This document shows, piece by piece, positions 1 through 64,000 of a DNA stretch of 64,000 nt (positions are counted from its first letter, which is position 1; each line of letters opens with the position of its first letter). The position numbers and the translations under genes were made by a program. The notes under the pieces were generated by a model. The model searched no databases, was not told where the DNA came from, and saw nothing but the letters and a program-made list of their open reading frames with translations. This DNA is from Pseudomonadota bacterium (GTDB taxonomy: Bacteria > Myxococcota_A > Polyangia > JAAYKL01): positions 254,343 to 318,342 of the forward strand of contig JALNZK010000002.1 of the NCBI GenBank assembly GCA_023229365.1, read 5' to 3'.

Positions 1-2
1 GG

Positions 3-1028
3 TTGAAAGACTGCATCAAGGCTCTAGACTGGGTATTTGAAACCGCACATGCCCACAACATAGATAATATCTGTTTTTTGGGAGATTTATTTCATAGTCG
101 CCAAAAAATCGGTGTCAGTGTCTATCAATGGACTTTTGAAGTTTTCAGCAAATGGATGCAAAATAAAAAGAGTTGGCCGAATGTTTATTTGTTGGTTGGC
201 AACCATGATATGGTGCATAAATTCACAACAGACGTTTGCAGCATTAAGCCATTAAATGTTATTGATGGTGTTGTTGTTGTAGACAAACCCGTTGTGCTTC
301 AAATTGACGAACATTCCGTTGCTTTTTTACCTTATACGGAAAATCCTCTTGAATCCTTGGGAATTTTGAAAGATGCTCCCAAGGATTTGTTACTAGGGCA
401 CATTGCTTTAGACGGGGCTATTTTAAATTCGCTGCATCAAACACATTCAGAAGTTGTGGTTGAACATGATGGCGACATGACTGTGGTGGATGCTGATGTT
501 TTCAAAGATTGGAAACAAGTGTTTTTAGGACATTATCATGGCGAACAAAAAGTAAGGGCAAATGTTGAATATGTTGGATCGCCACTTCAATTGAGCTTTG
601 GAGAGACCAAACAGGACAAGCATCTAATCATATATGATCTGGACACGCATGAGAAGGAATATGTGATAAATGATTTTAGTCCCAAACATTTTATTATCTC
701 TCAAGAGGATATCGGCAAATTCGATTTGACAAATAATTTTGTAAGAATTATTGTGGATGATATTTCGTCCGCTGAGTTAATAGAATTTCGCAACGATGTA
801 CTATCCAAGAATGTTGGCAGTTTAGACATCCGACAAAAACCCAAGAAAGAGGAAGATGGAGAAGCTGTAGATGTGGCCTTGGCAGCAGTATTGCAAAATG
901 ACTTGGTAATAGAAAAATACGTGGAATACAAGGATGAATTTGATGAATTAAATGGACTTGATAAAGTCGAATTATTATCAATAGGCAATAAAATTATTGA
1001 AACGGCAACTAATCAAATCAATCAATGA
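3..1028 (+). CDS. sbcD: SbcD/Mre11-family DNA repair exonuclease (T4 gp47-like), 5'-truncated at window edge
   Basis: Calcineurin-like phosphoesterase motifs GDLFH (motif II) and GNHD (motif III) plus later GHYH. Motif I (DxH) is missing, so the N-terminus lies upstream of the window. Sits immediately upstream of, and 4 nt overlapping with, an SbcC/Rad50-like gene. Confidence 0.8.
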   Translation: MKDCIKALDWVFETAHAHNIDNICFLGDLFHSRQKIGVSVYQWTFEVFSKWMQNKKSWPNVYLLVGNHDMVHKFTTDVCSIKPLNVIDGVVVVDKPVVLQIDEHSVAFLPYTENPLESLGILKDAPKDLLLGHIALDGAILNSLHQTHSEVVVEHDGDMTVVDADVFKDWKQVFLGHYHGEQKVRANVEYVGSPLQLSFGETKQDKHLIIYDLDTHEKEYVINDFSPKHFIISQEDIGKFDLTNNFVRIIVDDISSAELIEFRNDVLSKNVGSLDIRQKPKKEEDGEAVDVALAAVLQNDLVIEKYVEYKDEFDELNGLDKVELLSIGNKIIETATNQINQ

Positions 1029-3043
1029 AAAACCTAAAATTTAAATATTTCTCAGCTAAAAATTTCGTTTGCTTCGGTCCAGAAGGTATTGAAATTGATC
1101 TCACGAAAAAGGGGAATGTTATCCTTGTTCGTGGAGAAAATCTGGATGTTATAGATGAAGAAGAGAAGGAAGGTGACGAGCGAGTTGCTTCTAATGGCAT
1201 AGGCAAAAGCACCATCCCCGATATTCTTGTCTATGGCCTCTTCGGCAAACCTCTCAAACATCCCTCTAAGATCAAGCATGAGGATGTAATCAATAATCGC
1301 ATTCGTAAAGATATGCGAATAGAAGTTCGTTGGGATGACTACAGAGTAGTTAGACAACGAAGCCCAAATAAGCTGCGTTTTTGGCAAAGCAGCAATGAAG
1401 ATTGGAACAAAGATACGGAACTAACTTTGGGCGGCATGCCAGATACACAGAATTTGATTGAGCAACATTTGGGATTAAATTATGAGACATTCCTAAATCT
1501 TATGGTATTTGCCGACCAAGGGCATTGCACTTTCTTGGAATGCACCAATCCTCAAAAACGAACGGTTGTTGAGGATTTAATGGCTTTGCAAGTTTTTCGC
1601 ATTTATTCAGATGTCGCTAAAGAAGAGAAAAACAACTTAAAGAATAAAATAAAGCTACTAGCATCAGAATACGAGCACAGCATATATGAGTTAAAGTCTG
1701 CTCGGGAACGTATTGATGAAATTAACCAAGAGGAAAAATCCTGGCGGGATGGCAGAAACAAAGAATTAATTGCTCTTCAAAATGTGCGTTCATCGAAGCA
1801 ATCACTGTTGGAGTCTTCCGATATCGGAGCAGCATTAGCCAAATACGAAAATGCTCAAAAAACAATCCAAGAGACAAATGATAAAATCGTTGATTTAGAT
1901 GCAAAAATTGCCGAAATTCGCACACAACTGCCCCAAGTGGAAGAAAAGGTAAACTCAAGGAAACAGGAGCGAGGTCAATTAGATCAACAAATTCTTGTAT
2001 TGCGAAACAAAATCATTACTGCCAATAATGAAATTAAAAGCAAAGAAAAAATTCTCAAGGTCAAAGATCGCAAAGGGCAAGTTTGCAGCGAATGTTTTAG
2101 CGTTGTGGATGAAGCTAATTATTTAACTTTTGTGGACAATGCTCAAAAAAGTGTTGATGAAAATGAAAAATTAATTGCAGAAAACAATGTTGTATTAGAG
2201 CAATTGAATAAAGAATTGGCTGAAATCAAAGAAAAGATCACCAAGGGCACCAATCTTATTGCTACTAAGCAAGCTCAAGAAAGACAATTATCCTCTTCGA
2301 TAGATAATTCCCGAAAAGAAATTCAAAAGCTTACAGCAATTCAAAAACCGACAGCCAACGATCAAGAGCAAGTTTTATTAACCGAGATTACAGAAATCGA
2401 TAAACAGATTGTTGACAAAACGCAGCAAATAAATGGACCCTCGCCTTATGTAAGTCTGCATACATCTGCGGAGGAAGATGCCAAGAAAAAAGAGACAGAA
2501 AGCGAAGTAAAGAAGGCAGAATTACAAAAGGTAGAGTCGCTTTTGCCTTATTACGAATGGTGGGCCGATGGCTTTGGACCAAAAGGCATTCCGAAGTTTG
2601 CTATTAACCACATCATTTCTCCGTTAAACACTCAAATTGCACATTGGCTAGAGTTTTTAATCAATGGTAAGATTAAATTGTTGTTTAATAATGAGTTAGA
2701 AGAATCTATTGAACGCAATCCATCTGATGGTGATCCTTTTGTGTATTATCAGATGTCAGGAGGAGAAAAAAGACGGCTAAATTTAGCAGTTTCACAGGCG
2801 TTTGCTTATATTATGTCGCATAGTTCTAAAGCATCTCCTTCAGTTGTTTTTCTGGATGAAGTTACAACTAATATTGACCCAATGGGCGTTGTTGGTGTAT
2901 ACAATATGATTATAGAATTGGCAAAAGATAAGCAAGTTTTTGTTACAACACACGATCAAGGATTGCAAGAATTGCTGCAAGGTTGTGAGACATTGTATCT
3001 TAGGAAAAAGGACGGATTCACAACTGTAATTAATAAAAATTAG
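1025..3043 (+). CDS. sbcC: SbcC/Rad50-family ATPase (T4 gp46-like recombination/repair)
   Basis: N-terminal P-loop-like NGIGKSTI, long central coiled coil with a CSEC zinc-hook-like motif, ABC signature MSGGEKRRLNLAVSQA, Walker B VVFLDEVTTNID. Paired with sbcD. Confidence 0.85.
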   Translation: MKNLKFKYFSAKNFVCFGPEGIEIDLTKKGNVILVRGENLDVIDEEEKEGDERVASNGIGKSTIPDILVYGLFGKPLKHPSKIKHEDVINNRIRKDMRIEVRWDDYRVVRQRSPNKLRFWQSSNEDWNKDTELTLGGMPDTQNLIEQHLGLNYETFLNLMVFADQGHCTFLECTNPQKRTVVEDLMALQVFRIYSDVAKEEKNNLKNKIKLLASEYEHSIYELKSARERIDEINQEEKSWRDGRNKELIALQNVRSSKQSLLESSDIGAALAKYENAQKTIQETNDKIVDLDAKIAEIRTQLPQVEEKVNSRKQERGQLDQQILVLRNKIITANNEIKSKEKILKVKDRKGQVCSECFSVVDEANYLTFVDNAQKSVDENEKLIAENNVVLEQLNKELAEIKEKITKGTNLIATKQAQERQLSSSIDNSRKEIQKLTAIQKPTANDQEQVLLTEITEIDKQIVDKTQQINGPSPYVSLHTSAEEDAKKKETESEVKKAELQKVESLLPYYEWWADGFGPKGIPKFAINHIISPLNTQIAHWLEFLINGKIKLLFNNELEESIERNPSDGDPFVYYQMSGGEKRRLNLAVSQAFAYIMSHSSKASPSVVFLDEVTTNIDPMGVVGVYNMIIELAKDKQVFVTTHDQGLQELLQGCETLYLRKKDGFTTVINKN

Positions 3044-3074
3044 TCTATTATTTTTCTAGTTCATAACCATAGGT

Positions 3075-5729
3075 ATGAAAGTTAATCTAATGAGAAAGAG
3101 TGAAAATATGGTAAAGTTTGAAGACGTGAAGGGGCAGACAACAGAGGAATATTTTAATGGAAATGAATTTAGTATCGATGCATTCAATAAAAAATACACA
3201 ATACAAAAAGGCGAAACATACGTACAAGCTGTGAAACGTGTGTGTGATTATATTGCTTCGGTTGAAGCTACGAAAGAGTTGAGAGAATATTGGTCCGAGC
3301 GATGGTTTGATGAAATTTATAATGATTGGTGGCATCCCGCTGGAAGTATTATGCAAGGTGCCGCATCGGGCAGAAAAATTAGTTTGGCGAATTGCACCAC
3401 ATTGAGTTTGGGTGCAGGACTTCCCGAAGAGGAATGGGATAATCTAGAGAGTATTATTCGTAATGCAGGGTTCACTATTGCGAAAACGGCTGCCTATCGA
3501 CAAGGCTTGGGACTAGAGTTTTCTCGTCTGCGTCCTGTGGGCACAAAAGTCATGAATTCTGCCAATGAATCCTCGGGTGCAATTCATTGGATGAAGTTTC
3601 TTGATTCTATTGGCTACTACGTTGGACAGCAGGGCCGTATTCCAGCTATGTTGTTCAGCCTTGCATGTGACCATCCCGATATTGAAGATTTTATCAAGGT
3701 AAAGTCTGACCATACCAAAATTCAAAATGCCAATATTTCCGTGCAATGCTCAGACGCATTTTACGCTGCGGTAAGAAAAGACGCTGATTGGCGTCTTTCT
3801 TTTAATATTCCTGAGGTGAAGAAAGGAGATCGTATTTATTTGGATTCTCAGAGCAAATGTATGGATGCTCACTTCGACAAAGAAAAGAAGAAGTGGTATA
3901 CAACGGCATTGCGAGATCGCAAAGGCGAGACAATCGAAAGAACCGTCAAAGCCCGTAAGTTGCTGGAACTCATTGCACAGAATATGCACACTCATGCAGA
4001 GCCGGGTATTCAAAACATAGATGTAGCTCGCAAATATTCTAATTCTGACTATGTGTATAATCCCGAGGATGAGTATGATTCGAGGATTGTTAGCACAAAT
4101 GCCTGCTCAGAACAATATCTTTCCCGTGAAAGTTTGTGTGTTTTGGCATCACTAAATGCGGGTAAATTTTCTATTCATGATGACAATTGTAAAAAAGAGT
4201 TGGCAAAGATTGCTTATTCTATGAATCGATTCTTAGATAATGTGAACGAGGCAGAATTGAGAAACGGCACTTATGCCACTCCTCATCAAAAATTGGCAAT
4301 TGAGAAGCTACGACGCACAGGGGCTGGCTTTACCAATATGTGTGCTTGGCTCTTTAAACAAAACCTAGAATACGGCACAGAAGATGGCAATAAAGCAGTT
4401 GCCAATTTTATGAAATGGTATAATTTCTATCTCTACGAATCTTCTATTGCACTAGGCAAAGAGAAAGGTAGTTTTGAACTATTTGACGAAGAAAAATATT
4501 GTCAATCGCCATTTATCAAACGGTTGATGAAACTGGGACTGAAGTTTAAAACGATGAGAAATAGCACACTCACCAGTATTGCCCCTACTGGCACACTCAC
4601 CACGCAATTTAGGGACAATGCCATGTCTTATGGCATTGAGCCATCAACTTATTTGTATTGGTGGAAACGCACCCGCATGAATGGCCAATATGAATTCTAT
4701 TTCTGTGTGCCATCTGTTGTGCGAGAATTCTTCGCCCAAAAAGGCTGTCCGTTGCCAATGGACAAAGATACGATCAAGGATACTTGGGATGGGAAGATTG
4801 GCAAGCCAATTGCTGAATTCATCGAAGCTCACAAAAATGAAATTGGCATTAAATTCCGCTGTGCTACAGAAATTCATCCCAATGAAAAATTAGACTTAAT
4901 GGCACAAGTCATGACATGGGTAGATTCTTCTATTTCTGTAACCTACCTATTGCCAGAAGGTAGCGACTGGAAGACTGTATATGACTTCATTTTGTTAGCA
5001 CATGAAAAAGAAGTCAAATCAATTGCCGCTTTTCCAGACAAGAAAATGTATGGAATTATTTCCATAATTCCATTTAAGGATTTGGCGAAGAAATTGATCT
5101 CAGAAGGCGTCGTTATTCATGAACAAAACTTCTGCAAAGAAGAGTTGGAAGAATTGTATGGCACTACTTATTTGTCGCCCAATGAATATCAGATTCAAAA
5201 AACTAAAGCTCCAATCCGCCCCCAGAGATTGCCTTGTGATATTCACCACACCAAGGTTACAAAAAAGCTTGATAAAATTCGCACATTTGATTATATTGTT
5301 TTGGTAGGCATTATGCCGCCCAATGATCCTTACGAAATCTTTGTGGCTGAAAATGGCATCCTCGATAAGAAATACAAGCGTGGCGTACTTATCAAAAAGG
5401 CAAGGGGTGTTTATGCTTTGGAAATAGAAGGCAAAATAGTTATAGAGAACATTGCCAAAGACGCCACAGAATCAGAAGATGTTTTGACACGCATGGTGAG
5501 CACGAGTTTGAGACATGGTGCGGATATTCATTTCATAGTGCAGCAACTCGAAAAGTCTCAAGGTGATTTGTTTGCTTTTTCAAAAGCCATTTATCGCATT
5601 TTGAAGAAGTATGTTCCTGACAACACTAAGATTACTGGCATGACTTGTCCATCCTGTGGGTGTAATGAATTTATTAGAATTGAAGGTTGTGCAACCTGTG
5701 TTAAGTGTGGGCATAGCAAGTGTAGCTAA
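3075..5729 (+). CDS. Ribonucleotide reductase catalytic subunit, probably class II (B12-dependent)-like, with C-terminal Zn-ribbon
   Basis: G(L)GLEFSRLRPVG resembles the RNR GxGxxFSxLRP substrate loop. STNACSEQYL resembles the class-II TNPCGE thiyl-Cys finger loop. C-terminal CPSCGC...CATCVKCGHSKC Zn finger. 884 aa. Confidence 0.65.
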   Translation: MKVNLMRKSENMVKFEDVKGQTTEEYFNGNEFSIDAFNKKYTIQKGETYVQAVKRVCDYIASVEATKELREYWSERWFDEIYNDWWHPAGSIMQGAASGRKISLANCTTLSLGAGLPEEEWDNLESIIRNAGFTIAKTAAYRQGLGLEFSRLRPVGTKVMNSANESSGAIHWMKFLDSIGYYVGQQGRIPAMLFSLACDHPDIEDFIKVKSDHTKIQNANISVQCSDAFYAAVRKDADWRLSFNIPEVKKGDRIYLDSQSKCMDAHFDKEKKKWYTTALRDRKGETIERTVKARKLLELIAQNMHTHAEPGIQNIDVARKYSNSDYVYNPEDEYDSRIVSTNACSEQYLSRESLCVLASLNAGKFSIHDDNCKKELAKIAYSMNRFLDNVNEAELRNGTYATPHQKLAIEKLRRTGAGFTNMCAWLFKQNLEYGTEDGNKAVANFMKWYNFYLYESSIALGKEKGSFELFDEEKYCQSPFIKRLMKLGLKFKTMRNSTLTSIAPTGTLTTQFRDNAMSYGIEPSTYLYWWKRTRMNGQYEFYFCVPSVVREFFAQKGCPLPMDKDTIKDTWDGKIGKPIAEFIEAHKNEIGIKFRCATEIHPNEKLDLMAQVMTWVDSSISVTYLLPEGSDWKTVYDFILLAHEKEVKSIAAFPDKKMYGIISIIPFKDLAKKLISEGVVIHEQNFCKEELEELYGTTYLSPNEYQIQKTKAPIRPQRLPCDIHHTKVTKKLDKIRTFDYIVLVGIMPPNDPYEIFVAENGILDKKYKRGVLIKKARGVYALEIEGKIVIENIAKDATESEDVLTRMVSTSLRHGADIHFIVQQLEKSQGDLFAFSKAIYRILKKYVPDNTKITGMTCPSCGCNEFIRIEGCATCVKCGHSKCS

Positions 5730-6035
5730 ATGAAGAAAAACAAATCGCCAGATCATTGCCCCATCTGTGGGCAATATATGGAAGTAATCTGTTCTGGGTT
5801 TCAGCGGCACCCTTTTGTGGATGGTCGATGTTATGAAAACATTTGCCACATATGTTTTTCTGCTCCTTGCACCTGTCGTTTTGACGAAGGTGTGATGTGG
5901 AAACATTATGATTATGAGGATCAAGAACTGCATACCGCTGAGGAAATGATGCGGTTTGGGTTCACAAAAGCCGAAGTAGCCATTTCCTTAAAAGCAGTAA
6001 AATTGGCTATAAAAAATGGTAAGCACCCTAAATAG
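5730..6035 (+). CDS. Cys-rich small zinc-binding protein (hypothetical)
   Basis: CPICGQ...C...C...C...CTC cysteine pattern. Starts directly after the RNR stop. Confidence 0.4.
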   Translation: MKKNKSPDHCPICGQYMEVICSGFQRHPFVDGRCYENICHICFSAPCTCRFDEGVMWKHYDYEDQELHTAEEMMRFGFTKAEVAISLKAVKLAIKNGKHPK

Positions 6036-6038
6036 GGT

Positions 6039-7031
6039 ATGGATTTTAAGGGCTTTTTACTGAGCGAAATGATGGTTCATCGCCTTGGGGGAGAGCCATA
6101 TAGAAATTTTATTGCTTTTCGAGGGCATCTATGGCTATTTGATGATGAGCCAACACAAAAAGAAGCCAAAGCCATTAACCGCATTATTCTCAAAGAACAT
6201 CCTCAACACAAAGAATTAAAAGAAAAGCACAGGAAATTCGGCAAGTATTCATTTGATATTCAGGATTGGGTAAGAGAAAATATCCAAGATGCTTTTGTGG
6301 GAAGTTGGGATGCTAAAACAAAAATTATTTGGACTGGCGAAGATTCGATCAGTCCAGTGACTTCTCCATTAGTCAAAAAGGTTGTAGCTGCACTGAAAGC
6401 CAAATCTGTACAATTTGAAACCAATCAATCGTTCTCAAAAGAACAAGATGTGCCATCTTATCAAAGACAGGACAACACAAGCTATTGGGATCGCACTGAA
6501 ATTTATCGTCGCAAAGATATCTTAGGACAAATTCCAGAAACTGCATTTCATGGCACTTCTACCAAATATTTGCCTGATATTCTGAAATGGGGGCTAATGC
6601 CTGGACAAGCTGAGTCTAATTATGGGGACATTATGCATGAGGATAAGATATTTTTGGCATTCAAGTTCTCAGAAGCAGAATCACATGCTACGCATACAGG
6701 TGGTCGCACTAAAAACTATCCGGTTGTAATTCAAGTCAAAATACCCGATAGAGCCCGATTGTTGCCTGATTATGATGCTGATAAATCAACATCCACACCC
6801 ACCTATCCAGATTTTGTTGGCGGCAAACCGAATACATATTCTTCGGTTAGTCCAATGAAAGCTAGTAAACATCAAGGAGTTGTCGGATACAAAGGTCGTA
6901 TCCCAGCCAATTTCATCGAAGCTGTATATCTAAGAATGGGGAATAATTGGAAAAAAGTCAAATTAGATACTCTTAGAAAGAGGGTTGCAGAAGACCCTTG
7001 GGAATGGCAATATAAATACGGATTTGAATAG
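6039..7031 (+). CDS. Candidate ADP-ribosyltransferase-fold protein (Tpt1/KptA-like H-H-h / H-Y-E clade) with capsid-targeting-like N-terminal leader
   Basis: FHGTSTKYLPDILKWGLMPG resembles E. coli KptA LYHGTASRFLDEIKKQGL. IFLAFKFSEAE...PVVIQVKI resembles KptA VHLSADEATA...PVILTVKA. N-terminus MDFKGFLLSE matches the CTS-like leader with an L-x-E site. Confidence 0.5.
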   Translation: MDFKGFLLSEMMVHRLGGEPYRNFIAFRGHLWLFDDEPTQKEAKAINRIILKEHPQHKELKEKHRKFGKYSFDIQDWVRENIQDAFVGSWDAKTKIIWTGEDSISPVTSPLVKKVVAALKAKSVQFETNQSFSKEQDVPSYQRQDNTSYWDRTEIYRRKDILGQIPETAFHGTSTKYLPDILKWGLMPGQAESNYGDIMHEDKIFLAFKFSEAESHATHTGGRTKNYPVVIQVKIPDRARLLPDYDADKSTSTPTYPDFVGGKPNTYSSVSPMKASKHQGVVGYKGRIPANFIEAVYLRMGNNWKKVKLDTLRKRVAEDPWEWQYKYGFE

Positions 7032-7039
7032 GACAATTT

Positions 7040-7525
7040 ATGGAATTTAAATATTTTATTTTAAATGAAGGCAGGGCTTATCTGGGCATACGTTTGGGGG
7101 ACATTCTCAATGCAACTCAGGATTTAGAGCAAAATGCCAAAAGTATGGGCTCTCGTCAACTTGTCAGTAATGCTGAGGGCATTGTAAATCAAATTCGCAG
7201 AGTGTTACACACCCATTGGGATAAGCAGGAAGAAGAGTCCCTCAAAAAGTTGCAAAAGGCAGCAGTAGCTTTAGCCAGAGCTATCGAAGAAAAAGATGAT
7301 CTCTTAAACACGATTACATCGGTTAAGGGAGAGCTTGAGGAATTAGTGGGTGATTTAGGGCAGCCAATTGGGGAACTAGGCAAGCCAGAAGGCGGCAAAG
7401 AAGCCAAAGAACAAGAAGAAACGCCACAGCCTCAGCCTCAGCAAACTCAACAGCCAGGACCGCCACCAGCAGGACCACCGCAGCCTCAACAGCCGTCACC
7501 CCAAATGCCTGGGCAACCTCAATAA
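7040..7525 (+). CDS. Hypothetical CTS-leader protein with coiled coil and P/Q-rich low-complexity tail (candidate internal head protein)
   Basis: N-terminus MEFKYFILNE (leader motif plus L-x-E). C-terminal PQPQPQQTQQPGPPPAGPPQPQQPSPQ. Confidence 0.5.
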   Translation: MEFKYFILNEGRAYLGIRLGDILNATQDLEQNAKSMGSRQLVSNAEGIVNQIRRVLHTHWDKQEEESLKKLQKAAVALARAIEEKDDLLNTITSVKGELEELVGDLGQPIGELGKPEGGKEAKEQEETPQPQPQQTQQPGPPPAGPPQPQQPSPQMPGQPQ

Positions 7526-7583
7526 TCTATTTACTTTATTGTTTGTTTTTGCTAAGATGATGGAAATATAAGGAGATTTTATC

Positions 7584-8744
7584 ATTTGTGGCATAGTGGG
7601 ATTTATAGGCAAGAGCAAAGACCCAACAGCGTCCTACGATTTAGCAACTCAATTGTTTCTTAAAACAGAGAGTCGTGGCGAGGATGCCACTGGTATTTGG
7701 GGAACTGAACCTGGGAATGGTAAAATTATTTACCATAAAGAGCCGGTAAAAGTAAAAGAATTTGTTACTGGTGATATGTGGAAAAGGGTCAGAAAACTAA
7801 ACCCTGATTTGCTATTGATGCATGCCAGGGCCGCTTCTTCAGGTGTTGGCAGCCCCAAAGTCAACAAAAACAACCATCCATTCGTTAGCAAAGATTGCAC
7901 AACGGCACTCATTCACAATGGAAGAATACCAGATGTGGAATATGGACAATTAAAGAAACAATATGCTGTAGAATCTGATTGCGATTCAGAGATGTTTTTG
8001 CGGGTATTTGAACATGGATCAGGAATGGCACATGGCATTCAAGATATATGGTCCTATATGCATCGTAGTCATATGGCCATTGCTATTGGCGAACGAATAG
8101 CACAAAGCCGTAGATTGTGGCTTTTCCGCAACACTCATCGGCCACTTTGGCTGACAGATATGCGAAGTACATTGGGACAAATATTTTTCTTCTCCGATCC
8201 CGACATTTGGGATGAAGCAACAGCCGCTTGCAAAAATGTTTGGAATTACTTAGGAAAAATAAAATTATTTAATTTGACAACAGAGATGATATGGTGTTTT
8301 AATTCAGACGCCAAAGGTCAAATAAATTTACAGAAGTTTAAAATTTGTGTTAAAGATAACACTCCTTGGCAAACAAAAAAAGAAAAACTTGAAATTAGGC
8401 TCAAAGGCCCAGACTCGAAGGTTGAAATCATAACTGGATTAAATGAAAAAGACGAATTGCCCGAGAAACAAAAGCCTGTGGTAGTTGCACCATTCTCTCA
8501 TGCTTATCAAGATGAAGAGGGGCTCTTTACCGACACATCTGACAATAAGAAAAACCTAGAAAAGCTTAGCGAACAAATTAAAGCAATTGAGCTATTACTT
8601 AATGATGTTTCAACTGCCACGGAAAACCTTGTGTGGGAAAATACGATAGATGGGGATGATTTTTTAGAATTATTTACGTCTTTATCTAATGTCGATATGG
8701 AGTTGCAAGGGACTTTGCGATTGTTAGAAGATGGTAAACGATAA
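7584..8744 (+). CDS. Class-II (Ntn) glutamine amidotransferase domain protein; start probably non-AUG (AUU/AUC) to include the nucleophile Cys
   Basis: Reading upstream of the annotated GTG (7596) in frame gives I-I-C-G-I-V-G-F-I-G, the classic MCGIVG N-terminus. ESRGEDATGIWG resembles the GATase-II RG(x)D(A)xGI motif. HARAASSG...NNHPF...LIHNGRIPD resembles RxATxG...QPF...HNGxIxN. SD AAGGAG at 7570-7575 sits 5-8 nt from ATC (7581) / ATT (7584) but 20 nt from the GTG. The ORF track gives 7596..8744. Confidence 0.7.
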   Translation: MCGIVGFIGKSKDPTASYDLATQLFLKTESRGEDATGIWGTEPGNGKIIYHKEPVKVKEFVTGDMWKRVRKLNPDLLLMHARAASSGVGSPKVNKNNHPFVSKDCTTALIHNGRIPDVEYGQLKKQYAVESDCDSEMFLRVFEHGSGMAHGIQDIWSYMHRSHMAIAIGERIAQSRRLWLFRNTHRPLWLTDMRSTLGQIFFFSDPDIWDEATAACKNVWNYLGKIKLFNLTTEMIWCFNSDAKGQINLQKFKICVKDNTPWQTKKEKLEIRLKGPDSKVEIITGLNEKDELPEKQKPVVVAPFSHAYQDEEGLFTDTSDNKKNLEKLSEQIKAIELLLNDVSTATENLVWENTIDGDDFLELFTSLSNVDMELQGTLRLLEDGKR

Positions 8745-8764
8745 TTCATTTACTATATTAGTGA

Positions 8765-9358
8765 ATGAGTGAATTTAATGATGATTTAGATGTTGAAGAT
8801 GTATTAAAAGAAAAGCCCAAAAAAATAAAATCTGGGGCCAAAGGCAAGGCGGCAGAAAGAGATATCTGTCACATTCTTAATAAACGTTTTGCCAACATTC
8901 TGTTAGCACACCCATCTTGGGGAACGTTTTCCAGAAGCGTGGGTTCTGGCAATCGTTGGGGACAGGGAGTGATGTTATCAGAGCAGGCAAAGAATGTTTA
9001 TGCTTCTGATATTTGTTGCCCCGAGCATTTTTTGTTCGTGATTGAGAGCAAAAAAGGCTACAATGAGATCGATTTATGCACTTGCTTTAGTGGCAAATGT
9101 CCAGGCTTGGATACCTTTTTGCAACAGGTGTTAGATGATTCCTTGAGAGTGAATCGTAAACCCTTGTTGATTTGGAAGAAGGATCGCAAGCCAGCCATTG
9201 CATTTATACGAGAGCCTATGACATGGGCTGGCCCCAATTGGCCGGAAGAATTTCAAGCAACAGCGGATATGTTTTACACAGGCGTTGGCGGTTGGTCGGC
9301 ATTGCCATTTACGGAATTGTTGACTTCAACCCCAGATACGTTTTGGTTTTCAACATGA
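8765..9358 (+). CDS. Hjc-like PD-(D/E)xK nuclease (putative Holliday-junction resolvase / endonuclease)
   Basis: KGKAAERDICHILNKRF..SVGSG...ASDICC...FVIESKKG parallels archaeal Hjc G.AxERxL...G(F)...SG...D(I)xA...IExK. Confidence 0.45.
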   Translation: MSEFNDDLDVEDVLKEKPKKIKSGAKGKAAERDICHILNKRFANILLAHPSWGTFSRSVGSGNRWGQGVMLSEQAKNVYASDICCPEHFLFVIESKKGYNEIDLCTCFSGKCPGLDTFLQQVLDDSLRVNRKPLLIWKKDRKPAIAFIREPMTWAGPNWPEEFQATADMFYTGVGGWSALPFTELLTSTPDTFWFST

Positions 9359-10080
9359 GGCTTCTTGTGTAAGGCTTTCCAGTGATGAGCGGCAGCCACT
9401 GCCATTAAACACCATTCATCATCTTGTAGATCAGATGTGAGAAAATCTGCCATAATCTGAGCATCATTCTTTTTTAGATTTTCTATTTCATCATTGGGTT
9501 TGAAGTGCGTGTCTATTTTTGCCGCCAGTGTTGCTACTTTTTGCACTTCTTTATTTTTTTTGGCTGCCCAAGGTTGAGGCAAACCAGCCTCTTTGGCAGC
9601 CTTTCTTTGAGCCCTCATGCTCACGGCTGGTCCAGTATAATCATCATTCCAGTCAAACACATCTTGTTTTACATTTCTCAATTCGCTGAGAGTTCGTCGT
9701 CCTTCACAATGAGCCCGAGCAGCACAAACGGCTTTGTTGTAGAAAGTTGGGAAAGACGGACCAGGATGGTTGAGAAATTTCCACAAAAGATGGGCTGGAT
9801 CATCCTGTCCCTGAAATTTACATTCCTTCATGACAGACAGAAATTCTTTTGCCTTATCTGCCCCGTATTTGATAGCACATTTGCAAGCTACTGCCCCCAA
9901 TGCAGCACTATAAGTACCGTCCGGGCTCCCAGGCAAGCACTTGGTGATTTCTGCTGCCAATGCCTCGAAACGATCATAGAATTCCGCACGTTTTTCAGCA
10001 GGAAGCTGAACTTCTGCCTTGCCTCTATTGCCAATGCCTTTCAGCATTTGATTGCAAACTCGCTCGATGAATTCATTCAT
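9274..10080 (-). CDS. Hypothetical protein
   Basis: Long ORF in the minus-strand block. No recognisable motifs. Confidence 0.4.
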   Translation of the reverse strand: MNEFIERVCNQMLKGIGNRGKAEVQLPAEKRAEFYDRFEALAAEITKCLPGSPDGTYSAALGAVACKCAIKYGADKAKEFLSVMKECKFQGQDDPAHLLWKFLNHPGPSFPTFYNKAVCAARAHCEGRRTLSELRNVKQDVFDWNDDYTGPAVSMRAQRKAAKEAGLPQPWAAKKNKEVQKVATLAAKIDTHFKPNDEIENLKKNDAQIMADFLTSDLQDDEWCLMAVAAAHHWKALHKKPHVENQNVSGVEVNNSVNGNADQPPTPV

Positions 10081-11682
10081 TTATGCTGCTCCCAAAATAC
10101 TTCTCATTTGATCTTTAATTTTTTCAATACGGCCCAGTTCCTCTTGTTGGCTATTTTGAGCCTCTTGAACGTCGCTCAACAACCTTGTTTCTTGCACCAC
10201 ATAGTCTTGCATTCTGTTTTCCGCTTCATTCAAGTCCTTTTTTAATGCATCCAATCGCATTTGCAAGCCCGACATAGCATCATGAGTGGTTTGCAGGTCT
10301 TTTTGTGCCTGTTCTATAATTTCACCATAAGTATTGACAGATTCTTGAACTGTGTCAATTTGTTTGGCCAAAGGTTCTAGATTTGACATTTCACTTGCTA
10401 CCTTTGAAAGCGGAACAGCAAGAATGGGTTCTGACGAATGAATTGGCTCGGGGAGCGATGTATCAGGTGCCAGAGCAATTGCCGACAGAGGTTTGGCCAG
10501 GGCTTTATTTGATTCTTCGGCAGTGAGTTGTTGCACCAATTTGGGATGTTTTTTGAACTCTTCCATCCCATCACAAGTTAACCAAAATCCCTTTGTTCTC
10601 TGGTCTTTTACAGACCGATACTCACGACGCAGCCATCTTTCCTCGCACAAAGCTTTCAGAAGGAAAGATATGATTTTGGTGCCATCCGTGTAATAGTCTT
10701 GTTGCCGAAGGAATTGATCGATGCCTAATTCAAATTTTAATGCATTGAGCGTCAATTCCAGACTTAGATACCCATTCCTTCCCGATACTGCCACAAACGC
10801 AGCCAGGGTGTTTAAACAGGCAACTGGACTGTGATGTACCGGAGCATTTGCCGATATATCACGATGGCTTAAACAAAACCGTGCTCGCTTGCCGCAGTTA
10901 AAATAATTACTGGGCAATTTCCAAAAGATTTTTGAATGGAAATCAAGCACTTCGATACCCATTTGATCTCTTGCCGCAAGCATAACTTTTTCTTCAAATG
11001 GCCATTGATGACCAATGAATTCTGATATGCTCAATCCCTTCTCGGTATACATCGCCAGCTTGACTTCAATCCATCTAATGGCTTCATTGACTAGCTTGGG
11101 ATCGGGCTGTGCCAATCGTTGTTGAACTTCTTGGTCCACTTCTGCCAAGGCATTGATTTCTGCTTCCTTTTTGGCAATTTGCTCCGCTTTTTGGACGATA
11201 CCAACCGATTTGGCAGGATCAGGACTCAAGAGGGCATTTTTGATATCTGCTGACGTTGGCAACCGTGGTTTCGGCGGAAATGGCGAAGTTAGCAGAGGCG
11301 ATTGTGTTGCTTTCTCCACCATCTGTTTGGTAAGGGGCTCAACAGTTAGTTTCTTTGGATGCACTCGCCTGAAAGCAGAAATTACATTTTTTCTATCATA
11401 CATTTTCGGGCAAGTAAGAACAGAATCCCAACAAGTTTCTGGTCCTCCCGGCATTGTACGAATCAAAAGTGATTGTGGCCCATTGGAGGCTTCTCTTGCA
11501 AACATAAAGCGGAAATCAGAACGCTTTCCGCTTTGTTTGAAAAAAGCCAAATCCCATGTGCCGTGGTATTGTAAAGCCGTAAGAACTTGCTCTACAATTT
11601 TGACACTATCTTCAACGAGCCGATCCTTTCGCAAGATAGTGTGAATAACCCTCACAACCAGAGGGGGCGGTTTCTTAGACAT
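10081..11682 (-). CDS. Hypothetical protein with C-terminal coiled coil (533 aa)
   Basis: Long ORF contiguous with neighbours. Coiled-coil-like C-terminus (QMRLDALKKDLNEAENRMQDY...). Confidence 0.45.
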   Translation of the reverse strand: MSKKPPPLVVRVIHTILRKDRLVEDSVKIVEQVLTALQYHGTWDLAFFKQSGKRSDFRFMFAREASNGPQSLLIRTMPGGPETCWDSVLTCPKMYDRKNVISAFRRVHPKKLTVEPLTKQMVEKATQSPLLTSPFPPKPRLPTSADIKNALLSPDPAKSVGIVQKAEQIAKKEAEINALAEVDQEVQQRLAQPDPKLVNEAIRWIEVKLAMYTEKGLSISEFIGHQWPFEEKVMLAARDQMGIEVLDFHSKIFWKLPSNYFNCGKRARFCLSHRDISANAPVHHSPVACLNTLAAFVAVSGRNGYLSLELTLNALKFELGIDQFLRQQDYYTDGTKIISFLLKALCEERWLRREYRSVKDQRTKGFWLTCDGMEEFKKHPKLVQQLTAEESNKALAKPLSAIALAPDTSLPEPIHSSEPILAVPLSKVASEMSNLEPLAKQIDTVQESVNTYGEIIEQAQKDLQTTHDAMSGLQMRLDALKKDLNEAENRMQDYVVQETRLLSDVQEAQNSQQEELGRIEKIKDQMRSILGAA

Positions 11683-11699
11683 AATAATCCTCCCCTGGA

Positions 11700-12794
11700 T
11701 TACTCTTCGTCAGCAAAAGTGGGCTTGGTGGGAACCGTATAGTTCGGCCCCCATTCAAACACGTCCTTTTTACGCTCGATGAGATTGATGCACGGTCTGT
11801 TGTAAACAAAACAAATCACGCCGTGTAGAACTCTTCGATAGATTTTGACTGGCGGGGCTGTGCGTCTGCCTTTGATGCTGTTGACCCATTTATAGGTAGC
11901 TCGAACAGGGTCTTCGGCTTGAAAGCCTTCAACTTTCTGGAAACGCTCACAGAAGGGAGCTATTTTGTCCATTCCGTACCATAGAGCAGCTTTGGCGATT
12001 GCTGCCTGTACATCGGATCGCTCTTTTTTGAGATAGTGTCCTACCCATTTGATGACTTCGTTGTACTTGAGCAAAAAGTCAGCAATTTCAGAGTCTGTAA
12101 TCTTTTTGCCCCGATTGACGCCCAGCATCATGGATTTGCAAATGGATGTTGCTTTGTCTTTGACAACATCTTTGCCGAGAAGCAGTGCTAGTTTTTGCCC
12201 TGTGGGACGCTTCATGCCAGAATCGACAACAAATCGAGCAATTACTGGCACTTGGAAGGTGACGTACAACGGCACATCTATATCCGCCACACGAACAGCC
12301 GCAATGCGATGTTGTCCTTGGTACAAGTCGCCATTGATATCGATTCCAAGGCTTTCCTCTGTTTGCAAATAACTACCGTTACGCATGTCTCTTGAAAGGG
12401 ACTCAATCCATGCTCCGTCACGGGGTCGATTTGCATGGTTGAAGGTTTCCAACACTTCACACATTGCACGATTCAACAGCACATATTCTGAGTATTGGTG
12501 CGGCTTTTTGGGGCAGTGACACCACGGCTTGCCAGTTAATTTGGCTTGCTCCAAGTAGTATCGCTGGTTGTCGAAAGCTTCCTGCAAAGTTTCCCGATCC
12601 ATATGTCGATTACGAGCCAGAAGTTCCTCTGGCAGTGTCCGACCTGTGTTTCTTACGGGAAAAGGAACCTTTAGCGGTGTAGCAGGAACAACAAGAGGTG
12701 TTTTAGCAAGCACCCCTATTTGAGCGAGACGGTCATAAAAATGCTCCACTACAGTGCTTCCAAGTGTCGGAATGGCTGCGTCGTCTGACATCAT
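11700..12794 (-). CDS. DGQHR-motif ParB/sulfiredoxin-fold protein (DndB/DpdB-like)
   Basis: INGDLYQGQHRIAAV matches the DGQHR domain signature of DndB-like ParB-fold proteins. Confidence 0.5.
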   Translation of the reverse strand: MMSDDAAIPTLGSTVVEHFYDRLAQIGVLAKTPLVVPATPLKVPFPVRNTGRTLPEELLARNRHMDRETLQEAFDNQRYYLEQAKLTGKPWCHCPKKPHQYSEYVLLNRAMCEVLETFNHANRPRDGAWIESLSRDMRNGSYLQTEESLGIDINGDLYQGQHRIAAVRVADIDVPLYVTFQVPVIARFVVDSGMKRPTGQKLALLLGKDVVKDKATSICKSMMLGVNRGKKITDSEIADFLLKYNEVIKWVGHYLKKERSDVQAAIAKAALWYGMDKIAPFCERFQKVEGFQAEDPVRATYKWVNSIKGRRTAPPVKIYRRVLHGVICFVYNRPCINLIERKKDVFEWGPNYTVPTKPTFADEE

Positions 12795-12971
12795 TTGTTC
12801 TCCGTGTGATGGAATATCTTGGACACCTGTGAAGCATTATACTCCAGGCTTTAAGCTTGTAAAGTGCTTTTGCTCAAAAAAAGGAAGACCTTTGCTGCAA
12901 GTCTTTGTTTTGTAACGACTTACAACTTGAAAATTTTTGGAAAAAGATCAGATGCCCTTAGGCATCCTCAC

Positions 12972-13015
12972 TGCACTTGCATTGCACTTGTATTGCACTT
13001 GCATTGCATGCTGCA
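12972..13015. repeat. Tandem 11-bp direct repeats TGCACTTG(C/T)AT x3 plus a degenerate 4th copy in a 300-bp intergenic region
   Basis: Read directly: tgcacttgcat / tgcacttgtat / tgcacttgcat / tgcatgctgca. Flanked by the palindromes gatgcc-ctta-ggcatc and ttgtaa-cgac-ttacaa and by G-tracts with tataaaaaaa. Confidence 0.8.
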
Positions 13016-13091
13016 AAAGGGGGGTATAAAAAAAGGGGTTGCCGGGGATTTCCGCCAAGAAATCATACCATTAACCCCCCAAGAACTTAGC

Positions 13092-13832
13092 TTAAAATAT
13101 TTGAAGTTGCATTTTCTCAGAAACATAAGTACAATCGCCAAAATCCATTTCGATCCACACATTATAGATTCCGACTGCCAAATCCAATCCATTTTCTGAT
13201 GTATCTAAGAGATAATATCCGAGGCATTTTTCCCTATATTGTATGTCTTCACCCTCTACAACCATACGCAGGTCTTGCTCTTCTGGCATACACTCAACAC
13301 ATTCCTGCTCGATGTATATCCTAAGAGGAGCGGCTATTGCAAGGTTTGTATAATATTCCTCTAGTTCGGACATTTGTCTTACATTAGGTTTGACCTGAAT
13401 TATTAAATATTGTTTGCCACCTTGTCGAATACGATTCGGTTGAAACCTAAAATTGAAATCATATACAATCGGGGTAGTGCCAGTATACCACAAATCGGGG
13501 TATATTTGGAATTGTTTTTCTTCGACAATGGGCTCATCATCTTCTCGAAAAACTACATACCACAAATCTAGATATTCGCCAATAACATACAAATTTCCAG
13601 CCACAGTGGTTGACGCAACATATTGTCCTGTTTCTGTATTTGTGACATTGGTGATTGTTTCTACCAATCGTCTGCCATCGGGATTATCAGTCGTTTTTTC
13701 ACTAGGGTCTAAAAACCATATTTCTACTTTTTGTACTTCATGTACATCCATTCTGTTATTAGAATTATATGTAAAGAACCTTAAATCAAGAGTATCGCCT
13801 ATAACTGGATTTTGATATCTTTCTTTAGCCAT
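13092..13832 (-). CDS. Hypothetical protein (246 aa)
   Basis: ORF in the minus block. No motifs. Confidence 0.4.
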   Translation of the reverse strand: MAKERYQNPVIGDTLDLRFFTYNSNNRMDVHEVQKVEIWFLDPSEKTTDNPDGRRLVETITNVTNTETGQYVASTTVAGNLYVIGEYLDLWYVVFREDDEPIVEEKQFQIYPDLWYTGTTPIVYDFNFRFQPNRIRQGGKQYLIIQVKPNVRQMSELEEYYTNLAIAAPLRIYIEQECVECMPEEQDLRMVVEGEDIQYREKCLGYYLLDTSENGLDLAVGIYNVWIEMDFGDCTYVSEKMQLQIF

Positions 13833-14054
13833 TAGTTGTTTTCCTCTGATTTATTTAGTGTCTTTTTGATTTTTGTTTTGCAGCTTCTATTGCTTCATTT
13901 TCTTTTTCTTTTTGTTGAATAAATCGTTCAATAAACCATTTTCTTTCAAAGATCGGAAATGACATTGCCACTTCTGGTTTTTGACGTAAATGATACATGA
14001 AAAAGAACTTCTCCTCCATTAGCATTTCCCACAATTGCAGGGACGGTGGGGGTT

Positions 14055-15119
14055 TTACTCCTCCTCGTTCTCCATCTTGTTCCCCTTCTTCCGTTTGCGT
14101 GGGAAGAAAAAATCTGCTTCAAGTGGCAAATCAATGGTGAATTCTTCCAAACACCCAGGACAGTAAATATCTACACTGGTATCCACACCAAATGGCGGCT
14201 CGGCAATAGTATTGCGGATATGAGCCACATCATTGATATGCATTTCCTTTAACAACTGCAAGATTTCTCTTTTCTCTGTGCAGCCGCCCAAATTCTCTAC
14301 CAACAAAGAGCTACGATAAAGCAATGTATCGTCTGTGCCCGTGGTATTTTTTCCTTTGCGTTCCCTGTAGTCCTGCACTCTTTGTTCATCTTCTCCTCTA
14401 GACAAACGATATGTGAAAGGAATGCTTGTTTGCGGCGTTTGATCCTTGAGTGAATTTGCATCAAAATCGGCTGGACAGGCATCTACGTACAAACCATTTA
14501 GATCGATAACATGTCCAAAACGTCGATCACAACCGGGGCATTTTACTTCTACGTCATATTGCGGCGTATAAGAGATACCACGCAGGTAAATGAGCAAATA
14601 GGTGCGGTCTTCAGTCAAAAATTTCTCGGCATCATAATCCTCTTGTATACAGTGATTGAAGATCATGTTCATGGCTTTGCCCTTTTTGACAAATCGGCTT
14701 GTGGCCAGAATTTCTTCTTCTTGTCCTGTCATGGGTCTAATGTGTAGTTTTCCATTTCTTGGGCCATCTGTACCATCGTAGAATTTGCCTTTTGAAGGAA
14801 GTTCGATTTCTTCAAAGGTTGCTTTGGATTGCTTGATTCTGGCCCGCATTTGTTGAAAGGCGTCACCACCATCAAGAGGCTCTTCAGACATGGCTTCTGG
14901 CCTTCTTTGCGGACCCTTTAGTTGCTGGTCCAGAATTTTCTGGGCAAAGGGAGGGATTTTCCCCGTAATCGGCAATTGTGCTGGACTGGCTGGCGATGTT
15001 TCCAACTCTTCTTCAACTGCTCTACGCACCTGGGAAATTTCATTCAGTGCATTTTGATCTGATTTGATCTCATCTGGACTTATTGGTTTACGTTGTGGTC
15101 TAAAAGCTTCTTCTGGCAT
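14055..15119 (-). CDS. Hypothetical protein with CxxC...CxxC zinc-ribbon elements
   Basis: CPGCDRR and CPGCLEE pairs. 354 aa. Confidence 0.4.
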   Translation of the reverse strand: MPEEAFRPQRKPISPDEIKSDQNALNEISQVRRAVEEELETSPASPAQLPITGKIPPFAQKILDQQLKGPQRRPEAMSEEPLDGGDAFQQMRARIKQSKATFEEIELPSKGKFYDGTDGPRNGKLHIRPMTGQEEEILATSRFVKKGKAMNMIFNHCIQEDYDAEKFLTEDRTYLLIYLRGISYTPQYDVEVKCPGCDRRFGHVIDLNGLYVDACPADFDANSLKDQTPQTSIPFTYRLSRGEDEQRVQDYRERKGKNTTGTDDTLLYRSSLLVENLGGCTEKREILQLLKEMHINDVAHIRNTIAEPPFGVDTSVDIYCPGCLEEFTIDLPLEADFFFPRKRKKGNKMENEEE

Positions 15120-15165
15120 ATTTGCTCCTGTTTAATTATTGCTTTCTAACTATGATAGTAAATAA

Positions 15166-15522
15166 ATGCTGATAATAAATTTTAACAATGTTGAAAATTT
15201 AGTTTTTTACAACGAAAAGGTTCAGGCGTTACTTCCTGAATTCATACATTTATTTAATTCTTGGAAATTTGCTGTAAAAAATCCATCTTTTCGAAGCCTT
15301 GGCAAACGATCTATAGCCGATTTTCTCAATCACTTAACAGAGGATAATATCGAGGTTTTGACTAAATACTTTGGGGACAAAATACAAATCGATAGGATTG
15401 ATTATCATATAGTTAAAAATTCAGAGTACAGCGTTGATACTACCGAGGTTTTGCAAGATGCTTTCTCTAATATAGTATTGTTCAGAAAAAATAATCATTT
15501 ATATGTATCTTCTTGGAGATAA
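15166..15522 (+). CDS. Hypothetical protein
   Basis: ORF. Start of a short plus-strand block. Confidence 0.3.
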   Translation: MLIINFNNVENLVFYNEKVQALLPEFIHLFNSWKFAVKNPSFRSLGKRSIADFLNHLTEDNIEVLTKYFGDKIQIDRIDYHIVKNSEYSVDTTEVLQDAFSNIVLFRKNNHLYVSSWR

Positions 15523-15905
15523 TTATGGCAAATTTAATTTTATTTCTCTTAGCTTCTGTTGGGCTTTCTCACATCTTGGTGGAAAGCACCATATGTGATC
15601 CTTTGAGAACATGGTTTAAAGATAGGTCTCCCAAAGAAGGCGACCCTTGTCCAAAGCCACTATCCTTTAAGTGGTTGTGTGGCAAAACTTCATATATACT
15701 GGGTTGTTACCAATGTAGTGGCGTATGGTCTGGCTGGATTATGGCTGGTTTTATTTTGACCAGTTGGAATGTTGATGTCTCCATAATATACAACTTGTTT
15801 ACAAATCTGGCAGTAATAATACCAGCGGGCTTTGCCGCCAGTATTATTTCTAATCTAGTGGCTATCTTACTGACTTATTTAGAAGCAAACTCCTTGGTTA
15901 AATAA
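15513..15905 (+). CDS. Small membrane protein (multiple predicted TM segments)
   Basis: Hydrophobic stretches LILFLLASVGLSHILV, WSGWIMAGFILTSW, LAVIIPAGFAASIISNLVAILL. Confidence 0.45.
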   Translation: MEIIMANLILFLLASVGLSHILVESTICDPLRTWFKDRSPKEGDPCPKPLSFKWLCGKTSYILGCYQCSGVWSGWIMAGFILTSWNVDVSIIYNLFTNLAVIIPAGFAASIISNLVAILLTYLEANSLVK

Positions 15906-16294
15906 TGGGCGAAATATATCAATTATTTTGTAATAACTGTTGCTGGAAAAGAATTAGTGAAAATCTAGAAGCCAAGGATTTAACCGAGGTAAAAACCACT
16001 GACGTTCCCAAGGGCATTCCTCATATAGACCCAGTAAACGGAGATATGATAATCCCCAAACCGCTTAAACGCAACAAGAAGTATAAATGTCCAAATTGTG
16101 GGTTTGTTATAATTCCTCGCAAAATAGAAAACCCACAAGAAAATGTAGAACAAAACATGGATATGCAAAGACGCATACAGAAACGATTGGAAAATGACGA
16201 GAAAGAAAAGGTGAAACAACTTGAGAGAGAACAGCTTAAAAAACAACGTGGGGCTGATGGAAGTGAAACAAGCCCTGGCAGACGGACGCTTTAG
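15905..16294 (+). CDS. Hypothetical Zn-ribbon protein
   Basis: CNNCC...CPNCG motifs. Basic, Lys-rich C-terminus. Confidence 0.35.
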   Translation: MGEIYQLFCNNCCWKRISENLEAKDLTEVKTTDVPKGIPHIDPVNGDMIIPKPLKRNKKYKCPNCGFVIIPRKIENPQENVEQNMDMQRRIQKRLENDEKEKVKQLEREQLKKQRGADGSETSPGRRTL

Positions 16295-16616
16295 AGATGC
16301 GTTGCCCTTAGAAATCAGGGATGATGTCGCCAAATATCTACATTGCCCCAGTTGTGCCTCTAATGTAAATTTTTTCAGGAACGTTCTAAAAACTTGCAAA
16401 AAGCAACTCAGCGATTATTATCCGGGCAGAGAGTTTTTTGATGAAGAAAAAGAAATAGAGACACTGGCCGCCAATCATTGGTCTGTGTTTTCTTGTCACA
16501 TCAATGATTTGGAAGGTAAATTACGAGCTTTGCCCAAGGGCAGAAAACAAATTGCTATGGCTCGCTGGGAAGATCAAATCACTGTAGTAGTCAACGAAAT
16601 TGATTATATTTATTGA
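16257..16616 (+). CDS. Hypothetical protein
   Basis: ORF 16221..16616. An internal Met start at 16257 reduces overlap with the upstream gene. Confidence 0.3.
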   Translation: MEVKQALADGRFRDALPLEIRDDVAKYLHCPSCASNVNFFRNVLKTCKKQLSDYYPGREFFDEEKEIETLAANHWSVFSCHINDLEGKLRALPKGRKQIAMARWEDQITVVVNEIDYIY

Positions 16617-17188
16617 TGGTAAAAGAATTGTTTTTGCAAACGAACATATATCCATTCCTTGGGCATCGTGCTCAAGGATTCTACAAAATTGTAGAACATC
16701 TTGAAAACAATCCTCATGGGTATATTATAGAAACAGGAACAACAAGAGGGGTAGGCGGTTGGTATAGCGAGGGACAAAGCACGTTGATTTGGGATTGGGT
16801 CAAGACGCTATTGCCAGACATTAAAATCATATCAATAGACAAAGATCAGTCCTGTATCAATATCGCAAAATCGCAAACCAAGCATGTTGAATATGTCTGT
16901 GATGATTCTGTGAATGCACTGAACACAATGAGTGGTTCAATAACAAAGGATACAATACTTTTGTATTTAGACAGCATGGATTGGAGTGAAAAAGCAGCCC
17001 TCGAATCCAGCTTGCATCATCTGTGCGAATTGGCATGTGTTTGGACAAGCTTACCAAAGGGATGTCTTATTGTTGTAGATGATCGACACTCAGAGACAAT
17101 GGGCAAACATATTATGGTCGAACAGTTTATGAACAAACTTGGCATAATTCCTTTTTTCAAAGAATATCAAATAGCATGGATTAAATAG
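16613..17188 (+). CDS. Putative class-I SAM-dependent methyltransferase (TylF/CmcI-like)
   Basis: IIETGTTRGVGG (motif I-like) and LLYLDSMDW (acidic motif) resemble Methyltransf_24-type O-methyltransferases. Confidence 0.35.
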   Translation: MMVKELFLQTNIYPFLGHRAQGFYKIVEHLENNPHGYIIETGTTRGVGGWYSEGQSTLIWDWVKTLLPDIKIISIDKDQSCINIAKSQTKHVEYVCDDSVNALNTMSGSITKDTILLYLDSMDWSEKAALESSLHHLCELACVWTSLPKGCLIVVDDRHSETMGKHIMVEQFMNKLGIIPFFKEYQIAWIK

Positions 17189-18131
17189 ATTTGCTTTCAT
17201 GACAATAATGTTTTGATTTTTTGATATTGGAACAACTGTTTATCATTTTCTGAGGATATGATTTATACTTACTGATTTCTATTGGCCACTCATCAGACAA
17301 ATCCCTACGGCCCCCCAAAATCAAAGCATTTTCATAGAATATCATGGCCTTTTGGAAATTGTCTTGTTGGTAGTAAATATCTCCCAATAAGCACCAAAAT
17401 TCGGACATGATGGGGCGAACGGCCAGACAAGGCAATATGTGTTTAAAAGCAGAGTGTAAATCTTTAAATTGATAGCAGTAAACCATAGCAAGATAATATT
17501 TGAGCATTACGGCTGATATGCCTTCTTTTTCCAGAAAAAGGTAATGATTTGATATAGCCACAAATTCTCGATACTTAGCTTGTTGCAGCAAAATACAAGC
17601 TTCGTAATAATACGGATTAGGTGACGTAGGTTGTTCTTTTTTCCAACTTCTTATAACATCCAGTTGTCCTTGAAGGGGTGGTTGTTTTTTACTATAAATT
17701 ATCACTTCTTTAAGTAGTTTTGCGTTTGGATCATATAAAGTTTCAAATATTGGATTTACAAATCTAAATCCACTAGACATGCTCCACAATCTTATTTCCT
17801 TAGAAACAATATTTTCTTGAAATATTTGACATAACCAAGAATTGCTTTGTAGGTTTTCTAAATGTCTGTGCCCTTGTGCTAACACTTCCCAAGGCTGAAT
17901 GTAAAAAGCCCAGGGAGTTTTGGTGTTTTCTATCAAAACATTGCGGGCAACCGAACAGTTGTTTGTAACTGGGATAATTTTTGCTTTAAACTTGCGACAG
18001 ATTGCGAGAGAATTATCTGTTGAGCCCTGATCGCCTATTAGAATTGGGCAATCTAAAACAACAAGTGATTGCAACGATTGCTCAATATCCTGTTCATTGT
18101 TTCTAACCAGAAGATGAACTGTCAGGTTCAT
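17181..18131 (-). CDS. Glycosyltransferase family 2 domain fused to TPR-like repeats
   Basis: LLVRNNEQDIEQSL...IGDQGSTDNS matches the GT2 DxGSxD signature. C-terminal half has TPR-like helical repeats (YYQQDNFQKAMIFYENAL). Confidence 0.55.
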   Translation of the reverse strand: MNLTVHLLVRNNEQDIEQSLQSLVVLDCPILIGDQGSTDNSLAICRKFKAKIIPVTNNCSVARNVLIENTKTPWAFYIQPWEVLAQGHRHLENLQSNSWLCQIFQENIVSKEIRLWSMSSGFRFVNPIFETLYDPNAKLLKEVIIYSKKQPPLQGQLDVIRSWKKEQPTSPNPYYYEACILLQQAKYREFVAISNHYLFLEKEGISAVMLKYYLAMVYCYQFKDLHSAFKHILPCLAVRPIMSEFWCLLGDIYYQQDNFQKAMIFYENALILGGRRDLSDEWPIEISKYKSYPQKMINSCSNIKKSKHYCHESKSI

Positions 18132-18328
18132 GTTTTGCCCGCCTCTCCGCTAATAACAACATAGCATCTGCTTCTTCTGTGCGATTTATAGATTTTAGGT
18201 ATTTTGCAAAATCCTCATATGGTTTTTTAGCAGTTGGTTGCTCTATTATAGATAAAATGAGATTAATTGGATTTGACATTTAATTTTATTAAGCAGACAT
18301 ATTTAATACTTTATATTAAAGGAGTTTC

Positions 18329-18859
18329 ATGGCCAGCGAATATATCAACAATCAACAATTTGAACGAAATATAGCACAGTATCAGAATGCAAAGAAAAAG
18401 AAAGCAAGGTGTTTGTTGGTTATTGAAGATTTAAGAGATACCATTAAAAGGAAAGGCATCAGGAAGGTCATATGTGCCTCCGAGCGAAAAGTATTAAAAT
18501 CATATCAGTTGACCTATCAATCTGCTGAAAATGACTATAAAGATGCTGAAATAAAGCTGGCCTCTGATTTTTTTCTCTTGGCTGAAAATCTAACTCGTTA
18601 CTTTAAGTTTCACTTAATAGAACCAGATGACGCAATCCAAGAAGGTGTAATGATTTGCTTTGAGAAAATAGATAGATTTAATCCTATTAAGGGCAAAGCT
18701 TTCAACTATATGACCACCTGCTGTGCCAACCATTTTCGACAGCTACACAGGACATCAAAGAATTACAATGAGCTAAAAAAGAAGTTTTTTACCTTCAAAC
18801 AGACCTGCGAACAACGAACAATCATAAAAAACGGAAAAGAAATACCATTTTTTACATAA
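18329..18859 (+). CDS. T4 gp55-like late-transcription sigma factor
   Basis: 176 aa, against 185 aa for gp55. LAENLTRYFKF / QEGVMICFEKIDRFNP / KAFNYMTTCCANHFRQ align with gp55 IAEGLSKRFNF / ADGIEASIKGLHNFDE / HAYITQACFNAFVQR as recalled. Confidence 0.6.
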   Translation: MASEYINNQQFERNIAQYQNAKKKKARCLLVIEDLRDTIKRKGIRKVICASERKVLKSYQLTYQSAENDYKDAEIKLASDFFLLAENLTRYFKFHLIEPDDAIQEGVMICFEKIDRFNPIKGKAFNYMTTCCANHFRQLHRTSKNYNELKKKFFTFKQTCEQRTIIKNGKEIPFFT

Positions 18860-18899
18860 TTTAGTAGAAAAGGTGTTGCAAAAGTAATATAATAATGTT

Positions 18900-19127
18900 A
18901 TGAAGTATAATCCATTAGAACAATTAGAAACAGCCGAGTTAATAGAAAAGTTAAAAAGTTGGGGTTATGGGGACTTAATAAAAGTTCTCTTAGAAGATGC
19001 AGAGGTCTATACTAAAAAGGGCAGATTGAACAAATCAGGTGCTTGCCGAGTTTTGGACTGGAAAAGCAAACAACTTGAAGATGCCCTTGCAGCCTGTAAA
19101 CAAATACTGCACAACGAATTTGATTAG
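18900..19127 (+). CDS. Hypothetical small protein
   Basis: ORF following the gp55-like gene. No motif. Confidence 0.3.
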   Translation: MKYNPLEQLETAELIEKLKSWGYGDLIKVLLEDAEVYTKKGRLNKSGACRVLDWKSKQLEDALAACKQILHNEFD

Positions 19128-19630
19128 TTATTGATATAGGCCCTGTCATATCGAAGCGACAGATCGCAGGTACAATATTCTGATGTACCCATATCTAAAT
19201 CTCCGAATTCTATAGATTCTGGCCATACATTCTCTAGTATCCATTCTTCTACAACGCTTCCGCACCCATCTAACATTTCTAAAGTAACTCTGGGAATTAC
19301 AAATGCAGTTGATGGGTCTTTCCAAGTTGCATCATTTTGTGGATCATATTGTTTTTTAAGCCATTCGAAAACTGGATGTTTGTTTTTTTTGAGATCAAAT
19401 AATGTTAGAGTAATCGGCTTCCAGTCTGGTTTGGTGGGTCGATAAATTATCTCATTCAGATGTTGTATTTCCATTGTCTTAAAACTAAGACCAGGACGTG
19501 ATGCCTTAGATGGCGGCAAACAATTAGTGCCGGAAGCAGATATGTTTTCAATTTTCAGAAGCCATCTGAATTTTTGTTTATAACAAGTTGTTGGCTTTTC
19601 AAGACCAAACTGAAGACCCATTAAACCCAT
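19124..19630 (-). CDS. Contractile tail tube protein (gp19-like), paralog 2
   Basis: KFRWLLKIENIS...WKPITLTLFD pattern shared with the adjacent paralog and gp19-family tube proteins. Adjacent to the sheath gene. Confidence 0.55.
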   Translation of the reverse strand: MGLMGLQFGLEKPTTCYKQKFRWLLKIENISASGTNCLPPSKASRPGLSFKTMEIQHLNEIIYRPTKPDWKPITLTLFDLKKNKHPVFEWLKKQYDPQNDATWKDPSTAFVIPRVTLEMLDGCGSVVEEWILENVWPESIEFGDLDMGTSEYCTCDLSLRYDRAYINN

Positions 19631-19643
19631 ATTTATTGTTCTC

Positions 19644-19685
19644 CAAAAAACAATGGTACGTGAACATATTTTTCACGTACCATTG
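19644..19685 (-). terminator. Rho-independent terminator/attenuator between the two tube paralogs
   Basis: Perfect 14-bp stem caatggtacgtgaa / ttcacgtaccattg with a 7-nt loop, followed on the minus strand by UUUUUU, then RBS GGAGAA and the next ATG. Confidence 0.6.
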
Positions 19686-19710
19686 TATAATAGTCAATAA
19701 CCATGCGATT

Positions 19711-20268
19711 TTATTCTTGGCAATCCAAGCAACCGCAGCTACCCTGTTGAACTGGGCAACGGCTTTCGTATTTGACGTTTGTATATCGAAGCGTAAGTTT
19801 CACTTCGCAAATGTCATTACTATCCATTGCCAAATCCCCGAAATCGATAGCTTTGGGCCAAACGGCATCCAGTGTCCATGTTTCCATGTCGTTTCCGCAA
19901 CCATCATACAAGACTAGTGTAGCAACACCCTTGTATTTTTGGAGCTTGGAGTTTTGTTGCAACTCAACTGGTTTCGTAAAGTCGTAAGTTGCAGTAAGCC
20001 ATCGGAACAAAGTTCCAATTTCCGTACTGTTGCAATCATAATACGTTACTTCTAATGGTTGCCAAGTGCCCTTGCCAGGAATCCATGTTTTAGCATTGAG
20101 GAAGTTCACTTCTGTTTCTTCAATGTCTAAATTAGGTCTAGCTGCTGTCTTAACAAAGTGATAGTCGATATCGCCGCACTCTGTTTTTAGCTTAAAAGTC
20201 CATCGAAACTTCCTTTTAAACACTCTAGTATCAAGGCCAATTGGACCTAAACCCATTGGTATACCCAT
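19711..20268 (-). CDS. Contractile tail tube protein (gp19-like), paralog 1
   Basis: RKFRWTFKLKTEC...WQPLEVTYYD...WPKAIDFGDL. Immediately downstream of the sheath. Confidence 0.55.
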   Translation of the reverse strand: MGIPMGLGPIGLDTRVFKRKFRWTFKLKTECGDIDYHFVKTAARPNLDIEETEVNFLNAKTWIPGKGTWQPLEVTYYDCNSTEIGTLFRWLTATYDFTKPVELQQNSKLQKYKGVATLVLYDGCGNDMETWTLDAVWPKAIDFGDLAMDSNDICEVKLTLRYTNVKYESRCPVQQGSCGCLDCQE

Positions 20269-20348
20269 AGTATCTTCTCCTTTTATTTATTAAACAAGAG
20301 CCTGTGGCGGTCTTTTAGACCGCCACCGGCTTATTTTGTGTGGCCCTA

Positions 20349-22709
20349 TTATGTATAGGGTTGTTCGGTATTTTCGGTCCAGCTACCAGTACGATGGATG
20401 CTGAATTCAATAAACATAAATTCGACTGCCTTAACCGGCTGTACACCGATCTTCGCACGGAATTCATTGCGGTCAACTACATCTGGGGTGTTGATGTCCC
20501 AGCCGCATTCTATGATATAATCATATAGACCTCTGCCAATTTTAATTTGTTCCAAGATACCCGAAGCTAAGGTGATGAATTTCTTGTGGAATTCATCATC
20601 ATGGGGATCGAACAACATAAGTTTGGACTGTGATCTGATTTGTTTTTCAATAACAAACATCAGGCGGCGAACATTAACCCGATCCAATGCTGTTGGGGAA
20701 CGTTGCATCGTTTTTTGTCCCCATACCACAAAGTTCTGCAAGTCGTTGAATTGAACGACAGGATTGATGCAGTTTCTGTTTCCATACATTGCATCTCTTT
20801 CCGCCAATGTCGGACGACTGAATACGTCAGTGATATTGGGAACGATACCACGAGTCGCACCAGCGGGAGCAAACCACGGCTCTGTCAAGAAATCGTTCCT
20901 GGCATAAACTGCCATGATGCTTCCAGATGGCGGTATCCATACGTCTACGTGATTGTAAGTATCACGCAGTTTCAACCACGGCCAGTAAAGTGCCAAGAAG
21001 TCTGAATTGAAACGAGTGCCGTTCAATGGATGTGTACCATTTTGCCAAGCAATGATTTCATTGACAGTGAGACCAAATGGCGGGTCTACAATTCCCATGC
21101 AGTCCATTCGATAGTTTTGGCACAAATCAATCATTGCTTCAACGATATCTGTGGAACTACGACCAGGAACAGCGACCATATCAATGTCAATTTGTTCTGG
21201 TTCGGATACGGCGAACATTCCCGTGTATCCCAAAGCACTACCAATCAACAGTGTGTCTTGATCTACTGGATCGGCAGGAATACCATCCGAGCCACCAGAC
21301 AAGGTATACACACCATCTAAAGGCGATGCATGATTTGTTGCGTCATCTGTAACCCTAACGAAATCTGAAACCAGTGACAAATAGCTTTCTACATAAAAAC
21401 GACTGGTTTGATCTTTGGTAAGATTACCCCATGCCTCTACTTCGACGCCATTGTTGTAAACCATCATGGAGAACACGCCTTCTCGAATATCGTTTACAAT
21501 TTCAACTGTGGTTTCGTTGCCTTCGATACCCGGCGAATCGGCTTGTAATGTGAAAGTATAAGTTCCAGGTGTTGCTGTTCCACCAACAACCTTGCCATAG
21601 GTATAAACAGCGGCATCACCACTCACACCCTCTGGTTCGCAATTGCCAACTGCATAGCAACCACGATGGGTGCTGTTGTCTAGTCCAAACATGGATGCAG
21701 TGCTGTCGGATTTGACCAACAAGCGGGCATCAATGCCTTTGTGCAAAGTAGTTAAAGTTAAATTGCTTCCGCTTGCAGACGCTTCAAATCCGCCAGGAAT
21801 TGTACCGGCTGTAATTTGATCGTTGATTTCAGTTACAACGTCAGCAGTAGTAATAGGCTGTGACAATAGTTCTAAGGCCGATAAATCTATTGTTTGCACC
21901 ACATTATCAATTAGCACACTATCTGTGCCATCGATGACAACTTGCAAATTAAGATTAGTTACGCCAGTAAGATTCCATGTGCCAGCAGCAGTGTATCCAT
22001 CATCTGGATATTTGGCCAACAAACCTGTTAGCGTTGCTTCGACCATATCTGTGCCGATACCCATCACAGTATACGCATCATTCAGAACAGATAACAATTC
22101 TAAACTAGAGTCTGGACCATAAGCCCAAATAGTTCTTAGTCCAATTTTGTCGCCAGTGCCGACAAAGAATTCAATGCCATCATATGTGGCATCTAATTGT
22201 TCGTTGAGCAATGCAACCAATTCAGTGCATGTATAAGTGCCGTGCAACACAAACAATGTTTTGGATGCATCAACACCATTGAGCGACCATTTGAAAAAAT
22301 AGTCATTCGGACCAGCAAAAACATAGTCACCAGCGGTGTTAGATTGTATAACAATCTGAGTACCTGCTGCATCAACTCCTATTTCGGCGGTTGCTGCATA
22401 TTCATCACTCACTTGGTCTTGATCTCCTACACGCACAATATAAAGCTCGTTAGCAACGGTTAAATATTGTTCGGCAGCATAGATCAAGTAAGGATCGCCC
22501 ACATCAGGATGTGGGTAACCAAAAGTTCTATGAAGCGTATTGTAGTCTGTTACCAATGTGGGTTGGTTGATTGGACCTTTGCTAGCAAATCCTATCAAAG
22601 CAGCCCTATGAAACGTCTGCTCGGTAGCGATAAAACTAAGGTCTTGCTCTGTAATTCGCACGCTTGGCGAAATTGTATTGCTTGGCGGAAATCCCCTTAA
22701 AATCGGCAT
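20349..22709 (-). CDS. Contractile tail sheath protein (T4 gp18-like)
   Basis: N-terminal AALIGFASKGPINQPTLVTDYNTLHRTFGYP...YLTVANELYIVRVGD parallels gp18 AALAGKFQWGP...VNTFGQP...FLQYGNDLRVVRAVD. 786 aa. Confidence 0.85.
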   Translation of the reverse strand: MPILRGFPPSNTISPSVRITEQDLSFIATEQTFHRAALIGFASKGPINQPTLVTDYNTLHRTFGYPHPDVGDPYLIYAAEQYLTVANELYIVRVGDQDQVSDEYAATAEIGVDAAGTQIVIQSNTAGDYVFAGPNDYFFKWSLNGVDASKTLFVLHGTYTCTELVALLNEQLDATYDGIEFFVGTGDKIGLRTIWAYGPDSSLELLSVLNDAYTVMGIGTDMVEATLTGLLAKYPDDGYTAAGTWNLTGVTNLNLQVVIDGTDSVLIDNVVQTIDLSALELLSQPITTADVVTEINDQITAGTIPGGFEASASGSNLTLTTLHKGIDARLLVKSDSTASMFGLDNSTHRGCYAVGNCEPEGVSGDAAVYTYGKVVGGTATPGTYTFTLQADSPGIEGNETTVEIVNDIREGVFSMMVYNNGVEVEAWGNLTKDQTSRFYVESYLSLVSDFVRVTDDATNHASPLDGVYTLSGGSDGIPADPVDQDTLLIGSALGYTGMFAVSEPEQIDIDMVAVPGRSSTDIVEAMIDLCQNYRMDCMGIVDPPFGLTVNEIIAWQNGTHPLNGTRFNSDFLALYWPWLKLRDTYNHVDVWIPPSGSIMAVYARNDFLTEPWFAPAGATRGIVPNITDVFSRPTLAERDAMYGNRNCINPVVQFNDLQNFVVWGQKTMQRSPTALDRVNVRRLMFVIEKQIRSQSKLMLFDPHDDEFHKKFITLASGILEQIKIGRGLYDYIIECGWDINTPDVVDRNEFRAKIGVQPVKAVEFMFIEFSIHRTGSWTENTEQPYT

Positions 22710-22711
22710 AG

Positions 22712-22939
22712 TTATTCTCCCTTATTAAGTTCTTTATTTGGTATATACTTCGTGGTTATAAGTTTAAGTTGTTTTTCAGCCCTTTGAACATATTCGGTAG
22801 TAAGTTCATCGGCTAAATAATAAACGTTGTGACCACTACCCAATCCAGGTATGTTTAAACAAGTCATTGAGTGTGGCTGTTTCCTATTCTTGATAACCAG
22901 TTGTATGGGGCTTCTTTGTTTGTTGGTAATTTCAATCAT
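22712..22939 (-). CDS. Small hypothetical protein upstream of sheath
   Basis: 75-aa ORF tightly packed between two tail genes. Confidence 0.35.
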   Translation of the reverse strand: MIEITNKQRSPIQLVIKNRKQPHSMTCLNIPGLGSGHNVYYLADELTTEYVQRAEKQLKLITTKYIPNKELNKGE

Positions 22940-22951
22940 TGTCTTTTTCCA

Positions 22952-23971
22952 CTATTTGTCCAAATCATTTACAGCAACTTCTATTCTGTTGAATACTTCA
23001 GTGATGTCTTCTTCTTTCACCGAATTGTAAACATCTGTTTTCATATCCAACACAGCTTTTCTACGAATGATTGGCTGTGGTATATATGTTTCTGCTGTTA
23101 AATTAAATTCGTATTTTATTACTCTTTTTTTTTCTCCCGGTTCTACATCTAAATTATTGGCCACACTGTCCAAGGTGACAATTGATTCCCATTGCACACC
23201 CCTAACAGCTATGTATGCAATGGGGCTAAATTTTAATTGGATTTGTTCCACTATTTGGTTCATATCTTCCACATAAAGCGTCCAAGCATATAAAGTATAG
23301 CCAATTTTTACGGGAAGTCCCCATGCCACGCCAAAAACTGTATCTCTTTCTTTGCGTTCTTTTACAGTAAAAGTAGGCTTATTATCGGGACGATACTTCA
23401 GGTAATTTACAGCCTTGTGATAAATATATCGATCTCTAAATAATTCAAAACTAGTATCACGGATAGCCAGCATTGGCAATTTAGGACGATCTGTTACCAA
23501 AGAATTATCTTTGCGAACATTATGCTGGAGAATAACAGCCACAGCCCTTTCTTGACTTCCCCAAATAATAGGCACCGGATGTGCTTTTCCATGAGTATCA
23601 ATAGTCACAAGTCCTGTAAACAAATCTCTTACCGCTTCATCACACCCTCTTTTAGCTTTTGTGTATCGATAAACATATTCTCTGGTAGGGTGCTCTAAAT
23701 CATTGATAATTTGGCCTGTTTGCATTGGATCGCAATTGCGATGCTTGCCAAGTGGAGAATTTTCACAATTAGCATCAAGCCAGCCATAATCTATCCCTGT
23801 TTTTACTCTATTTAAACTATCTCGATCATCTTCACAGTATTTTGGTGTGATATCGTTATTCATGTCTCCTTGCAAACCAATATCATTGCAAGGATTCAAG
23901 GATTGCTGATCGGGATTACCAGGGTTTACATTTGCCACAAAAACTCCTAAATGAAATACTTCAATATTCAA
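22952..23971 (-). CDS. Putative tail-associated (sheath-initiator / completion-like) protein
   Basis: Position directly upstream of the sheath. No decisive motif. Confidence 0.3.
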   Translation of the reverse strand: MNIEVFHLGVFVANVNPGNPDQQSLNPCNDIGLQGDMNNDITPKYCEDDRDSLNRVKTGIDYGWLDANCENSPLGKHRNCDPMQTGQIINDLEHPTREYVYRYTKAKRGCDEAVRDLFTGLVTIDTHGKAHPVPIIWGSQERAVAVILQHNVRKDNSLVTDRPKLPMLAIRDTSFELFRDRYIYHKAVNYLKYRPDNKPTFTVKERKERDTVFGVAWGLPVKIGYTLYAWTLYVEDMNQIVEQIQLKFSPIAYIAVRGVQWESIVTLDSVANNLDVEPGEKKRVIKYEFNLTAETYIPQPIIRRKAVLDMKTDVYNSVKEEDITEVFNRIEVAVNDLDK

Positions 23972-24076
23972 AAATCCACAAAACGTATTCCAACTTATTC
24001 AGTGGTTGTTTCTCAGAAGTATTTATCCAAACCACAATTACCTTTACGATGGTTTAGAAACACTCCAAAAATCACA

Positions 24077-24616
24077 TCACTTGCCGACCGGGGCAACGGA
24101 CTTACCTTTGTTTCCTAAAACCTTAAATGGTTCAACTGTTCCGTTTTGAGCCACATGTCCTTTATAATCAGCACTTAAATCTTTTGTTAAATCACGAGTG
24201 CCTTTGGATTTCTTTTCATCACAAGCACATTTCTTCATGCCATGAGGTGCAGTAGGACGACCATCACACTCTCTTAACTCTACCCATTTGCCAAATTTCA
24301 TAATGTTTCCTTCGTGTCTGTATGGAAGTTCTGAACGATCACCCGAAGCAGCAGCCATTGCCCTTAGTTGCGTAACATCAGGACTGTAAGGAGTTGCTGA
24401 TCCTCTGGTCAGGGCGGTTGGTGGCAAGTTTCTTTTGGATGGTCGAATTGACCAAACAAGCTTGCCACTTAAAGGGGTTCTCGCAAGCCAATATTCTTCT
24501 CCTTCATGGTTGACCAAAGTTTCGTATCCATGTCTTGGTAGTTTGCCTTTCGCAAGTGCCAGAGCGTCTTGTTGGCTTATTTGAAGAAACCCATGATCGA
24601 TTGGTGTTGTTTTCAT
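24077..24616 (-). CDS. Hypothetical protein (possible structural)
   Basis: ORF in the structural-gene block. Confidence 0.35.
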   Translation of the reverse strand: MKTTPIDHGFLQISQQDALALAKGKLPRHGYETLVNHEGEEYWLARTPLSGKLVWSIRPSKRNLPPTALTRGSATPYSPDVTQLRAMAAASGDRSELPYRHEGNIMKFGKWVELRECDGRPTAPHGMKKCACDEKKSKGTRDLTKDLSADYKGHVAQNGTVEPFKVLGNKGKSVAPVGK

Positions 24617-24622
24617 AATACC

Positions 24623-25180
24623 TCAGTTTATTTTAAAGTCTGGTTTTTTTTGAGTAACTGTTCCCTCGCCCGTGGTGGTGCTTTCTTGGAATCTGACACA
24701 AACTAATTGCAAGCGAATCTCTGCCCACATTTTGTATTCACTTAATTTTCTTTGCACAATTTCCCAGTTTTCACCCTTATGAGGAGTGTAAATTCTAGAC
24801 CCGACCTTGGGAGGATGTCCAACAGTATCAAGAACCGCTCTATAATTTAATTCAAAGGTCATCTCATCATTAGAATCAATTCCATATGAGGATTGATAAT
24901 TTTGTTGAGTTACTGGCTCATACAGAGCCCACAATTGTATAGGAACGTTTGAAAATAATTTTCCCCTATCTTCCCAATACAACTCATCAACTGTATTGCT
25001 GGTCTGAATATAAACTTCATAATAGATAATAGGAGCCCCGGTACGTTGGATAAGTTCTTGATCCCAGAGATTAAAGGTATTAATTTCAGGATTGTTAGGA
25101 TCAAATTGTTGAGCAGAGCCAACTACGTTATAGGGCAACCCATCACTTCTTCTGATAGTCATATGGGTATTTATCCCCAC
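24623..25180 (-). CDS. Hypothetical protein (possible structural)
   Basis: ORF in the structural-gene block. Confidence 0.35.
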   Translation of the reverse strand: MGINTHMTIRRSDGLPYNVVGSAQQFDPNNPEINTFNLWDQELIQRTGAPIIYYEVYIQTSNTVDELYWEDRGKLFSNVPIQLWALYEPVTQQNYQSSYGIDSNDEMTFELNYRAVLDTVGHPPKVGSRIYTPHKGENWEIVQRKLSEYKMWAEIRLQLVCVRFQESTTTGEGTVTQKKPDFKIN

Positions 25181-25191
25181 AAGTTATATTT

Positions 25192-25602
25192 TTAGCCACC
25201 GCCTGCTAATTCAATTCTCGGACTCACAGCAATTGTTCCACCACCAGCAGGTAAATTAAATGGAGCACCAGCAAAACGCTCGGCCCATAATAACTCAAGC
25301 CCAGTAATATCAGTTACATAATAGCCGTACACTGTTGCCCCTGTTGTAAAAGTAAAAGTTTGCTGAGAATATAATCCAGTAGTTGTACCGCCAACTGATT
25401 GAACGGTCCACTGTGCAGAATCTAGTGTAATGGGACCATTATTATCAGTTGCAGGTGTGAATGTGCCCAAAGTATCTCCATGAGCAGGAGTAGTATCACT
25501 TTTATAGAGAACCATTACTTTGTCGTCCGCTGGGGCTGGGGACATATTCAAAATATATTGAAGTAAAAGAACTTCACCAACATCAGGACATACTATAGCC
25601 AT
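25192..25602 (-). CDS. Hypothetical Thr/Gly-rich protein (possible structural)
   Basis: ORF. T/G-rich beta-like composition. Confidence 0.35.
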   Translation of the reverse strand: MAIVCPDVGEVLLLQYILNMSPAPADDKVMVLYKSDTTPAHGDTLGTFTPATDNNGPITLDSAQWTVQSVGGTTTGLYSQQTFTFTTGATVYGYYVTDITGLELLWAERFAGAPFNLPAGGGTIAVSPRIELAGGG

Positions 25603-25669
25603 AATTTAACCTCGCTCTTTTTAAATATTTAAGCACCAAAAATGATTTCTTTACTCCATTAATAGAGTA

Positions 25670-26251
25670 ATGGCAATTAAAAACAAAGATGGCAGTATTT
25701 ATCAGCTTAATAAGCCAAATCCATTGACCGATGGGCAGGTTTGGCGGGATATGGTTTTTTACAATTGTTATTGGGAAGGCGAAACAGTCCCCGACACAAC
25801 TGTAAAACTTCCCCCCAAGAAATTTGAGTTACCTAAAATTGCTGCAAAGGAAATGGAACCCTTATCCAAACCAGAGCCTGTTCAGCCCTTGCCCGAACTT
25901 GATAAAAGCGAAATTCCAGAACGAGTGCTTAAAAATATTGTAAGTGTATATTGTCTGCCAGCAAAAATTGAAACGGAAAAAGATGAGCTATATGATGAAG
26001 AAAGAGAAGTTGTAAAATATGGGGAAAAATTCTCTTTTGAAGCTATTATGGTGGAACGAACTGATTTGTATATAAAAATATGGACACGCAAAATTTTACC
26101 AACACAATCAATTATTTACCCATCTGTATTTGTCAAGGGAGAAATAAAGTTTGGCGACTATCGTTGGTGGAAAGTGGTAGAAATGGAAGAAAAGTCAGGA
26201 GGTTATTTAGTAACATCCACACCCTCTGAACTGCAACCAGATTTTTCCTGA
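25670..26251 (+). CDS. Hypothetical protein
   Basis: ORF. Confidence 0.35.
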   Translation: MAIKNKDGSIYQLNKPNPLTDGQVWRDMVFYNCYWEGETVPDTTVKLPPKKFELPKIAAKEMEPLSKPEPVQPLPELDKSEIPERVLKNIVSVYCLPAKIETEKDELYDEEREVVKYGEKFSFEAIMVERTDLYIKIWTRKILPTQSIIYPSVFVKGEIKFGDYRWWKVVEMEEKSGGYLVTSTPSELQPDFS

Positions 26252-26541
26252 AATATAGGCTTTGGATTTGTAAGTTCCCCAGATTTAATAATTGCTTTAT
26301 GACCAGCCGACTCTAATGCTTGATGATGGTCTTCTACACATTTCAAATAAGCCACCTCATAGATGTCTACTACAAATCTACCGAAATCCTCCAAATCCTT
26401 TTGCGTAACTAACACGCCACAGATACGTTGCATTAGCTCATCGTGTTGCCCATATCTGTCTTTCAAAATCTGACTTACATATTTTCTTATCATCACAAGT
26501 TGTGGATGACTAAGAGCATTGACCCAATTTTCATTTGCCAT
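26203..26541 (-). CDS. Hypothetical protein
   Basis: ORF. Confidence 0.3.
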   Translation of the reverse strand: MANENWVNALSHPQLVMIRKYVSQILKDRYGQHDELMQRICGVLVTQKDLEDFGRFVVDIYEVAYLKCVEDHHQALESAGHKAIIKSGELTNPKPIFQEKSGCSSEGVDVTK

Positions 26542-26704
26542 TTTGTTTTTTCTCTTTTTTCTTCAACTTAACATCTCCTACTGACCGGAGTTTTCCACCG
26601 GATGGAGCCCCCTGCCAACCGCCAGACGCTCCCCCAGGGTCTTGCCCCACATAAGGCACACCAGCACCTGCTTCTCTCATTTTTATCCATTCAGAAAATT
26701 TCAT
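26531..26704 (-). CDS. Small Gly-rich protein with CTS-like N-terminus (MKFSEWIKMRE)
   Basis: The internal Met of ORF 26531..26782 gives an MKFSEW leader like the other CTS-like proteins and removes overlap with the divergent gene. Confidence 0.35.
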   Translation of the reverse strand: MKFSEWIKMREAGAGVPYVGQDPGGASGGWQGAPSGGKLRSVGDVKLKKKEKKQNGK

Positions 26705-26775
26705 ATTTGCACCTCCGTGCTCTATATATCCGTATGAACAACACATTAGCCATTTCCACGCCAAGCAAAACTTCA

Positions 26776-27615
26776 ATGGCATCCGTTACATGTAATGCGT
26801 CTTGTAGCGACCTCGGCCCAACAGACCCACTATACAAAAATCAATTGGGACCACGCAAAAAAAGAGAGCAAGTCCGAGAGCAAATCAAAGACTACGTTCT
26901 GCTAATGCTAGGAGCCCCTGTAAATAAAATAGAATTGGATCAACAAAATTTAGACTTCTGCGTAGATCAATCATTAAAAATTATTGAAGATTATGCCCCA
27001 AGGGAATACTTCAATTACTACACATTCATAGCCACCCCAGGTAAAAGTGTTTATGAAATGCCGCCCGAAGTTGGCATTATTAGAAATGTATATTATAAAA
27101 AACATGGAACTTTTGCCTTCCAAGCATCAGACTTAGATGGAGCCATTCCTATAGAATATTTCTACCCAGGCGGAAGCTATGCCAGCATTCAGGGAGGTTT
27201 AATTGACCCCATTCAACCCATTTGGGGGAGAATGGGAGAGTGGACATTGTATAAACAATACGAACAAACCTATTCTAGAATTAGTTCTAATATTGGTGGT
27301 TGGGAATTTATTAATGATATGAGAGCCGTCAAATTATATCCAACCCCCTATGCGGCCCAAAAAGTAATTGTCCAGTATTTACAAAAAATGAAAGACTGGG
27401 GCGAAGTTACACAATCCATGCAAGAACTCGCACTTACCTATGCCAAGGAAATGTTGGGAAGAATTAGAAGCAAATTCCAAACAGCCCCAGGCCCAGGTGG
27501 CGGGATTCAATTAGATGGACAAGCACTTCTGCAAGAAGCAAGAGAAGATAGAAAGCAACTTTTTGAAGATTTGATATACAAATTCGGTGAGCCTATGGGT
27601 CCATCGCTCGATTAG
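26776..27615 (+). CDS. Hypothetical protein (possible head/neck structural)
   Basis: ORF 26602..27615. Met at 26776 (MASVTCN...) avoids overlap with minus-strand genes. Confidence 0.35.
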   Translation: MASVTCNASCSDLGPTDPLYKNQLGPRKKREQVREQIKDYVLLMLGAPVNKIELDQQNLDFCVDQSLKIIEDYAPREYFNYYTFIATPGKSVYEMPPEVGIIRNVYYKKHGTFAFQASDLDGAIPIEYFYPGGSYASIQGGLIDPIQPIWGRMGEWTLYKQYEQTYSRISSNIGGWEFINDMRAVKLYPTPYAAQKVIVQYLQKMKDWGEVTQSMQELALTYAKEMLGRIRSKFQTAPGPGGGIQLDGQALLQEAREDRKQLFEDLIYKFGEPMGPSLD

Positions 27616-27631
27616 TGGGACCAACTCTTGA

Positions 27632-28426
27632 TTGAAAATCAAAATTTCTTTACTATATAATGTAAGGAGATTTTTTATGTTACAAAGAACGACAAAAGAG
27701 GTTGCACAATACTTTTCAGATAATAGATGCGAATTACTTGATGAATATATTGGTTGTATGAATAAAATGAAATATCGATGTTCTTGTGGCAACATTTCAT
27801 CAATTACTTGGAATAATTTTACTAAGGGCAAACGATGTGGGTGTGGCTCCAAGTATAGGAGAAGATATACATTTGAAGATGTAAATAAAATATTTACAGA
27901 TTATGGATTTGTTCTTATATCAAATGAATATCCTGGTTATAAAAACCCACTAAAATACAAGTGTAAATGTGGAGCAAATAGAGAAAAATCATTATATCAT
28001 TTTTTACATAATGGCAAACATTGTGATAAATGTGCTCATAAAATTATGGGTATGAAAAGACGCAATCCCAATCGCTCATTCGAACGTAAATTCAAAGCAA
28101 AAATGCATAAAGCTTTGCGAACTTGTCTACAAGCTATCGGCAAGACTAAGGCAGGACACACCGCCGATCTCTTGGGATATGGACCAAAGGACTTGCAAAC
28201 AAGAGTTACTAATCACCCAGACTGGCATAATGTAAAAGATCAAGTTTGGCATCTCGATCATATTTTCCCTATTCAGGCATTTATCCGCTATAAAATCAAT
28301 GATTTAAAACTCATCAATTGCCTTGAAAACCTTCGCCCAATGAATGGAAAGGAAAATGACATCAAGCACAATAGATACAATAAGCAGGATTTTGAGTTTT
28401 GGCTAAGACTCAAAGGAGCATTATGA
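27632..28426 (+). CDS. HNH homing endonuclease with N-terminal repeated Zn-binding modules
   Basis: HNH core WHLDHIFPI...NLRPMNGKENDIKHN. Three KYxCxCG...NF repeats. Confidence 0.7.
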   Translation: MKIKISLLYNVRRFFMLQRTTKEVAQYFSDNRCELLDEYIGCMNKMKYRCSCGNISSITWNNFTKGKRCGCGSKYRRRYTFEDVNKIFTDYGFVLISNEYPGYKNPLKYKCKCGANREKSLYHFLHNGKHCDKCAHKIMGMKRRNPNRSFERKFKAKMHKALRTCLQAIGKTKAGHTADLLGYGPKDLQTRVTNHPDWHNVKDQVWHLDHIFPIQAFIRYKINDLKLINCLENLRPMNGKENDIKHNRYNKQDFEFWLRLKGAL

Positions 28427-28596
28427 TTACGTTTAAAGAATGGCAAGAGGGAACAATTAAAGGGCTTCCAGAACTTGGATTTACGGGTGGACCCCCAGCT
28501 TTTCACGACATAGAAGATCGGGTTGAACAACTAGAAAACAAAGTTGATTTGTTGATGAAAATAGTACGACCCGAAACTATGCGGATTGCTTCTTAA
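28423..28596 (+). CDS. Small CTS-leader protein (candidate internal head protein)
   Basis: ATGA overlap with the HNH stop. N-terminus MITFKEWQEG. Confidence 0.4.
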   Translation: MITFKEWQEGTIKGLPELGFTGGPPAFHDIEDRVEQLENKVDLLMKIVRPETMRIAS

Positions 28597-28626
28597 AATC
28601 CTTTTACAAAAACTACATACTTTAGC

Positions 28627-29082
28627 ATGAATTTTAAAGAATTTATTACTGAGTCTACGACATCCAGGTATAGTGTCGAGGTAAATTACCGCACCAGAAA
28701 ACAAGAGGTTTTAGAAGCGGCGGGCAAAATTACCTTGGGCTATGTTAGTGCTGCTCTCAAACAAAATGGATATCATGTTAAACAATTGTTTGACGAAACA
28801 CCTATTCGCATTGTTGTTTCAACTCGCAATTTTGAAGAAGGCGAATGGGTTGGCTTCCTGATATTTTATTCTAAAGATGGCGGAAAATATGTGATTGCTA
28901 ATGGATTTTATAACAGAGGACAAAAAAGCGTATCATTACAAACTTGGAAGGATGCCAAAGGTGATTCCCCCGCTGAACTAGCCGCCGAGATGAGAACGGT
29001 TATGTTTGAATTAAAAGAACGCAAAGATCGACATTTGCCCAGCTTGAAGCCCATTCCTTTAAAAAGAGGACCAAAGAAATGA
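28627..29082 (+). CDS. CTS-leader protein (candidate internal head protein), 151 aa
   Basis: N-terminus MNFKEFITE (I-x-E site). Confidence 0.5.
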   Translation: MNFKEFITESTTSRYSVEVNYRTRKQEVLEAAGKITLGYVSAALKQNGYHVKQLFDETPIRIVVSTRNFEEGEWVGFLIFYSKDGGKYVIANGFYNRGQKSVSLQTWKDAKGDSPAELAAEMRTVMFELKERKDRHLPSLKPIPLKRGPKK

Positions 29083-29387
29083 AAACATATAAGGAATTTG
29101 CGGAACAAGTTGGTGATTTTAAAGATCAGGAAACTTTATTAAAGACCTTGGGCTTAAAATCTGTGCCTCCAAAAAAACAATTAAAAGTAGTTGGTAATAC
29201 AGAGCCTGAATATGATCCCCAAGCAGAAAAGGCACAAGGTGATTTATATGCCTCTTTGGTAAAAGAATTACAAGATTTATTGGACACTTTGGACTGGGAT
29301 GAAAGCAATGTGGTGGGAATTCAACAAGCTCTTGCTAAAATCAATCACCAGGGACAGGCTTATCTCAAGCATATATCAAGCAAATGA
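29079..29387 (+). CDS. CTS-leader protein (candidate internal head protein), 102 aa
   Basis: N-terminus MKTYKEFAEQ closely resembles the T4 IPIII CTS MKTYQEFIAE as recalled. Confidence 0.5.
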   Translation: MKTYKEFAEQVGDFKDQETLLKTLGLKSVPPKKQLKVVGNTEPEYDPQAEKAQGDLYASLVKELQDLLDTLDWDESNVVGIQQALAKINHQGQAYLKHISSK

Positions 29388-37888: not shown

Positions 37889-38091
37889 TCATCGTTAACA
37901 CAATTTGTCATCCCGAACAATATCCCTGGGCCATTGCCCTCTTCATCTTGGGATGGATAAATTCGACTACCATCATCTAAAACCAAGACTTTGGGCGGAT
38001 CACCGCACCTTTCCCATCCTTCTTGTTGCAATTCTTTTTTGTTCATTTTGCGAACTGCAACGATGGTTCTGCCAACAAGTTTATGTGCCAT
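37873..38091 (-). CDS. Small hypothetical protein
   Basis: 72-aa ORF. Confidence 0.3.
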   Translation of the reverse strand: MAHKLVGRTIVAVRKMNKKELQQEGWERCGDPPKVLVLDDGSRIYPSQDEEGNGPGILFGMTNCVNDDCFFV

Positions 38092-38094
38092 AAT

Positions 38095-39267
38095 CTAAGC
38101 ATCCAAAGGTGTTCCATAATGTGTCCATCGGGCCACTCGCAAAGCGTCTTTGTCACCAACAGCTTTTCCGCCGTCTTCGCTCAGTTTCACTACGGGAATG
38201 CCGTTTAGAGCCCACATTTTGATAACCATATTCAATGGTTTTAAATCGCCATCAAAATCATTGGTGAAATGAGTGCCAATGCCAAAGCTGCATCGGATGC
38301 CCAATTCATCACAATAATGCTTGATTTCTACTGCTTTATCAGCATTTAAATTATCTGAAAAAATCAGCGTCTTGGTGGCTGGATCGATTTTCAGACCTTG
38401 GTAATGTGCAACCAATTGATCGGTAAACTTGAATGGACAACCACTATCATGCCGTGCTCCATCCCACAGGCGTGCATGAAATGGTCCGAAATCTTCCAAA
38501 AAAGACTTCAGCCCATAGGTGTCGGTAAGCACAATCCCAAGCTGAGCATTGTATACTTTCACCCAAGCATCCATCGCTGCCAGATTAGCATGACGCAAGC
38601 TGCCCAAAACACTGTGGGCTTGAACCCACTCATGAGCCTGAGTGCCTATTGGCTTTGTTTTGTATTTCATCGCAAAATAGGGATTACTGGTGCCGACAAA
38701 AAAGCCTTTGGTGTTTTTGCAAAATTCTTCAACCACCAAACCCTGGGCATCAGCACTTCGTCTTCGACGGGTGCCAAAATCAGCAAAATGACACCGCTCA
38801 GATTCCAAAATAGCCAATTTATTTTGGGCTCTTTCTCGTTGTCCATTGTAATCCCAATTTTTATTATGGAAATACAATTCACTTATCAGTGCCATCAAAG
38901 GCACTTCCCACATCACAGTACGGTGCCAAGAACCTTTAATATGAATGTGGAGTTGTCCTGATTCTTGCCAAATTTCTACTTCTTGGGGGTTGTAGCGATA
39001 ATTTCGCAAATATTCAATGTAGGCTGGCTTGACAAAAGGACAGGACTGTTGCAACCAAGTGGCTTCCTGACCAGACAAAGACAGTGCGGGCATATATTGA
39101 ATGGATCGTCGTAATGTTTCAGCAAATGCTTCATCAAAAGTATCGCTGGGACGACGATTGAAAAATCTATATTCAGCCCGTGCAGAAGGATACAATTCCA
39201 GTATCGCCTGCTGCATTGTCAGTTTATAGAGATCGGTGTCTAAGATAGATGGCAAATTCATTATCAT
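38095..39267 (-). CDS. pncB: Nicotinate/nicotinamide phosphoribosyltransferase (PncB-like)
   Basis: N-terminal ILDTDLYKLTM (PncB LDTDxYKxTM). GTSN and FGIGTHF motifs. About 390 aa. Confidence 0.7.
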   Translation of the reverse strand: MIMNLPSILDTDLYKLTMQQAILELYPSARAEYRFFNRRPSDTFDEAFAETLRRSIQYMPALSLSGQEATWLQQSCPFVKPAYIEYLRNYRYNPQEVEIWQESGQLHIHIKGSWHRTVMWEVPLMALISELYFHNKNWDYNGQRERAQNKLAILESERCHFADFGTRRRRSADAQGLVVEEFCKNTKGFFVGTSNPYFAMKYKTKPIGTQAHEWVQAHSVLGSLRHANLAAMDAWVKVYNAQLGIVLTDTYGLKSFLEDFGPFHARLWDGARHDSGCPFKFTDQLVAHYQGLKIDPATKTLIFSDNLNADKAVEIKHYCDELGIRCSFGIGTHFTNDFDGDLKPLNMVIKMWALNGIPVVKLSEDGGKAVGDKDALRVARWTHYGTPLDA

Positions 39268-39306
39268 TCCTTTTTTGTGTCATGGACACCATGACTATTT
39301 TTTGGC

Positions 39307-39738
39307 TCACACATGACAGAATTGGTATCCGTGACTATATCCATATTGTATGCTTGAATGAAAATCCGAAGCTGCTTGCTTTTTCGGAGATTGGCGAGTT
39401 TTGGGCTTTTTAGGCACAGGTGCTGGTGCCGATCCCTTATATCCTTGGGCATAACCCCTTTGTGTATCTTCGTGAAAACTGTTGGTAAATGATTGTGTGC
39501 GTCGAGAACGATTGCCATATCCGTAACTATAGCCATTTTGTACGGCTGAGTGATAAAAATATGGCAAATTTGCTCTGTAGTAATTGTACAGGAAGGGGTT
39601 GTAATAATAGTAATAATATGGGCGATAATAGCCCCAGTTGTAGCCGTATTGTACGGCTGAATGATATCTGCTCGGTGTATTGACATGATTGGGGGTTCCT
39701 CCCATCAATGTCAAGCTAAGCAAAATTGTTGCGTACAT
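39307..39738 (-). CDS. Secreted Tyr-rich repeat protein (signal peptide plus HSAVQYGY repeats)
   Basis: MYATILLSLTLMGG signal-like N-terminus. HSAVQYGYN / HSAVQNGYS / HSSIQYGYSHGY repeats. YYYYYNPFLYNYY. Confidence 0.5.
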   Translation of the reverse strand: MYATILLSLTLMGGTPNHVNTPSRYHSAVQYGYNWGYYRPYYYYYYNPFLYNYYRANLPYFYHSAVQNGYSYGYGNRSRRTQSFTNSFHEDTQRGYAQGYKGSAPAPVPKKPKTRQSPKKQAASDFHSSIQYGYSHGYQFCHV

Positions 39739-39935
39739 GGTTTTCTCCAAAAAAATAGGGGTGGTCCTGATTTTTTCCTGTGGGTTGCTATCCCATATTA
39801 TTGTTACCACCCTTTACCGTCATCGTATTGGTGGGATTAGCCTTAGCAAAGGGCCTTGCAAGTCAATCAGGCTATCATCATCGATTTTATGCGTGCATCT
39901 CCGATAGGTTCGTCAACACCACCCCAATCCAAGGG

Positions 39936-40676
39936 TTAAAACGCCACACTCTGGCTAGGCCCGCCAGTACCAAGAGCCTGACTTGTGCTGGATACGGACT
40001 TGGAAATCCAATTAGCCAGTTTTGCAAAAGTTTTTTCGTTGAAGTCTTTCATTTCCTTCATTTCTTCGCTGAATCCTGCTTCCTTGTGGAATTCTTGCAG
40101 CATCTTGAGAGCCGTGGGGTCTGCGACATTGACCGCCACCAAAGCTGACATCATTGATTCCAAATACTCGGATTTGACCGCATTACCGAAAGCAGTTTTG
40201 CAGGATAGAGGAGTTGTCTTGGATCGATTGTCCATCCCATCCGTGACAACAACCACAAACGCATTGGTGTTATAATCCTGCTCGCCCAAATATTGGGCAT
40301 AATTGGTAGTGGCCTCAATGGCATCCACCACAGCATCATATAACGCCGTCATACCACCAGGATGAAGCACGCCATCATAATCACCCTCATTGATTTGTGA
40401 CAGCATTTTGAAGCCGTGAACTTCTTCGGCAAAATCCTCAAAAGCCACCAAGCGAATCATCAAATTATCGCAACGGTCGCTTTTGTGGCAGCCCTTGAAA
40501 ACTTCTTTCAATACCTGTTCCATTGCTACTTGAAAATCTGCGGTGCTGCCACTACGGTCAGCTACCACAGTGACCAGGGTGTATTCACTGGCACCCAGAT
40601 CATTTAGACCTACGGCAGAAAAGCCGAAGTGTCCCGCCTTATGCGAAACAGGAACTAATTGTTTACTCTCTCCCAT
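39936..40676 (-). CDS. von Willebrand factor A (VWA) domain protein
   Basis: MIDAS motif VADRSGSTAD (DxSGS) and VVVTDGMDN. Confidence 0.6.
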   Translation of the reverse strand: MGESKQLVPVSHKAGHFGFSAVGLNDLGASEYTLVTVVADRSGSTADFQVAMEQVLKEVFKGCHKSDRCDNLMIRLVAFEDFAEEVHGFKMLSQINEGDYDGVLHPGGMTALYDAVVDAIEATTNYAQYLGEQDYNTNAFVVVVTDGMDNRSKTTPLSCKTAFGNAVKSEYLESMMSALVAVNVADPTALKMLQEFHKEAGFSEEMKEMKDFNEKTFAKLANWISKSVSSTSQALGTGGPSQSVAF

Positions 40677-40812
40677 TGAATTCTCCTTTGTAAAAAATCC
40701 GGTTCAATAGTAACATCCTACCCACCGGCAGTCCAAATTTGTTACCAGTGTTCATCGCCAATCCAAGGGGACGCATGAGAGGTCAACCCAAGGATTAGTG
40801 ATAGTTGTTTCT

Positions 40813-41685
40813 TTATGCCAAGTAATCCACGGTAGTTGTCGTTTTCATTCCCCGTTTTGTCATTTCGGAAATGAAATCGGCCTGATATTGCTCAAAGCCA
40901 GGAACAGGCGAAGTGCCATCAGTGAGCAAAACGCATTTGGCGATAAACGAATCATCGCCAAAAGAATTTGCCATGTCTCGGAAAGTGTTGGGCAAACAAT
41001 GTGTGCTTGCTTCACCGCATGCCAAGATTTCGTCTGCCTCCATGACACCTTGGATGAATTGGGAATTCATTTGGGTGAAAGGATCATCGGGATCGGGAAC
41101 TTCAGCACGAACGGCAGAAAAATGTTCCACGAACGGATTGGAGCCCTTGGTAACAAAATCAATGGTTCTAAATCCGTCACGACACCAATCCAAAAGATTT
41201 TCCATCAGAGGGGCGACAATATTGTGCCCAGGGGTGCCGATGAGACAGTGAGGAGGCCAAATGCAATGGGGATAACGCTTGCCGGTTTCCAGAGCTTCCA
41301 AATACTTGTAAGTCCTGTCGAAATAACCCGGCTTGGTCGTAGTATAATGACCCACAACACTAGGACCGCTGGTGCCAAACATGGTGCCGATAATCATTCC
41401 ATTTTCGGGACGCATGATGGTAAAGGGAGACGGGGGATTCCCATATTGATCTTTGAACCAATTGGGGTGGGCTACGTGATTCCATTGGTGGGAATCCATT
41501 GTGCCAGAGATTTGGTCGATTTTCCGACCGAGGCGGTGAACCATTTTTCCCACACGAACCATATCATCCCAAGCACCAGGAACACACAACTCACCATCAT
41601 GGATCAACTGCTGTTGGGCGGCATCAACGACCTTACAGAAGGAATTCTGCGGATCGATGATGACCAAATGAATGCGACGAGGCAT
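40813..41685 (-). CDS. pncA: Isochorismatase-family cysteine hydrolase, probably nicotinamidase (PncA-like)
   Basis: LVIIDPQNSF (PncA LVDLQNDF). Candidate catalytic Cys in ILACGEASTHC (compare VCGIATDYCV). Confidence 0.5.
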   Translation of the reverse strand: MPRRIHLVIIDPQNSFCKVVDAAQQQLIHDGELCVPGAWDDMVRVGKMVHRLGRKIDQISGTMDSHQWNHVAHPNWFKDQYGNPPSPFTIMRPENGMIIGTMFGTSGPSVVGHYTTTKPGYFDRTYKYLEALETGKRYPHCIWPPHCLIGTPGHNIVAPLMENLLDWCRDGFRTIDFVTKGSNPFVEHFSAVRAEVPDPDDPFTQMNSQFIQGVMEADEILACGEASTHCLPNTFRDMANSFGDDSFIAKCVLLTDGTSPVPGFEQYQADFISEMTKRGMKTTTTVDYLA

Positions 41686-41757
41686 CTTACGTCTCCTAAA
41701 GGATTGAGAATACTGGATTGTCCAACAGTATTATACTTCAGAAAGGACAGTTGTAAA

Positions 41758-42312
41758 CTACACATCCTGTATCAACATTTGCAAATCCGCCCAGGCATCC
41801 TTTTTTCGGTCAGGCTGCCTGAGAAGATAGGCAGGATGGAAGGTACACAAGACCTTTATACCATTGTAGTTATACCACTTGCCCCTCATTTGGCTTATTG
41901 GAGTGTCTTCCCCCAAAAGATTTTGAGCAGCACAGGCTCCCAAACAAAGAATGTATTGGGGAGCAATGACTTTTAATTGCAAATCAAGGAAATTTTTGCA
42001 ATTTTTAGATTCCTCTGGCGTGGGGGTACGATTTGCGGGTGGGCGACATTTCAAAATATTTAAAACAAAAACACTTTCTCGGATTATGCCACAAGCACTC
42101 AACATATTGTTGAGTAATTTGCCAGCTTTGCCAACAAAGGGAATTCCTTGCTGGTCTTCATCTTTGCCGGGTGCCTCACCCAAGCAAACGATTTTAGCAT
42201 CAGGATCACCGCACCCAGGCACGGTGTTGGTTCTGCACAGAAGGTCTGGACACTTCTGGCACTTCTTGATCTTTTCAGCAATCATGTCTAATTTTTGTGA
42301 TTTTGTAAGCAT
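41758..42312 (-). CDS. Uracil-DNA glycosylase, family 4
   Basis: CQKCPDL...IVCLGEAPGKDEDQQGIPFVGKAGKLL...ILKCRPPANRTP...ILCLGACA. Start taken at the internal Met to avoid a divergent overlap. The ORF track extends to 42399. Confidence 0.7.
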   Translation of the reverse strand: MLTKSQKLDMIAEKIKKCQKCPDLLCRTNTVPGCGDPDAKIVCLGEAPGKDEDQQGIPFVGKAGKLLNNMLSACGIIRESVFVLNILKCRPPANRTPTPEESKNCKNFLDLQLKVIAPQYILCLGACAAQNLLGEDTPISQMRGKWYNYNGIKVLCTFHPAYLLRQPDRKKDAWADLQMLIQDV

Positions 42313-42347
42313 GAGCTTTATAATATCATAAGTTCTATATATTAACA

Positions 42348-43070
42348 ATGGATAATTTGATAGAATACCAAGATTTTTTAAAGGGATATAAAGTACCAAA
42401 TGCAGGAGGGGCTGGACTATGGATTGGTGGGAATTTTAAGAGAAATCAAAATTCAATCACTATTGCAATCCTACGACCAGGAGATGTCTGCATAGATGTT
42501 GGAGCAAACATTGGATTTTATACACTTATGATGTCAAAAGCAGTGGGTCGGAGCGGTCTAGTATATGCTTTTGAACCCGTTCCTGAAACTTTTAATTACC
42601 TTCAGCAAGTTGTGCAAACTACTCACTCAACAAACATAGAAACTTTTCAAATGGCAATGAGCAATAAAGTGGGTGTTGGCAAATTAATATATAACGGAAT
42701 TGGTGATTTGTGTGCGTGTGTGGCTGGCGAAGGATATTATGCTCCAAATTTAAATCGTGCTCCACAAGGACAAGTTAACCTAACAACATTGGATGTGTTT
42801 GTGAAAAAAAGAAAATTTTCACGATTAGATTTTATCAAAACAGATTGTCAAGGAGCGGACTTGCAAGTTTTAGAGGCGGGAAAGAAAACAATTAATGAAT
42901 TTAGACCTAAGATAATTTGCGAAGCAATAAACCTTGATAGAATTCAATCAACACACAATTTCTTTGAAAGCATTAATTATTATTCTGTTTGCGTAGAATC
43001 AGGCGATACTGCGGGCGTGATAACAGAACATATCATGGGTGTTCCTAATTCAAATAAAGTTTTTTTATAA
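42348..43070 (+). CDS. FkbM-family SAM-dependent methyltransferase
   Basis: CIDVGANIGFYTL...VYAFEPVPETF is typical of the FkbM domain. Confidence 0.55.
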   Translation: MDNLIEYQDFLKGYKVPNAGGAGLWIGGNFKRNQNSITIAILRPGDVCIDVGANIGFYTLMMSKAVGRSGLVYAFEPVPETFNYLQQVVQTTHSTNIETFQMAMSNKVGVGKLIYNGIGDLCACVAGEGYYAPNLNRAPQGQVNLTTLDVFVKKRKFSRLDFIKTDCQGADLQVLEAGKKTINEFRPKIICEAINLDRIQSTHNFFESINYYSVCVESGDTAGVITEHIMGVPNSNKVFL

Positions 43071-43111
43071 AAAAAAACACCCCACCCAGAAGTCTGAGTG
43101 GGGTGTTTTTT
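43071..43111. terminator. Bidirectional rho-independent terminator
   Basis: A-run, stem caccccaccca/tgagtggggtg, then T-run, between convergent genes. Confidence 0.7.
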
Positions 43112-43123
43112 GATTTCTTGTTT

Positions 43124-43444
43124 TCAAGGCGTGAAGGCACGGATAAAATTCCGTACAGGCTGTCCTTCCACATAAACTTTGGGACTCACCCATACCCGAG
43201 GACCATATACAACAGGTGGAGCGTATACTGGTGTCCTGTAAACATAGGGATAATACCTGTAAACAGGTGGAGCATACACTGGCACTCTGTAGTAATAGGT
43301 CGGCAAATCATAATACACAGGTGCGGGTGCTGGGGCATAATACATAGGCGGTGCAGTGTAATATACCGGGGCGGCTGGCACATAATACTGCCCAAATGCC
43401 GCTGTGCAACACAAACACAAAATCAACGCTAGTAAATACTTCAT
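43124..43444 (-). CDS. Secreted Tyr/Pro-rich repeat protein (signal peptide plus YY/PVY repeats)
   Basis: MKYLLALILCLCCTAAFGQ signal-like. YYVPAAPVYYTAPPMYYAPAPAPVYY...VYAPPVYRYYPYVYRTPVYAPPVVY. Confidence 0.5.
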   Translation of the reverse strand: MKYLLALILCLCCTAAFGQYYVPAAPVYYTAPPMYYAPAPAPVYYDLPTYYYRVPVYAPPVYRYYPYVYRTPVYAPPVVYGPRVWVSPKVYVEGQPVRNFIRAFTP

Positions 43445-43682
43445 ACAAATTCTCCTTAAAAAAGTTTCCGAATACCTATCTATCATCTTATTGCAAAAAA
43501 ACATGGGCGTCAAGTCTTTTTGATATCTTCAATAGTTTTTTTGCAAATCTTGTCCCAAATGCCAGATAGAAGCTGGCGATTGGGTTGTTGTCCTTGAATG
43601 TAAAGCTTAACATTCAACACAATCATAAGCTGTAACAAGTCGGCCAATTCGAAGAATTCTTCATCGCTCAATTCAAGTGTTT

Positions 43683-44783
43683 TCATTGTTCGGTAGTAGC
43701 TCGATAGTCTGATTGGTATTGTTTAGTTAGTAAATCATCCTGTCCAGAGAGACAAATAGAGATGACTTCACGAGGATCGGTAATGTGCAACTCATCAGCA
43801 AAATCCAAGGCGGGAGTAATCCACGCTGTTTTGCCCCCCGGAATGTGAGACACTTCCCTTGTAAGAATTTTTTGCAATATCTCTCGTGTGGGACGTGGAC
43901 ACATAATCTTGTGCGTAAACCTGGATGCTAAAGCACCGCTCATAACGGATTTAAACAATTGCAAATCATTGCAGGTGGCGATGCACAAAACCTTCACATT
44001 TTTAGCACGATTGCCAACTCTAAAATTGACTTGGCGAATTTCGGCTCTTTGGTCAAGCAGTCCCAACATCCAACGTTGATCGTTTTGGTGGGTTTTCTCG
44101 ATTTCCTCCACCAACAAAACCGGGGGAATATTGGGTGAACTTAAAAAGATATTGATTGCCCCCGCCTGCGTAGTAGAGGTTGCATCAAACTGAATATAAT
44201 GCTTTCTTTCTTCTCCCAACATTTTGCCAAGAGCAGCAATAATTTCGCTTTTGCCGCATCCTGGTTCGCCAAATAACACACAATGCAATCGTTTTTGCAT
44301 GTTGGTTTGCTGAGCCAGTCGCAATGCTGCCATGATTCGACGGATTTGCCGCTCTCGATCAAAAATGTGGCTAAAGTGCTTTCCCATATCCAAATTAATG
44401 GGAGCGTAATCCTTCACATCATCTTTGACATGAATATGAACTGCTGGCGGGGCTTCTTTTGGAGCGTGTGGCGACGTAATAGACCACCTGCGACCAGAAG
44501 TATGACAAGCTTTCGCCAATTTATTATAGACGATAGTCCATTGGGATGCTTCGCTTCTTCTTTGTCCTCGCACTCGTTGGAATGCCACCTTGCGAACAAT
44601 GGTATAGGTGCCCAGTTCTTTAACACAAGTAGAATCATGGATTTGGGTGGACCAATCCCTTTTGCGGGTTTTGGTGCCTAATCCCAATCCTATAAGCTCA
44701 TCAACCTCTGCCTTGATCCTTTGGGGATTAGGCTTTTTGCGAGTTTCCTTGGTCAGGGTAACTAGGTAGATTGGACCTTTCAT
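43683..44783 (-). CDS. AAA+ ATPase (unassigned family)
   Basis: Walker A FGEPGCGKSEI. Walker B VLLVEEIEK. Confidence 0.5.
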   Translation of the reverse strand: MKGPIYLVTLTKETRKKPNPQRIKAEVDELIGLGLGTKTRKRDWSTQIHDSTCVKELGTYTIVRKVAFQRVRGQRRSEASQWTIVYNKLAKACHTSGRRWSITSPHAPKEAPPAVHIHVKDDVKDYAPINLDMGKHFSHIFDRERQIRRIMAALRLAQQTNMQKRLHCVLFGEPGCGKSEIIAALGKMLGEERKHYIQFDATSTTQAGAINIFLSSPNIPPVLLVEEIEKTHQNDQRWMLGLLDQRAEIRQVNFRVGNRAKNVKVLCIATCNDLQLFKSVMSGALASRFTHKIMCPRPTREILQKILTREVSHIPGGKTAWITPALDFADELHITDPREVISICLSGQDDLLTKQYQSDYRATTEQ

Positions 44784-44827
44784 AGCACCTCCGTCAGCAT
44801 TATACTTCAGAAAGTGCTGTTGTAAAC

Positions 44828-45280
44828 TCAGTCCATCAAAATTTCTACACCTTGTAAGGGGTCTTCAGTAATAAGAACAGTGCTTTTGGGGGAGTCAATA
44901 ACTGGCTCCCCTTCATTTAGGGGTTGCATATCTCCCGCAACTATTTGTTCAACTACTCCCTCAACAGTTACACGATCTGGTTGATCTACCAATAACTTTT
45001 GTGGCATAATTTGCTCCTGTGGTGAAACTAAAACTTTAACCATTTTGGCATCTCTGTTTTTGACCAATCCTACGAAATAATCATCGCCTTTCCATTGCCC
45101 TCCGGGGGGAATTGGACCCTTTGATCCATCTGCACTCTTTTTGGGCAGCCAGAGATCACCTTTGGTAATATTCTCAAATATATATAGTCCTTTACCCTCA
45201 AGAGTACGGGCTATATGTTGTCTTCTTTCCTCTTGTCTTTCAATTGCCGTCGTTTTCCTTTTTTTCGGTCTATAATTCAT
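44828..45280 (-). CDS. Hypothetical protein (150 aa)
   Basis: ORF. Confidence 0.35.
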   Translation of the reverse strand: MNYRPKKRKTTAIERQEERRQHIARTLEGKGLYIFENITKGDLWLPKKSADGSKGPIPPGGQWKGDDYFVGLVKNRDAKMVKVLVSPQEQIMPQKLLVDQPDRVTVEGVVEQIVAGDMQPLNEGEPVIDSPKSTVLITEDPLQGVEILMD

Positions 45281-45382
45281 AACAACCTTTCGTTGACTTT
45301 TTATAGCGAATCCACTATAGTATTATACGGCAGAACTGAATTACCTGCCTAAATATAACAGAGAAACAATATTTAAAAAATA

Positions 45383-45931
45383 ATGGAGATAATTATGTCT
45401 GGAGAAAATCGAGCCTCCTTCGAGAAGGCTCACAATATGTTTTGGCAGGGATTTCAAATTGATTCACATCCACAAGGACCATGCAAGGGTCCGGTTGGCC
45501 CCCTGGGTGCCCTTGGCGTTGCAGGCATTCCCGCCATGCAGAGTTGTGGGTGTGGCAAAGGTGGGGCTGGCTGCTCAAGCTCATCAACAAGCACAACTTC
45601 ATCGAGTAAAGCTGTCGATCCGCCCAAGTGGACTGATGTTTATCCACAAGGCTCAAAAGCTGGGAATGAAGAACAAAAACTATTTATTGCCTTGGCTCGT
45701 AACCCTAAATGGAAATTTAGAAGTGTTACACACTTGTCTAAAGAGGCCAATTTAACAAAAGAGAGAGTAGAGCAAATTCTGCAAAAATATTACAAAAAAG
45801 GAATGGTATTTCCCAATCCTAAGCAAGAAGATCAATGGGCTTATTGGGAGCGATGCCCAGAATTATTGCCGGGAAACATAAAGTCCATAGCAGAAGCAGA
45901 TCAGGATAAACGTTGTGAGGATGCTGCTTAG
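45383..45931 (+). CDS. Hypothetical protein with Gly/Ser-rich linker
   Basis: ORF followed by a terminator. Confidence 0.4.
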   Translation: MEIIMSGENRASFEKAHNMFWQGFQIDSHPQGPCKGPVGPLGALGVAGIPAMQSCGCGKGGAGCSSSSTSTTSSSKAVDPPKWTDVYPQGSKAGNEEQKLFIALARNPKWKFRSVTHLSKEANLTKERVEQILQKYYKKGMVFPNPKQEDQWAYWERCPELLPGNIKSIAEADQDKRCEDAA

Positions 45932-45945
45932 TTCAGCAAAACAAA

Positions 45946-45986
45946 CAAGCACAGAAGCTGGGGTTTCTGTGCTTGTTGTTTTTTTT
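45946..45986. terminator. Rho-independent terminator (bidirectional)
   Basis: Stem caagcacagaa/ttctgtgcttg followed by ttgttttttttg and preceded by aaaacaaa. Confidence 0.7.
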
Positions 45987-45996
45987 GTGCGACTAG

Positions 45997-46209
45997 CTAG
46001 TTGGCAGCTTTTGGACCAGCATATTTAGCTGGCTTATTTTGCATATCCAAATCAGTCGTTGCCTTAGCTGGATTGAACCACTTATGAGGATACTGAGATC
46101 GCACATAAGCGTCGGGATAATTTTGTGTTACACCAGTTCTAACTCTATTTTCATCAATTGCAGGCAAGTCACGCTTGGACTCTTCGCACCATTTAATAAA
46201 TGTTTTCAT
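45997..46209 (-). CDS. Small hypothetical protein
   Basis: 70-aa ORF. Confidence 0.3.
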   Translation of the reverse strand: MKTFIKWCEESKRDLPAIDENRVRTGVTQNYPDAYVRSQYPHKWFNPAKATTDLDMQNKPAKYAGPKAAN

Positions 46210-46309
46210 GTTTTTCCCTCTTGATTCAGCGGTACAATATATAAGCTTCTACAAATAAAAAATTTGGGTTTTTTTAAGCCAAAGCCTATAATGTATATAG
46301 GAAGTAATA

Positions 46310-46981
46310 ATGACAATTCTAGCAAAAGAAGTAGAAATTATCCCCATCCAAGAAAATTTAGCAGGGGAATTGGGCAAAGAAATTTATTATGAGTGTGCTT
46401 TTTGCGGCAAACGTATGGCTGTTCCTACTTTTTCTGGCAATCTCTGCGATAAACTATCTGGTGAAAATTATTATTGTGGATTTTGCTTACGACATGGCTT
46501 TAACACACGAAATAATAAAAATGTGTTGTTGCTGACGTTTCGTAATGTTTTTAATCATTATTACCAAGAACGCTATGTAAATCCAATCGTTGTAACAAAG
46601 AAGATGTACCTTGCAGAAATTAAAGAATATGTAACCGCACATATTCAAACTGGATTGCTAAACCCTGTTTTTTATTATGACCCAAGCAGTTTTTTATGGT
46701 TTGTTGATTTTTCAAGAGTCGGCAGAGGAAACAAGAAACTCAAAGTAAATGATGTGCTCAAAACTGTCGTCAATATCTTGGCTTGTTTTAATTTAAAGAA
46801 TAATATCACAAGCTTTTCGATCTGTACTTTTTATGAGAAATACGAAACCGCCATTAGAAAATTTTATGCCACTCGTTATCGACCTGCGGATAAAAGAATT
46901 CTATCTCCAAGCGTTATTACGACTAACCAGCACGATTATGGACCCTTTTCACCCGAATTATTTACGCCCAATATCTACTAA
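46310..46981 (+). CDS. Hypothetical Cys-cluster protein
   Basis: CAFCGKRM...CDKLSGENYYCGFC. Confidence 0.35.
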   Translation: MTILAKEVEIIPIQENLAGELGKEIYYECAFCGKRMAVPTFSGNLCDKLSGENYYCGFCLRHGFNTRNNKNVLLLTFRNVFNHYYQERYVNPIVVTKKMYLAEIKEYVTAHIQTGLLNPVFYYDPSSFLWFVDFSRVGRGNKKLKVNDVLKTVVNILACFNLKNNITSFSICTFYEKYETAIRKFYATRYRPADKRILSPSVITTNQHDYGPFSPELFTPNIY

Positions 46982-47728
46982 TGCTTGCATTATTTTTAGC
47001 TGTCTAAGTGGTGTTTCTGCATAGGAGAATTCTGGGAATTGTTCCCCCAATAATTCTTTAAAAGGGATGCTCAATTTTTCCACAACCCAATTGGGCAAAT
47101 ATTCCTCATTCGAATCACTTAAGTCCATATGACAAGATAAGCCAGGGATAGGGCAAATTAATGCTCTGTCTAAGGAACAAAATGCTTTGTGATCGTGAGG
47201 GACAGCACCTTGGGTAAATTTTATCCAAGTATCTCGGTCTTCTTTAAGCGTCTTTGCTCGGGCAGCAAAAGTCATAGTTGTGCTAATGGTATGCTTCCAA
47301 TATGTTTGCCCAATGCGTATAACTTTAGCAATTTCCCCAAAATCATATCGCTTTTCGAATTTATCAGGATGATTGTACAGAGTAACATAATCCGCCTTTT
47401 GCAACCCTTGTTGCAGCATTGCTTCTGAGTTTTCATTGTGCAAATAGTCATCTTCCATTAAATAAATTAAATCATCATCATCTAAAGAATTACAAGCGAG
47501 ATTTAGGGCCAAGCGAAATGCTCCACAATTGCCAAGATTAGTCACAAATGTAAAATCTTTTTTTTCGCAAAGCTGAATTGTTTCTTCATCACAATTGTCT
47601 GCTATAAATAGCCAATCAGCATTTGGAAACATAGACCAAGCATTTTGTAAACAAAATGCTTTTGTGGCTCCAGGCACCTTGGGCTTGCCTCGACTATTGG
47701 TATTAGAAATGCGGTAGATGATTAACAT
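46958..47728 (-). CDS. Putative GT-A fold glycosyltransferase
   Basis: LFIADNCDEET...LIYLMEDDYL (DxD-like). Adjacent to a TPR-GT9 gene. Confidence 0.35.
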   Translation of the reverse strand: MLIIYRISNTNSRGKPKVPGATKAFCLQNAWSMFPNADWLFIADNCDEETIQLCEKKDFTFVTNLGNCGAFRLALNLACNSLDDDDLIYLMEDDYLHNENSEAMLQQGLQKADYVTLYNHPDKFEKRYDFGEIAKVIRIGQTYWKHTISTTMTFAARAKTLKEDRDTWIKFTQGAVPHDHKAFCSLDRALICPIPGLSCHMDLSDSNEEYLPNWVVEKLSIPFKELLGEQFPEFSYAETPLRQLKIMQALVDIGRK

Positions 47729-49233
47729 AAATCTTGAGCCATTCGATCAAATACCTCACCCCAGTTTGATGGATTTGTTTGTCTATAAAGCCTCATGCTG
47801 GGATACCAACGTGTTGTATCTCCATCTGTTCCCCATCGCCAATCTGGACTATAGGGCAAAACAGCCCATGTTTTTTTGCCCATAGCCCCAGCTAAATGAA
47901 GAATTGCTGTATCTACCGATATGATTAAATCCATTGCATCAATGAAGGCCGCTGTGTCCTCGAAACTTTCAATATGCTGGGATAAATCTATAATTCCCAT
48001 GCCTTCGCAATTTATTGTGAGGTCAGTTGCTTGATTGTCCCCGGCATATTTTCTTGGCCCCGTTTCTTTTTGCAGTCCAAATAACTTGACATTTGGAATT
48101 GCTTGAATTTTTTTAAAATGTTCCAAATTACAGGAACGTGCTCGATCACCAGGGTGTTGCGGGTTGCCTGCCCAGGCGATGCCTATTTTTAATTCTGAAT
48201 AATTGCTTAGGTTTGCTTTCTTTTCACAACGAAGATAAGGAGGTGTGCTGTTGCCAAAAAGGTAATCAAGGCTGCCGCCACCAAAGAGATGCGGCAAGCT
48301 TATCATTGAGCAATGATAATCATATTCTTCTGGTTTAAACACATCCTTTATTTCTGCTGTTGTGTTCTGTCGAATCAAGGATTGCAAACCAGCGGGCGTA
48401 TGAATACAAAGGGAAACATCTTTCAAGAGAGAGGCGAATCTAAAAAATTGAATAAAATCTCCAATGCCTTGCTCACAATACAATGCCAGCTTCTTATTCT
48501 TTAGGTTTTGTTTTTTATACAAATTGTCATCAAATTTGCAAACGAAATCCCATCTTTTGGCATCTGGATAGACTTTTCTAAAGGCTAAGGCTGGCGGAAA
48601 AAACTCTAATCGATGTTCATACAATGGCCATGCGTCATTATATTTGCCTTGTAAAAAATAAACGTGTGCCAAATCCACATAAGATGGGTGGTGCTCAGGA
48701 TTTAGAGCAATAGCTTCTTTAAAACAACTTTCGGCTTTTGATAAATCCTTTAAAAATCCATAAATTGAACCAATATTAGTCCAGGCATAATAATTTGGCT
48801 CTATAGCTATGGACTTCTCAAAACATTCTATCGCTTTGGGGATGTTGTTCTTTTGACGATAATGTAATCCCAAATTGCTGTAATAATAACTGTTGTTAGG
48901 ATTTAGTTCTGTCGCTTTATTGGCATGATCGATGGCCTTGTCTATAAATCCCATGCAAGCATAAGCAAGTGATATATTGTTGTGATTTTCTGCATTACTA
49001 GGATCAATTTGCAGAATTTTGACAAACAAAGCAATGGCATCTCCATATTCTTTTTGTTTGTGTTTAATCAATCCCAATAACTGCATTCCACGAGCATTGA
49101 GTTTGTCTACCTTTAATAATTGTTGAAGTAAAATATCTGCATCGTGCAAATAATTGTTTTGCATTAAAAAAAGTGCTTTGTCTAAAGACTTTTCTATCAA
49201 TTCGTCTATATCTGGTAATTTTATGGAATTCAT
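47722..49233 (-). CDS. TPR-repeat protein fused to a GT9 (heptosyltransferase-like) glycosyltransferase domain
   Basis: N-terminal TPR repeats. C-terminal QGIGDFIQF...IGIAWAGNP...VDTAILHLAGAMGKKTWAVL is typical of the GT9 family. Confidence 0.55.
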   Translation of the reverse strand: MNSIKLPDIDELIEKSLDKALFLMQNNYLHDADILLQQLLKVDKLNARGMQLLGLIKHKQKEYGDAIALFVKILQIDPSNAENHNNISLAYACMGFIDKAIDHANKATELNPNNSYYYSNLGLHYRQKNNIPKAIECFEKSIAIEPNYYAWTNIGSIYGFLKDLSKAESCFKEAIALNPEHHPSYVDLAHVYFLQGKYNDAWPLYEHRLEFFPPALAFRKVYPDAKRWDFVCKFDDNLYKKQNLKNKKLALYCEQGIGDFIQFFRFASLLKDVSLCIHTPAGLQSLIRQNTTAEIKDVFKPEEYDYHCSMISLPHLFGGGSLDYLFGNSTPPYLRCEKKANLSNYSELKIGIAWAGNPQHPGDRARSCNLEHFKKIQAIPNVKLFGLQKETGPRKYAGDNQATDLTINCEGMGIIDLSQHIESFEDTAAFIDAMDLIISVDTAILHLAGAMGKKTWAVLPYSPDWRWGTDGDTTRWYPSMRLYRQTNPSNWGEVFDRMAQDLC

Positions 49234-49240
49234 TTTAGTA

Positions 49241-49248
49241 TATAAATA
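49241..49248 (+). promoter_or_regulatory. TATAAATA box (T4-type late promoter-like), about 40 nt upstream of the MGCGCG small genes
   Basis: Exact TATAAATA. A gp55-like sigma factor is present in the window. Confidence 0.35.
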
Positions 49249-49288
49249 ATATGAGTAATGCTAGTCTCAATATAACAGGGGATAATTT

Positions 49289-49411
49289 ATGGGTTGTGGA
49301 TGCGGTAAAAACAAGCCAGCATTACGAAAAATAACCAAGGAAGAAGAAGCCTCTATTAGAAGACGACAGGCTTTAATGGAAGCTCGAAAACAAAAAAAAA
49401 TATTTATATAA
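49289..49411 (+). CDS. Small basic protein, MGCGCG N-terminus (40 aa)
   Basis: ATG preceded by GGGGATAA. Paralog of the next gene. Not in the ORF track (under 60 aa). Confidence 0.4.
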   Translation: MGCGCGKNKPALRKITKEEEASIRRRQALMEARKQKKIFI

Positions 49412-49424
49412 ATGGAGGGTTATT

Positions 49425-49679
49425 ATGGGTTGTGGATGTGGTAGAAAAACTAGTGCTACTGGAATGAGAGTCACTGGATTAAGGGGAGTTGGAACAAATC
49501 CTAACCATACTCCAAGACAAGGGCGTATTGTTACGCCTCGCACCATGCCGCCCACTATGGTTCGACAGGCTCAAATGAAGGCAATGCAGGAAGCACAAAC
49601 ACCGCCAAATTATTCTCTTCAAAGAAGGGAAGTGGAAAGAAAGCGACGTTTGGCCATTTTAAAAGCTCAGGGTAAATGA
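49425..49679 (+). CDS. Small basic protein, MGCGCG N-terminus (84 aa)
   Basis: Preceded by GGAGGG. Same MGCGCG(K/R) N-terminus as the upstream paralog. Confidence 0.45.
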   Translation: MGCGCGRKTSATGMRVTGLRGVGTNPNHTPRQGRIVTPRTMPPTMVRQAQMKAMQEAQTPPNYSLQRREVERKRRLAILKAQGK

Positions 49680-49759
49680 ATTTTGTTAAAAAATAGTTTT
49701 TTAGGTGTATATATCATATCCCCGCATATTAGGGGCACCATATAAAAAAGGAGAGCACC

Positions 49760-50362
49760 GTGCTTACATTCAAAGAGTGGAAAACATTAAATGAAAATTT
49801 TGGCGGGGCGATTCCCATTGGCCTCGGTCAGCCCAGTGCAGTCGTGGGTGTGGTCGGTGCTCAATTTGGAGATGAAGCTCAATTAGAAGAAGCCAAAAAG
49901 GGCAAAAAGAAAATGTTCGGAGACGAAGAGCCCGAGAAAGATGACGACGAAGACAAAGAAGTAAAAATAGTCGTTAAAGGCAAAAAGGATGATGACAAGG
50001 ATGACGACGAAGACAAGGGTGAGGAAAAAGGCGAAGACAAGGGCGAGGAAAAAGTCGATAAAGAACCCGATGGCGACAAAGACGACAAGCCAGCATTTCT
50101 AATGTCAAAAAAGAAATGCAAAGGTTGTAATTGCAAATCCGACAAGAAAATGGCCAAAGAAAACAAGGAGTGGTATGGTTCTGTAATCAACCAACTTAAC
50201 TCTGATCCCAACGCAAAATTCTGGGACGGTTTTTCAACAATTGAAGAAGATGCTTTACTGGCCCCAGCAGATCAAAATGCCGGTTTAGTAGATGGTGAAC
50301 CTGCCCCTGGCAGCGTAGGATCGGCACCAGTTCAACGAGTTGGTGGTTGGTTCGGCGGCTAA
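49760..50362 (+). CDS. Highly acidic K/D/E-rich CTS-leader protein (candidate internal head protein)
   Basis: GTG start. N-terminus (M)LTFKEWKTLNE (L-x-E). DDDEDKEVK...KDDDKDDDEDKGEEKGEDKGEEK low complexity. Confidence 0.5.
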   Translation: MLTFKEWKTLNENFGGAIPIGLGQPSAVVGVVGAQFGDEAQLEEAKKGKKKMFGDEEPEKDDDEDKEVKIVVKGKKDDDKDDDEDKGEEKGEDKGEEKVDKEPDGDKDDKPAFLMSKKKCKGCNCKSDKKMAKENKEWYGSVINQLNSDPNAKFWDGFSTIEEDALLAPADQNAGLVDGEPAPGSVGSAPVQRVGGWFGG

Positions 50363-50385
50363 ATTAATTGTATAAATTAAATTAA

Positions 50386-50419
50386 AAAGCAAAGCTCAAA
50401 TGGGCTTTGCTTTTTTTTT
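50386..50419 (+). terminator. Rho-independent terminator
   Basis: aaagcaaagc-tcaaatg-ggctttgcttt stem-loop followed by T9. Confidence 0.75.
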
Positions 50420-50584
50420 GTTATGTGATATAATTTAATATTATATTACTGAAACAAATATTATGAAAAACATTAAAGAATATTTGCCTCTAATAAGTAA
50501 AATTATTGACTGGGCTCACAAACACAAGAAAAAAGTTCAATACCTGACAAAAGCAGATTTAAGAGAAGCAATAAGATCAAGAGC

Positions 50585-51004
50585 ATGACATACCGAATTC
50601 AAACCAATCATAATTTCCACGGCGAAAATATATCAGAAAGGGACTGGAATACAATAAGTTCCAGTCGGGCTGGACATCAAGAATTTGATGACGATGAGTT
50701 AGCAATTGCCATCAAAACGTTCGAAAGAAACGCAAATATGGCAAGAATGATTTGGCCAATGCGATTAATTGATTCAAATGGCCAAATTCTAAGATATTAC
50801 AATCCAGAATTAGACGAATGGCTTCCAGGCCCTCGGGGAAGACTGGAAGAAAAGGCTTACTATATTTGGGAAAAGATTGGTGCCACTGATGTTGAATGTT
50901 GGTTCAAAGCCAAGGAAGAGACAGAAAAAGAAACCAGTAATTTAAGCCAATTTTTCGGACATATGCCAAAATTCTCAGAACGTGGTTTGCTGGAACCAAA
51001 CTAA
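50585..51004 (+). CDS. Hypothetical protein
   Basis: ORF. Confidence 0.35.
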   Translation: MTYRIQTNHNFHGENISERDWNTISSSRAGHQEFDDDELAIAIKTFERNANMARMIWPMRLIDSNGQILRYYNPELDEWLPGPRGRLEEKAYYIWEKIGATDVECWFKAKEETEKETSNLSQFFGHMPKFSERGLLEPN

Positions 51005-51819
51005 GTATAAACAGCCGTTTGTCGCACTAATGGCGACATTGATCTTTTTCTTAGCCTTCGGCTTTTTTCTCTATCCAGTGCTTCTGCTTTGACCATCTGT
51101 GGGCTTGATGGCATTGGTTCTGGTTCTGGCTCGTCGTCATCATCGCCCCTTGGTTGATAAAAACGATCTATTGATTCTTTTACGAATTTAGCTATTTCAT
51201 AGGGCGTGTTGAGACGAGTATCCGACCAACCTTGTCCTTGCTCATCTGGACCGTCTGTGAATTCGCCTATACGCTCCATGTCATGACGAGGATCACCGGG
51301 GCTACTTACCGCAATGGGAAAGCCTTTGATCTCAGCAGATGTTTTATAATCCATTTCAGGTGCAGGCATCATACCAGGACGCCAACCTTCGAGGAATCCC
51401 ATAAAGCGAACTAAAGGATGTCCTTTTTTGGGGTCAAATTCAGTTACTTTTTCAAATGATATACTACGCTCATATTCTAGCTCTTTTTGATGTCTTTCCC
51501 AACTATTTGATGGACCCCAATATTTCGGACCACCAAAATATCCTTCAGGTGCCTCTGGTGGTTTTCCTGCCCATTCTGTCTTTTTAAAGCATTGAACGAA
51601 GAATTTGAGGTAATACTTATCCCCCTCCATACGAACATTACGCCCGGTCATTTCGCAAACGAGCCGCCATTGATAACGCAATGCAGGGACTTCGCTACGA
51701 CCGGACGATCCCATTTTCCAAGCCCAGTCACCACCCACTAGGTGTTGGACAGACAGCAAGACGTAGTTTGGAATTTCCACCACTTTTGCTTCATTAATCA
51801 TCCATTCCTTGAAATTCAT
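51001..51819 (-). CDS. CTS-leader protein (candidate internal head protein), 272 aa
   Basis: N-terminus MNFKEWMINE (I-x-E). Acidic DDDDEPEPEP tail. Confidence 0.45.
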   Translation of the reverse strand: MNFKEWMINEAKVVEIPNYVLLSVQHLVGGDWAWKMGSSGRSEVPALRYQWRLVCEMTGRNVRMEGDKYYLKFFVQCFKKTEWAGKPPEAPEGYFGGPKYWGPSNSWERHQKELEYERSISFEKVTEFDPKKGHPLVRFMGFLEGWRPGMMPAPEMDYKTSAEIKGFPIAVSSPGDPRHDMERIGEFTDGPDEQGQGWSDTRLNTPYEIAKFVKESIDRFYQPRGDDDDEPEPEPMPSSPQMVKAEALDREKSRRLRKRSMSPLVRQTAVYT

Positions 51820-52856
51820 TTTACCCGCTCCCCAGATTTCAATACCTTGGCTACCAACGCAGAGGGAACTTTGTATTCAAAGGTGGATTTCATTATATTG
51901 TATTCATACCATCTCTGAACACTTTCCTCAGATGTCATATTCTGCCTGCGTGTGACCATTATTGATTTGTTGCTTTTTTCTGCCTGTTCAATTGCTTTCC
52001 TGAGGGCTGGGCCATGCACTTTTATCACTTCTTCCATGCCTTTGAGACTGCCTACCATTACTTCAAATTTAGATGGATAAGCCCATTGCCAAGGATCATC
52101 TTTTCTCGGCTTACTGACTTTCACCATATAAGCAGTGGCTTTTGTGCCCTGAATTTGGACACGATCCCCTGGACGTAAGATAATGCCATTTTCCGTGGTG
52201 TAGCCAGGGGACATGCTTGAATCCAGGGTATAAACACATTGTTCTGGACGATAGACACAGATTTGATTGCCATCCAACAATGAGCCACGCATGCTTTTGC
52301 CCTTAAAATGCACAGCATCAAATTGTGATTTTAAAGCATTGGTCAAGTCCTCTGTTTCTTGCATCCATCTTTTTTCTAATTCTTCTTGATTCTTAAAGTC
52401 TCCTTTGGGCGGCATGTCATATCCATATTGCCTCCACCATTTCATCATGGTATTATTAGAACCAAAGTTTATTTCTTCAATACGAGGCGGGGTATGATCG
52501 GCACCACCGATGTAATAAGCCTTTAAGCCTTTGCCAGTGCCTACATTGAAGTTCTTGGCTATACCAAGCGATTTAGTGAAGTAAGTGCCCCAGCCAAGAA
52601 AATGAATCGGAGGCAATGTATCTCTAGCACCAAAATCCCCAGGATTGAATCCGTGTCTAACGTCCCCAGAGCGGGGAGGGGATTTGAAGAATTGAAAACC
52701 CTGATGTTGAATCAGTTGTCTTTTTTCATCTGTAGTGCCATGATAGACTGGCCCAAAGAACTGCAATTTCTCTGCATCTTCTGGGCTTACGTACTTCGGC
52801 AACATAAAAGGAAAATATTTTTGAATATCTTCCAACAACCACAGTCTAAATTCCAT
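51816..52856 (-). CDS. Candidate H-Y-E-clade ADP-ribosyltransferase with CTS-like leader
   Basis: N-terminus MEFRLWLLED (L-x-E). VYHGTTDEKRQLIQHQGF resembles diphtheria toxin YHGTKPGYVDSIQKGI and PARP WHGSRTTNFAGILSQGL. GTYFTKSLGIA resembles PARP GIYFADMVSKS. Confidence 0.4.
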   Translation of the reverse strand: MEFRLWLLEDIQKYFPFMLPKYVSPEDAEKLQFFGPVYHGTTDEKRQLIQHQGFQFFKSPPRSGDVRHGFNPGDFGARDTLPPIHFLGWGTYFTKSLGIAKNFNVGTGKGLKAYYIGGADHTPPRIEEINFGSNNTMMKWWRQYGYDMPPKGDFKNQEELEKRWMQETEDLTNALKSQFDAVHFKGKSMRGSLLDGNQICVYRPEQCVYTLDSSMSPGYTTENGIILRPGDRVQIQGTKATAYMVKVSKPRKDDPWQWAYPSKFEVMVGSLKGMEEVIKVHGPALRKAIEQAEKSNKSIMVTRRQNMTSEESVQRWYEYNIMKSTFEYKVPSALVAKVLKSGERVK

Positions 52857-52864
52857 AAAGATAT

Positions 52865-53623
52865 TTAGGGACTAGTCGGTTGTTTTAAACAAGCCTCTAT
52901 TAAATATTTGCCAATTTGAAATTGTCGCCTAGTCACGCAATGCCCAGCATCTTTTTCAATATCTGTGTAGATTTTGTACCCTTTGTTTTTCAGGGCAGTA
53001 AACATAGGGATGAAACGTTCTTGCCACTCAAAAATAAGATCATCCCTACTGTGTGCCAGAAAGAATGGGGTGTCAGGACAATTACATTGCGGCACAGCTT
53101 CTGGGTCCAAAATAGCCCCGTTGTGAGAAATCACACCAGCAAAGGGAGTTGGGCTCATTACAGCAGTCATAATAGCCATAACTGCCCCTGCTGAGTGCCC
53201 TACCAGCACAATTCTATTCCGTGGAATACCACGTTTGTTTTCAATGAGTTTCAACACTTCTTCTATCACAGCCATTGCTGGCATTACGCCTTTGACTGCC
53301 TCTTCTTGGTCGTTGATGCCATTGGGCATAGGATACCAAGAACGAATTGTGGGTGTTATTCCAACGATAAAAGATTTTACTCCTTGTCGTTTGTACGCAG
53401 AAGCTAATTCCTGCCCATGATTGCCACGCCCAGGCAAACAAAGCACACAAGAGTCATGATTCCACTTATTGTATTTAATCCAGCGTTTTTCCAAGGTGGG
53501 TGGATAAAATTCAGCACGGCTTTGCGGACGCCACAGATTGTGGAATCCCATGTCATTAGGCATGCTGTCAAATGGCTGCCCTCGTCCCAGCCATTGACTG
53601 GCATAATAGTGATATCTTGTCAT
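52865..53623 (-). CDS. Alpha/beta hydrolase (phospholipase/carboxylesterase-like)
   Basis: GHSAGA nucleophile elbow (GxSxG). Later Asp/His candidates. Confidence 0.5.
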   Translation of the reverse strand: MTRYHYYASQWLGRGQPFDSMPNDMGFHNLWRPQSRAEFYPPTLEKRWIKYNKWNHDSCVLCLPGRGNHGQELASAYKRQGVKSFIVGITPTIRSWYPMPNGINDQEEAVKGVMPAMAVIEEVLKLIENKRGIPRNRIVLVGHSAGAVMAIMTAVMSPTPFAGVISHNGAILDPEAVPQCNCPDTPFFLAHSRDDLIFEWQERFIPMFTALKNKGYKIYTDIEKDAGHCVTRRQFQIGKYLIEACLKQPTSP

Positions 53624-54586
53624 TTACAAATTCCATTCTCGGTAGAAGTCAAATTGCGTATCTTCTGTCTGAAGGCGATTAAATAATTGGCGGGGCATTT
53701 CTTGTTGAAGCAACTTGAGAAACTTTTTTGATTTAGTTTTGTTGGAGGTATTAATTGCTTCCTGCAACTGTTCTACATCATATCCATGACAATGATAACA
53801 ACTTGCTGGAGTAAAATCCTCTTCAGCCCATGCCTTTTCATCATTTAGTCGTTTTTCGTCTACTGTCCAATATTTTAGATGATTGCCATTTTTGACGAAA
53901 TCTATTGTAAACTCACAAATGTCATATATCAAGCCCACCAACTTGGGACTCGCCACCCAGAAATTGCCCAAGGATCGATATTCTACTCCGTGGTCTGGCT
54001 TTCTAAACCGACCAGCTTTGCCATATAATTTACGTCGAGCAACAGAAGATTTGTCCGTATCAAGGAAAACTGAAGGCAATCCCAAAAATAAATCTAACAT
54101 ACGCACCACAAAGTAGCAGGACATATCATCTTGCAAAAACTTATTACCCAAATGCACATGTCCACCCGCTGTTCTTAAACAATTGGAAAGAAACTCATTT
54201 TTGGGTGGCTTTACTACTTCAAGTCGATAAACACAAACTTCGGGATCACAACCTATTTTCTTCGCCTCAGGATGTTGTAGTTCAGATACTGGATAATTTT
54301 GAGAAGCTTTTACCATCAATTTATATGGCGATACCAATTTGGCATATTTTTTAAAGCAATCTCTAAAGTTTTTGATAACATCATTTTTATCACTGGCTGG
54401 AGAAACAGCACATTCAGCCATTACGTTGTCATAAAAATATTGATGTTTCCCAATTTCATGTCGTTTGTACTTATCCCCAGGAACAATACCAATGGCACTA
54501 AAAAATTTGCCATCTTTGCAAAGCATAAACTCAGGGTCACTTCCAAAAGAAAAATTCATATTTTCCTCTCCATTTTTGTTTGTCAT
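53624..54586 (-). CDS. Carboxylate-amine ligase (GCS2 / glutamine-synthetase-like amidoligase family)
   Basis: N-terminal FGSDPEF acidic motif and TAGGHVHLG (compare GCS2 GxHVHVG). Confidence 0.4.
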   Translation of the reverse strand: MTNKNGEENMNFSFGSDPEFMLCKDGKFFSAIGIVPGDKYKRHEIGKHQYFYDNVMAECAVSPASDKNDVIKNFRDCFKKYAKLVSPYKLMVKASQNYPVSELQHPEAKKIGCDPEVCVYRLEVVKPPKNEFLSNCLRTAGGHVHLGNKFLQDDMSCYFVVRMLDLFLGLPSVFLDTDKSSVARRKLYGKAGRFRKPDHGVEYRSLGNFWVASPKLVGLIYDICEFTIDFVKNGNHLKYWTVDEKRLNDEKAWAEEDFTPASCYHCHGYDVEQLQEAINTSNKTKSKKFLKLLQQEMPRQLFNRLQTEDTQFDFYREWNL

Positions 54587-55332
54587 TTATGCCAAATTGG
54601 CACAAGCGATCTTGTATCACCACTTGAGAAAGAACAAATACCCAAATTATCGTGCATGTCTTGTATTCTCAATCCTTTAGGATAATTTTTTTTGATATCT
54701 TCGGGAAATATTTTTCGGTCACCTTCTGCCAAAATACGCTTGATTCCTTTAAGACTATTGGTGAGTCGGTCACGATCCTCCGCTTGATAAGGGGTGACTG
54801 AACAATTGCAGATGCCATTAATCGTATCCCAGAAATCTTTGCCCAGCGTATGCGAAAAACCAACTCGAATGAGCATGGTGTAGAGCGAAATCATAGGCGG
54901 GCTTCTCATCCAACGTTTGCTGCCCTCTAATAACCAAACCCCACCAGCCGCATATTTTATGGGTGGCGAGGCACATTCTCGGACTTTTGTTTTTACAATT
55001 TTGAGTTGTGACTCTATTTGATGCAAAAAATCTAGGCAGGCAGGAATTTTTTTTCTAAGAATTTTGTCTTGAGAATTTGCTATGATAATTTTAGTTTTGG
55101 ACAAGCAGATTTCTTGTCCCTTTTGGGAAATAAACTGAAAGCCGTAGATTTTTTTCTTTGTTCTGTAAAGCTGATTGTAGATAGCATCCTGCAAATAGTC
55201 TTTACACAGCACAAAAGGGCATATTTGGCAGTAATTTTCGGAAACAAAAGAGAACTCTAGTCCCGACCAAATAGCCTGATTCAAAGAGGCTTTTTTTTGA
55301 TACCACACTATCCTTTTTTTGTAATTTCTCAC
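54583..55332 (-). CDS. Hypothetical protein
   Basis: ORF. Confidence 0.35.
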   Translation of the reverse strand: MRNYKKRIVWYQKKASLNQAIWSGLEFSFVSENYCQICPFVLCKDYLQDAIYNQLYRTKKKIYGFQFISQKGQEICLSKTKIIIANSQDKILRKKIPACLDFLHQIESQLKIVKTKVRECASPPIKYAAGGVWLLEGSKRWMRSPPMISLYTMLIRVGFSHTLGKDFWDTINGICNCSVTPYQAEDRDRLTNSLKGIKRILAEGDRKIFPEDIKKNYPKGLRIQDMHDNLGICSFSSGDTRSLVPIWHK

Positions 55333-55428
55333 AGTTTGGCTCCAAAATTGTAGGATAACAACATCTGAATAATAAACAAAATAGGCACATCTGTCAACAC
55401 GGAATTCCGAATTGGCGGCGTAAATATC

Positions 55429-55728
55429 TTGATGGGTACTTTTAGAGAATTCCTGGGTCGTCCTGTTTTATCAAATGTTGAGATTGCCAACATATATTTT
55501 GGCAATCCCAAGACATCTGTGCAAGAGATACTAGACCTAACCGGGCTTTCCAAAAGAGAGTTTTACGCAATTGTGCATAACTTTGGTGTACCAAACCGTT
55601 TACGCACCAATCACCACAACGTAATCTCCCTGGCCGATCAGGGCATGCCCCTGGATCAAATTGCCCGAGCTACTAAGTATAGCACACAAAACGTTAAATA
55701 TATTCTAAGAAAGAATTTACATGATTAG
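55429..55728 (+). CDS. Putative HTH DNA-binding regulator
   Basis: Two HTH-like segments, ILDLTGLSKREFYAIV and MPLDQIARATKYSTQNVKYIL. Confidence 0.4.
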   Translation: MMGTFREFLGRPVLSNVEIANIYFGNPKTSVQEILDLTGLSKREFYAIVHNFGVPNRLRTNHHNVISLADQGMPLDQIARATKYSTQNVKYILRKNLHD

Positions 55729-56524
55729 TGGAAACGACATTTCTTTTGCTTTGTCGGGCGGCACCATGAACACCAACCCAACTCAATCTTTGGGGGGGCA
55801 TCCGTCTGCCTATCCAATAACATCTGGCATGAATAATTTGTTTCCTAACTACACCTTAGCCCAGACAAATAGCGGCTACATAGACTATCGATGTATTTAT
55901 GTGTTTAATAATCATGCTCTCGATTCCATGTATGGAGTAACAGCCGGAATTGTCGCAGTTAGCGGTGGTGCCGTAGAATATTTTGGCACCCCGATAACCA
56001 CGGAGCAGCAGCAAATAGTAATCTCGGGAAACGTTACCGGAGGCTCATTCACGCTTTCTTATGATGCTTACACCACATCGGCAATTCCTTGGAGTCCTTT
56101 TACCAACACTTGGGCCGCCAGCATACAAAGTGCATTAAACAATTTGCCAGTTTTATCTGGGGTTGTGGTTTCCTATTCTGCGAGCCCTGGATTGACACGA
56201 TTTATACTTCTTTTCCAAGGATATGGCGATCACAAACAACATCCGTTGTTAGTGGCAACTAATAATTTAACGCCTGCTGGCATAACAACGACTGTATCTA
56301 AGGTTACAAACGGTGGGCCAATTAATAATATTGCTTCAACAATATCCCATGAAACCATAACACCTGCTGGCATTACTTTTGTGGGCACGGGCACTATTTT
56401 GGACATAGGGACATTAGGCCCAGGTGAAGGATTTCCTGTATGGATCAAAAGACATCTATTAGCGGGGACAGCGGCAAAATATAATGATGGTTTAAATTTA
56501 CAAGTTACTTGTAGTCCAATTTAG
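55721..56524 (+). CDS. Hypothetical Gly/Thr/Ser-rich beta-type protein (possible fibre/decoration)
   Basis: Composition only. Confidence 0.3.
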   Translation: MISGNDISFALSGGTMNTNPTQSLGGHPSAYPITSGMNNLFPNYTLAQTNSGYIDYRCIYVFNNHALDSMYGVTAGIVAVSGGAVEYFGTPITTEQQQIVISGNVTGGSFTLSYDAYTTSAIPWSPFTNTWAASIQSALNNLPVLSGVVVSYSASPGLTRFILLFQGYGDHKQHPLLVATNNLTPAGITTTVSKVTNGGPINNIASTISHETITPAGITFVGTGTILDIGTLGPGEGFPVWIKRHLLAGTAAKYNDGLNLQVTCSPI

Positions 56525-57486
56525 TGCAAATGTTCCAAAAGTTGCTGAGGATCAATTATTCCAAACCCTTGGTAAAAACTTTTATCTTTTAATTGATCTT
56601 TGATGGGGGTGGTATGATTCTTAAAAGCCTTATAATAATCTCTTACTGTTGTTAGCGGAAAGTTTAATTTTTTTTGCTTATGAGCCGATAACAATAGTGC
56701 TGCAATACCGGCTACCCACGGAGTGGCCATCGAAGTGCCAGAAAGCATAGCGTACCAGTTTTTGGGGACCGTAGAAAGAATTTTTTCGCCTGGGGCCATA
56801 AAATCTAAATTCTTACCAGTACAACTAAATTGTGATCTGTCAAGGTTTTCATCAATTGATCCAATAGCAATAGTTTCAGGATAAGCGGCAGGATAAAACA
56901 CATCCGATGTAAATCCAGAATTTCCAGCAGCCACAAATACTGGAATATTTCTTTTGTGTGCATATTGAATAGCTTTGCGAACTTGCTGAATAGGGTTAGG
57001 AGAGCCTAAAGACAAACAAATAATATCTGCACCATTATCAACAGCCCACCGAATACCATCGGCTACTATTCCATAACTACCAGAACCATATTTGTCCAAC
57101 ACCTTTATGGGCATTACTTTTGCTTTTTCCGCCACACCTATTCCACATTGTCCGCAAATAATACCCGCCACATGGGTGCCGTGACCAAGAACGCTATCAT
57201 CCCAAGGTTCTTTACCAGGACAAATGAAATTTTTTCCTGGCACTAAATTGTTTATAAGACATGGATGATCTAATTGACATCCACAATCCACGACAGCGAC
57301 CACAACTCCTTCGCCTGCACAGTGTTTCCATATTTCTGGTAAATTAAAAGCTGAAATTGACCATCCTGACTTTTCTTTTACATCAGCTAAAGTTAAAATT
57401 TCTTCCTTAATAATGGGAAATAATTTGAATTTATTTTCAAGCTTAGATTTTTTTTCCTCTTTTTTTACCTCTGGGTTTTCTGACAT
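56521..57486 (-). CDS. Subtilisin-like serine protease (peptidase S8)
   Basis: D motif VVVAVVDCG, H motif GHGTHVAGII, S motif LSGTSMATPWVAGIAALL. Confidence 0.7.
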   Translation of the reverse strand: MSENPEVKKEEKKSKLENKFKLFPIIKEEILTLADVKEKSGWSISAFNLPEIWKHCAGEGVVVAVVDCGCQLDHPCLINNLVPGKNFICPGKEPWDDSVLGHGTHVAGIICGQCGIGVAEKAKVMPIKVLDKYGSGSYGIVADGIRWAVDNGADIICLSLGSPNPIQQVRKAIQYAHKRNIPVFVAAGNSGFTSDVFYPAAYPETIAIGSIDENLDRSQFSCTGKNLDFMAPGEKILSTVPKNWYAMLSGTSMATPWVAGIAALLLSAHKQKKLNFPLTTVRDYYKAFKNHTTPIKDQLKDKSFYQGFGIIDPQQLLEHLH

Positions 57487-58027
57487 TTTTTACTGGCTCC
57501 TGTGGTGCTGTATTACTGCTCGATGAACTTATGCTGCTGGCAGAACTACTTGGGGCTGACCAAGAGCCATTTCTGTATTTTTCAACAACCCAGTCTATAG
57601 CACTTGCTATTACAATATAGATGATAAAGTTTTCAATTTGAGTTGAGAAAGGCTTTAAAGCAGTGGGTAAAGCATTAGCAACAACGAATTCATAAACTAC
57701 AACGCAAGCCGCTAATACAATGGCTTTTTTTTCTGGTCCGCTGGCTATTTCCTTTTCAACAGCTATAATCATTTCATCTAAAGCAGCTAAAATAAATTTT
57801 ACAACTTTGCGAAGGTCCACTTTTTTCCAAAATTGCCACCATTTTGGAGGCGGATTTTCTTCAACCCATTTAGCCTGTAAGCTTTTTATTATATTGTTGA
57901 TAGACTCCACTTGTGGCGGATTCTTTGCGACAGGATTTCCGGCTGCTATCATATATGCTCCTATTCTATTGTATTTACACTTTATATGACAAATTATAAT
58001 CCAATACCCACAACAGAAAATGACCAA
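57443..58027 (-). CDS. Hypothetical membrane-associated protein
   Basis: Hydrophobic segments. Ser-rich and basic C-terminus. Confidence 0.3.
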   Translation of the reverse strand: MVIFCCGYWIIICHIKCKYNRIGAYMIAAGNPVAKNPPQVESINNIIKSLQAKWVEENPPPKWWQFWKKVDLRKVVKFILAALDEMIIAVEKEIASGPEKKAIVLAACVVVYEFVVANALPTALKPFSTQIENFIIYIVIASAIDWVVEKYRNGSWSAPSSSASSISSSSSNTAPQEPVKNVRKPRGKKRGKKI

Positions 58028-58485
58028 TATAAATCACGCTCGCTATGCACCACATTTTTGAACCCCAAATCTTTTAGGAGTTTTACCGTAGCGGCGGGAA
58101 CAAAAGAATGCAAGTGTTTTCTGTTGTTTTGCGGAAGCCAGTATTCCATATCAGGATGTGGCAAATATAGAAATAATACACCGGAAGGTTGCAAAAATGT
58201 TATCCAATATTCTAATGCTTTTACGTAATTATCAACATGTTCAAGTGTGTGAGAACTAAAAATATAATCATATTTTCCATCCGGCAAATTGTAGGCATCG
58301 TAGCCATCATGATTTAGAATGTTGATAATTTTAGCACCTGGGAAATGACAATTAATCAGTCCCCCAATATCCAATCCATCCCCACTACAGAATTTTTCAG
58401 CAAATGGCAGAATAAAGTTCGCAGCATGTTCGCTGCGAATGTATTCTGGATAGGTTTCGCCTTTATAGTTCATTAAAATATTCAT
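57994..58485 (-). CDS. Class-I SAM-dependent methyltransferase
   Basis: GLDIGG (motif I). FSSHTLEHV. Confidence 0.5.
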   Translation of the reverse strand: MNILMNYKGETYPEYIRSEHAANFILPFAEKFCSGDGLDIGGLINCHFPGAKIINILNHDGYDAYNLPDGKYDYIFSSHTLEHVDNYVKALEYWITFLQPSGVLFLYLPHPDMEYWLPQNNRKHLHSFVPAATVKLLKDLGFKNVVHSERDLYWSFSVVGIGL

Positions 58486-59720
58486 ATGAAATTCCTGCTT
58501 ACCAAATAATCAAAAAAGCGTTTCATTATCTTTAGGTGACTGTCTTCATCTATGTCATGTCTATGAATGTTTGGATTTATATCTAGATGTCTGCCAATAT
58601 TCATGCAGGTGTTTGTTTTAATAAGCCTGATATTGTGCTCACTTTTATGTTCATACATGTCGCTGCCTGGAAATGGAATGAATCTGCCCACAACCACATT
58701 ATCAGGTTTTGTTTCTTCTATAAATCTAATGTTTGCATCAACAGTTTCTTCTGAATCGTAAGGCAATCCTATCATAAAGAATTGCCTTATTTTTATTGGA
58801 TATTTTTTCATAGCAAGCATTGCATTTTTTGCCTGCTCTACTGTAATGCCCTTGCTCATCTTTGCGAGGACAGAATTATCTGCTGCTTCAATACCAATCC
58901 CTATTTCACGGCAACCTGAATCATATAGCCAAGACATTGTTTCATCATCAATGGCGTCAATTCTGGTAGAGCATCTGTAATAAATGTCCAAATCCTTTAG
59001 CAATTCAGCAAGACTTTTTAAGTATTTTCTATTAATCGTAAATGTATCATCTTGAACTCTGAATTGATGAATTCCATAGACTTCTTTGATTTGTGTGATT
59101 TCTTTTTTAATTGATTCAAGTGATCTGAAGTTTATTTTTCTGTTATACAATTTAACGCTTGAGCAAAAAGCACAATTAAAAGGACAGCCCCTGCTAAACA
59201 TTATGGAAGTAGAGCCGCCATCTTTGAATGATGTGCCGGAACTAAAAATTGAATCTGTTTTTATATAACTTATTGGCAAAATTTCCCGCAACGGCAGCAA
59301 TGAGTTTATATCAACATTTTTAGATTGAGTATAGAATTTTTTTATTGAATTGTTTTCAAAATCCTTCACATAATCCAGAATGGTGTCTTCGGCTTGTCCA
59401 ACAAATACAGAATCAAAAACAGGATCAATAGTGTCTTTGGACAAGGTGGCTGCTGGGCCACCTATGATTATTTGCTTGTTGTGTTTTAATTTGATTTTTT
59501 TAGCAATCTCAACACAGCTTAAATAAGTCGGATGCACTGCTGAGAAGCAAAAAACATCGCTATCTTCTATGTTTTCAGCGTTATCTGCATTAGTGTCAAA
59601 AATCTTTGTCTCTATTCCTTGTGATTTCAAAGCCGCCGCAATATACAATATTCCCAGAGAAAACTGTGCTTTGTAATCGTAGAGCCACGACATGTCTGGA
59701 ATTACGAATGTAAATTTCAT
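58482..59720 (-). CDS. B12-binding-domain radical SAM enzyme
   Basis: N-terminal B12-binding-like region. CPFNCAFC (CxxxCxxC) radical SAM cluster motif. Confidence 0.6.
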   Translation of the reverse strand: MKFTFVIPDMSWLYDYKAQFSLGILYIAAALKSQGIETKIFDTNADNAENIEDSDVFCFSAVHPTYLSCVEIAKKIKLKHNKQIIIGGPAATLSKDTIDPVFDSVFVGQAEDTILDYVKDFENNSIKKFYTQSKNVDINSLLPLREILPISYIKTDSIFSSGTSFKDGGSTSIMFSRGCPFNCAFCSSVKLYNRKINFRSLESIKKEITQIKEVYGIHQFRVQDDTFTINRKYLKSLAELLKDLDIYYRCSTRIDAIDDETMSWLYDSGCREIGIGIEAADNSVLAKMSKGITVEQAKNAMLAMKKYPIKIRQFFMIGLPYDSEETVDANIRFIEETKPDNVVVGRFIPFPGSDMYEHKSEHNIRLIKTNTCMNIGRHLDINPNIHRHDIDEDSHLKIMKRFFDYLVSRNFI

Positions 59721-60412
59721 TATTTATCCATAAACAAAAATGCGTTACGAAGATTGCGTGCAACAAAATTCATATCAACTTGTTGCATGTTTTCATCCAA
59801 AATATAATTATAAATTTTTAAAGTATCCAACATTGGTTGTGTGTCTGTTCCGCAAAACCAATAATCATGAAAAGACACATACAGGATTGGTTTAATCTTA
59901 GATAAGTATGACGCAAAAGATGGCAATATTTTAACTTCCCCTCCTTCTATGTCAATTTTGATAAACCCACAATCAATGTCATTCTTTTTTACAAATTCTT
60001 CAATGGTAATGCCGGTTACATCGACAAGATCACCAGTTTGCACCATTATACTAGACATAGAATCACCAAAACATTCGTGTGTGCCAAGCTTTAATGTTTC
60101 ATTAGTATCAGATATGGCACAACAATTTGTTGTAATTGGAAAATTATTTAATGCAACATTTTCAAGTAATTTTTGATAAGCAACCGGATCGGGCTCGATT
60201 GCAAAACTTCGCTTTGCGATCTGTGCAGCATATAAAATTGTTGGACCAATCCATGCCCCAATATCAATGTAATCTTTGTTTGGATTCACATATCTATTTA
60301 ATATTTGATAAGTAATCGGCTCCCAGGTGTTGTTTTCTACTCTATCCCAAAATAAAGGATAGTGAGATGGGGATATAAAAAATTGACGATTAGCAACATT
60401 TATTTTTCTCAT
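59720..60412 (-). CDS. FkbM-family methyltransferase
   Basis: YIDIGAWIGPT...SFAIEPDP. Confidence 0.45.
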   Translation of the reverse strand: MRKINVANRQFFISPSHYPLFWDRVENNTWEPITYQILNRYVNPNKDYIDIGAWIGPTILYAAQIAKRSFAIEPDPVAYQKLLENVALNNFPITTNCCAISDTNETLKLGTHECFGDSMSSIMVQTGDLVDVTGITIEEFVKKNDIDCGFIKIDIEGGEVKILPSFASYLSKIKPILYVSFHDYWFCGTDTQPMLDTLKIYNYILDENMQQVDMNFVARNLRNAFLFMDK

Positions 60413-61113
60413 TTTTGAAAATCCTTTGCAACGTCGGCCCCTTTATGTCCTAAAGAGCTTTCGCCACCAATATGATCTATGACAGAGGGTTTTGTGACAA
60501 TTAATGAAATTTTTCTCTCTCTCATTCCAGCACTTAATTCCCAATCCCACTGATTGCTAGTTAAATAAGGTAAAATAAAAGGGCACAAATTTCTATTAAA
60601 AAACAAATTAATTCCACCTATACTATTTTTTACATAATATTTGTTAAATGTTTCCAATACAAAATGATGTTGATGAGCATTAAATCCAGAAATAATGCTT
60701 TCTGGAAATTCTTTTAACAATTGATTTAAAATAATGAGCCAATATGGTTTCACAATGGCATCAGAGTCTATATTGCTAATTATGTCAAATCCAGATTCAT
60801 AAAAATAGGTAAACCCAGTTTTTAATCCATAAAACATACCCTTGTTTTTAGGATTGTATGTTTTTATTGTCTTTACTCCTATGTTGCAAGATTTTATTAT
60901 TTGCTTAGTTTGTGCATTGCTATTGTCATCAATAATATAAATCTCCGATCCCGCAGGAAAAAAACTGTGCGACAACGAATCAATTGTTCTCTTTAAGTAA
61001 TCCGGGCGATTATATGTTGTAATTACTAATCCTATTTTTTGCAAAATCACCTCATGTATGCGTAATGTGTGGTTTTTCAACAAAATACTCATGATTTGCA
61101 CAATCTTTTTCAT
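60409..61113 (-). CDS. Glycosyltransferase family 2
   Basis: IGLVITTYNRPDYLKRTIDSL...IYIIDDNSN. Confidence 0.55.
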   Translation of the reverse strand: MKKIVQIMSILLKNHTLRIHEVILQKIGLVITTYNRPDYLKRTIDSLSHSFFPAGSEIYIIDDNSNAQTKQIIKSCNIGVKTIKTYNPKNKGMFYGLKTGFTYFYESGFDIISNIDSDAIVKPYWLIILNQLLKEFPESIISGFNAHQHHFVLETFNKYYVKNSIGGINLFFNRNLCPFILPYLTSNQWDWELSAGMRERKISLIVTKPSVIDHIGGESSLGHKGADVAKDFQK

Positions 61114-62047
61114 CTGGTTTTCTTGGATATAAATGATATTTTTGTGCTTTAATATCTAATTTTTCAATAATACATGATACTGCACTGCCAACAATATGAA
61201 TGTTGGTTGCATTTTCTATAACCATACTCCAATCAATAATCGAATAATCTGAAATTTTTTCCAATTTTATATTTCGCAAATTGTTAGTGATGGCAATGTC
61301 GGCTTTGCCAGAAAAATCACTTCTAAATACATCACTAATAAAATTATATGGTTCATTATCTGACAATCCTAACACATTATAAAATAACTCTTTTTCAGAA
61401 TTGATGTCTCGTGTCCATTGTGTGTTTCTCCACGTTGTGAAATCAAGGTCAAACATCATATATTTAGATTTCATACAGTCTTTATATGGAACACCCATAA
61501 TAGAATCAGAAAATCTAAGTGGTATAATGAACGCTCCATCTATATTGTTGAAATTAGGGTCATCATAATTAATGTTAAGTAAGTTTTTATCAATAAAAGT
61601 AATGTAATCAAAATGCTTGCTAAGGGTCAAAAACTGAGGAAGAACTGGCCATAATATCCTATACCCCATTTTATAATGCATACGAGCAATTGGTTCACAA
61701 AATAAAATATCTCCAATTCCTTGAAATTGATTTATAATGCACGTTCTATGGGGATTAAGAAGTGCCATTTTTTTTTGATATTGAAGTTGATCGTAAGTTA
61801 GTTTGCTGGGAAGCAATTTAATTGGTGCTACTGCCGTTGCTGTTGTTACTGTTGTTACTCTTTTTATCTTGCTTCCCATGTTTTTTCCTGTGCTTGGGGG
61901 GATTGGAACCTTCTTGACTGTTGTTAAAATCCTTTTTCTTGGCAAAGGAATGCCATGTGTTCTCTCTATTTCCTCAGGAGTTAGTCCCTTGCTTCTCAAA
62001 AAAGAGGTAGTTTTAGAACGTGTGCTTTTACGCCTTGATACTCTCAT
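61052..62047 (-). CDS. Hypothetical protein with basic N-terminus (possible glycosyltransferase-associated)
   Basis: ORF at the head of the sugar-modification cluster. QGIGDILF motif. Confidence 0.3.
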   Translation of the reverse strand: MRVSRRKSTRSKTTSFLRSKGLTPEEIERTHGIPLPRKRILTTVKKVPIPPSTGKNMGSKIKRVTTVTTATAVAPIKLLPSKLTYDQLQYQKKMALLNPHRTCIINQFQGIGDILFCEPIARMHYKMGYRILWPVLPQFLTLSKHFDYITFIDKNLLNINYDDPNFNNIDGAFIIPLRFSDSIMGVPYKDCMKSKYMMFDLDFTTWRNTQWTRDINSEKELFYNVLGLSDNEPYNFISDVFRSDFSGKADIAITNNLRNIKLEKISDYSIIDWSMVIENATNIHIVGSAVSCIIEKLDIKAQKYHLYPRKPDEKDCANHEYFVEKPHITHT

Positions 62048-62469
62048 TGTGGTCTAGGTTCCTCAGTGGTTCCTCGCACGTCTCTGGCCGCAGCGGTTAG
62101 TGGCTCATTACCAGTTGGAATTACGCTCGATTTTTTCTCCCCCATAGCACCACTATCCTCTGCACGGATTTTGCTCAAATACATTTCTATATTTTGTGAC
62201 CACTGGCTAACAACTGTAGGGTCTACTCCTAAAAGAGCATGTAAACCTTTAGAATCGTTGCAAAGTTCCTTAAATGACTCCCAGAAATCTTTACAACCGG
62301 GTTTAGCAAACGTCAGACCCTTGCGAACCACCTTCATGGCATATTGCTCATCATTGTTCTGTTGCTCATGAATATTGTTCCAAACTTCTAAGAATGACTG
62401 CATTATTTCTCCTGATCTTCTGATTTTTTCCTTTTGCAAAATGGGTTGCGAAGTCTGCTTTTGTCCCAT
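62044..62469 (-). CDS. Hypothetical protein
   Basis: ORF. Confidence 0.35.
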   Translation of the reverse strand: MGQKQTSQPILQKEKIRRSGEIMQSFLEVWNNIHEQQNNDEQYAMKVVRKGLTFAKPGCKDFWESFKELCNDSKGLHALLGVDPTVVSQWSQNIEMYLSKIRAEDSGAMGEKKSSVIPTGNEPLTAAARDVRGTTEEPRPQ

Positions 62470-62784
62470 TTTTTGCCTTGAGTATATTTACTAGGAAATC
62501 CCAAGGGCTCATTTGTCAACAAGGCTGTTCTAACCTCGCCAGTATCTTCAAGCCACTTTTTGAATGATGACGTTACCACCATTGGTTATCCTTCTTTCCA
62601 AAATAGTTGCCCTTTTTTGCAATTCCTTAATGTTGGCTTTTATGTGATCTAAAATCAGTTCTGGACTATTAACAGGACGTATTACCATTGGTTTTTCCTT
62701 GATATCAATTGCCATTGCTTGATTTTCTCCGATTTTTTATTTTCTCTGAGTAATATAGGTATATATAGATAAGGAATATAAAAA

Positions 62785-63267
62785 ATGACACCTAATGACA
62801 AAGCACTATCTCAGAAATTCGACCAAGTTTCTTCAGAACTCCGTGGGCTTATGAATACGCTTACTCGGATTGATGAACGGGTAGAAATTTTTATTGACCA
62901 ACAAGAACAAATAGCTGGTAAATTAGACGAACATATTTCAAATTGCCCAGTTAAGTGCCAAATGCCAGAATATTTGAGTAGATTGTCTGTCTTAGAAAAA
63001 ACGACAGTTACCAAGAATGGTGGATATGTAAGTAAAGAAGATTTTAATAATCATTGTGAAGGGCTAAAAAAAGAGATAGCAGAGATGCGAGAAGCTAATA
63101 AAGAAATGGAATTAGCCACACAAAAACAACAGATCACAACAGAAAAACAAGAAAACCACTGGAAAACAATTGGCACATTTATTTTTCATTTAATTAGCTA
63201 TATTGCAGGCGTAGTCGCAGCAGCTTACATTCTTCATTTCTTAGCCATAAAAGCAGCGTCACCCTAG
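62785..63267 (+). CDS. Hypothetical coiled-coil protein with C-terminal TM segment
   Basis: Coiled coil. C-terminal FIFHLISYIAGVVAAAYILHFLAI. Confidence 0.4.
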   Translation: MTPNDKALSQKFDQVSSELRGLMNTLTRIDERVEIFIDQQEQIAGKLDEHISNCPVKCQMPEYLSRLSVLEKTTVTKNGGYVSKEDFNNHCEGLKKEIAEMREANKEMELATQKQQITTEKQENHWKTIGTFIFHLISYIAGVVAAAYILHFLAIKAASP

Positions 63268-63998
63268 TAATTAACCCACAAACAATCTATTGTGAGCTTA
63301 ACATTTGTTTTCTTTTTAATGCATTTCCAGCCTTTGTCCGCATGATAAAGGCGTCGATACAATAAAGAAGGCAACCCACAAATCATTACTTTCCCTCGAA
63401 ATTGGTTGAGCACCTCCGACAGTGCAATATGCTCATCAGTAGATAACTTGTTTTCATTCACATCTACTGATTCTGACAATGGAGGCGGATCAACGAATGT
63501 AAACATATCTTTATCGTCATAAGCCAGTAAGGTTTCTATGGGAGATTTGTTAAAAATATGTACATTTTGTAGACGATCTGCAATTTTGGGCAGTTCTGTT
63601 AAAATAGAATCCCAAGAATCATCTTCTGCAAATGTTTTTTTGGCACTATTTTTACTCATTCTTCTCAAAATGAATTCATTTACAGCAACGTCCAGGTAAT
63701 CCTTATTAGGTGATTTTTTCAAAACTTTGTTAAAAGTATTGATGCAATATTTTGTTCGTTTTAATCTGCTGAGAAACATCCCTGGTTCGTCTCTTAGTGC
63801 TTTATAAATACAAATAATGCCATCATCACTATCGTTGATAGATTCATCTACTGATCGCTCTTTATTAAAGAACACACCACCAGCCTGTACATAAGGCTCT
63901 ATGTAACTCATTTGCATATAATTGGGTGGAAAGTTTTGAGTGATCCATGATGCAAGATGATACTTTCCTTTGCTTTTCACAAGTGGTCTAATGCTCAT
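63264..63998 (-). CDS. dam: DNA N6-adenine methyltransferase (Dam-like, D12 class)
   Basis: KGKYHLASWITQNFPPNYMQMSYIEPYVQAGGVFFNK (Dam motif kxxL..I...P....Y.EPF.GgGav.F). DPPP (DPPY-like) motif at FTFVDPPP. Confidence 0.6.
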   Translation of the reverse strand: MSIRPLVKSKGKYHLASWITQNFPPNYMQMSYIEPYVQAGGVFFNKERSVDESINDSDDGIICIYKALRDEPGMFLSRLKRTKYCINTFNKVLKKSPNKDYLDVAVNEFILRRMSKNSAKKTFAEDDSWDSILTELPKIADRLQNVHIFNKSPIETLLAYDDKDMFTFVDPPPLSESVDVNENKLSTDEHIALSEVLNQFRGKVMICGLPSLLYRRLYHADKGWKCIKKKTNVKLTIDCLWVNY

Positions 63999-64000
63999 TA

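Follow-up and report, generated by a model that had tools for sequence, protein, structure and literature searches.

The 64-kb stretch of DNA analyzed here (the window) encodes homologs of the T4_baseplate, gp15 stabilizer, and gp18 sheath proteins of phage tails, and it therefore derives from a T4-like myovirus. A complete ATG-to-stop open reading frame (ORF) of 330 amino acids (aa) plus the stop codon exactly fills positions 6039-7031 of the plus strand, as the initial reading of the sequence had it, and its start codon is backed by homologs with the same conserved N terminus. The gene is located in a tight co-directional block with genes for SbcCD, ribonucleotide reductase, an amidotransferase, and a PDDEXK nuclease, and not among head genes. 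The next gene (7040..7525, plus strand) encodes a helical protein with a P/Q-rich tail, to which no family could be assigned. Both genes are syntenic in a relative whose protein is 61% identical (P0002), and the arrangement of the block is conserved there. Synteny is limited to this close relative, and the neighborhoods of distant homologs differ. We rejected the next gene as a conserved partner, given that its product and KVP40.0291 are both 161 aa long and yet unrelated. A gene for a Pnkp-like protein (PNK3P plus AAA_33) lies ~15 kb upstream on the same contig. Scans of the sequence for sigma-70 promoters and terminators gave counts that match the shuffled expectation.

The encoded protein belongs to PHROG 11974 (E = 1.7e-29), which is annotated as "unknown function." NCBIfam and PADLOC returned no match to it, and no Pfam family scored above threshold. 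We found 16 close homologs, and a profile search retrieved 1717 cluster representatives at E <= 1e-3 (348 at E <= 1e-30); both domains described below are covered in nearly all of the best 150 of these representatives. An identical protein (M0R80_02880) is carried by a contig of 340 kb from a metagenome-assembled genome that was deposited under the label "Proteobacteria bacterium." Homologs from cultured viruses occur only in KVP40-like vibriophages of the Straboviridae (KVP40.0290 and nt-1 ORF157) and in Salicola phage SCTP-2, and all are annotated as hypothetical. Some members form part of giant proteins of 1100-2100 aa, which also contain NUDIX, ART-PolyVal, and GH108 lysozyme/peptidoglycan-binding domains. 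These giant homologs read as continuous multidomain proteins, and we therefore rejected the explanation that they are gene-fusion artifacts. Polyvalent proteins of this type have been predicted to be packed into virions and injected, as stated in the text of Iyer et al. (PMC9503650).

The protein can be divided into three parts and a linker, all on the plus strand: a short leader (aa 1-10; 6039..6068), a family-specific N-terminal alpha/beta domain (aa 11-132; 6069..6434) with conserved R/K28, E/D80, D84, S109, K/R113, and K114, a variable linker (aa 133-150; 6435..6488), and a predicted NAD+-binding domain of the ADP-ribosyltransferase (ART) fold (aa ~151-330; 6489..7028). An AlphaFold model of the full-length protein, built from an alignment of the 16 homologs, has a pLDDT of 82 and a pTM of 0.81. 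The linker is gappy in the alignment and is modeled with low confidence (pLDDT < 50 at aa 133-139 and 144-149). For the N-terminal ~130 aa, neither a solved fold nor a recognizable fold relative was matched.

The C-terminal domain shows the split beta-sheet of the ART fold. With the model as query, Foldseek returned pertussis toxin S1, Tpt1, cholera toxin, and DarT, each at a probability of ~1. BLASTP aligned aa 166-248 with residues 100-168 of Escherichia coli KptA (26/84 identities; pairwise E = 2e-6), and hhalign comparisons of the target family with Tpt1/KptA gave probabilities of 95.4% and 97% in two runs, the latter with 113 family members set against 24 genuine Tpt1 sequences (E = 1e-10). 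We have very little doubt that the C-terminal half adopts the ART fold, and the NAD+ lobe of Tpt1/KptA is established as the nearest known relative of this domain.

The two lobes have in common both the fold and a motif. This motif had been reported as HGT-x6-I-xx-GL; it is present at aa 171-186 (6549..6596), and each of its two gaps is one residue longer (HGT-x7-I-x3-GL). Residues 170 to 186 read FHGTSTKYLPDILKWGL, with the H-G-T codons CAT GGC ACT at 6549-6557, and the corresponding segment of E. coli KptA, HGTASRFLDEIKKQGL (kptA gene from NC_000913), has identical spacing, so that the motif aligns with KptA H105-G-T...I115...G119-L. It spans ART strand 1 and helix 1 and is predicted to be an NAD+-binding element; its equivalents in CthTpt1 (His101, Thr103, Ile111, and Gly115) lie in the NAD+ lobe, which contacts ADP-ribose and adenine (PMC6333775). 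The strand-helix-strand segment after the motif is collinear between the two proteins. Collinearity with KptA, which the sequence-only reading had described for the motif and segments downstream of it, is real over the ~84 residues from aa 166 to aa 248 and does not reach further; no tool aligned the last ~80 aa with KptA.

The Pfam Tpt1 profile (PF01885), against which that reading had proposed a comparison, matched aa 159-191 with E = 0.023 and 15.2 bits, against a cut-off of 26, and it matched 17 of the 113 family members weakly (best E = 4.7e-4). Searches of PDB sequences with the single sequence and with profiles gave marginal Tpt1 matches (E 0.01-1) confined to ~30-40 aa around the HGT motif, including several Tpt1 chains at E ~0.01 with the profile of 16 homologs. 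Such matches are suggestive and would be insufficient on their own.

Conservation was counted over 113 family members, each 22-63% identical to the target. Within the HGT motif, G172 is present in all 113, and H171, T173, and G185 are each present in 112. Strand positions from the model and from hhalign place H171 in ART strand 1 and F205 (6651..6653) in strand 2, which conforms to the ART pattern, where strand 1 carries His or Arg and strand 2 carries an aromatic residue or S-T-S; position 205 is F in 110 members and Y in 3. After strand 4 comes an acidic pair, D244-Y-D246 (6768..6776), both aspartates of which are present in 113/113. Strand 5 is represented by the conserved segment G280-VVG-Y284-K-G286 (6876..6896; strand at aa 281-285 in the model), in which Y284 is invariant, G280 is present in 111/113, and G286 in 112/113. 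H171-G-T, F205, D244-x-D246, and Y284 are therefore the invariant or nearly invariant residues of this family. The distinct set D244, D246, and Y284 is evidently under strong purifying selection, to judge from this alignment, and the aspartates are candidate family-specific catalytic or substrate-binding residues; that they act in catalysis is a guess.

Several other ART groups could be compared with the target. The sequence-only reading had placed the domain in a clade other than that of T4 Alt, and this placement held: in the R-S-E clade (Alt/VIP2 and Mod), strand 1 carries Arg and strand 2 carries S-T-S, and there is an E-x-E motif, whereas the target has His171 in strand 1 and I-F-L-A in strand 2 and therefore falls outside that clade. 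No Alt/Mod-type family was among the Pfam matches of the target. The Pfam PARP profile (PF00644) matched below threshold (E = 0.0076; 16.2 bits versus a cut-off of 26.7), with weak matches in 24/113 members. Relative to the H-Y-E triad of PARPs, the target has Phe (F205) in place of Tyr, and its strand 5 (G-V-V-G-Y-K-G) has no acid at the position of the catalytic Glu (Glu, Asp, or Gln in the H-Y-[EDQ] and R-S-E clades); the invariant D244 and D246 lie after strand 4. We therefore rejected membership in the PARP catalytic domain family, given the subthreshold score and the incomplete triad. ART-PolyVal domains (PF18760; Iyer et al.) are predicted virion-delivered ARTs that occur in giant proteins alongside the domain of the target family. 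The target itself has no PF18760 match, and it is a stand-alone protein with a leader, not part of a polyprotein.

The leader, MDFKGFLLSE, resembles the N terminus shared by T4 internal proteins IPII and IPIII (MKTYQEFIAE in the T4 record). The first 10 residues of IPIII constitute a capsid targeting sequence (CTS), in which targeting involves residues 4 and 7, and processing involves residues 8 and 10 (PMC9026906). The similarity proposed at the outset was borne out in length, in the spacing of the aromatic residues (F3/F6, three apart like T4 Y4/F7), and in the end of the leader, L8-S9-E10. This tripeptide is a candidate site for the prohead protease, which is predicted to cut between 6068 and 6069. 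L/I-x-E is the motif of the T4 prohead protease, and the properties of the CTS and the logic of the motif are documented (PMC9026906, PMC5694885). In the family, [LIVMFA]-x-E (usually L/I-x-E) directly precedes the first conserved residue in 101/113 members, the P3 residue is L or I in 98/113, and the P1 residue is E in 102/113. Leaders of 9-10 aa are the most common; one apparently leaderless member (P0008) proved to be a start-codon miscall. In both models, confidence is low in the leader (pLDDT ~50 at aa 1-10 versus ~89 at aa 11-20), which is what a detachable tag would show. Some of the conservation of L-x-E-M could be due to the first beta strand, which begins there, and not to cleavage.

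T4 Alt likewise has a short N-terminal propeptide ending in [I/L]-x-E and is cut at ITE-6 (PMC5694885); both Alt and the target are ART-fold proteins of T4-type phages. The 10-aa leader of the target is nearer to the CTS of IPII/IPIII than to the Alt propeptide. As with IPI, IPII, and IPIII in T4, leaders of ~10 aa in which two aromatic residues stand three positions apart and the last residues read L/I-x-E are found on several unrelated proteins of the target phage. The leaders are similar and not identical, and the cargoes differ: the T4 internal proteins are small and basic, whereas the target without its leader would be a 320-aa two-domain putative enzyme.

Eight of the 80 nonoverlapping ORFs in the window carry the leader pattern. 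The gene next to the target begins with MEFKYFILNE. Three consecutive ORFs in 28627..30229 (plus strand) begin with MNFKEFITES (28627-29082), MKTYKEFAEQ (29079-29387), in which six of the first seven residues are identical to the T4 CTS, and MKFLEWAEQ (29384-30229), the last of which encodes a NUDIX hydrolase. A further ORF at 49760..50362 (plus strand), with no family assigned, begins with MLTFKEWKTLNE. Two consecutive ORFs in 51001..52856 on the minus strand begin with MNFKEWMINE (51001-51819) and MEFRLWLLED (51816-52856). The protein from 51816-52856 contains YHGT at aa 37-40 and has a weak match to ART-PolyVal (PF18760; E = 0.013). Paralogy between this second HGT protein and the target was rejected, since hhalign gave a probability of 9% and the two are not detectably of the same family. 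When residues 2-16 of each protein were shuffled, 0.43 tagged ORFs were expected and none of 2000 shuffles reached 8, a statistic based on one loose pattern fitted after the leaders had been seen. As a control, the same pattern picked only IPII and IPIII among 22 ORFs in a 10-kb region of T4. More leader-tagged ORFs lie just outside the window.

On the basis of these features, we tentatively favor the interpretation that the protein is packaged in the phage head and injected as an NAD+-dependent transferase analogous to T4 Alt from another ART clade, although we put its chances somewhat below even. The parts of this interpretation differ in strength: from the sequences, an active NAD+-using enzyme seems probable, while packaging by means of the leader might be true or false with about equal chance. 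The course of events that we infer, covering head packaging, cleavage, injection, NAD+ use, catalysis, and the nature of the target molecule, would be as follows. The leader would act like the T4 CTS and bind the scaffolding core of the assembling prohead, and a gp21-type prohead protease would remove it after L8-S9-E10. The mature protein would then enter the host with the injected DNA. The N-terminal domain (~120 aa, with conserved basic and acidic residues) probably recognizes the substrate, and the ART domain would bind NAD+ through H171-G-T, I181, G185, and F205 and transfer ADP-ribose to a host macromolecule after injection. For T4 Alt, both the packaging and the target are known; the likeness of the present protein to Alt lies in the proposed delivery with the DNA. 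Counting for a packaged ART are the T4-like tail genes, the homologs in Straboviridae, the recurrence of the leader, and the fusions into giant proteins. Counting against it are the location in a DNA-metabolism block, the lack of genes for a prohead protease, scaffold, or capsid protein in the window and in ~10 kb of flank on each side, the lack of late-promoter enrichment, and the missing strand-5 acid.

A possible, though doubtful, alternative is that the protein is a cytoplasmic, nonpackaged ART-fold enzyme that is made early or in mid-infection, with a timing like that of T4 ModA and ModB, and, within the infected cell, modifies a target belonging to the host or the phage; the leader would then serve translation initiation, regulated turnover, or some other localization. 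This possibility draws on the gene neighborhood and the expression signals. The gene shares a strand with DNA replication and repair genes in a block that is conserved in P0002, and the KVP40 and nt-1 homologs are located near topoisomerase, phoH, and asiA and not near head genes. The window has no excess of the late-promoter motifs of T4 and T4-like phages (TATAAATA and CTAAATA). Gene position is weak evidence, however, because alt and the internal-protein genes of T4 are likewise found away from the head gene cluster; according to the T4 record, ipII and ipIII adjoin denV and e. Against a cytoplasmic role stand the agreement of the leader with the T4 CTS (its length, the spacing of its aromatic residues, and its L/I-x-E end), its being far more ordered than N-terminal composition alone explains, as the shuffling indicates, and the embedding of the family domain in giant multidomain proteins of the polyvalent type.

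It is distinctly unlikely, in our judgment, that the protein is a noncatalytic member of the ART fold, whether a sponge for NAD+, ADP-ribose, or a derived signal or an internal head or structural protein. Such a role would account for the absence of Glu, Asp, or Gln at the canonical strand-5 position and of the Tpt1 tetrad described below, and pseudo-PARP domains (TASOR, RCD1, and SRO1) are among the structural neighbors of the model. On the other hand, H-G-T, F205, D244, D246, and Y284 stay fixed even between members that have diverged widely, as expected of an active site, and a D-x-D pair together with His and Tyr is rarely fixed by binding alone. The fusions with NUDIX and other enzymatic effectors also suggest enzymatic deployment.

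That the protein is a genuine Tpt1/KptA RNA 2'-phosphotransferase acting in phage RNA repair with a polynucleotide kinase-phosphatase and an RNA ligase is very improbable, even though Tpt1/KptA is its best structural and profile match, the Pnkp-like gene lies upstream, and KptA homologs have been reported in some jumbo phages (PMC7824862 and the text of PMC9503650). [quoted passage not shown] In the profile alignment, the tetrad positions fall on E80, N81, S123/V124, and H200 of the target, and position 80 is acidic (E or D) in 102/113 members, while position 200 is H in 78/113 and F in 21/113. The cage (Cth R121, R139, and R140) is not conserved either; the corresponding residues of the target are H200 and position 223, which varies (K in 42, N in 18, and R in 15 of 113). 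The N-terminal 132 aa alone matched the Tpt1 profile at a probability of 1.1% in hhalign and are unrelated to its winged-helix RNA lobe. The full-length hhalign alignment apparently extended into this lobe, yet the two runs differ in register there. Within the NAD+ lobe itself, Tpt1 (the H-H-h clade of PF01885) has a second His (KptA H129) where the target has F205, and the target has a ~30-aa insertion before strand 5 and, in the BLASTP alignment, its invariant D-x-D where KptA has F164 and Q166. The target is also ~150 aa longer than KptA, with its cleavable-looking leader. Accordingly, the identity as a Tpt1/KptA enzyme is rejected, given the loss of the tetrad, the cage, and the RNA lobe and the subthreshold PF01885 score. 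The NAD+ lobe is the sole part common to the target and Tpt1, and the N-terminal domain is family specific.

A more specific form of the packaged-transferase interpretation may also be proposed. The protein would found a new family of ARTs, defined by the H-F signature, the invariant D-x-D, and its own substrate-recognition domain. Giant T4-like phages would load it into the head by the CTS and inject it, and as infection begins it would ADP-ribosylate a nonprotein target, for example the ends or bases of RNA or DNA, or an immune signal derived from NAD. This version is unlikely as it stands; if true, Alt would have a counterpart in the Tpt1 clade, and the protein would be the first injected ART directed at nucleic acids.

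To our knowledge, T4 Alt, of the R-S-E clade, is the only head-packaged ART known from experiment. Comparative work has predicted such proteins more widely, as described in the text of PMC9503650. In the literature covered, which included the text of Iyer et al. 2022, neither this family nor its joining of a leader, a novel domain, and a Tpt1-like NAD+ lobe was described, and we found no virion proteome for KVP40-like phages or for any phage with a homolog. The significance of the family is that a large and unannotated group of proteins (the 1717 cluster representatives) joins a CTS-like leader to an ART domain on the Tpt1 side, one from which the active site for RNA repair is gone and which has acquired invariant residues of its own. 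Because KVP40.0290 and nt-1 ORF157 belong to cultured phages, packaging, cleavage, and NAD+-dependent activity are directly testable.

The occurrence of the same leader on at least eight unrelated proteins of the window, including the NUDIX hydrolase and the second HGT protein, suggests that giant T4-like phages use a CTS to load a sizable and diverse set of enzymes into the capsid. If this is true, injected effectors could be cataloged from sequence alone by means of a simple N-terminal pattern. In KVP40, two leader-tagged ORFs adjoin gp24 and gp55.

The target, the 330-aa HGT-containing protein with a Tpt1/KptA-like domain, is accompanied in the window by several other proteins that carry a short N-terminal leader resembling the T4 capsid targeting sequence (CTS). 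A second HGT-containing example is a 346-aa protein (positions 51816 to 52856, minus strand) that starts with MEFRLWLLED and has YHGT at residues 37 to 40. It matches the ART-PolyVal family (PF18760) weakly (E = 0.013), and no kinship to the target family was detectable (hhalign, 9%). This protein may be a second packaged ART. Directly 3' of the target lies a gene for a leader-tagged protein of 161 aa (7040 to 7525, plus strand). This protein is predicted to be helical, has a long tail rich in P and Q, and resembles a scaffold or internal protein; the synteny of the two genes is kept in the relative P0002 (locus L012). Further downstream, a plus-strand ORF of 102 aa (29079 to 29387) begins with a T4-CTS-like leader, MKTYKEFAEQ, in which six of the first seven residues are identical to those of the IPII/IPIII CTS of T4 (MKTYQEFIAE). 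No family was assigned to this ORF, and its product is a candidate small internal protein. It is followed on the same strand by a 281-aa NUDIX protein (29384 to 30229; PF00293, E = 2.5e-17) with the leader MKFLEWAEQ, in which the NUDIX domain is C-terminal and the N-terminal part is weakly 5'-nucleotidase/HAD-like. NUDIX is also fused to the target-family domain in the giant multidomain homologues P0035, P0038, and P0060.

CTAAATA, a late-promoter variant in some T4-like phages, occurs 4 to 5 nt upstream of the ATG in both HGT-containing leader-tagged genes (6025 to 6038 and 52862 to 52868), and TATAAATA is found at 7011 to 7018, 21 nt upstream of the ORF starting at 7040. Neither motif showed overall enrichment. 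The site at 6025 to 6038 also forms a small hairpin, ACCC-TAAATA-GGGT, which spans the stop codon of the upstream gene.

The database start of P0008 (locus L005, 7965 to 8942) is an internal Met; the gene call is 13 codons short, because an upstream in-frame ATG restores the target-family leader, MRSFQGLSQFLNEM. In the polyvalent-type giants P0035 and P0060, a repeated amphipathic segment (...F-x-KIA-x-L-H/L-K-x-A...) precedes several domains, including the target-family copy. It is similar to the leaders at the N terminus of members with a single domain, such as MNWFQKIA. The repeats may be internal polyprotein processing sites. The same leader type is present on two adjacent KVP40 proteins annotated as hypothetical, KVP40.0065 (MLGNFDSFLSE) and KVP40.0066 (MKQFCNFLAE), encoded beside gp24 and gp55 (locus L010, 37733 to 39834); by eye, the latter has a SAM-methyltransferase-like glycine motif, LDYGAGKYG.

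The window also encodes a full-length nicotinate phosphoribosyltransferase, PncB (38095 to 39267, minus strand; NCBIfam NF003704, 469 bits versus a cutoff of 379), and the phage therefore has NAD+ salvage beside its putative NAD+-consuming enzymes. A functional NAD+ salvage pathway is reported for KVP40 in a title cited in PMC9503650. On the same contig, roughly 10 kb before the window begins, a polynucleotide kinase-phosphatase-like gene (PNK3P plus AAA_33) occurs with a tRNA-synthetase-class-I fragment (L008, 1 to 398), and thus the phage has RNA-repair-type functions.

The remaining minus-strand genes include a cluster (52865 to 61113) for an esterase/alpha-beta hydrolase, a phiEco32-like COOH-NH2 ligase, a subtilisin-like peptidase S8, a B12-binding radical SAM enzyme, two methyltransferases, and a family-2 glycosyltransferase, which may constitute a modification or biosynthetic module. 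A PP2C-type phosphatase (36043 to 36897; PF13672, E = 1.4e-12) and a nearby 571-aa protein with faint kinase-domain-like matches (lanthionine synthetase kinase region), located within 33788 to 36897, may form a kinase/phosphatase pair. An 817-aa protein (30774 to 33227) combines a major vault protein shoulder domain (PF11978, E = 3.9e-24) with a vault repeat (PF17795), which seemed unusual content for a phage.

Follow-up and report, generated by a model that had tools for sequence, protein, structure and literature searches.

The gene at positions 7584-8744 of the window (the whole 64,000-nt stretch of DNA analysed here) is carried by a huge phage and, with a probability of roughly 0.85, encodes an AUU-started, stand-alone Ntn glutaminase or gamma-glutamyl-amide hydrolase whose catalytic Cys1 is exposed by Met removal. 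In the family to which it belongs the start codon can be located without laboratory work, as Cys has to be the first residue of the mature protein. We infer actual initiation at AUU, removal of Met, glutaminase activity, and low expression as the selected outcome. What is new is a recurrent phage-borne case of an already known mechanism, namely an AUU start combined with a strong or extended Shine-Dalgarno (SD) sequence; a literature search for amidotransferase or huge-phage genes with AUU starts gave no relevant prior description.

Start region and close relatives

The order of codons at the locus is TAA (7569) GGA GAT TTT ATC (7581) ATT (7584) TGT GGC ATA GTG (7596) GGA TTT ATA GGC, and the frame following TAA is translated as G-D-F-I-I-C-G-I-V-G-F-I-G. 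The earlier note had read I-I-C-G-I-V-G-F-I-G in the frame upstream of GTG 7596 and had placed AAGGAG (7570-7575) 5-8 nt from ATC/ATT and 20 nt from GTG; the layout is present in the sequence as described, and the exact spacings are 5 nt to ATC, 8 nt to ATT and 20 nt to GTG. No ATG, GTG, TTG or CTG is found between TAA 7569 and the Cys codon at 7587. The SD region is unstructured, the leader is less structured than its shuffles, and the duplex energy of this SD (Table 1) exceeds in strength that of all ATG-started family members and belongs to the top ~9% of the window genes. GTG 7596, which lies 4 codons 3' of ATT and has no SD of its own, is the gene start both in the mechanical ORF list and in the public annotation (P0001).

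Table 1. Features of the locus (positions are those of the window)
Feature	Positions	Strand	Remarks
Upstream neighbour, helical protein with Pro/Gln-rich tail	7040..7525	+	upstream in 55/62 loci
Tentative promoter	7530..7558	+	-35 TTTACT (7530-35), 17-nt spacer, TGc and -10 TAAGAT (7553-58)
In-frame TAA stop	7569..7571	+	closes the frame 5 codons before ATT and 6 before the Cys codon
Shine-Dalgarno TAAGGAG	7569..7575	+	duplex energy with anti-SD -9.3 kcal/mol
ATC codon	7581..7583	+	5 nt from SD; less likely alternative start, probably spacer
ATT codon	7584..7586	+	inferred initiation codon; abuts the Cys codon on its 5' side
TGT, Cys1	7587..7589	+	putative N-terminal nucleophile after Met removal
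GTG	7596..7598	+	start according to ORF callers and public annotation; probably not the true start
Corrected CDS	7584..8744	+	386 codons and stop; stop codon 8742-8744
Ntn (class II, PurF/GlmS-type) glutaminase domain	7584..8348	+	residues 1-255
C-terminal helical hairpin	8544..8738	+	residues 321-385; AlphaFold helices 321-351 and 357-385
Downstream neighbour, PDDEXK_15 nuclease-like protein	8765..9358	+	PF24608, 1.1e-16

The closest relative for which DNA is available (L167, from run SRR22315509) has 74% amino acid identity with the window gene; synonymous third positions are 64% identical, yet the 25 nt AAATATAAGGAGATTTTATCATTTG around the SD and ATT do not differ between the two. L167 has ATC ATT TG as in the window, while the position of the window GTG is occupied by ACT and no GTG is present at +4. 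P0002, L168 and L170, which are the closest homologues, each start at a canonical codon.

The tentative promoter upstream of the SD agrees with the consensus at 8 of 12 positions, which is under the scan threshold, and it lines up without offset with TTGACC-17-TATAAT (L168, L170) and TTTACT-17-TAAAAT (L167); this alignment suggests a promoter at the site. In a consensus scan of the region for promoters and terminators the number of sites was not above that in shuffles, and Rfam elements such as glutamine riboswitches had no match at E <= 1 in 6900-9400.

Start codons across the family

We located 79 homologous loci on viral contigs by motifs that are independent of the start; the search pattern MCGIxG, which includes the initiator Met and matches mostly GlmS/PurF-like genes, was kept out of this census. 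The codon preceding Cys was ATG in 44 loci, ATT in 20, GTG in 7, TTG in 5 and ATC in 3, with no others, and this restriction to five start-type codons (79/79) indicates that the match in the window is not due to chance. When near-identical copies were collapsed, the 58 unbiased clusters gave ATG 32, ATT 14, GTG 6, ATC 3 and TTG 3; AUU or AUC accordingly precedes the Cys codon in ~29-30% of the distinct family members. Among the best 120 homologues, 93 begin with MCG.

No canonical start exists between the upstream in-frame stop and Cys in 16 of the 21 distinct AUU/AUC lineages, and in eight lineages the stop stands two codons before the start codon and three before Cys, by which a propeptide is ruled out there. 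The next canonical start in the AUU/AUC lineages is 19-139 codons downstream, the window being the one exception, and the ORF is intact at full length in the window gene and in all 21 lineages. A rough NJ tree of the family implies ~11 or more switches of the start codon between ATT/ATC and ATG/GTG/TTG, and ATT has been retained through a clade with members just 55-73% identical. In one sister pair of 90% identity, L024 has ATT together with GGTG, while L043 has ATG without GGTG. Other start arrangements found in the relatives are AUG with a weak SD, a stop-start overlap with the upstream gene, and near-leaderless starts. The rare AUU/AUC start that the earlier note had proposed on the basis of the window alone is thus strongly supported by its frequency in the family, mostly without an alternative start, by its conservation in L167, and by the gene-specific strong SD described below.

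Shine-Dalgarno strength and start codon

The mean SD duplex energy, computed with a common anti-SD that may not be the host's, was -11.8 kcal/mol for AUU/AUC, -8.9 for TTG, -8.2 for GTG and -5.2 for ATG (AUU/AUC vs ATG, Mann-Whitney p = 1.8e-9). Over dozens of phage lineages, SD strength and start-codon strength co-evolve in a single gene (ATG < GTG < TTG < AUU/AUC). IF3-dependent regulation, an opportunity raised in the earlier note, may lie behind this co-variation, which plain tuning of the expression level would explain equally well. A GGTG within <=12 nt of the start is present in 19/21 AUU/AUC members vs 0/32 ATG members; the window SD (TAAGGAG with an 8-nt spacer) is unlike the GGTG-N4 type of these 19 relatives. 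Measured from GGAG, ATT 7584 is 8 nt away, as it is in L036, and the distance is 7 nt in members with GGAGGTG-N4-ATT.

The SDs of neighbouring genes in AUU/AUC loci are not raised in strength (-3.9 vs -4.5), and a host-wide strong SD was rejected as the cause since the neighbouring genes of the same loci carry ordinary SDs. No non-canonical start was seen in three neighbouring gene families, among them that of the upstream neighbour, whose start is always canonical at a conserved N-terminus and which served as the control gene. For the sequence examined, AUU/AUC as a general phage habit was also rejected, as no other window gene needs such a codon, and when 426 kb were scanned blindly for an SD, ATT and a long ORF, 12 of the 14 matches were this glutaminase gene. 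The GTG within the GGTGA motif was considered as the real start and rejected, because it lies at -7 to -5 and out of frame. An upstream stop lies 3-19 nt away in about half of the AUU/AUC loci (an approximate count); translational coupling was rejected as a universal cause because the gap is 58 nt in the window and long gaps are found elsewhere too.

Predicted protein

The product matches Pfam GATase_6 (E 1.3e-8), and its PDB profile matches to PurF and GlmS begin at residue 1 of the corrected protein. The AlphaFold model (pLDDT 91.8) has the four-layer alpha-beta-beta-alpha Ntn fold, for which Foldseek returned PurF, GlmS and EgtC at E 1e-12 to 2e-9 with probability 1.00; many phage orphan amidotransferases also match, at ~20% identity. 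Members with AUU/AUC starts and those with canonical starts show no variation at residues C2, R31, G32, H80, R82, N112, G113 and D134. The nucleophile Cys1 is invariant in 62/62 family representatives and aligns to Cys1 of PurF/GlmS, and R82, D134 and N112-G113 align with the PurF motifs HxR, DSE and HNG (PurF R73, D127 and N101-G102). The family has in addition an invariant NxNNHPF motif of its own. These conserved residues point to glutaminase activity of the protein.

A synthase (ammonia acceptor) domain was sought by Pfam, NCBIfam and the AlphaFold model and none was found, nor was a hidden one found in longer homologues of 470-760 aa. The suggestion of the earlier note that the protein is an orphan glutaminase holds in this respect; the C-terminal 180 aa to which it referred must be shortened, because the Ntn domain reaches ~residue 255 and the non-glutaminase tail is ~130 aa. 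This tail consists of a linker, partly disordered (residues 300-309 with pLDDT <50 in AlphaFold), and a helical hairpin which has no domain in Pfam or NCBIfam. The product is a predicted stand-alone Ntn glutaminase, and a synthase partner may be encoded separately.

Alternative explanations

It is highly improbable that the annotated start, GTG 7596, is the one used and that the Cys-less product is a non-catalytic pseudo-enzyme or scaffold. The codon is canonical, it gives a near full-length ORF and was picked by NCBI and by other gene callers, and since it lies so near to ATT, unlike the situation in most relatives, a truncated product is conceivable. It nevertheless lies 20 nt from the SD and has none of its own; L167 has kept ATT and the SD without having the GTG; and the I-C-G-I upstream of GTG fits the invariant N-terminus of the family, in whose other AUU/AUC lineages the next canonical start is 19-139 codons downstream. 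The truncation would, in the AlphaFold model, remove Cys and half of beta-strand 1, although the other catalytic residues are all invariant. Another start, ATC 7581, would give fMet-Ile-Cys, from which a two-residue propeptide would have to be removed autocatalytically. B. subtilis PurF, which is synthesised with a propeptide, is a precedent for this reading; the 5-nt spacing to AAGGAG is acceptable, 3 lineages of the family start at ATC, and the ATC-ATT pair is kept in L167. We nonetheless consider it very unlikely, because the start-type codon of the family always abuts Cys, the eight lineages with a stop at codon -2 show that the family needs no propeptide, and the distance from GGAG would be 5 nt, compared with 8 nt for ATT and 7-8 nt elsewhere among AUU/AUC members. 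Met aminopeptidase, moreover, by its established specificity does not trim fMet-Ile-Cys. The earlier note had left the choice between ATC and ATT undecided; the register in the family and the stop-at-minus-2 cases favour ATT 7584 over ATC as the start.

The remaining alternatives concern the ATT itself. That it is a decayed ATG, with the gene effectively silenced or a young pseudogene in the window phage, is suggested by the fact that a one-base change converts ATG to ATT and by the canonical starts of P0002, L168 and L170. This view has very little probability, since the ORF runs uninterrupted through its 386 codons and lacks none of the catalytic residues, ATT and the SD have been kept across 26% protein divergence from L167 (and ATT in a clade whose identities fall to 55%), non-canonical codons before Cys are ATT and ATC only, and SDs specifically strengthened in AUU/AUC members make no sense for dead genes. 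An error of sequencing or assembly at 7586, the true codon being ATG, had been named in the earlier note as a circumstance that would overturn its proposal, and the contig is indeed metagenome-assembled with a single base at stake. We regard such an error as practically negligible, because L003, which was assembled independently by Logan from run SRR18595299, agrees with the window at every base of the region, 7586 included, the separate run from which L167 derives has the same codons, and the feature recurs in >20 other lineages.

Comparison with known systems

A strong or extended SD offsets the weak codon-anticodon pairing at AUH starts. As in E. coli infC/pcnB and S. aureus cvfC1/ccpN/infC, the AUH start of the glutaminase gene is conserved among relatives and accompanied by a strong or extended SD. 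Unlike infC, pcnB, cvfC1 and ccpN, the glutaminase gene is phage-borne, AUU/AUC toggles with ATG/GTG/TTG and SD strength follows the codon, the case for its start comes from a catalytic N-terminal residue instead of experiments, and no IF3 autoregulatory logic is evident. In S. aureus, AUU and AUA starts all have extended SDs and yield ~10% of the AUG output (PMC13009471); the output of AUH-start reporters is ~5-10% of that of AUG (PMC13009471; PMC5499595), and the AUU/AUC starts of infC are IF3-regulated (PMC5499595).

With regard to the protein, the MCGI(A/V)G N-terminus, the Cys1 nucleophile, the Arg, Asn-Gly and Asp residues and the four-layer Ntn fold are shared with PurF, GlmS and AsnB, whereas a linker and helical hairpin stand in place of their fused synthase/acceptor domain and the scores are far under the NCBIfam cut-offs for glmS, purF and asnB. 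A free N-terminal nucleophile is required in common with B. subtilis PurF and other propeptide Ntn hydrolases, but a propeptide as in B. subtilis PurF is impossible here, there being no canonical start upstream of Cys. In having one Ntn domain and no synthase, the protein resembles EgtC (4zfl, Foldseek E 2e-9), YafJ-like GATase_4 proteins and phage 'Gn_AT_II domain' proteins; unlike the YafJ-like proteins, it has no Pfam GATase_4 match, and few of its homologues match, weakly. Specific to the family, in comparison with these three groups, are the C-terminal hairpin and the synteny with the PDDEXK_15 nuclease and the Pro/Gln-rich helical protein.

Proposed mechanism and implications

In the mechanism we propose, the strong SD UAAGGAG, placed 8 nt before AUU 7584 in a leader that lacks structure, would position the 30S subunit at this codon, and the initiator tRNA would put fMet there. 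Deformylase and then methionine aminopeptidase would take the fMet off, as Cys is a permitted residue beside Met, and Cys1 would thereby be freed, its amino group and thiol forming the catalytic centre. The combination of a weak start codon and a strong SD would give a low, controlled rate of initiation. It is possible, though we hold it only tentatively, that in huge phages AUU/AUC with an extended SD has been selected as a regulatory device specific to this gene, by which a free and potentially harmful glutaminase would be made according to the initiation state of the host; IF3 occupancy, ppGpp, temperature and infection stage are candidate host signals. If this is true, the family will be a natural sentinel for non-canonical initiation missed in uncultured phages.

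Gene callers systematically mis-annotate the AUU/AUC members, and all those seen in public protein sets are mis-called, either by truncation, which costs them as many as 139 codons and the catalytic Cys, or by extension from a TTG or GTG within the SD. Because of such mis-called starts, the enzymes look inactive or odd. A putative Ntn glutaminase that is widespread, phage-restricted and apparently held at low expression suggests a dose-sensitive activity.

Genomic neighbours and distribution

The PDDEXK_15 neighbour adjoins the glutaminase gene in 58/62 loci and has a canonical start in all. The family is known solely from uncultured contigs: in a set of 50,697 phage records, used to look for it in cultured phages, neither megablast with 6000-10000 as query nor tblastn with the protein had a match. 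When 185,579 species genomes were scanned, one match was found, with a TTG start, on a 546-kb contig in a MAG, and this contig is probably another phage.

Codon preceding the predicted nucleophile cysteine

The reading frame in the window runs TAA(7569-71) GGA GAT TTT ATC(7581) ATT(7584) TGT(7587) GGC ATA GTG(7596) GGA TTT ATA GGC, which confirms the layout of Shine-Dalgarno (SD) sequence, ATC/ATT, Cys codon and called GTG described in the earlier note, and the window sequence has no ATG, GTG, TTG or CTG between this TAA and the Cys codon TGT. An independent Logan assembly of the start region is identical to the window, and the possibility of a sequencing error raised in the earlier note was thereby checked. 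Both the mechanical ORF list and the public annotation begin the gene at GTG 7596, the public product, P0001, being a 'hypothetical protein' on a 340-kb contig that carries a Proteobacteria MAG label. Against shuffles the leader is unstructured (z = +1.4), and it gave no Rfam match.

Among the 120 best homologues, called N-termini were MCG in 93, VCG in 2 and LCG in 1, and the remainder were truncated or had a short upstream extension in which Ile, Leu or Val immediately precedes the Cys; in all of the first extended or truncated homologues that we checked in DNA, ATT was directly 5' of the Cys codon. A census of 79 loci, gathered with the start-independent peptide patterns [PA]xxNxNNHPF and RGxDA[SAT]GxW[GA], gave ATG 44, ATT 20, GTG 7, TTG 5 and ATC 3 as the codon before Cys, with no others. 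When near-copies (>95% identical) were collapsed, 58 unbiased clusters gave ATG 32, ATT 14, GTG 6, ATC 3 and TTG 3, AUU/AUC being 29%, and the chance that all 17 non-canonical cases are AUU/AUC, given 58 other sense codons, is approximately (2/58)^17. The 21 distinct lineages with AUU/AUC (17 unbiased and 4 hand-picked, window included; drawn from loci L007-L086 and L004-L006, and window 7584) comprise ATT 18, ATC 3 and ATA 0. This absence of ATA, despite ATG-to-ATA being a transition, hints at selection among AUH codons.

A propeptide or an upstream start could be excluded for the family because in 16 of the 21 lineages the stretch from the upstream in-frame stop to the Cys contains no canonical start, and in 8 this stop is at codon -2. 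Downstream, a canonical start is first reached after 19-139 codons in every AUU/AUC lineage except the window, and a downstream start would wreck the Ntn domain of these members. A pseudogene reading was ruled out, since every AUU/AUC lineage has an intact ORF and invariant catalytic residues. Initiation at the AUU/AUC codon exposing the nucleophile Cys, which the earlier note had proposed, is thus supported by the family comparison, and we could refine the predicted start to ATT 7584, on the basis of the GGAG spacing (8 nt for ATT and 5 nt for ATC in the window; 7 nt, as GGAG-GTG-N4, in other AUU/AUC members and 8 nt in locus L036), the start-type codon always found directly before Cys in the family, and the specificity of Met aminopeptidase, which trims fMet-Cys and not fMet-Ile. 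A second ATT or ATC immediately 5' of the start codon is present in 5 of the 21 lineages, window included.

Strength of the ribosome-binding site

When SD strength was taken as the duplex energy of the 22 nt 5' of the start with the anti-SD GAUCACCUCCUUA, a common anti-SD that is assumed here and may not be that of the host, the mean was -11.8 kcal/mol for AUU/AUC starts (n=21), -8.9 for TTG (n=3), -8.2 for GTG (n=6) and -5.2 for ATG (n=32), with p = 1.8e-9 for AUU/AUC vs ATG. GGTG is found <=12 nt from the start in 19/21 AUU/AUC members vs 0/32 ATG members, nearly always ending at -5 (GGAGGTG-N4-ATT). A host or genome-wide SD effect was ruled out, because SDs of neighbouring genes are no stronger in AUU/AUC loci than in ATG loci (-3.9 vs -4.5). 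Genes of the three conserved neighbouring families invariably begin with a canonical start at the conserved N-terminus, and no other window gene requires an AUU/AUC start. When 426 kb were scanned blind for an SD, ATT and a long ORF without canonical start, 14 matches were obtained, 12 of which are the predicted glutaminase gene.

Initiation at AUU, AUC and AUA is established for infC and pcnB. IF3 autoregulation acts on the AUU/AUC of infC (PMC5499595), and S. aureus cvfC1, ccpN and infC have AUU/AUA starts, all with extended SDs and approximately 10% of AUG output (PMC13009471). So far as sequence can tell, the glutaminase starts work in the same mode; unlike those cases, they occur in a phage setting and recurrently, in approximately 29% of the family, with an SD graded with the start codon and a predicted start pinned internally by the catalytic Cys. 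We found no prior description in the literature, and our comparisons support a mechanism of known kind in a new and unusually well supported case. A plausible reason for the frequent AUU would be that a free glutaminase is dose-sensitive.

Evolution of the start

On a rough NJ tree, AUU/AUC and canonical states require at least 11 changes, whereas 1000 label shuffles on the same tree gave a mean of 17.8 and a minimum of 12; the AUU/AUC state is therefore heritable yet has been switched many times. ATT persists in a clade with only 55-73% identity among its members, and the sisters L024 and L043, which are 90% identical, have ATT with GGTG vs ATG without GGTG. The close relative L167, from another sequencing run, has 74% protein identity to the window, with 64% of synonymous third positions identical; despite this divergence, the 25 nt AAATATAAGGAGATTTTATCATTTG are identical in both, and GTG at +4 is absent in L167.

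More distant relatives start with ATG: L170 has the SD AAAGGA, and L168 has no SD but a TTGACC-17-TATAAT element ending 8 nt 5' of ATG (near-leaderless). Therefore, the window, L167, L168 and L170 together show at least three initiation architectures for one gene within one subclade. Elements resembling -35/-10 align positionally in all four (L168 ~1460-1500, L170 ~700-745, L167 ~30-60); the window promoter is listed as tentative because alone it is under the consensus-scan threshold. A basal ATG-started clade (L075, L077, L080, L082, L084, L086; start at 2501) has no SD, and in several of its loci the upstream-gene stop overlaps or abuts the start (e.g. TAATG), which suggests translational coupling in place of SD-driven initiation.

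Protein and fold

The window protein matches Pfam GATase_6 (1.3e-8) and a GlmS-like N-terminal family of PHROGs; NCBIfam glmS, purF and asnB match only its first ~145-190 residues, far under cut-offs. The matches of the family profile (62 sequences) to PurF and GlmS chains begin at residue 1, and invariant residues include C2, R31, G32, H80, R82, N112, G113 and D134, the PurF equivalents of the family invariants being Cys1, Arg73, Asn101-Gly102 and Asp127. In the AlphaFold model (pLDDT 91.8), the Ntn domain (residues 1-255) is followed by a linker (disordered 300-309) and a helical hairpin (321-385), so that the tail is ~130 aa instead of the 180 aa noted earlier. Foldseek matches PurF, GlmS, GFAT and EgtC, as well as many phage 'Gn_AT_II' proteins that are uncharacterised and ~20% identical. 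No synthase domain was found in the window protein or in homologues of 470-760 aa, and 'orphan glutaminase/amidohydrolase' is a fair description of the predicted function.

Phage setting and neighbouring genes

The window is phage DNA, also encoding a clamp-loader-like protein and a class II ribonucleotide reductase; its 340-kb source contig is deposited as a 'Proteobacteria bacterium' MAG, although the window is of a huge myovirus-type phage. Homologues of the glutaminase are on viral contigs up to 527 kb, with no match among 50,697 cultured phage records and only 1 among 185,579 species genomes; the latter is on a 546-kb contig belonging to a 'Bacteriovoracaceae' MAG. The gene order conserved across 62 loci, in most but not all of them, is CTP synthase, Pro/Gln-tailed helical protein, glutaminase and PDDEXK_15 nuclease-like protein. 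In the window, CTP synthase is missing at its usual position, where ribonucleotide reductase, a small Zn-ribbon-like ORF and a PARP-like gene stand instead.

Features of the window and of the conserved gene order
Feature	Position	Strand	Remarks
Tentative promoter TTTACT-17-TGcTAAGAT	7530-7558		Aligned with promoter-like elements of relatives
AAGGAG (SD)	7570-75	+	Window sequence
Predicted glutaminase	7584-8744	+	
CTP synthase			Upstream of glutaminase in 40/62 loci
Helical protein with Pro/Gln-rich tail	7040-7525	+	Immediately upstream in 55/62 loci
PDDEXK_15 nuclease-like protein	8765-9358	+	Adjoins glutaminase in 58/62 loci
Small Cys-rich (CPICG...C) ORF, 101 aa	5730-6035	+	Directly after ribonucleotide reductase; recurs upstream in 8/62 loci
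330-aa protein	6039-7031	+	Weak Pfam match, PARP/ADP-ribosyltransferase-like (E 0.0076)
Nicotinamide phosphoribosyltransferase (NAMPT)-like gene	38095-39267	-	phrog_448, 1.2e-17
Huge myovirus-type features, e.g. tail sheath, baseplate hub, SbcC-like nuclease	20349-22709; 14055-15119; 1025-3043	-; -; +	

The syntenic gene of the 330-aa protein in loci L168 and L169 has the same weak PARP-like match, and a possible function of the NAMPT-like gene is NAD salvage or anti-defence.

Follow-up and report, generated by a model that had tools for sequence, protein, structure and literature searches.

A leader-tagged giant-phage gene that very probably encodes a PARP-like ADP-ribosyltransferase, a candidate for head packaging

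NAD+/ADP-ribose enzymes have been reported to be packaged in myovirus heads (PMC9503650). The head of the myovirus T4 contains Alt, an NAD+-dependent ADP-ribosyltransferase (ART) of 68 kDa. An N-terminal peptide directs Alt to the head and is taken off by the prohead protease after a Glu (at ITE-6); the C-terminus of Alt is trimmed too. Alt, a member of the R-S-E (Alt/VIP2) clade, enters the host along with the injected DNA and has a known target, RNA polymerase alpha. The unrelated T4 proteins IPI, IPII and IPIII carry a capsid-targeting sequence (CTS), an aromatic-rich leader of about 10 residues which ends in hydrophobic-x-Glu. The T4 CTS, MKTYQEFIAE, was defined experimentally, and a single cut is made beside it. 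Another family is ART-PolyVal (PF18760, also 'N4-ART' or Tox-ART-HYD2-like), found in polyvalent proteins of phages and conjugative elements and in giant or MuF fusions. Its active site was described as H-Y-D, it was grouped with the Tox-ART-HYD2 clade and the toxin-antitoxin ART class, and polyvalent proteins were proposed to be virion-delivered (PMC5512222). H-Y-[EDQ] is a formally defined ART clade in which Gln is accepted as the third residue (PMC7955679).

We analyzed 64 kb of DNA (the window) from a 340-kb contig. The source is an uncultivated giant phage, a T4-superfamily myovirus, and phage markers (sheath, T4 baseplate protein, sheath stabiliser) were present in the sequence. The gene studied here encodes a protein of 39.9 kDa (pI 9.2), deposited as 'hypothetical protein' MCK9458620.1. 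Its coordinates were correct in the sequence-only reading, which had proposed a leader-tagged H-Y-E ART and had given no strand (Table 1). The protein looks like an injected host-modifying enzyme with a T4-like head-loading tag; the resemblance of the tag, together with the ART prediction, makes it a candidate injected host modifier.

Table 1. Positions of the ART gene, its parts, its neighbours and other leader-bearing reading frames in the window
Feature	Positions	Strand	Remarks
ART gene	51816..52856	-	ATG start; 346 aa; complete; begins MEFRLWLLED
Leader MEFRLWLLE	52830..52856	-	residues 1-9; putative capsid-targeting peptide; putative prohead-protease cut after E9
Peptide from D10 onward, DIQKYFPFMLPK		-	predicted new N-terminus; follows L7-L8-E9
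ADP-ribosyltransferase domain	52221..52766	-	about residues 31-212
Motif I, VYHGTTDEKRQLIQHQGF	52695..52748	-	residues 37-54; H39 closes strand 1
Motif II, GWGTYFTKS	52569..52595	-	residues 88-96; Y92 on strand 2
Motif III, LLDGNQICVY	52251..52280	-	residues 193-202; Q198 opens strand 198-201
Basic C-terminal region	51819..52193	-	pI 9.8; small SH3/KOW/Tudor-like beta-barrel
CTAAATA, putative T4-type late promoter look-alike	52862..52868	-	five bases 5' of ATG; overlaps stop codon of upstream esterase gene
Downstream gene, leader MNFKEWMINE	51001..51819	-	272 aa; ATGA overlap with ART gene; no known domain; tail ...ALDREKSRRLRKRSMSPLVRQTAVYT
Leader ORF, MDFKGFLLSE	6039..7031	+	330 aa; weak PARP match; different ART family
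Leader ORF, MEFKYFILNE	7040..7525	+	161 aa
Leader ORF, MNFKEFITE	28627..29082	+	151 aa
Leader ORF, MKTYKEFAEQ	29079..29387	+	102 aa; 7 of 10 residues as in T4 CTS MKTYQEFIAE, aligned from the N-terminus
Leader-tagged Nudix hydrolase, MKFLEWAEQ	29384..30229	+	281 aa
Leader ORF, MKTFIKWCEE	45997..46209	-	70 aa
Leader ORF, MLTFKEWKTLNE	49760..50362	+	200 aa; acidic, Lys-rich; GTG start

An AlphaFold model of the protein has a pLDDT of 92.8. As the check proposed in the sequence-only reading had anticipated, this confident model has the ART fold, namely the split beta-sheet that marks members of the H-Y-[EDQ] clade. Structural matches were PARP4, PARP1 and PARP2, exotoxin A, diphtheria toxin and phage PolyVal ARTs; PARP and the two toxins were the best of them. 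The remote-homology check gave Pfam matches within the family and nothing from PDB sequences. PF18760 matched the window protein itself with E = 0.013 (16.7 bits), below the gathering threshold of 31.2 bits. Of the 52 sequences in the alignment, one being the window protein and the other 51 its homologues, 32 matched ART-PolyVal at E ≤ 0.01 (best E 2.7e-7) and 12 matched PARP, while 13 of 53 homologues carried a precomputed PF18760 assignment. Whether queried by the protein or by its family profile, PDB sequences yielded chance matches only (MobA, riboflavin reductase, TXNDC6), similarity to PARPs and toxins being below what such a search detects. PHROGs and NCBIfam searches gave no match, nor did any Alt-like family of Pfam or PHROG. 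The suggested kinship with Tpt1/KptA had to be dropped, as no search of the protein returned such similarity. A tblastn search of 50,697 phage genomes, a set without a cultured relative of the lineage, gave zero matches. We conclude that the gene very probably encodes an NAD+-using ART of the PARP/diphtheria-toxin type, and that this stand-alone ART belongs to a subfamily of its own on the margin of the ART-PolyVal family.

The window protein shares with ART-PolyVal the fold, HG[TS], G-x-Y-F-T and the predicted role of virion-delivered host modifier. The third motif, D-G-D-Q-[YI]-I-x-F-D-P, recurs in at least one canonical copy (the C-terminal one of P0126). The Pfam model, however, spans 140 positions, whereas the domain studied here has about 185 aa, the extra length coming from a long loop (55-82) and a helical insert (134-178) with an invariant W140-W141. 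Unlike the giant or MuF fusions, our protein is a solo domain with a leader and an SH3-like C-terminus. The subfamily domain is also embedded in polyvalent proteins of other phages (1016-3912 aa). Four of these (1667-3198 aa), scanned with Pfam, contained canonical ART-PolyVal and/or GNAT, Nudix, SprT, KptA and 2H domains. The subfamily HMM barely detected the canonical ART-PolyVal copies within the same giant proteins.

The active-site motifs of this ART family stand far above chance. Motif I reads Y-H-G-T-x7-I-x3-G-F, with spacing identical to human PARP1 WHGS-x7-I-x3-GL. The sequence-only reading had counted x6 and xx, one off at both gaps, and had placed the motif directly after the leader; the motif is present, but 26 residues (11-36) separate it from the leader. 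The reported GTYFTKS was found at residues 90-96. PARP1 has the same GxGxYF and the same aromatic residue 11 positions later. In the model, H39-G40-T41 come right after strand 34-38, Y92 lies within strand 91-94 and F103 in the helix after motif II; these positions align to PARP1 H862 (H39), Y896 (Y92) and Y907 (F103). In 83 of 179 non-gapped relatives residue 103 is Tyr. H39 (in HGT), Y92 (in GxGxYFT) and F/Y103 make up an NAD+-site signature. Conservation across 195 family sequences was nearly complete for H39 (172/174), G40 (173/174), I49 (172/175), Y92 (176/177), F/Y103 (178/179), D195 (184/188) and Q198 (186/187), and at the active site it reflects purifying selection.

The third active-site residue departs from the expected one. 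The family alignment has no conserved Glu in or near motif III, where the window protein has D195, G196, N197 and Q198. We infer from the pattern (LLYNEYIVY in PARP1, LLDGNQICVY here) and from the strand position that Q198 is the counterpart of PARP1 E988, the catalytic Glu of PARPs and toxins being replaced by Gln. An hhalign comparison with the PARP1 catalytic sequence aligned motifs I and II only, and so gives this pairing no profile-alignment confirmation. With an invariant Gln at the E988 position the enzyme would be H-Y-Q (or H-Y-D..Q). It falls within the H-Y-[EDQ] clade, in which Glu, Asp or Gln opens strand 5, and is not a strict H-Y-E enzyme. The earlier H-Y-E assignment is upheld for His, Tyr and the ART fold, is supported by a family that borders on ART-PolyVal, and is replaced at its Glu. 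When the canonical copies of P0063 and P0126 are aligned by hand, the Asp column of the published H-Y-D most likely falls at position 197. This position is N in our protein, D in 127/188 relatives, N in 48/188 and E in 4/188, between an invariant D195 and an invariant Q198.

Without its catalytic Glu, the ART fold could be catalytically dead and serve as an NAD+/ADP-ribose binder, a sensor or a structural internal head protein. Inactive ART-like domains do exist, as in PARP13 and TASOR, but the same clade allows Gln as third residue (PMC7955679). Further, identity among about 190 representatives has fallen to 30-40%, yet each of H, Y, F/Y, D and Q persists in no fewer than 98% of them; pseudoenzymes usually lose such conservation. 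PARP1 E988Q retains mono-ADP-ribosylation, and H-Y-I/L PARPs are active. We therefore regard a dead enzyme as very improbable. Chain elongation is not expected from an active ART with Gln in place of Glu. The protein also lacks the helical regulatory domain and the long acceptor loop of PARPs, and poly-ADP-ribosylation is not expected.

The C-terminal barrel is formed by approximately residues 225-272 and strand 335-339, with a helical bundle (274-326) inserted. The basic charge of this KOW/Tudor/PWWP-type barrel bears on the substrate, since such barrels are often nucleic-acid binders. A packaged and injected enzyme might act on a non-protein substrate: like DarT and further members of the H-Y-[EDQ] clade it would ADP-ribosylate DNA or RNA, or else it would hydrolyse NAD+ or an NAD-derived signal. 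Gln for Glu is also atypical among protein-modifying toxins, and the grouping of ART-PolyVal with Tox-ART-HYD2 and the toxin-antitoxin class points the same way. However, the authors who defined the family favour protein targets, from its kinship with PARPs and DT-type toxins (PMC5512222). The phage encodes a NAPRTase for NAD+ salvage, which sits badly with a wasteful NADase, and this analysis gave no DNA link for the ART protein. We consider a non-protein substrate unlikely and take a host protein as the most likely target.

Further, we compared the N-terminus of the ART protein with other reading frames of the window. The leader noticed in the sequence-only reading is real: about ten ORFs, otherwise unrelated, share it, and its consensus is M-x-F-[KR]-x-[WF]-[LIM]-x-x-E. 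Of 78 non-overlapping ORFs, 7 show the pattern F-[KR]-x-[FW] from residue 3 or 4 onward, where 0.054 would be expected (P about 2e-13, for a pattern defined post hoc and an expectation taken from its internal frequency). All 7 ORFs with this strict pattern have hydrophobic-x-Glu at residues 8-12. The narrower [LI]-x-E ends at residues 8-12 in 6 of 10 leader ORFs and in 1 of the 68 others; F/W-x-E occupies the same place in three of the four remaining leader ORFs. In the model the leader is a helix (residues 3-14) of lower pLDDT (74-81). With 9-12 charged, amphipathic residues and no hydrophobic core, it was rejected as a signal peptide. Judged by sequence comparison, the sharing of the leader is not chance, and the leader resembles the T4 CTS. 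As with IPI, IPII and IPIII, it stands on unrelated proteins and ends in hydrophobic-x-Glu; in the window, however, it tags enzymes (two ART-like proteins, one Nudix hydrolase) as well as small proteins, and its cleavage and function are putative.

Homologues in other phages have leaders of their own, with [LI]-x-E ahead of the conserved domain, and the site is kept in most homologues. On a T4-like contig, one ART relative and a T4 Gp23-type capsid gene are 8 kb apart, and at least 7 genes around the relative have the same leader. The shared T4-like leader, the Glu-ended site and this related phage together make head packaging and injection of the ART protein likely. The presence of a Nudix hydrolase and a second ART-like protein among the leader-tagged partners fits packaged NAD+/ADP-ribose enzymes.

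The gene neighbourhood gives a different picture. The operon mates of the ART gene are an amidoligase and an esterase, not structural genes. A search of the 64-kb window, of 10 kb to its left and of 2.6 kb to its right (genome at least 340 kb) revealed no gene for a gp21-type prohead protease, a scaffold or a capsid protein. Such surroundings would suit an ART that is active inside the cell where it is made, like the non-packaged T4 enzymes ModA and ModB. The leader might then help translation initiation or act at the mRNA level, mark the protein for a chaperone or for degradation, or be left over from cassette recombination. The leaders are A/T-rich in DNA, which would agree with this. Against it, synonymous and K/R changes have left the leader intact at the amino-acid level, the Glu-ended site keeps a fixed distance after the motif, and one leader copy equals the T4 CTS at 7 of 10 residues. 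Homologues of other phage lineages, further, exchange the leader yet retain [LI]-x-E. An unpackaged ART therefore seems to us improbable, and head packaging is the reading followed below.

The ART gene shares its CCCTAAATA-N4-ATG layout with the ART-like gene at 6039. Enrichment of CTAAATA in the 64-kb window was not clear (14 copies). We rejected the 6039 ORF as a paralogue of the ART gene, as no similarity was detectable. A 257-aa gene 5' of the ART gene in the related phage was likewise rejected as a counterpart of the 272-aa neighbour (BLASTP E 7.9). This 257-aa protein is Cys-rich and, by its sequence, looks like an HNH-type endonuclease.

We propose the following course of events. The ART protein would be synthesized late in infection. 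Its leader, acting as the T4 capsid-targeting sequence does, would dock it on the prohead scaffolding core, and a gp21-type prohead protease would cut the leader off after L-L-E9. The mature basic enzyme of 38.7 kDa would then stay beside the DNA inside the head until the next infection, when it would be injected. Within the newly infected cell it would carry out NAD+-dependent mono-ADP-ribosylation of a host macromolecule, most likely a protein. The acid function might come from D195 or from a carboxylate of the substrate, and the basic SH3/KOW-like C-terminal domain may choose the target. The parallel would be T4 Alt, whose logic is the same. Alt is a functional analogue only: its active site is not homologous to H/Y/Q, and the R-S-E signature (Arg, Ser-x-Ser, Glu-x-Glu) is absent from the window protein. 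Taken as a whole, this late-made, leader-packaged, cleaved and injected H-Y-Q ART that modifies its host is an account we hold to be somewhat more probable than not.

A wider version can be imagined, which we put forward as speculation and think improbable. The conserved T4-like leader (M-x-F-K-x-W...L-x-E) might mark an injected NAD+/ADP-ribose toolkit of two different ARTs, a Nudix hydrolase and several other proteins in a large, uncultivated jumbo-phage clade of the T4 superfamily. The H-Y-Q ART might then found an enzyme class in which the invariant pair D195...Q198 supports chemistry or target choice unseen in PARPs and toxins, for example nucleic-acid modification or the disabling of host defence. 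Effectors might be shuffled between phages by recombination cassettes formed by the leader and by a portable tail at the C-terminus.

If the proposed course of events is true, the head-packaged ARTs of T4-type phages would extend past the R-S-E enzyme Alt to a PARP-like H-Y-Q enzyme, and the leader with hydrophobic-x-Glu would give a simple sequence rule for predicting which proteins uncultivated jumbo phages inject. With its invariant Gln and Asp, the family offers a neat test case for ART action without a catalytic Glu. About 190 representatives of the family, now 'hypothetical', would become candidates for enzymes of early host takeover or anti-defence.

The candidate ADP-ribosyltransferase (ART) gene of the sequence-only reading was a genuine ORF that starts with ATG and encodes 346 aa with the N-terminus MEFRLWLLED. 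The identical deposited protein is MCK9458620.1 ("MAG: hypothetical protein", contig of 340,072 bp). We found the peptide quoted for it, VYHGTTDEKRQLIQHQGF, at residues 37-54 and the GTYFTKS segment at residues 90-96. The HG motif had been placed directly after the leader, the short N-terminal peptide, with x6/xx spacing; both details were wrong, as 26 residues lie between and the actual spacing is HGT-x7-I-x3-GF. The corrected spacing equals WHGS-x7-I-x3-GL of human PARP1.

Pfam matched the protein to ART-PolyVal (PF18760) below threshold only (E 0.013, 16.7 bits; cut-off 31.2 bits), and searches of PHROGs, NCBIfam and PDB sequences gave no meaningful match. There were 53 metagenomic homologues, and an exhaustive profile search yielded 190 family representatives at 50% clustering. 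In the alignment of 52 sequences (51 homologues plus the window protein), ART-PolyVal was matched at E <= 0.01 by 32 and PARP by 12. AlphaFold with the homologue alignment gave a confident model (pLDDT 92.8, pTM 0.83). The top twelve Foldseek matches in PDB were all PARP4/2/1 or exotoxin A, while a MuF-ART fusion, "PolyVal ADP-ribosyltransferase" entries and an iridovirus PARP-like protein led in the viral structure library; scores were modest, in line with a divergent family. Since these searches agree on PARP, exotoxin A and PolyVal ART, the ART fold expected earlier is supported by the model.

Conservation was counted in 195 family sequences aligned to the subfamily HMM. H39 was kept in 172/174, Y92 in 176/177, F or Y at position 103 in 178/179, D195 in 184/188 and Q198 in 186/187; position 197 was D in 127 and N in 48 of 188 (N in the window protein). 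In hhalign with the PARP1 sequence, H39, Y92 and F103 corresponded to H862, Y896 and Y907, and the alignment ended before the third motif. This motif, LLDGNQICVY, is similar to PARP1 LLYNEYIVY, and in the model Q198 begins strand 198-201; from motif pattern and strand position we infer that Q198 takes the position of PARP1 E988. No conserved Glu was present at the third motif among the 195 sequences. Therefore, of the H-Y-E assignment proposed earlier His and Tyr stand, while Glu would be replaced by the invariant Q198, and the predicted enzyme is of H-Y-Q type; an invariant Asp precedes the Gln by three residues. It is thus predicted to fall within the H-Y-[EDQ] clade in the definition of Aravind and colleagues (PMC7955679), but outside H-Y-E. 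For ART-PolyVal the published configuration is H-Y-D (PMC5512222); we observed D-G-D-Q also in one canonical ART-PolyVal copy of a giant protein. As five site residues are near-invariant at only 30-40% identity, the alignment argues for a catalytically active enzyme, and we regard a pseudoenzyme as very improbable.

Within the ART domain (about residues 31-212), residues 55-82 form a long loop and residues 134-178 a helical insert that contains invariant W140-W141. The subfamily HMM hardly recognised canonical ART-PolyVal copies, which fits a distinct subfamily with these two elements. The region C-terminal to the domain is basic (pI 9.8) and was modelled as a small SH3/KOW/Tudor-like barrel into which a helical bundle is inserted; shorter homologues retain the barrel only. 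This basic domain would select a host target for NAD+-dependent mono-ADP-ribosylation; a nucleic-acid-modifying or NADase activity instead seems unlikely. The subfamily domain was also embedded in proteins of 1,016-3,912 residues. A Pfam scan of four of them (1,667-3,198 residues) detected canonical ART-PolyVal, GNAT, Nudix, SprT-like, KptA and 2H/Acb1-like domains. These giants are textbook "polyvalent proteins", for which virion delivery was proposed (PMC5512222); in the window protein the domain stands alone.

Related opening peptides were found in ten window ORFs (see table), with conservation at the protein and not the DNA level. A strict leader pattern, defined post hoc, occurred at the N-terminus of 7/78 ORFs versus 0.054 expected, a very large excess. 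[LI]-x-E ending at residues 8-12 was present in 6/10 leader ORFs and 1/68 others; F/W-x-E takes its place in three of the remaining four, and the ORF starting at 55429 has neither. The leaders closely resemble the T4 capsid-targeting sequence (CTS) MKTYQEFIAE, e.g. MKTYKEFAEQ. T4 internal proteins have this CTS in common, and one cut takes it off; a sequence of this type docks all T4 internal head proteins to the core, and in the T4 ART Alt trimming occurs at ITE-6. The leader of ART homologues in other phages is either the same or a different one, and nearly all retain [LI]-x-E at 9-16 residues from the N-terminus. One ART homologue, on a 155-kb contig, is 8 kb away from a capsid gene of T4 Gp23 type and lies among at least seven genes that bear the same leader. 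That the ART is not packaged appears improbable to us. The homologue on a 270-kb contig (L005) has a different leader, MKILLELQQIINE, of a style seemingly common to adjacent genes. The leader-tagged Nudix protein agrees with reports of Nudix enzymes packaged in phage heads (PMC9503650).

Features of the window and of two other contigs
Feature	Position (strand)	Leader	Remarks
Second ART-like gene	start 6039	MDFKGFLLSE
ORF	start 7040	MEFKYFILNE
ORF	start 28627	MNFKEFITE
ORF	start 29079	MKTYKEFAEQ
Nudix protein	29384-30229 (+)	MKFLEWAEQ	281 aa, C-terminal domain; PHROG 1198 E 4.7e-16; weak NudE, MutT matches
ORF	start 45997	MKTFIKWCEE
ORF	start 49760	MLTFKEWKTLNE
272-aa neighbour	51001-51819 (-)	MNFKEWMINE
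ART gene	51816-52856 (-)	MEFRLWLLE
ORF	start 55429	MMGTFREFLG
Tail ALDREKSRRLRKRSMSPLVRQTAVYT	51001-51084 (-)
CCCTAAATA	6028-6034 (+); 52862-52868 (-)		4-5 bases before ATG of both ART-like genes
Probable tail tube paralogues	19124-19630 (-); 19711-20268 (-)		common N-terminal MG..G...FKRKFRW
Vault-protein-like	30774-33227 (-)		817 aa; shoulder domain PF11978 E 3.9e-24, repeat PF17795 E 1.1e-9
Kinase-like	33788-35503 (-)		571 aa; weak PF00069, E 0.0055
Nicotinate phosphoribosyltransferase	38095-39267 (-)		full-length, E 3e-64
MGCGCG ORFs	49289-49411 (+); 49425-49679 (+)		adjacent, 40 and 84 aa
S8 peptidase, subtilisin-type	56521-57486 (-)		E 3.4e-52; ~4 kb from ART gene
Syntenic S8 gene	L002 2413-3381		related phage
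ArdC-N + MPTase-PolyVal	L005 5406-6293		solo protein, 4 kb upstream of ART homologue

The phage is a T4-superfamily myovirus with a genome of 340 kb or more: the window encodes sheath, sheath-stabiliser and T4 baseplate proteins, and the sheath distantly matches thousands of T4-like phages. Prohead protease, scaffold and capsid genes were absent from the 64-kb window plus 10 kb left and 2.6 kb right. The probable tail tube genes are adjacent, just downstream of the sheath gene. A vault-protein-like gene is unusual for a phage. Truncated kinases are a further typical module of polyvalent proteins. MGCGCG, a second common N-terminal motif, resembles an acylation site.

The ART gene is fourth in a tight minus-strand run (249-aa protein, phiEco32-type COOH-NH2 ligase, Abhydrolase_2 esterase, ART, leader-tagged 272-aa protein), and the order ligase-esterase-ART recurs in a related phage. 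The 272-aa neighbour gene overlaps the ART gene by ATGA; its product has ten close homologues only and no known domain in domain searches. Its tail is missing from some of these homologues and ends the ART protein itself in two relatives (P0002 and P0004), which suggests that a leader-tagged cassette may have been inserted between the ART body and its portable tail. The T4 late promoter is TATAAATA, to which the element before both ART-like genes is similar; no clear enrichment of this element was seen in the window. The ART-like transcripts would be nearly leaderless, should this element act as a late promoter of T4 type.

The idea that phages package ARTs in their heads is established, with packaging inferred from fusions and gene neighbourhoods (PMC5512222; PMC9503650); we came across no account of a solo H-Y-Q form with a CTS. 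T4 Alt is a functional parallel, but it belongs to the R-S-E enzymes and is unrelated. The protein groups structurally with ART-PolyVal and PARP-like enzymes; it fails the Pfam threshold and is without Glu. The prediction is solid, and unsurprising to a specialist. The nicotinate phosphoribosyltransferase gene indicates phage-encoded NAD+ salvage in a genome that also has the leader-tagged Nudix hydrolase and both ART-like genes.

The analysis documents the fold, the conserved H/Y/F-Y/D/Q site, the polyvalent-protein domain family and the common leader with its Glu-ended site. Beyond this, we consider it somewhat probable that the whole chain operates: the ART would be synthesised late in infection, dock on the prohead core by its leader, lose residues 1-9 after E9, be kept in the head in mature form and then be injected, and would mono-ADP-ribosylate its host target.
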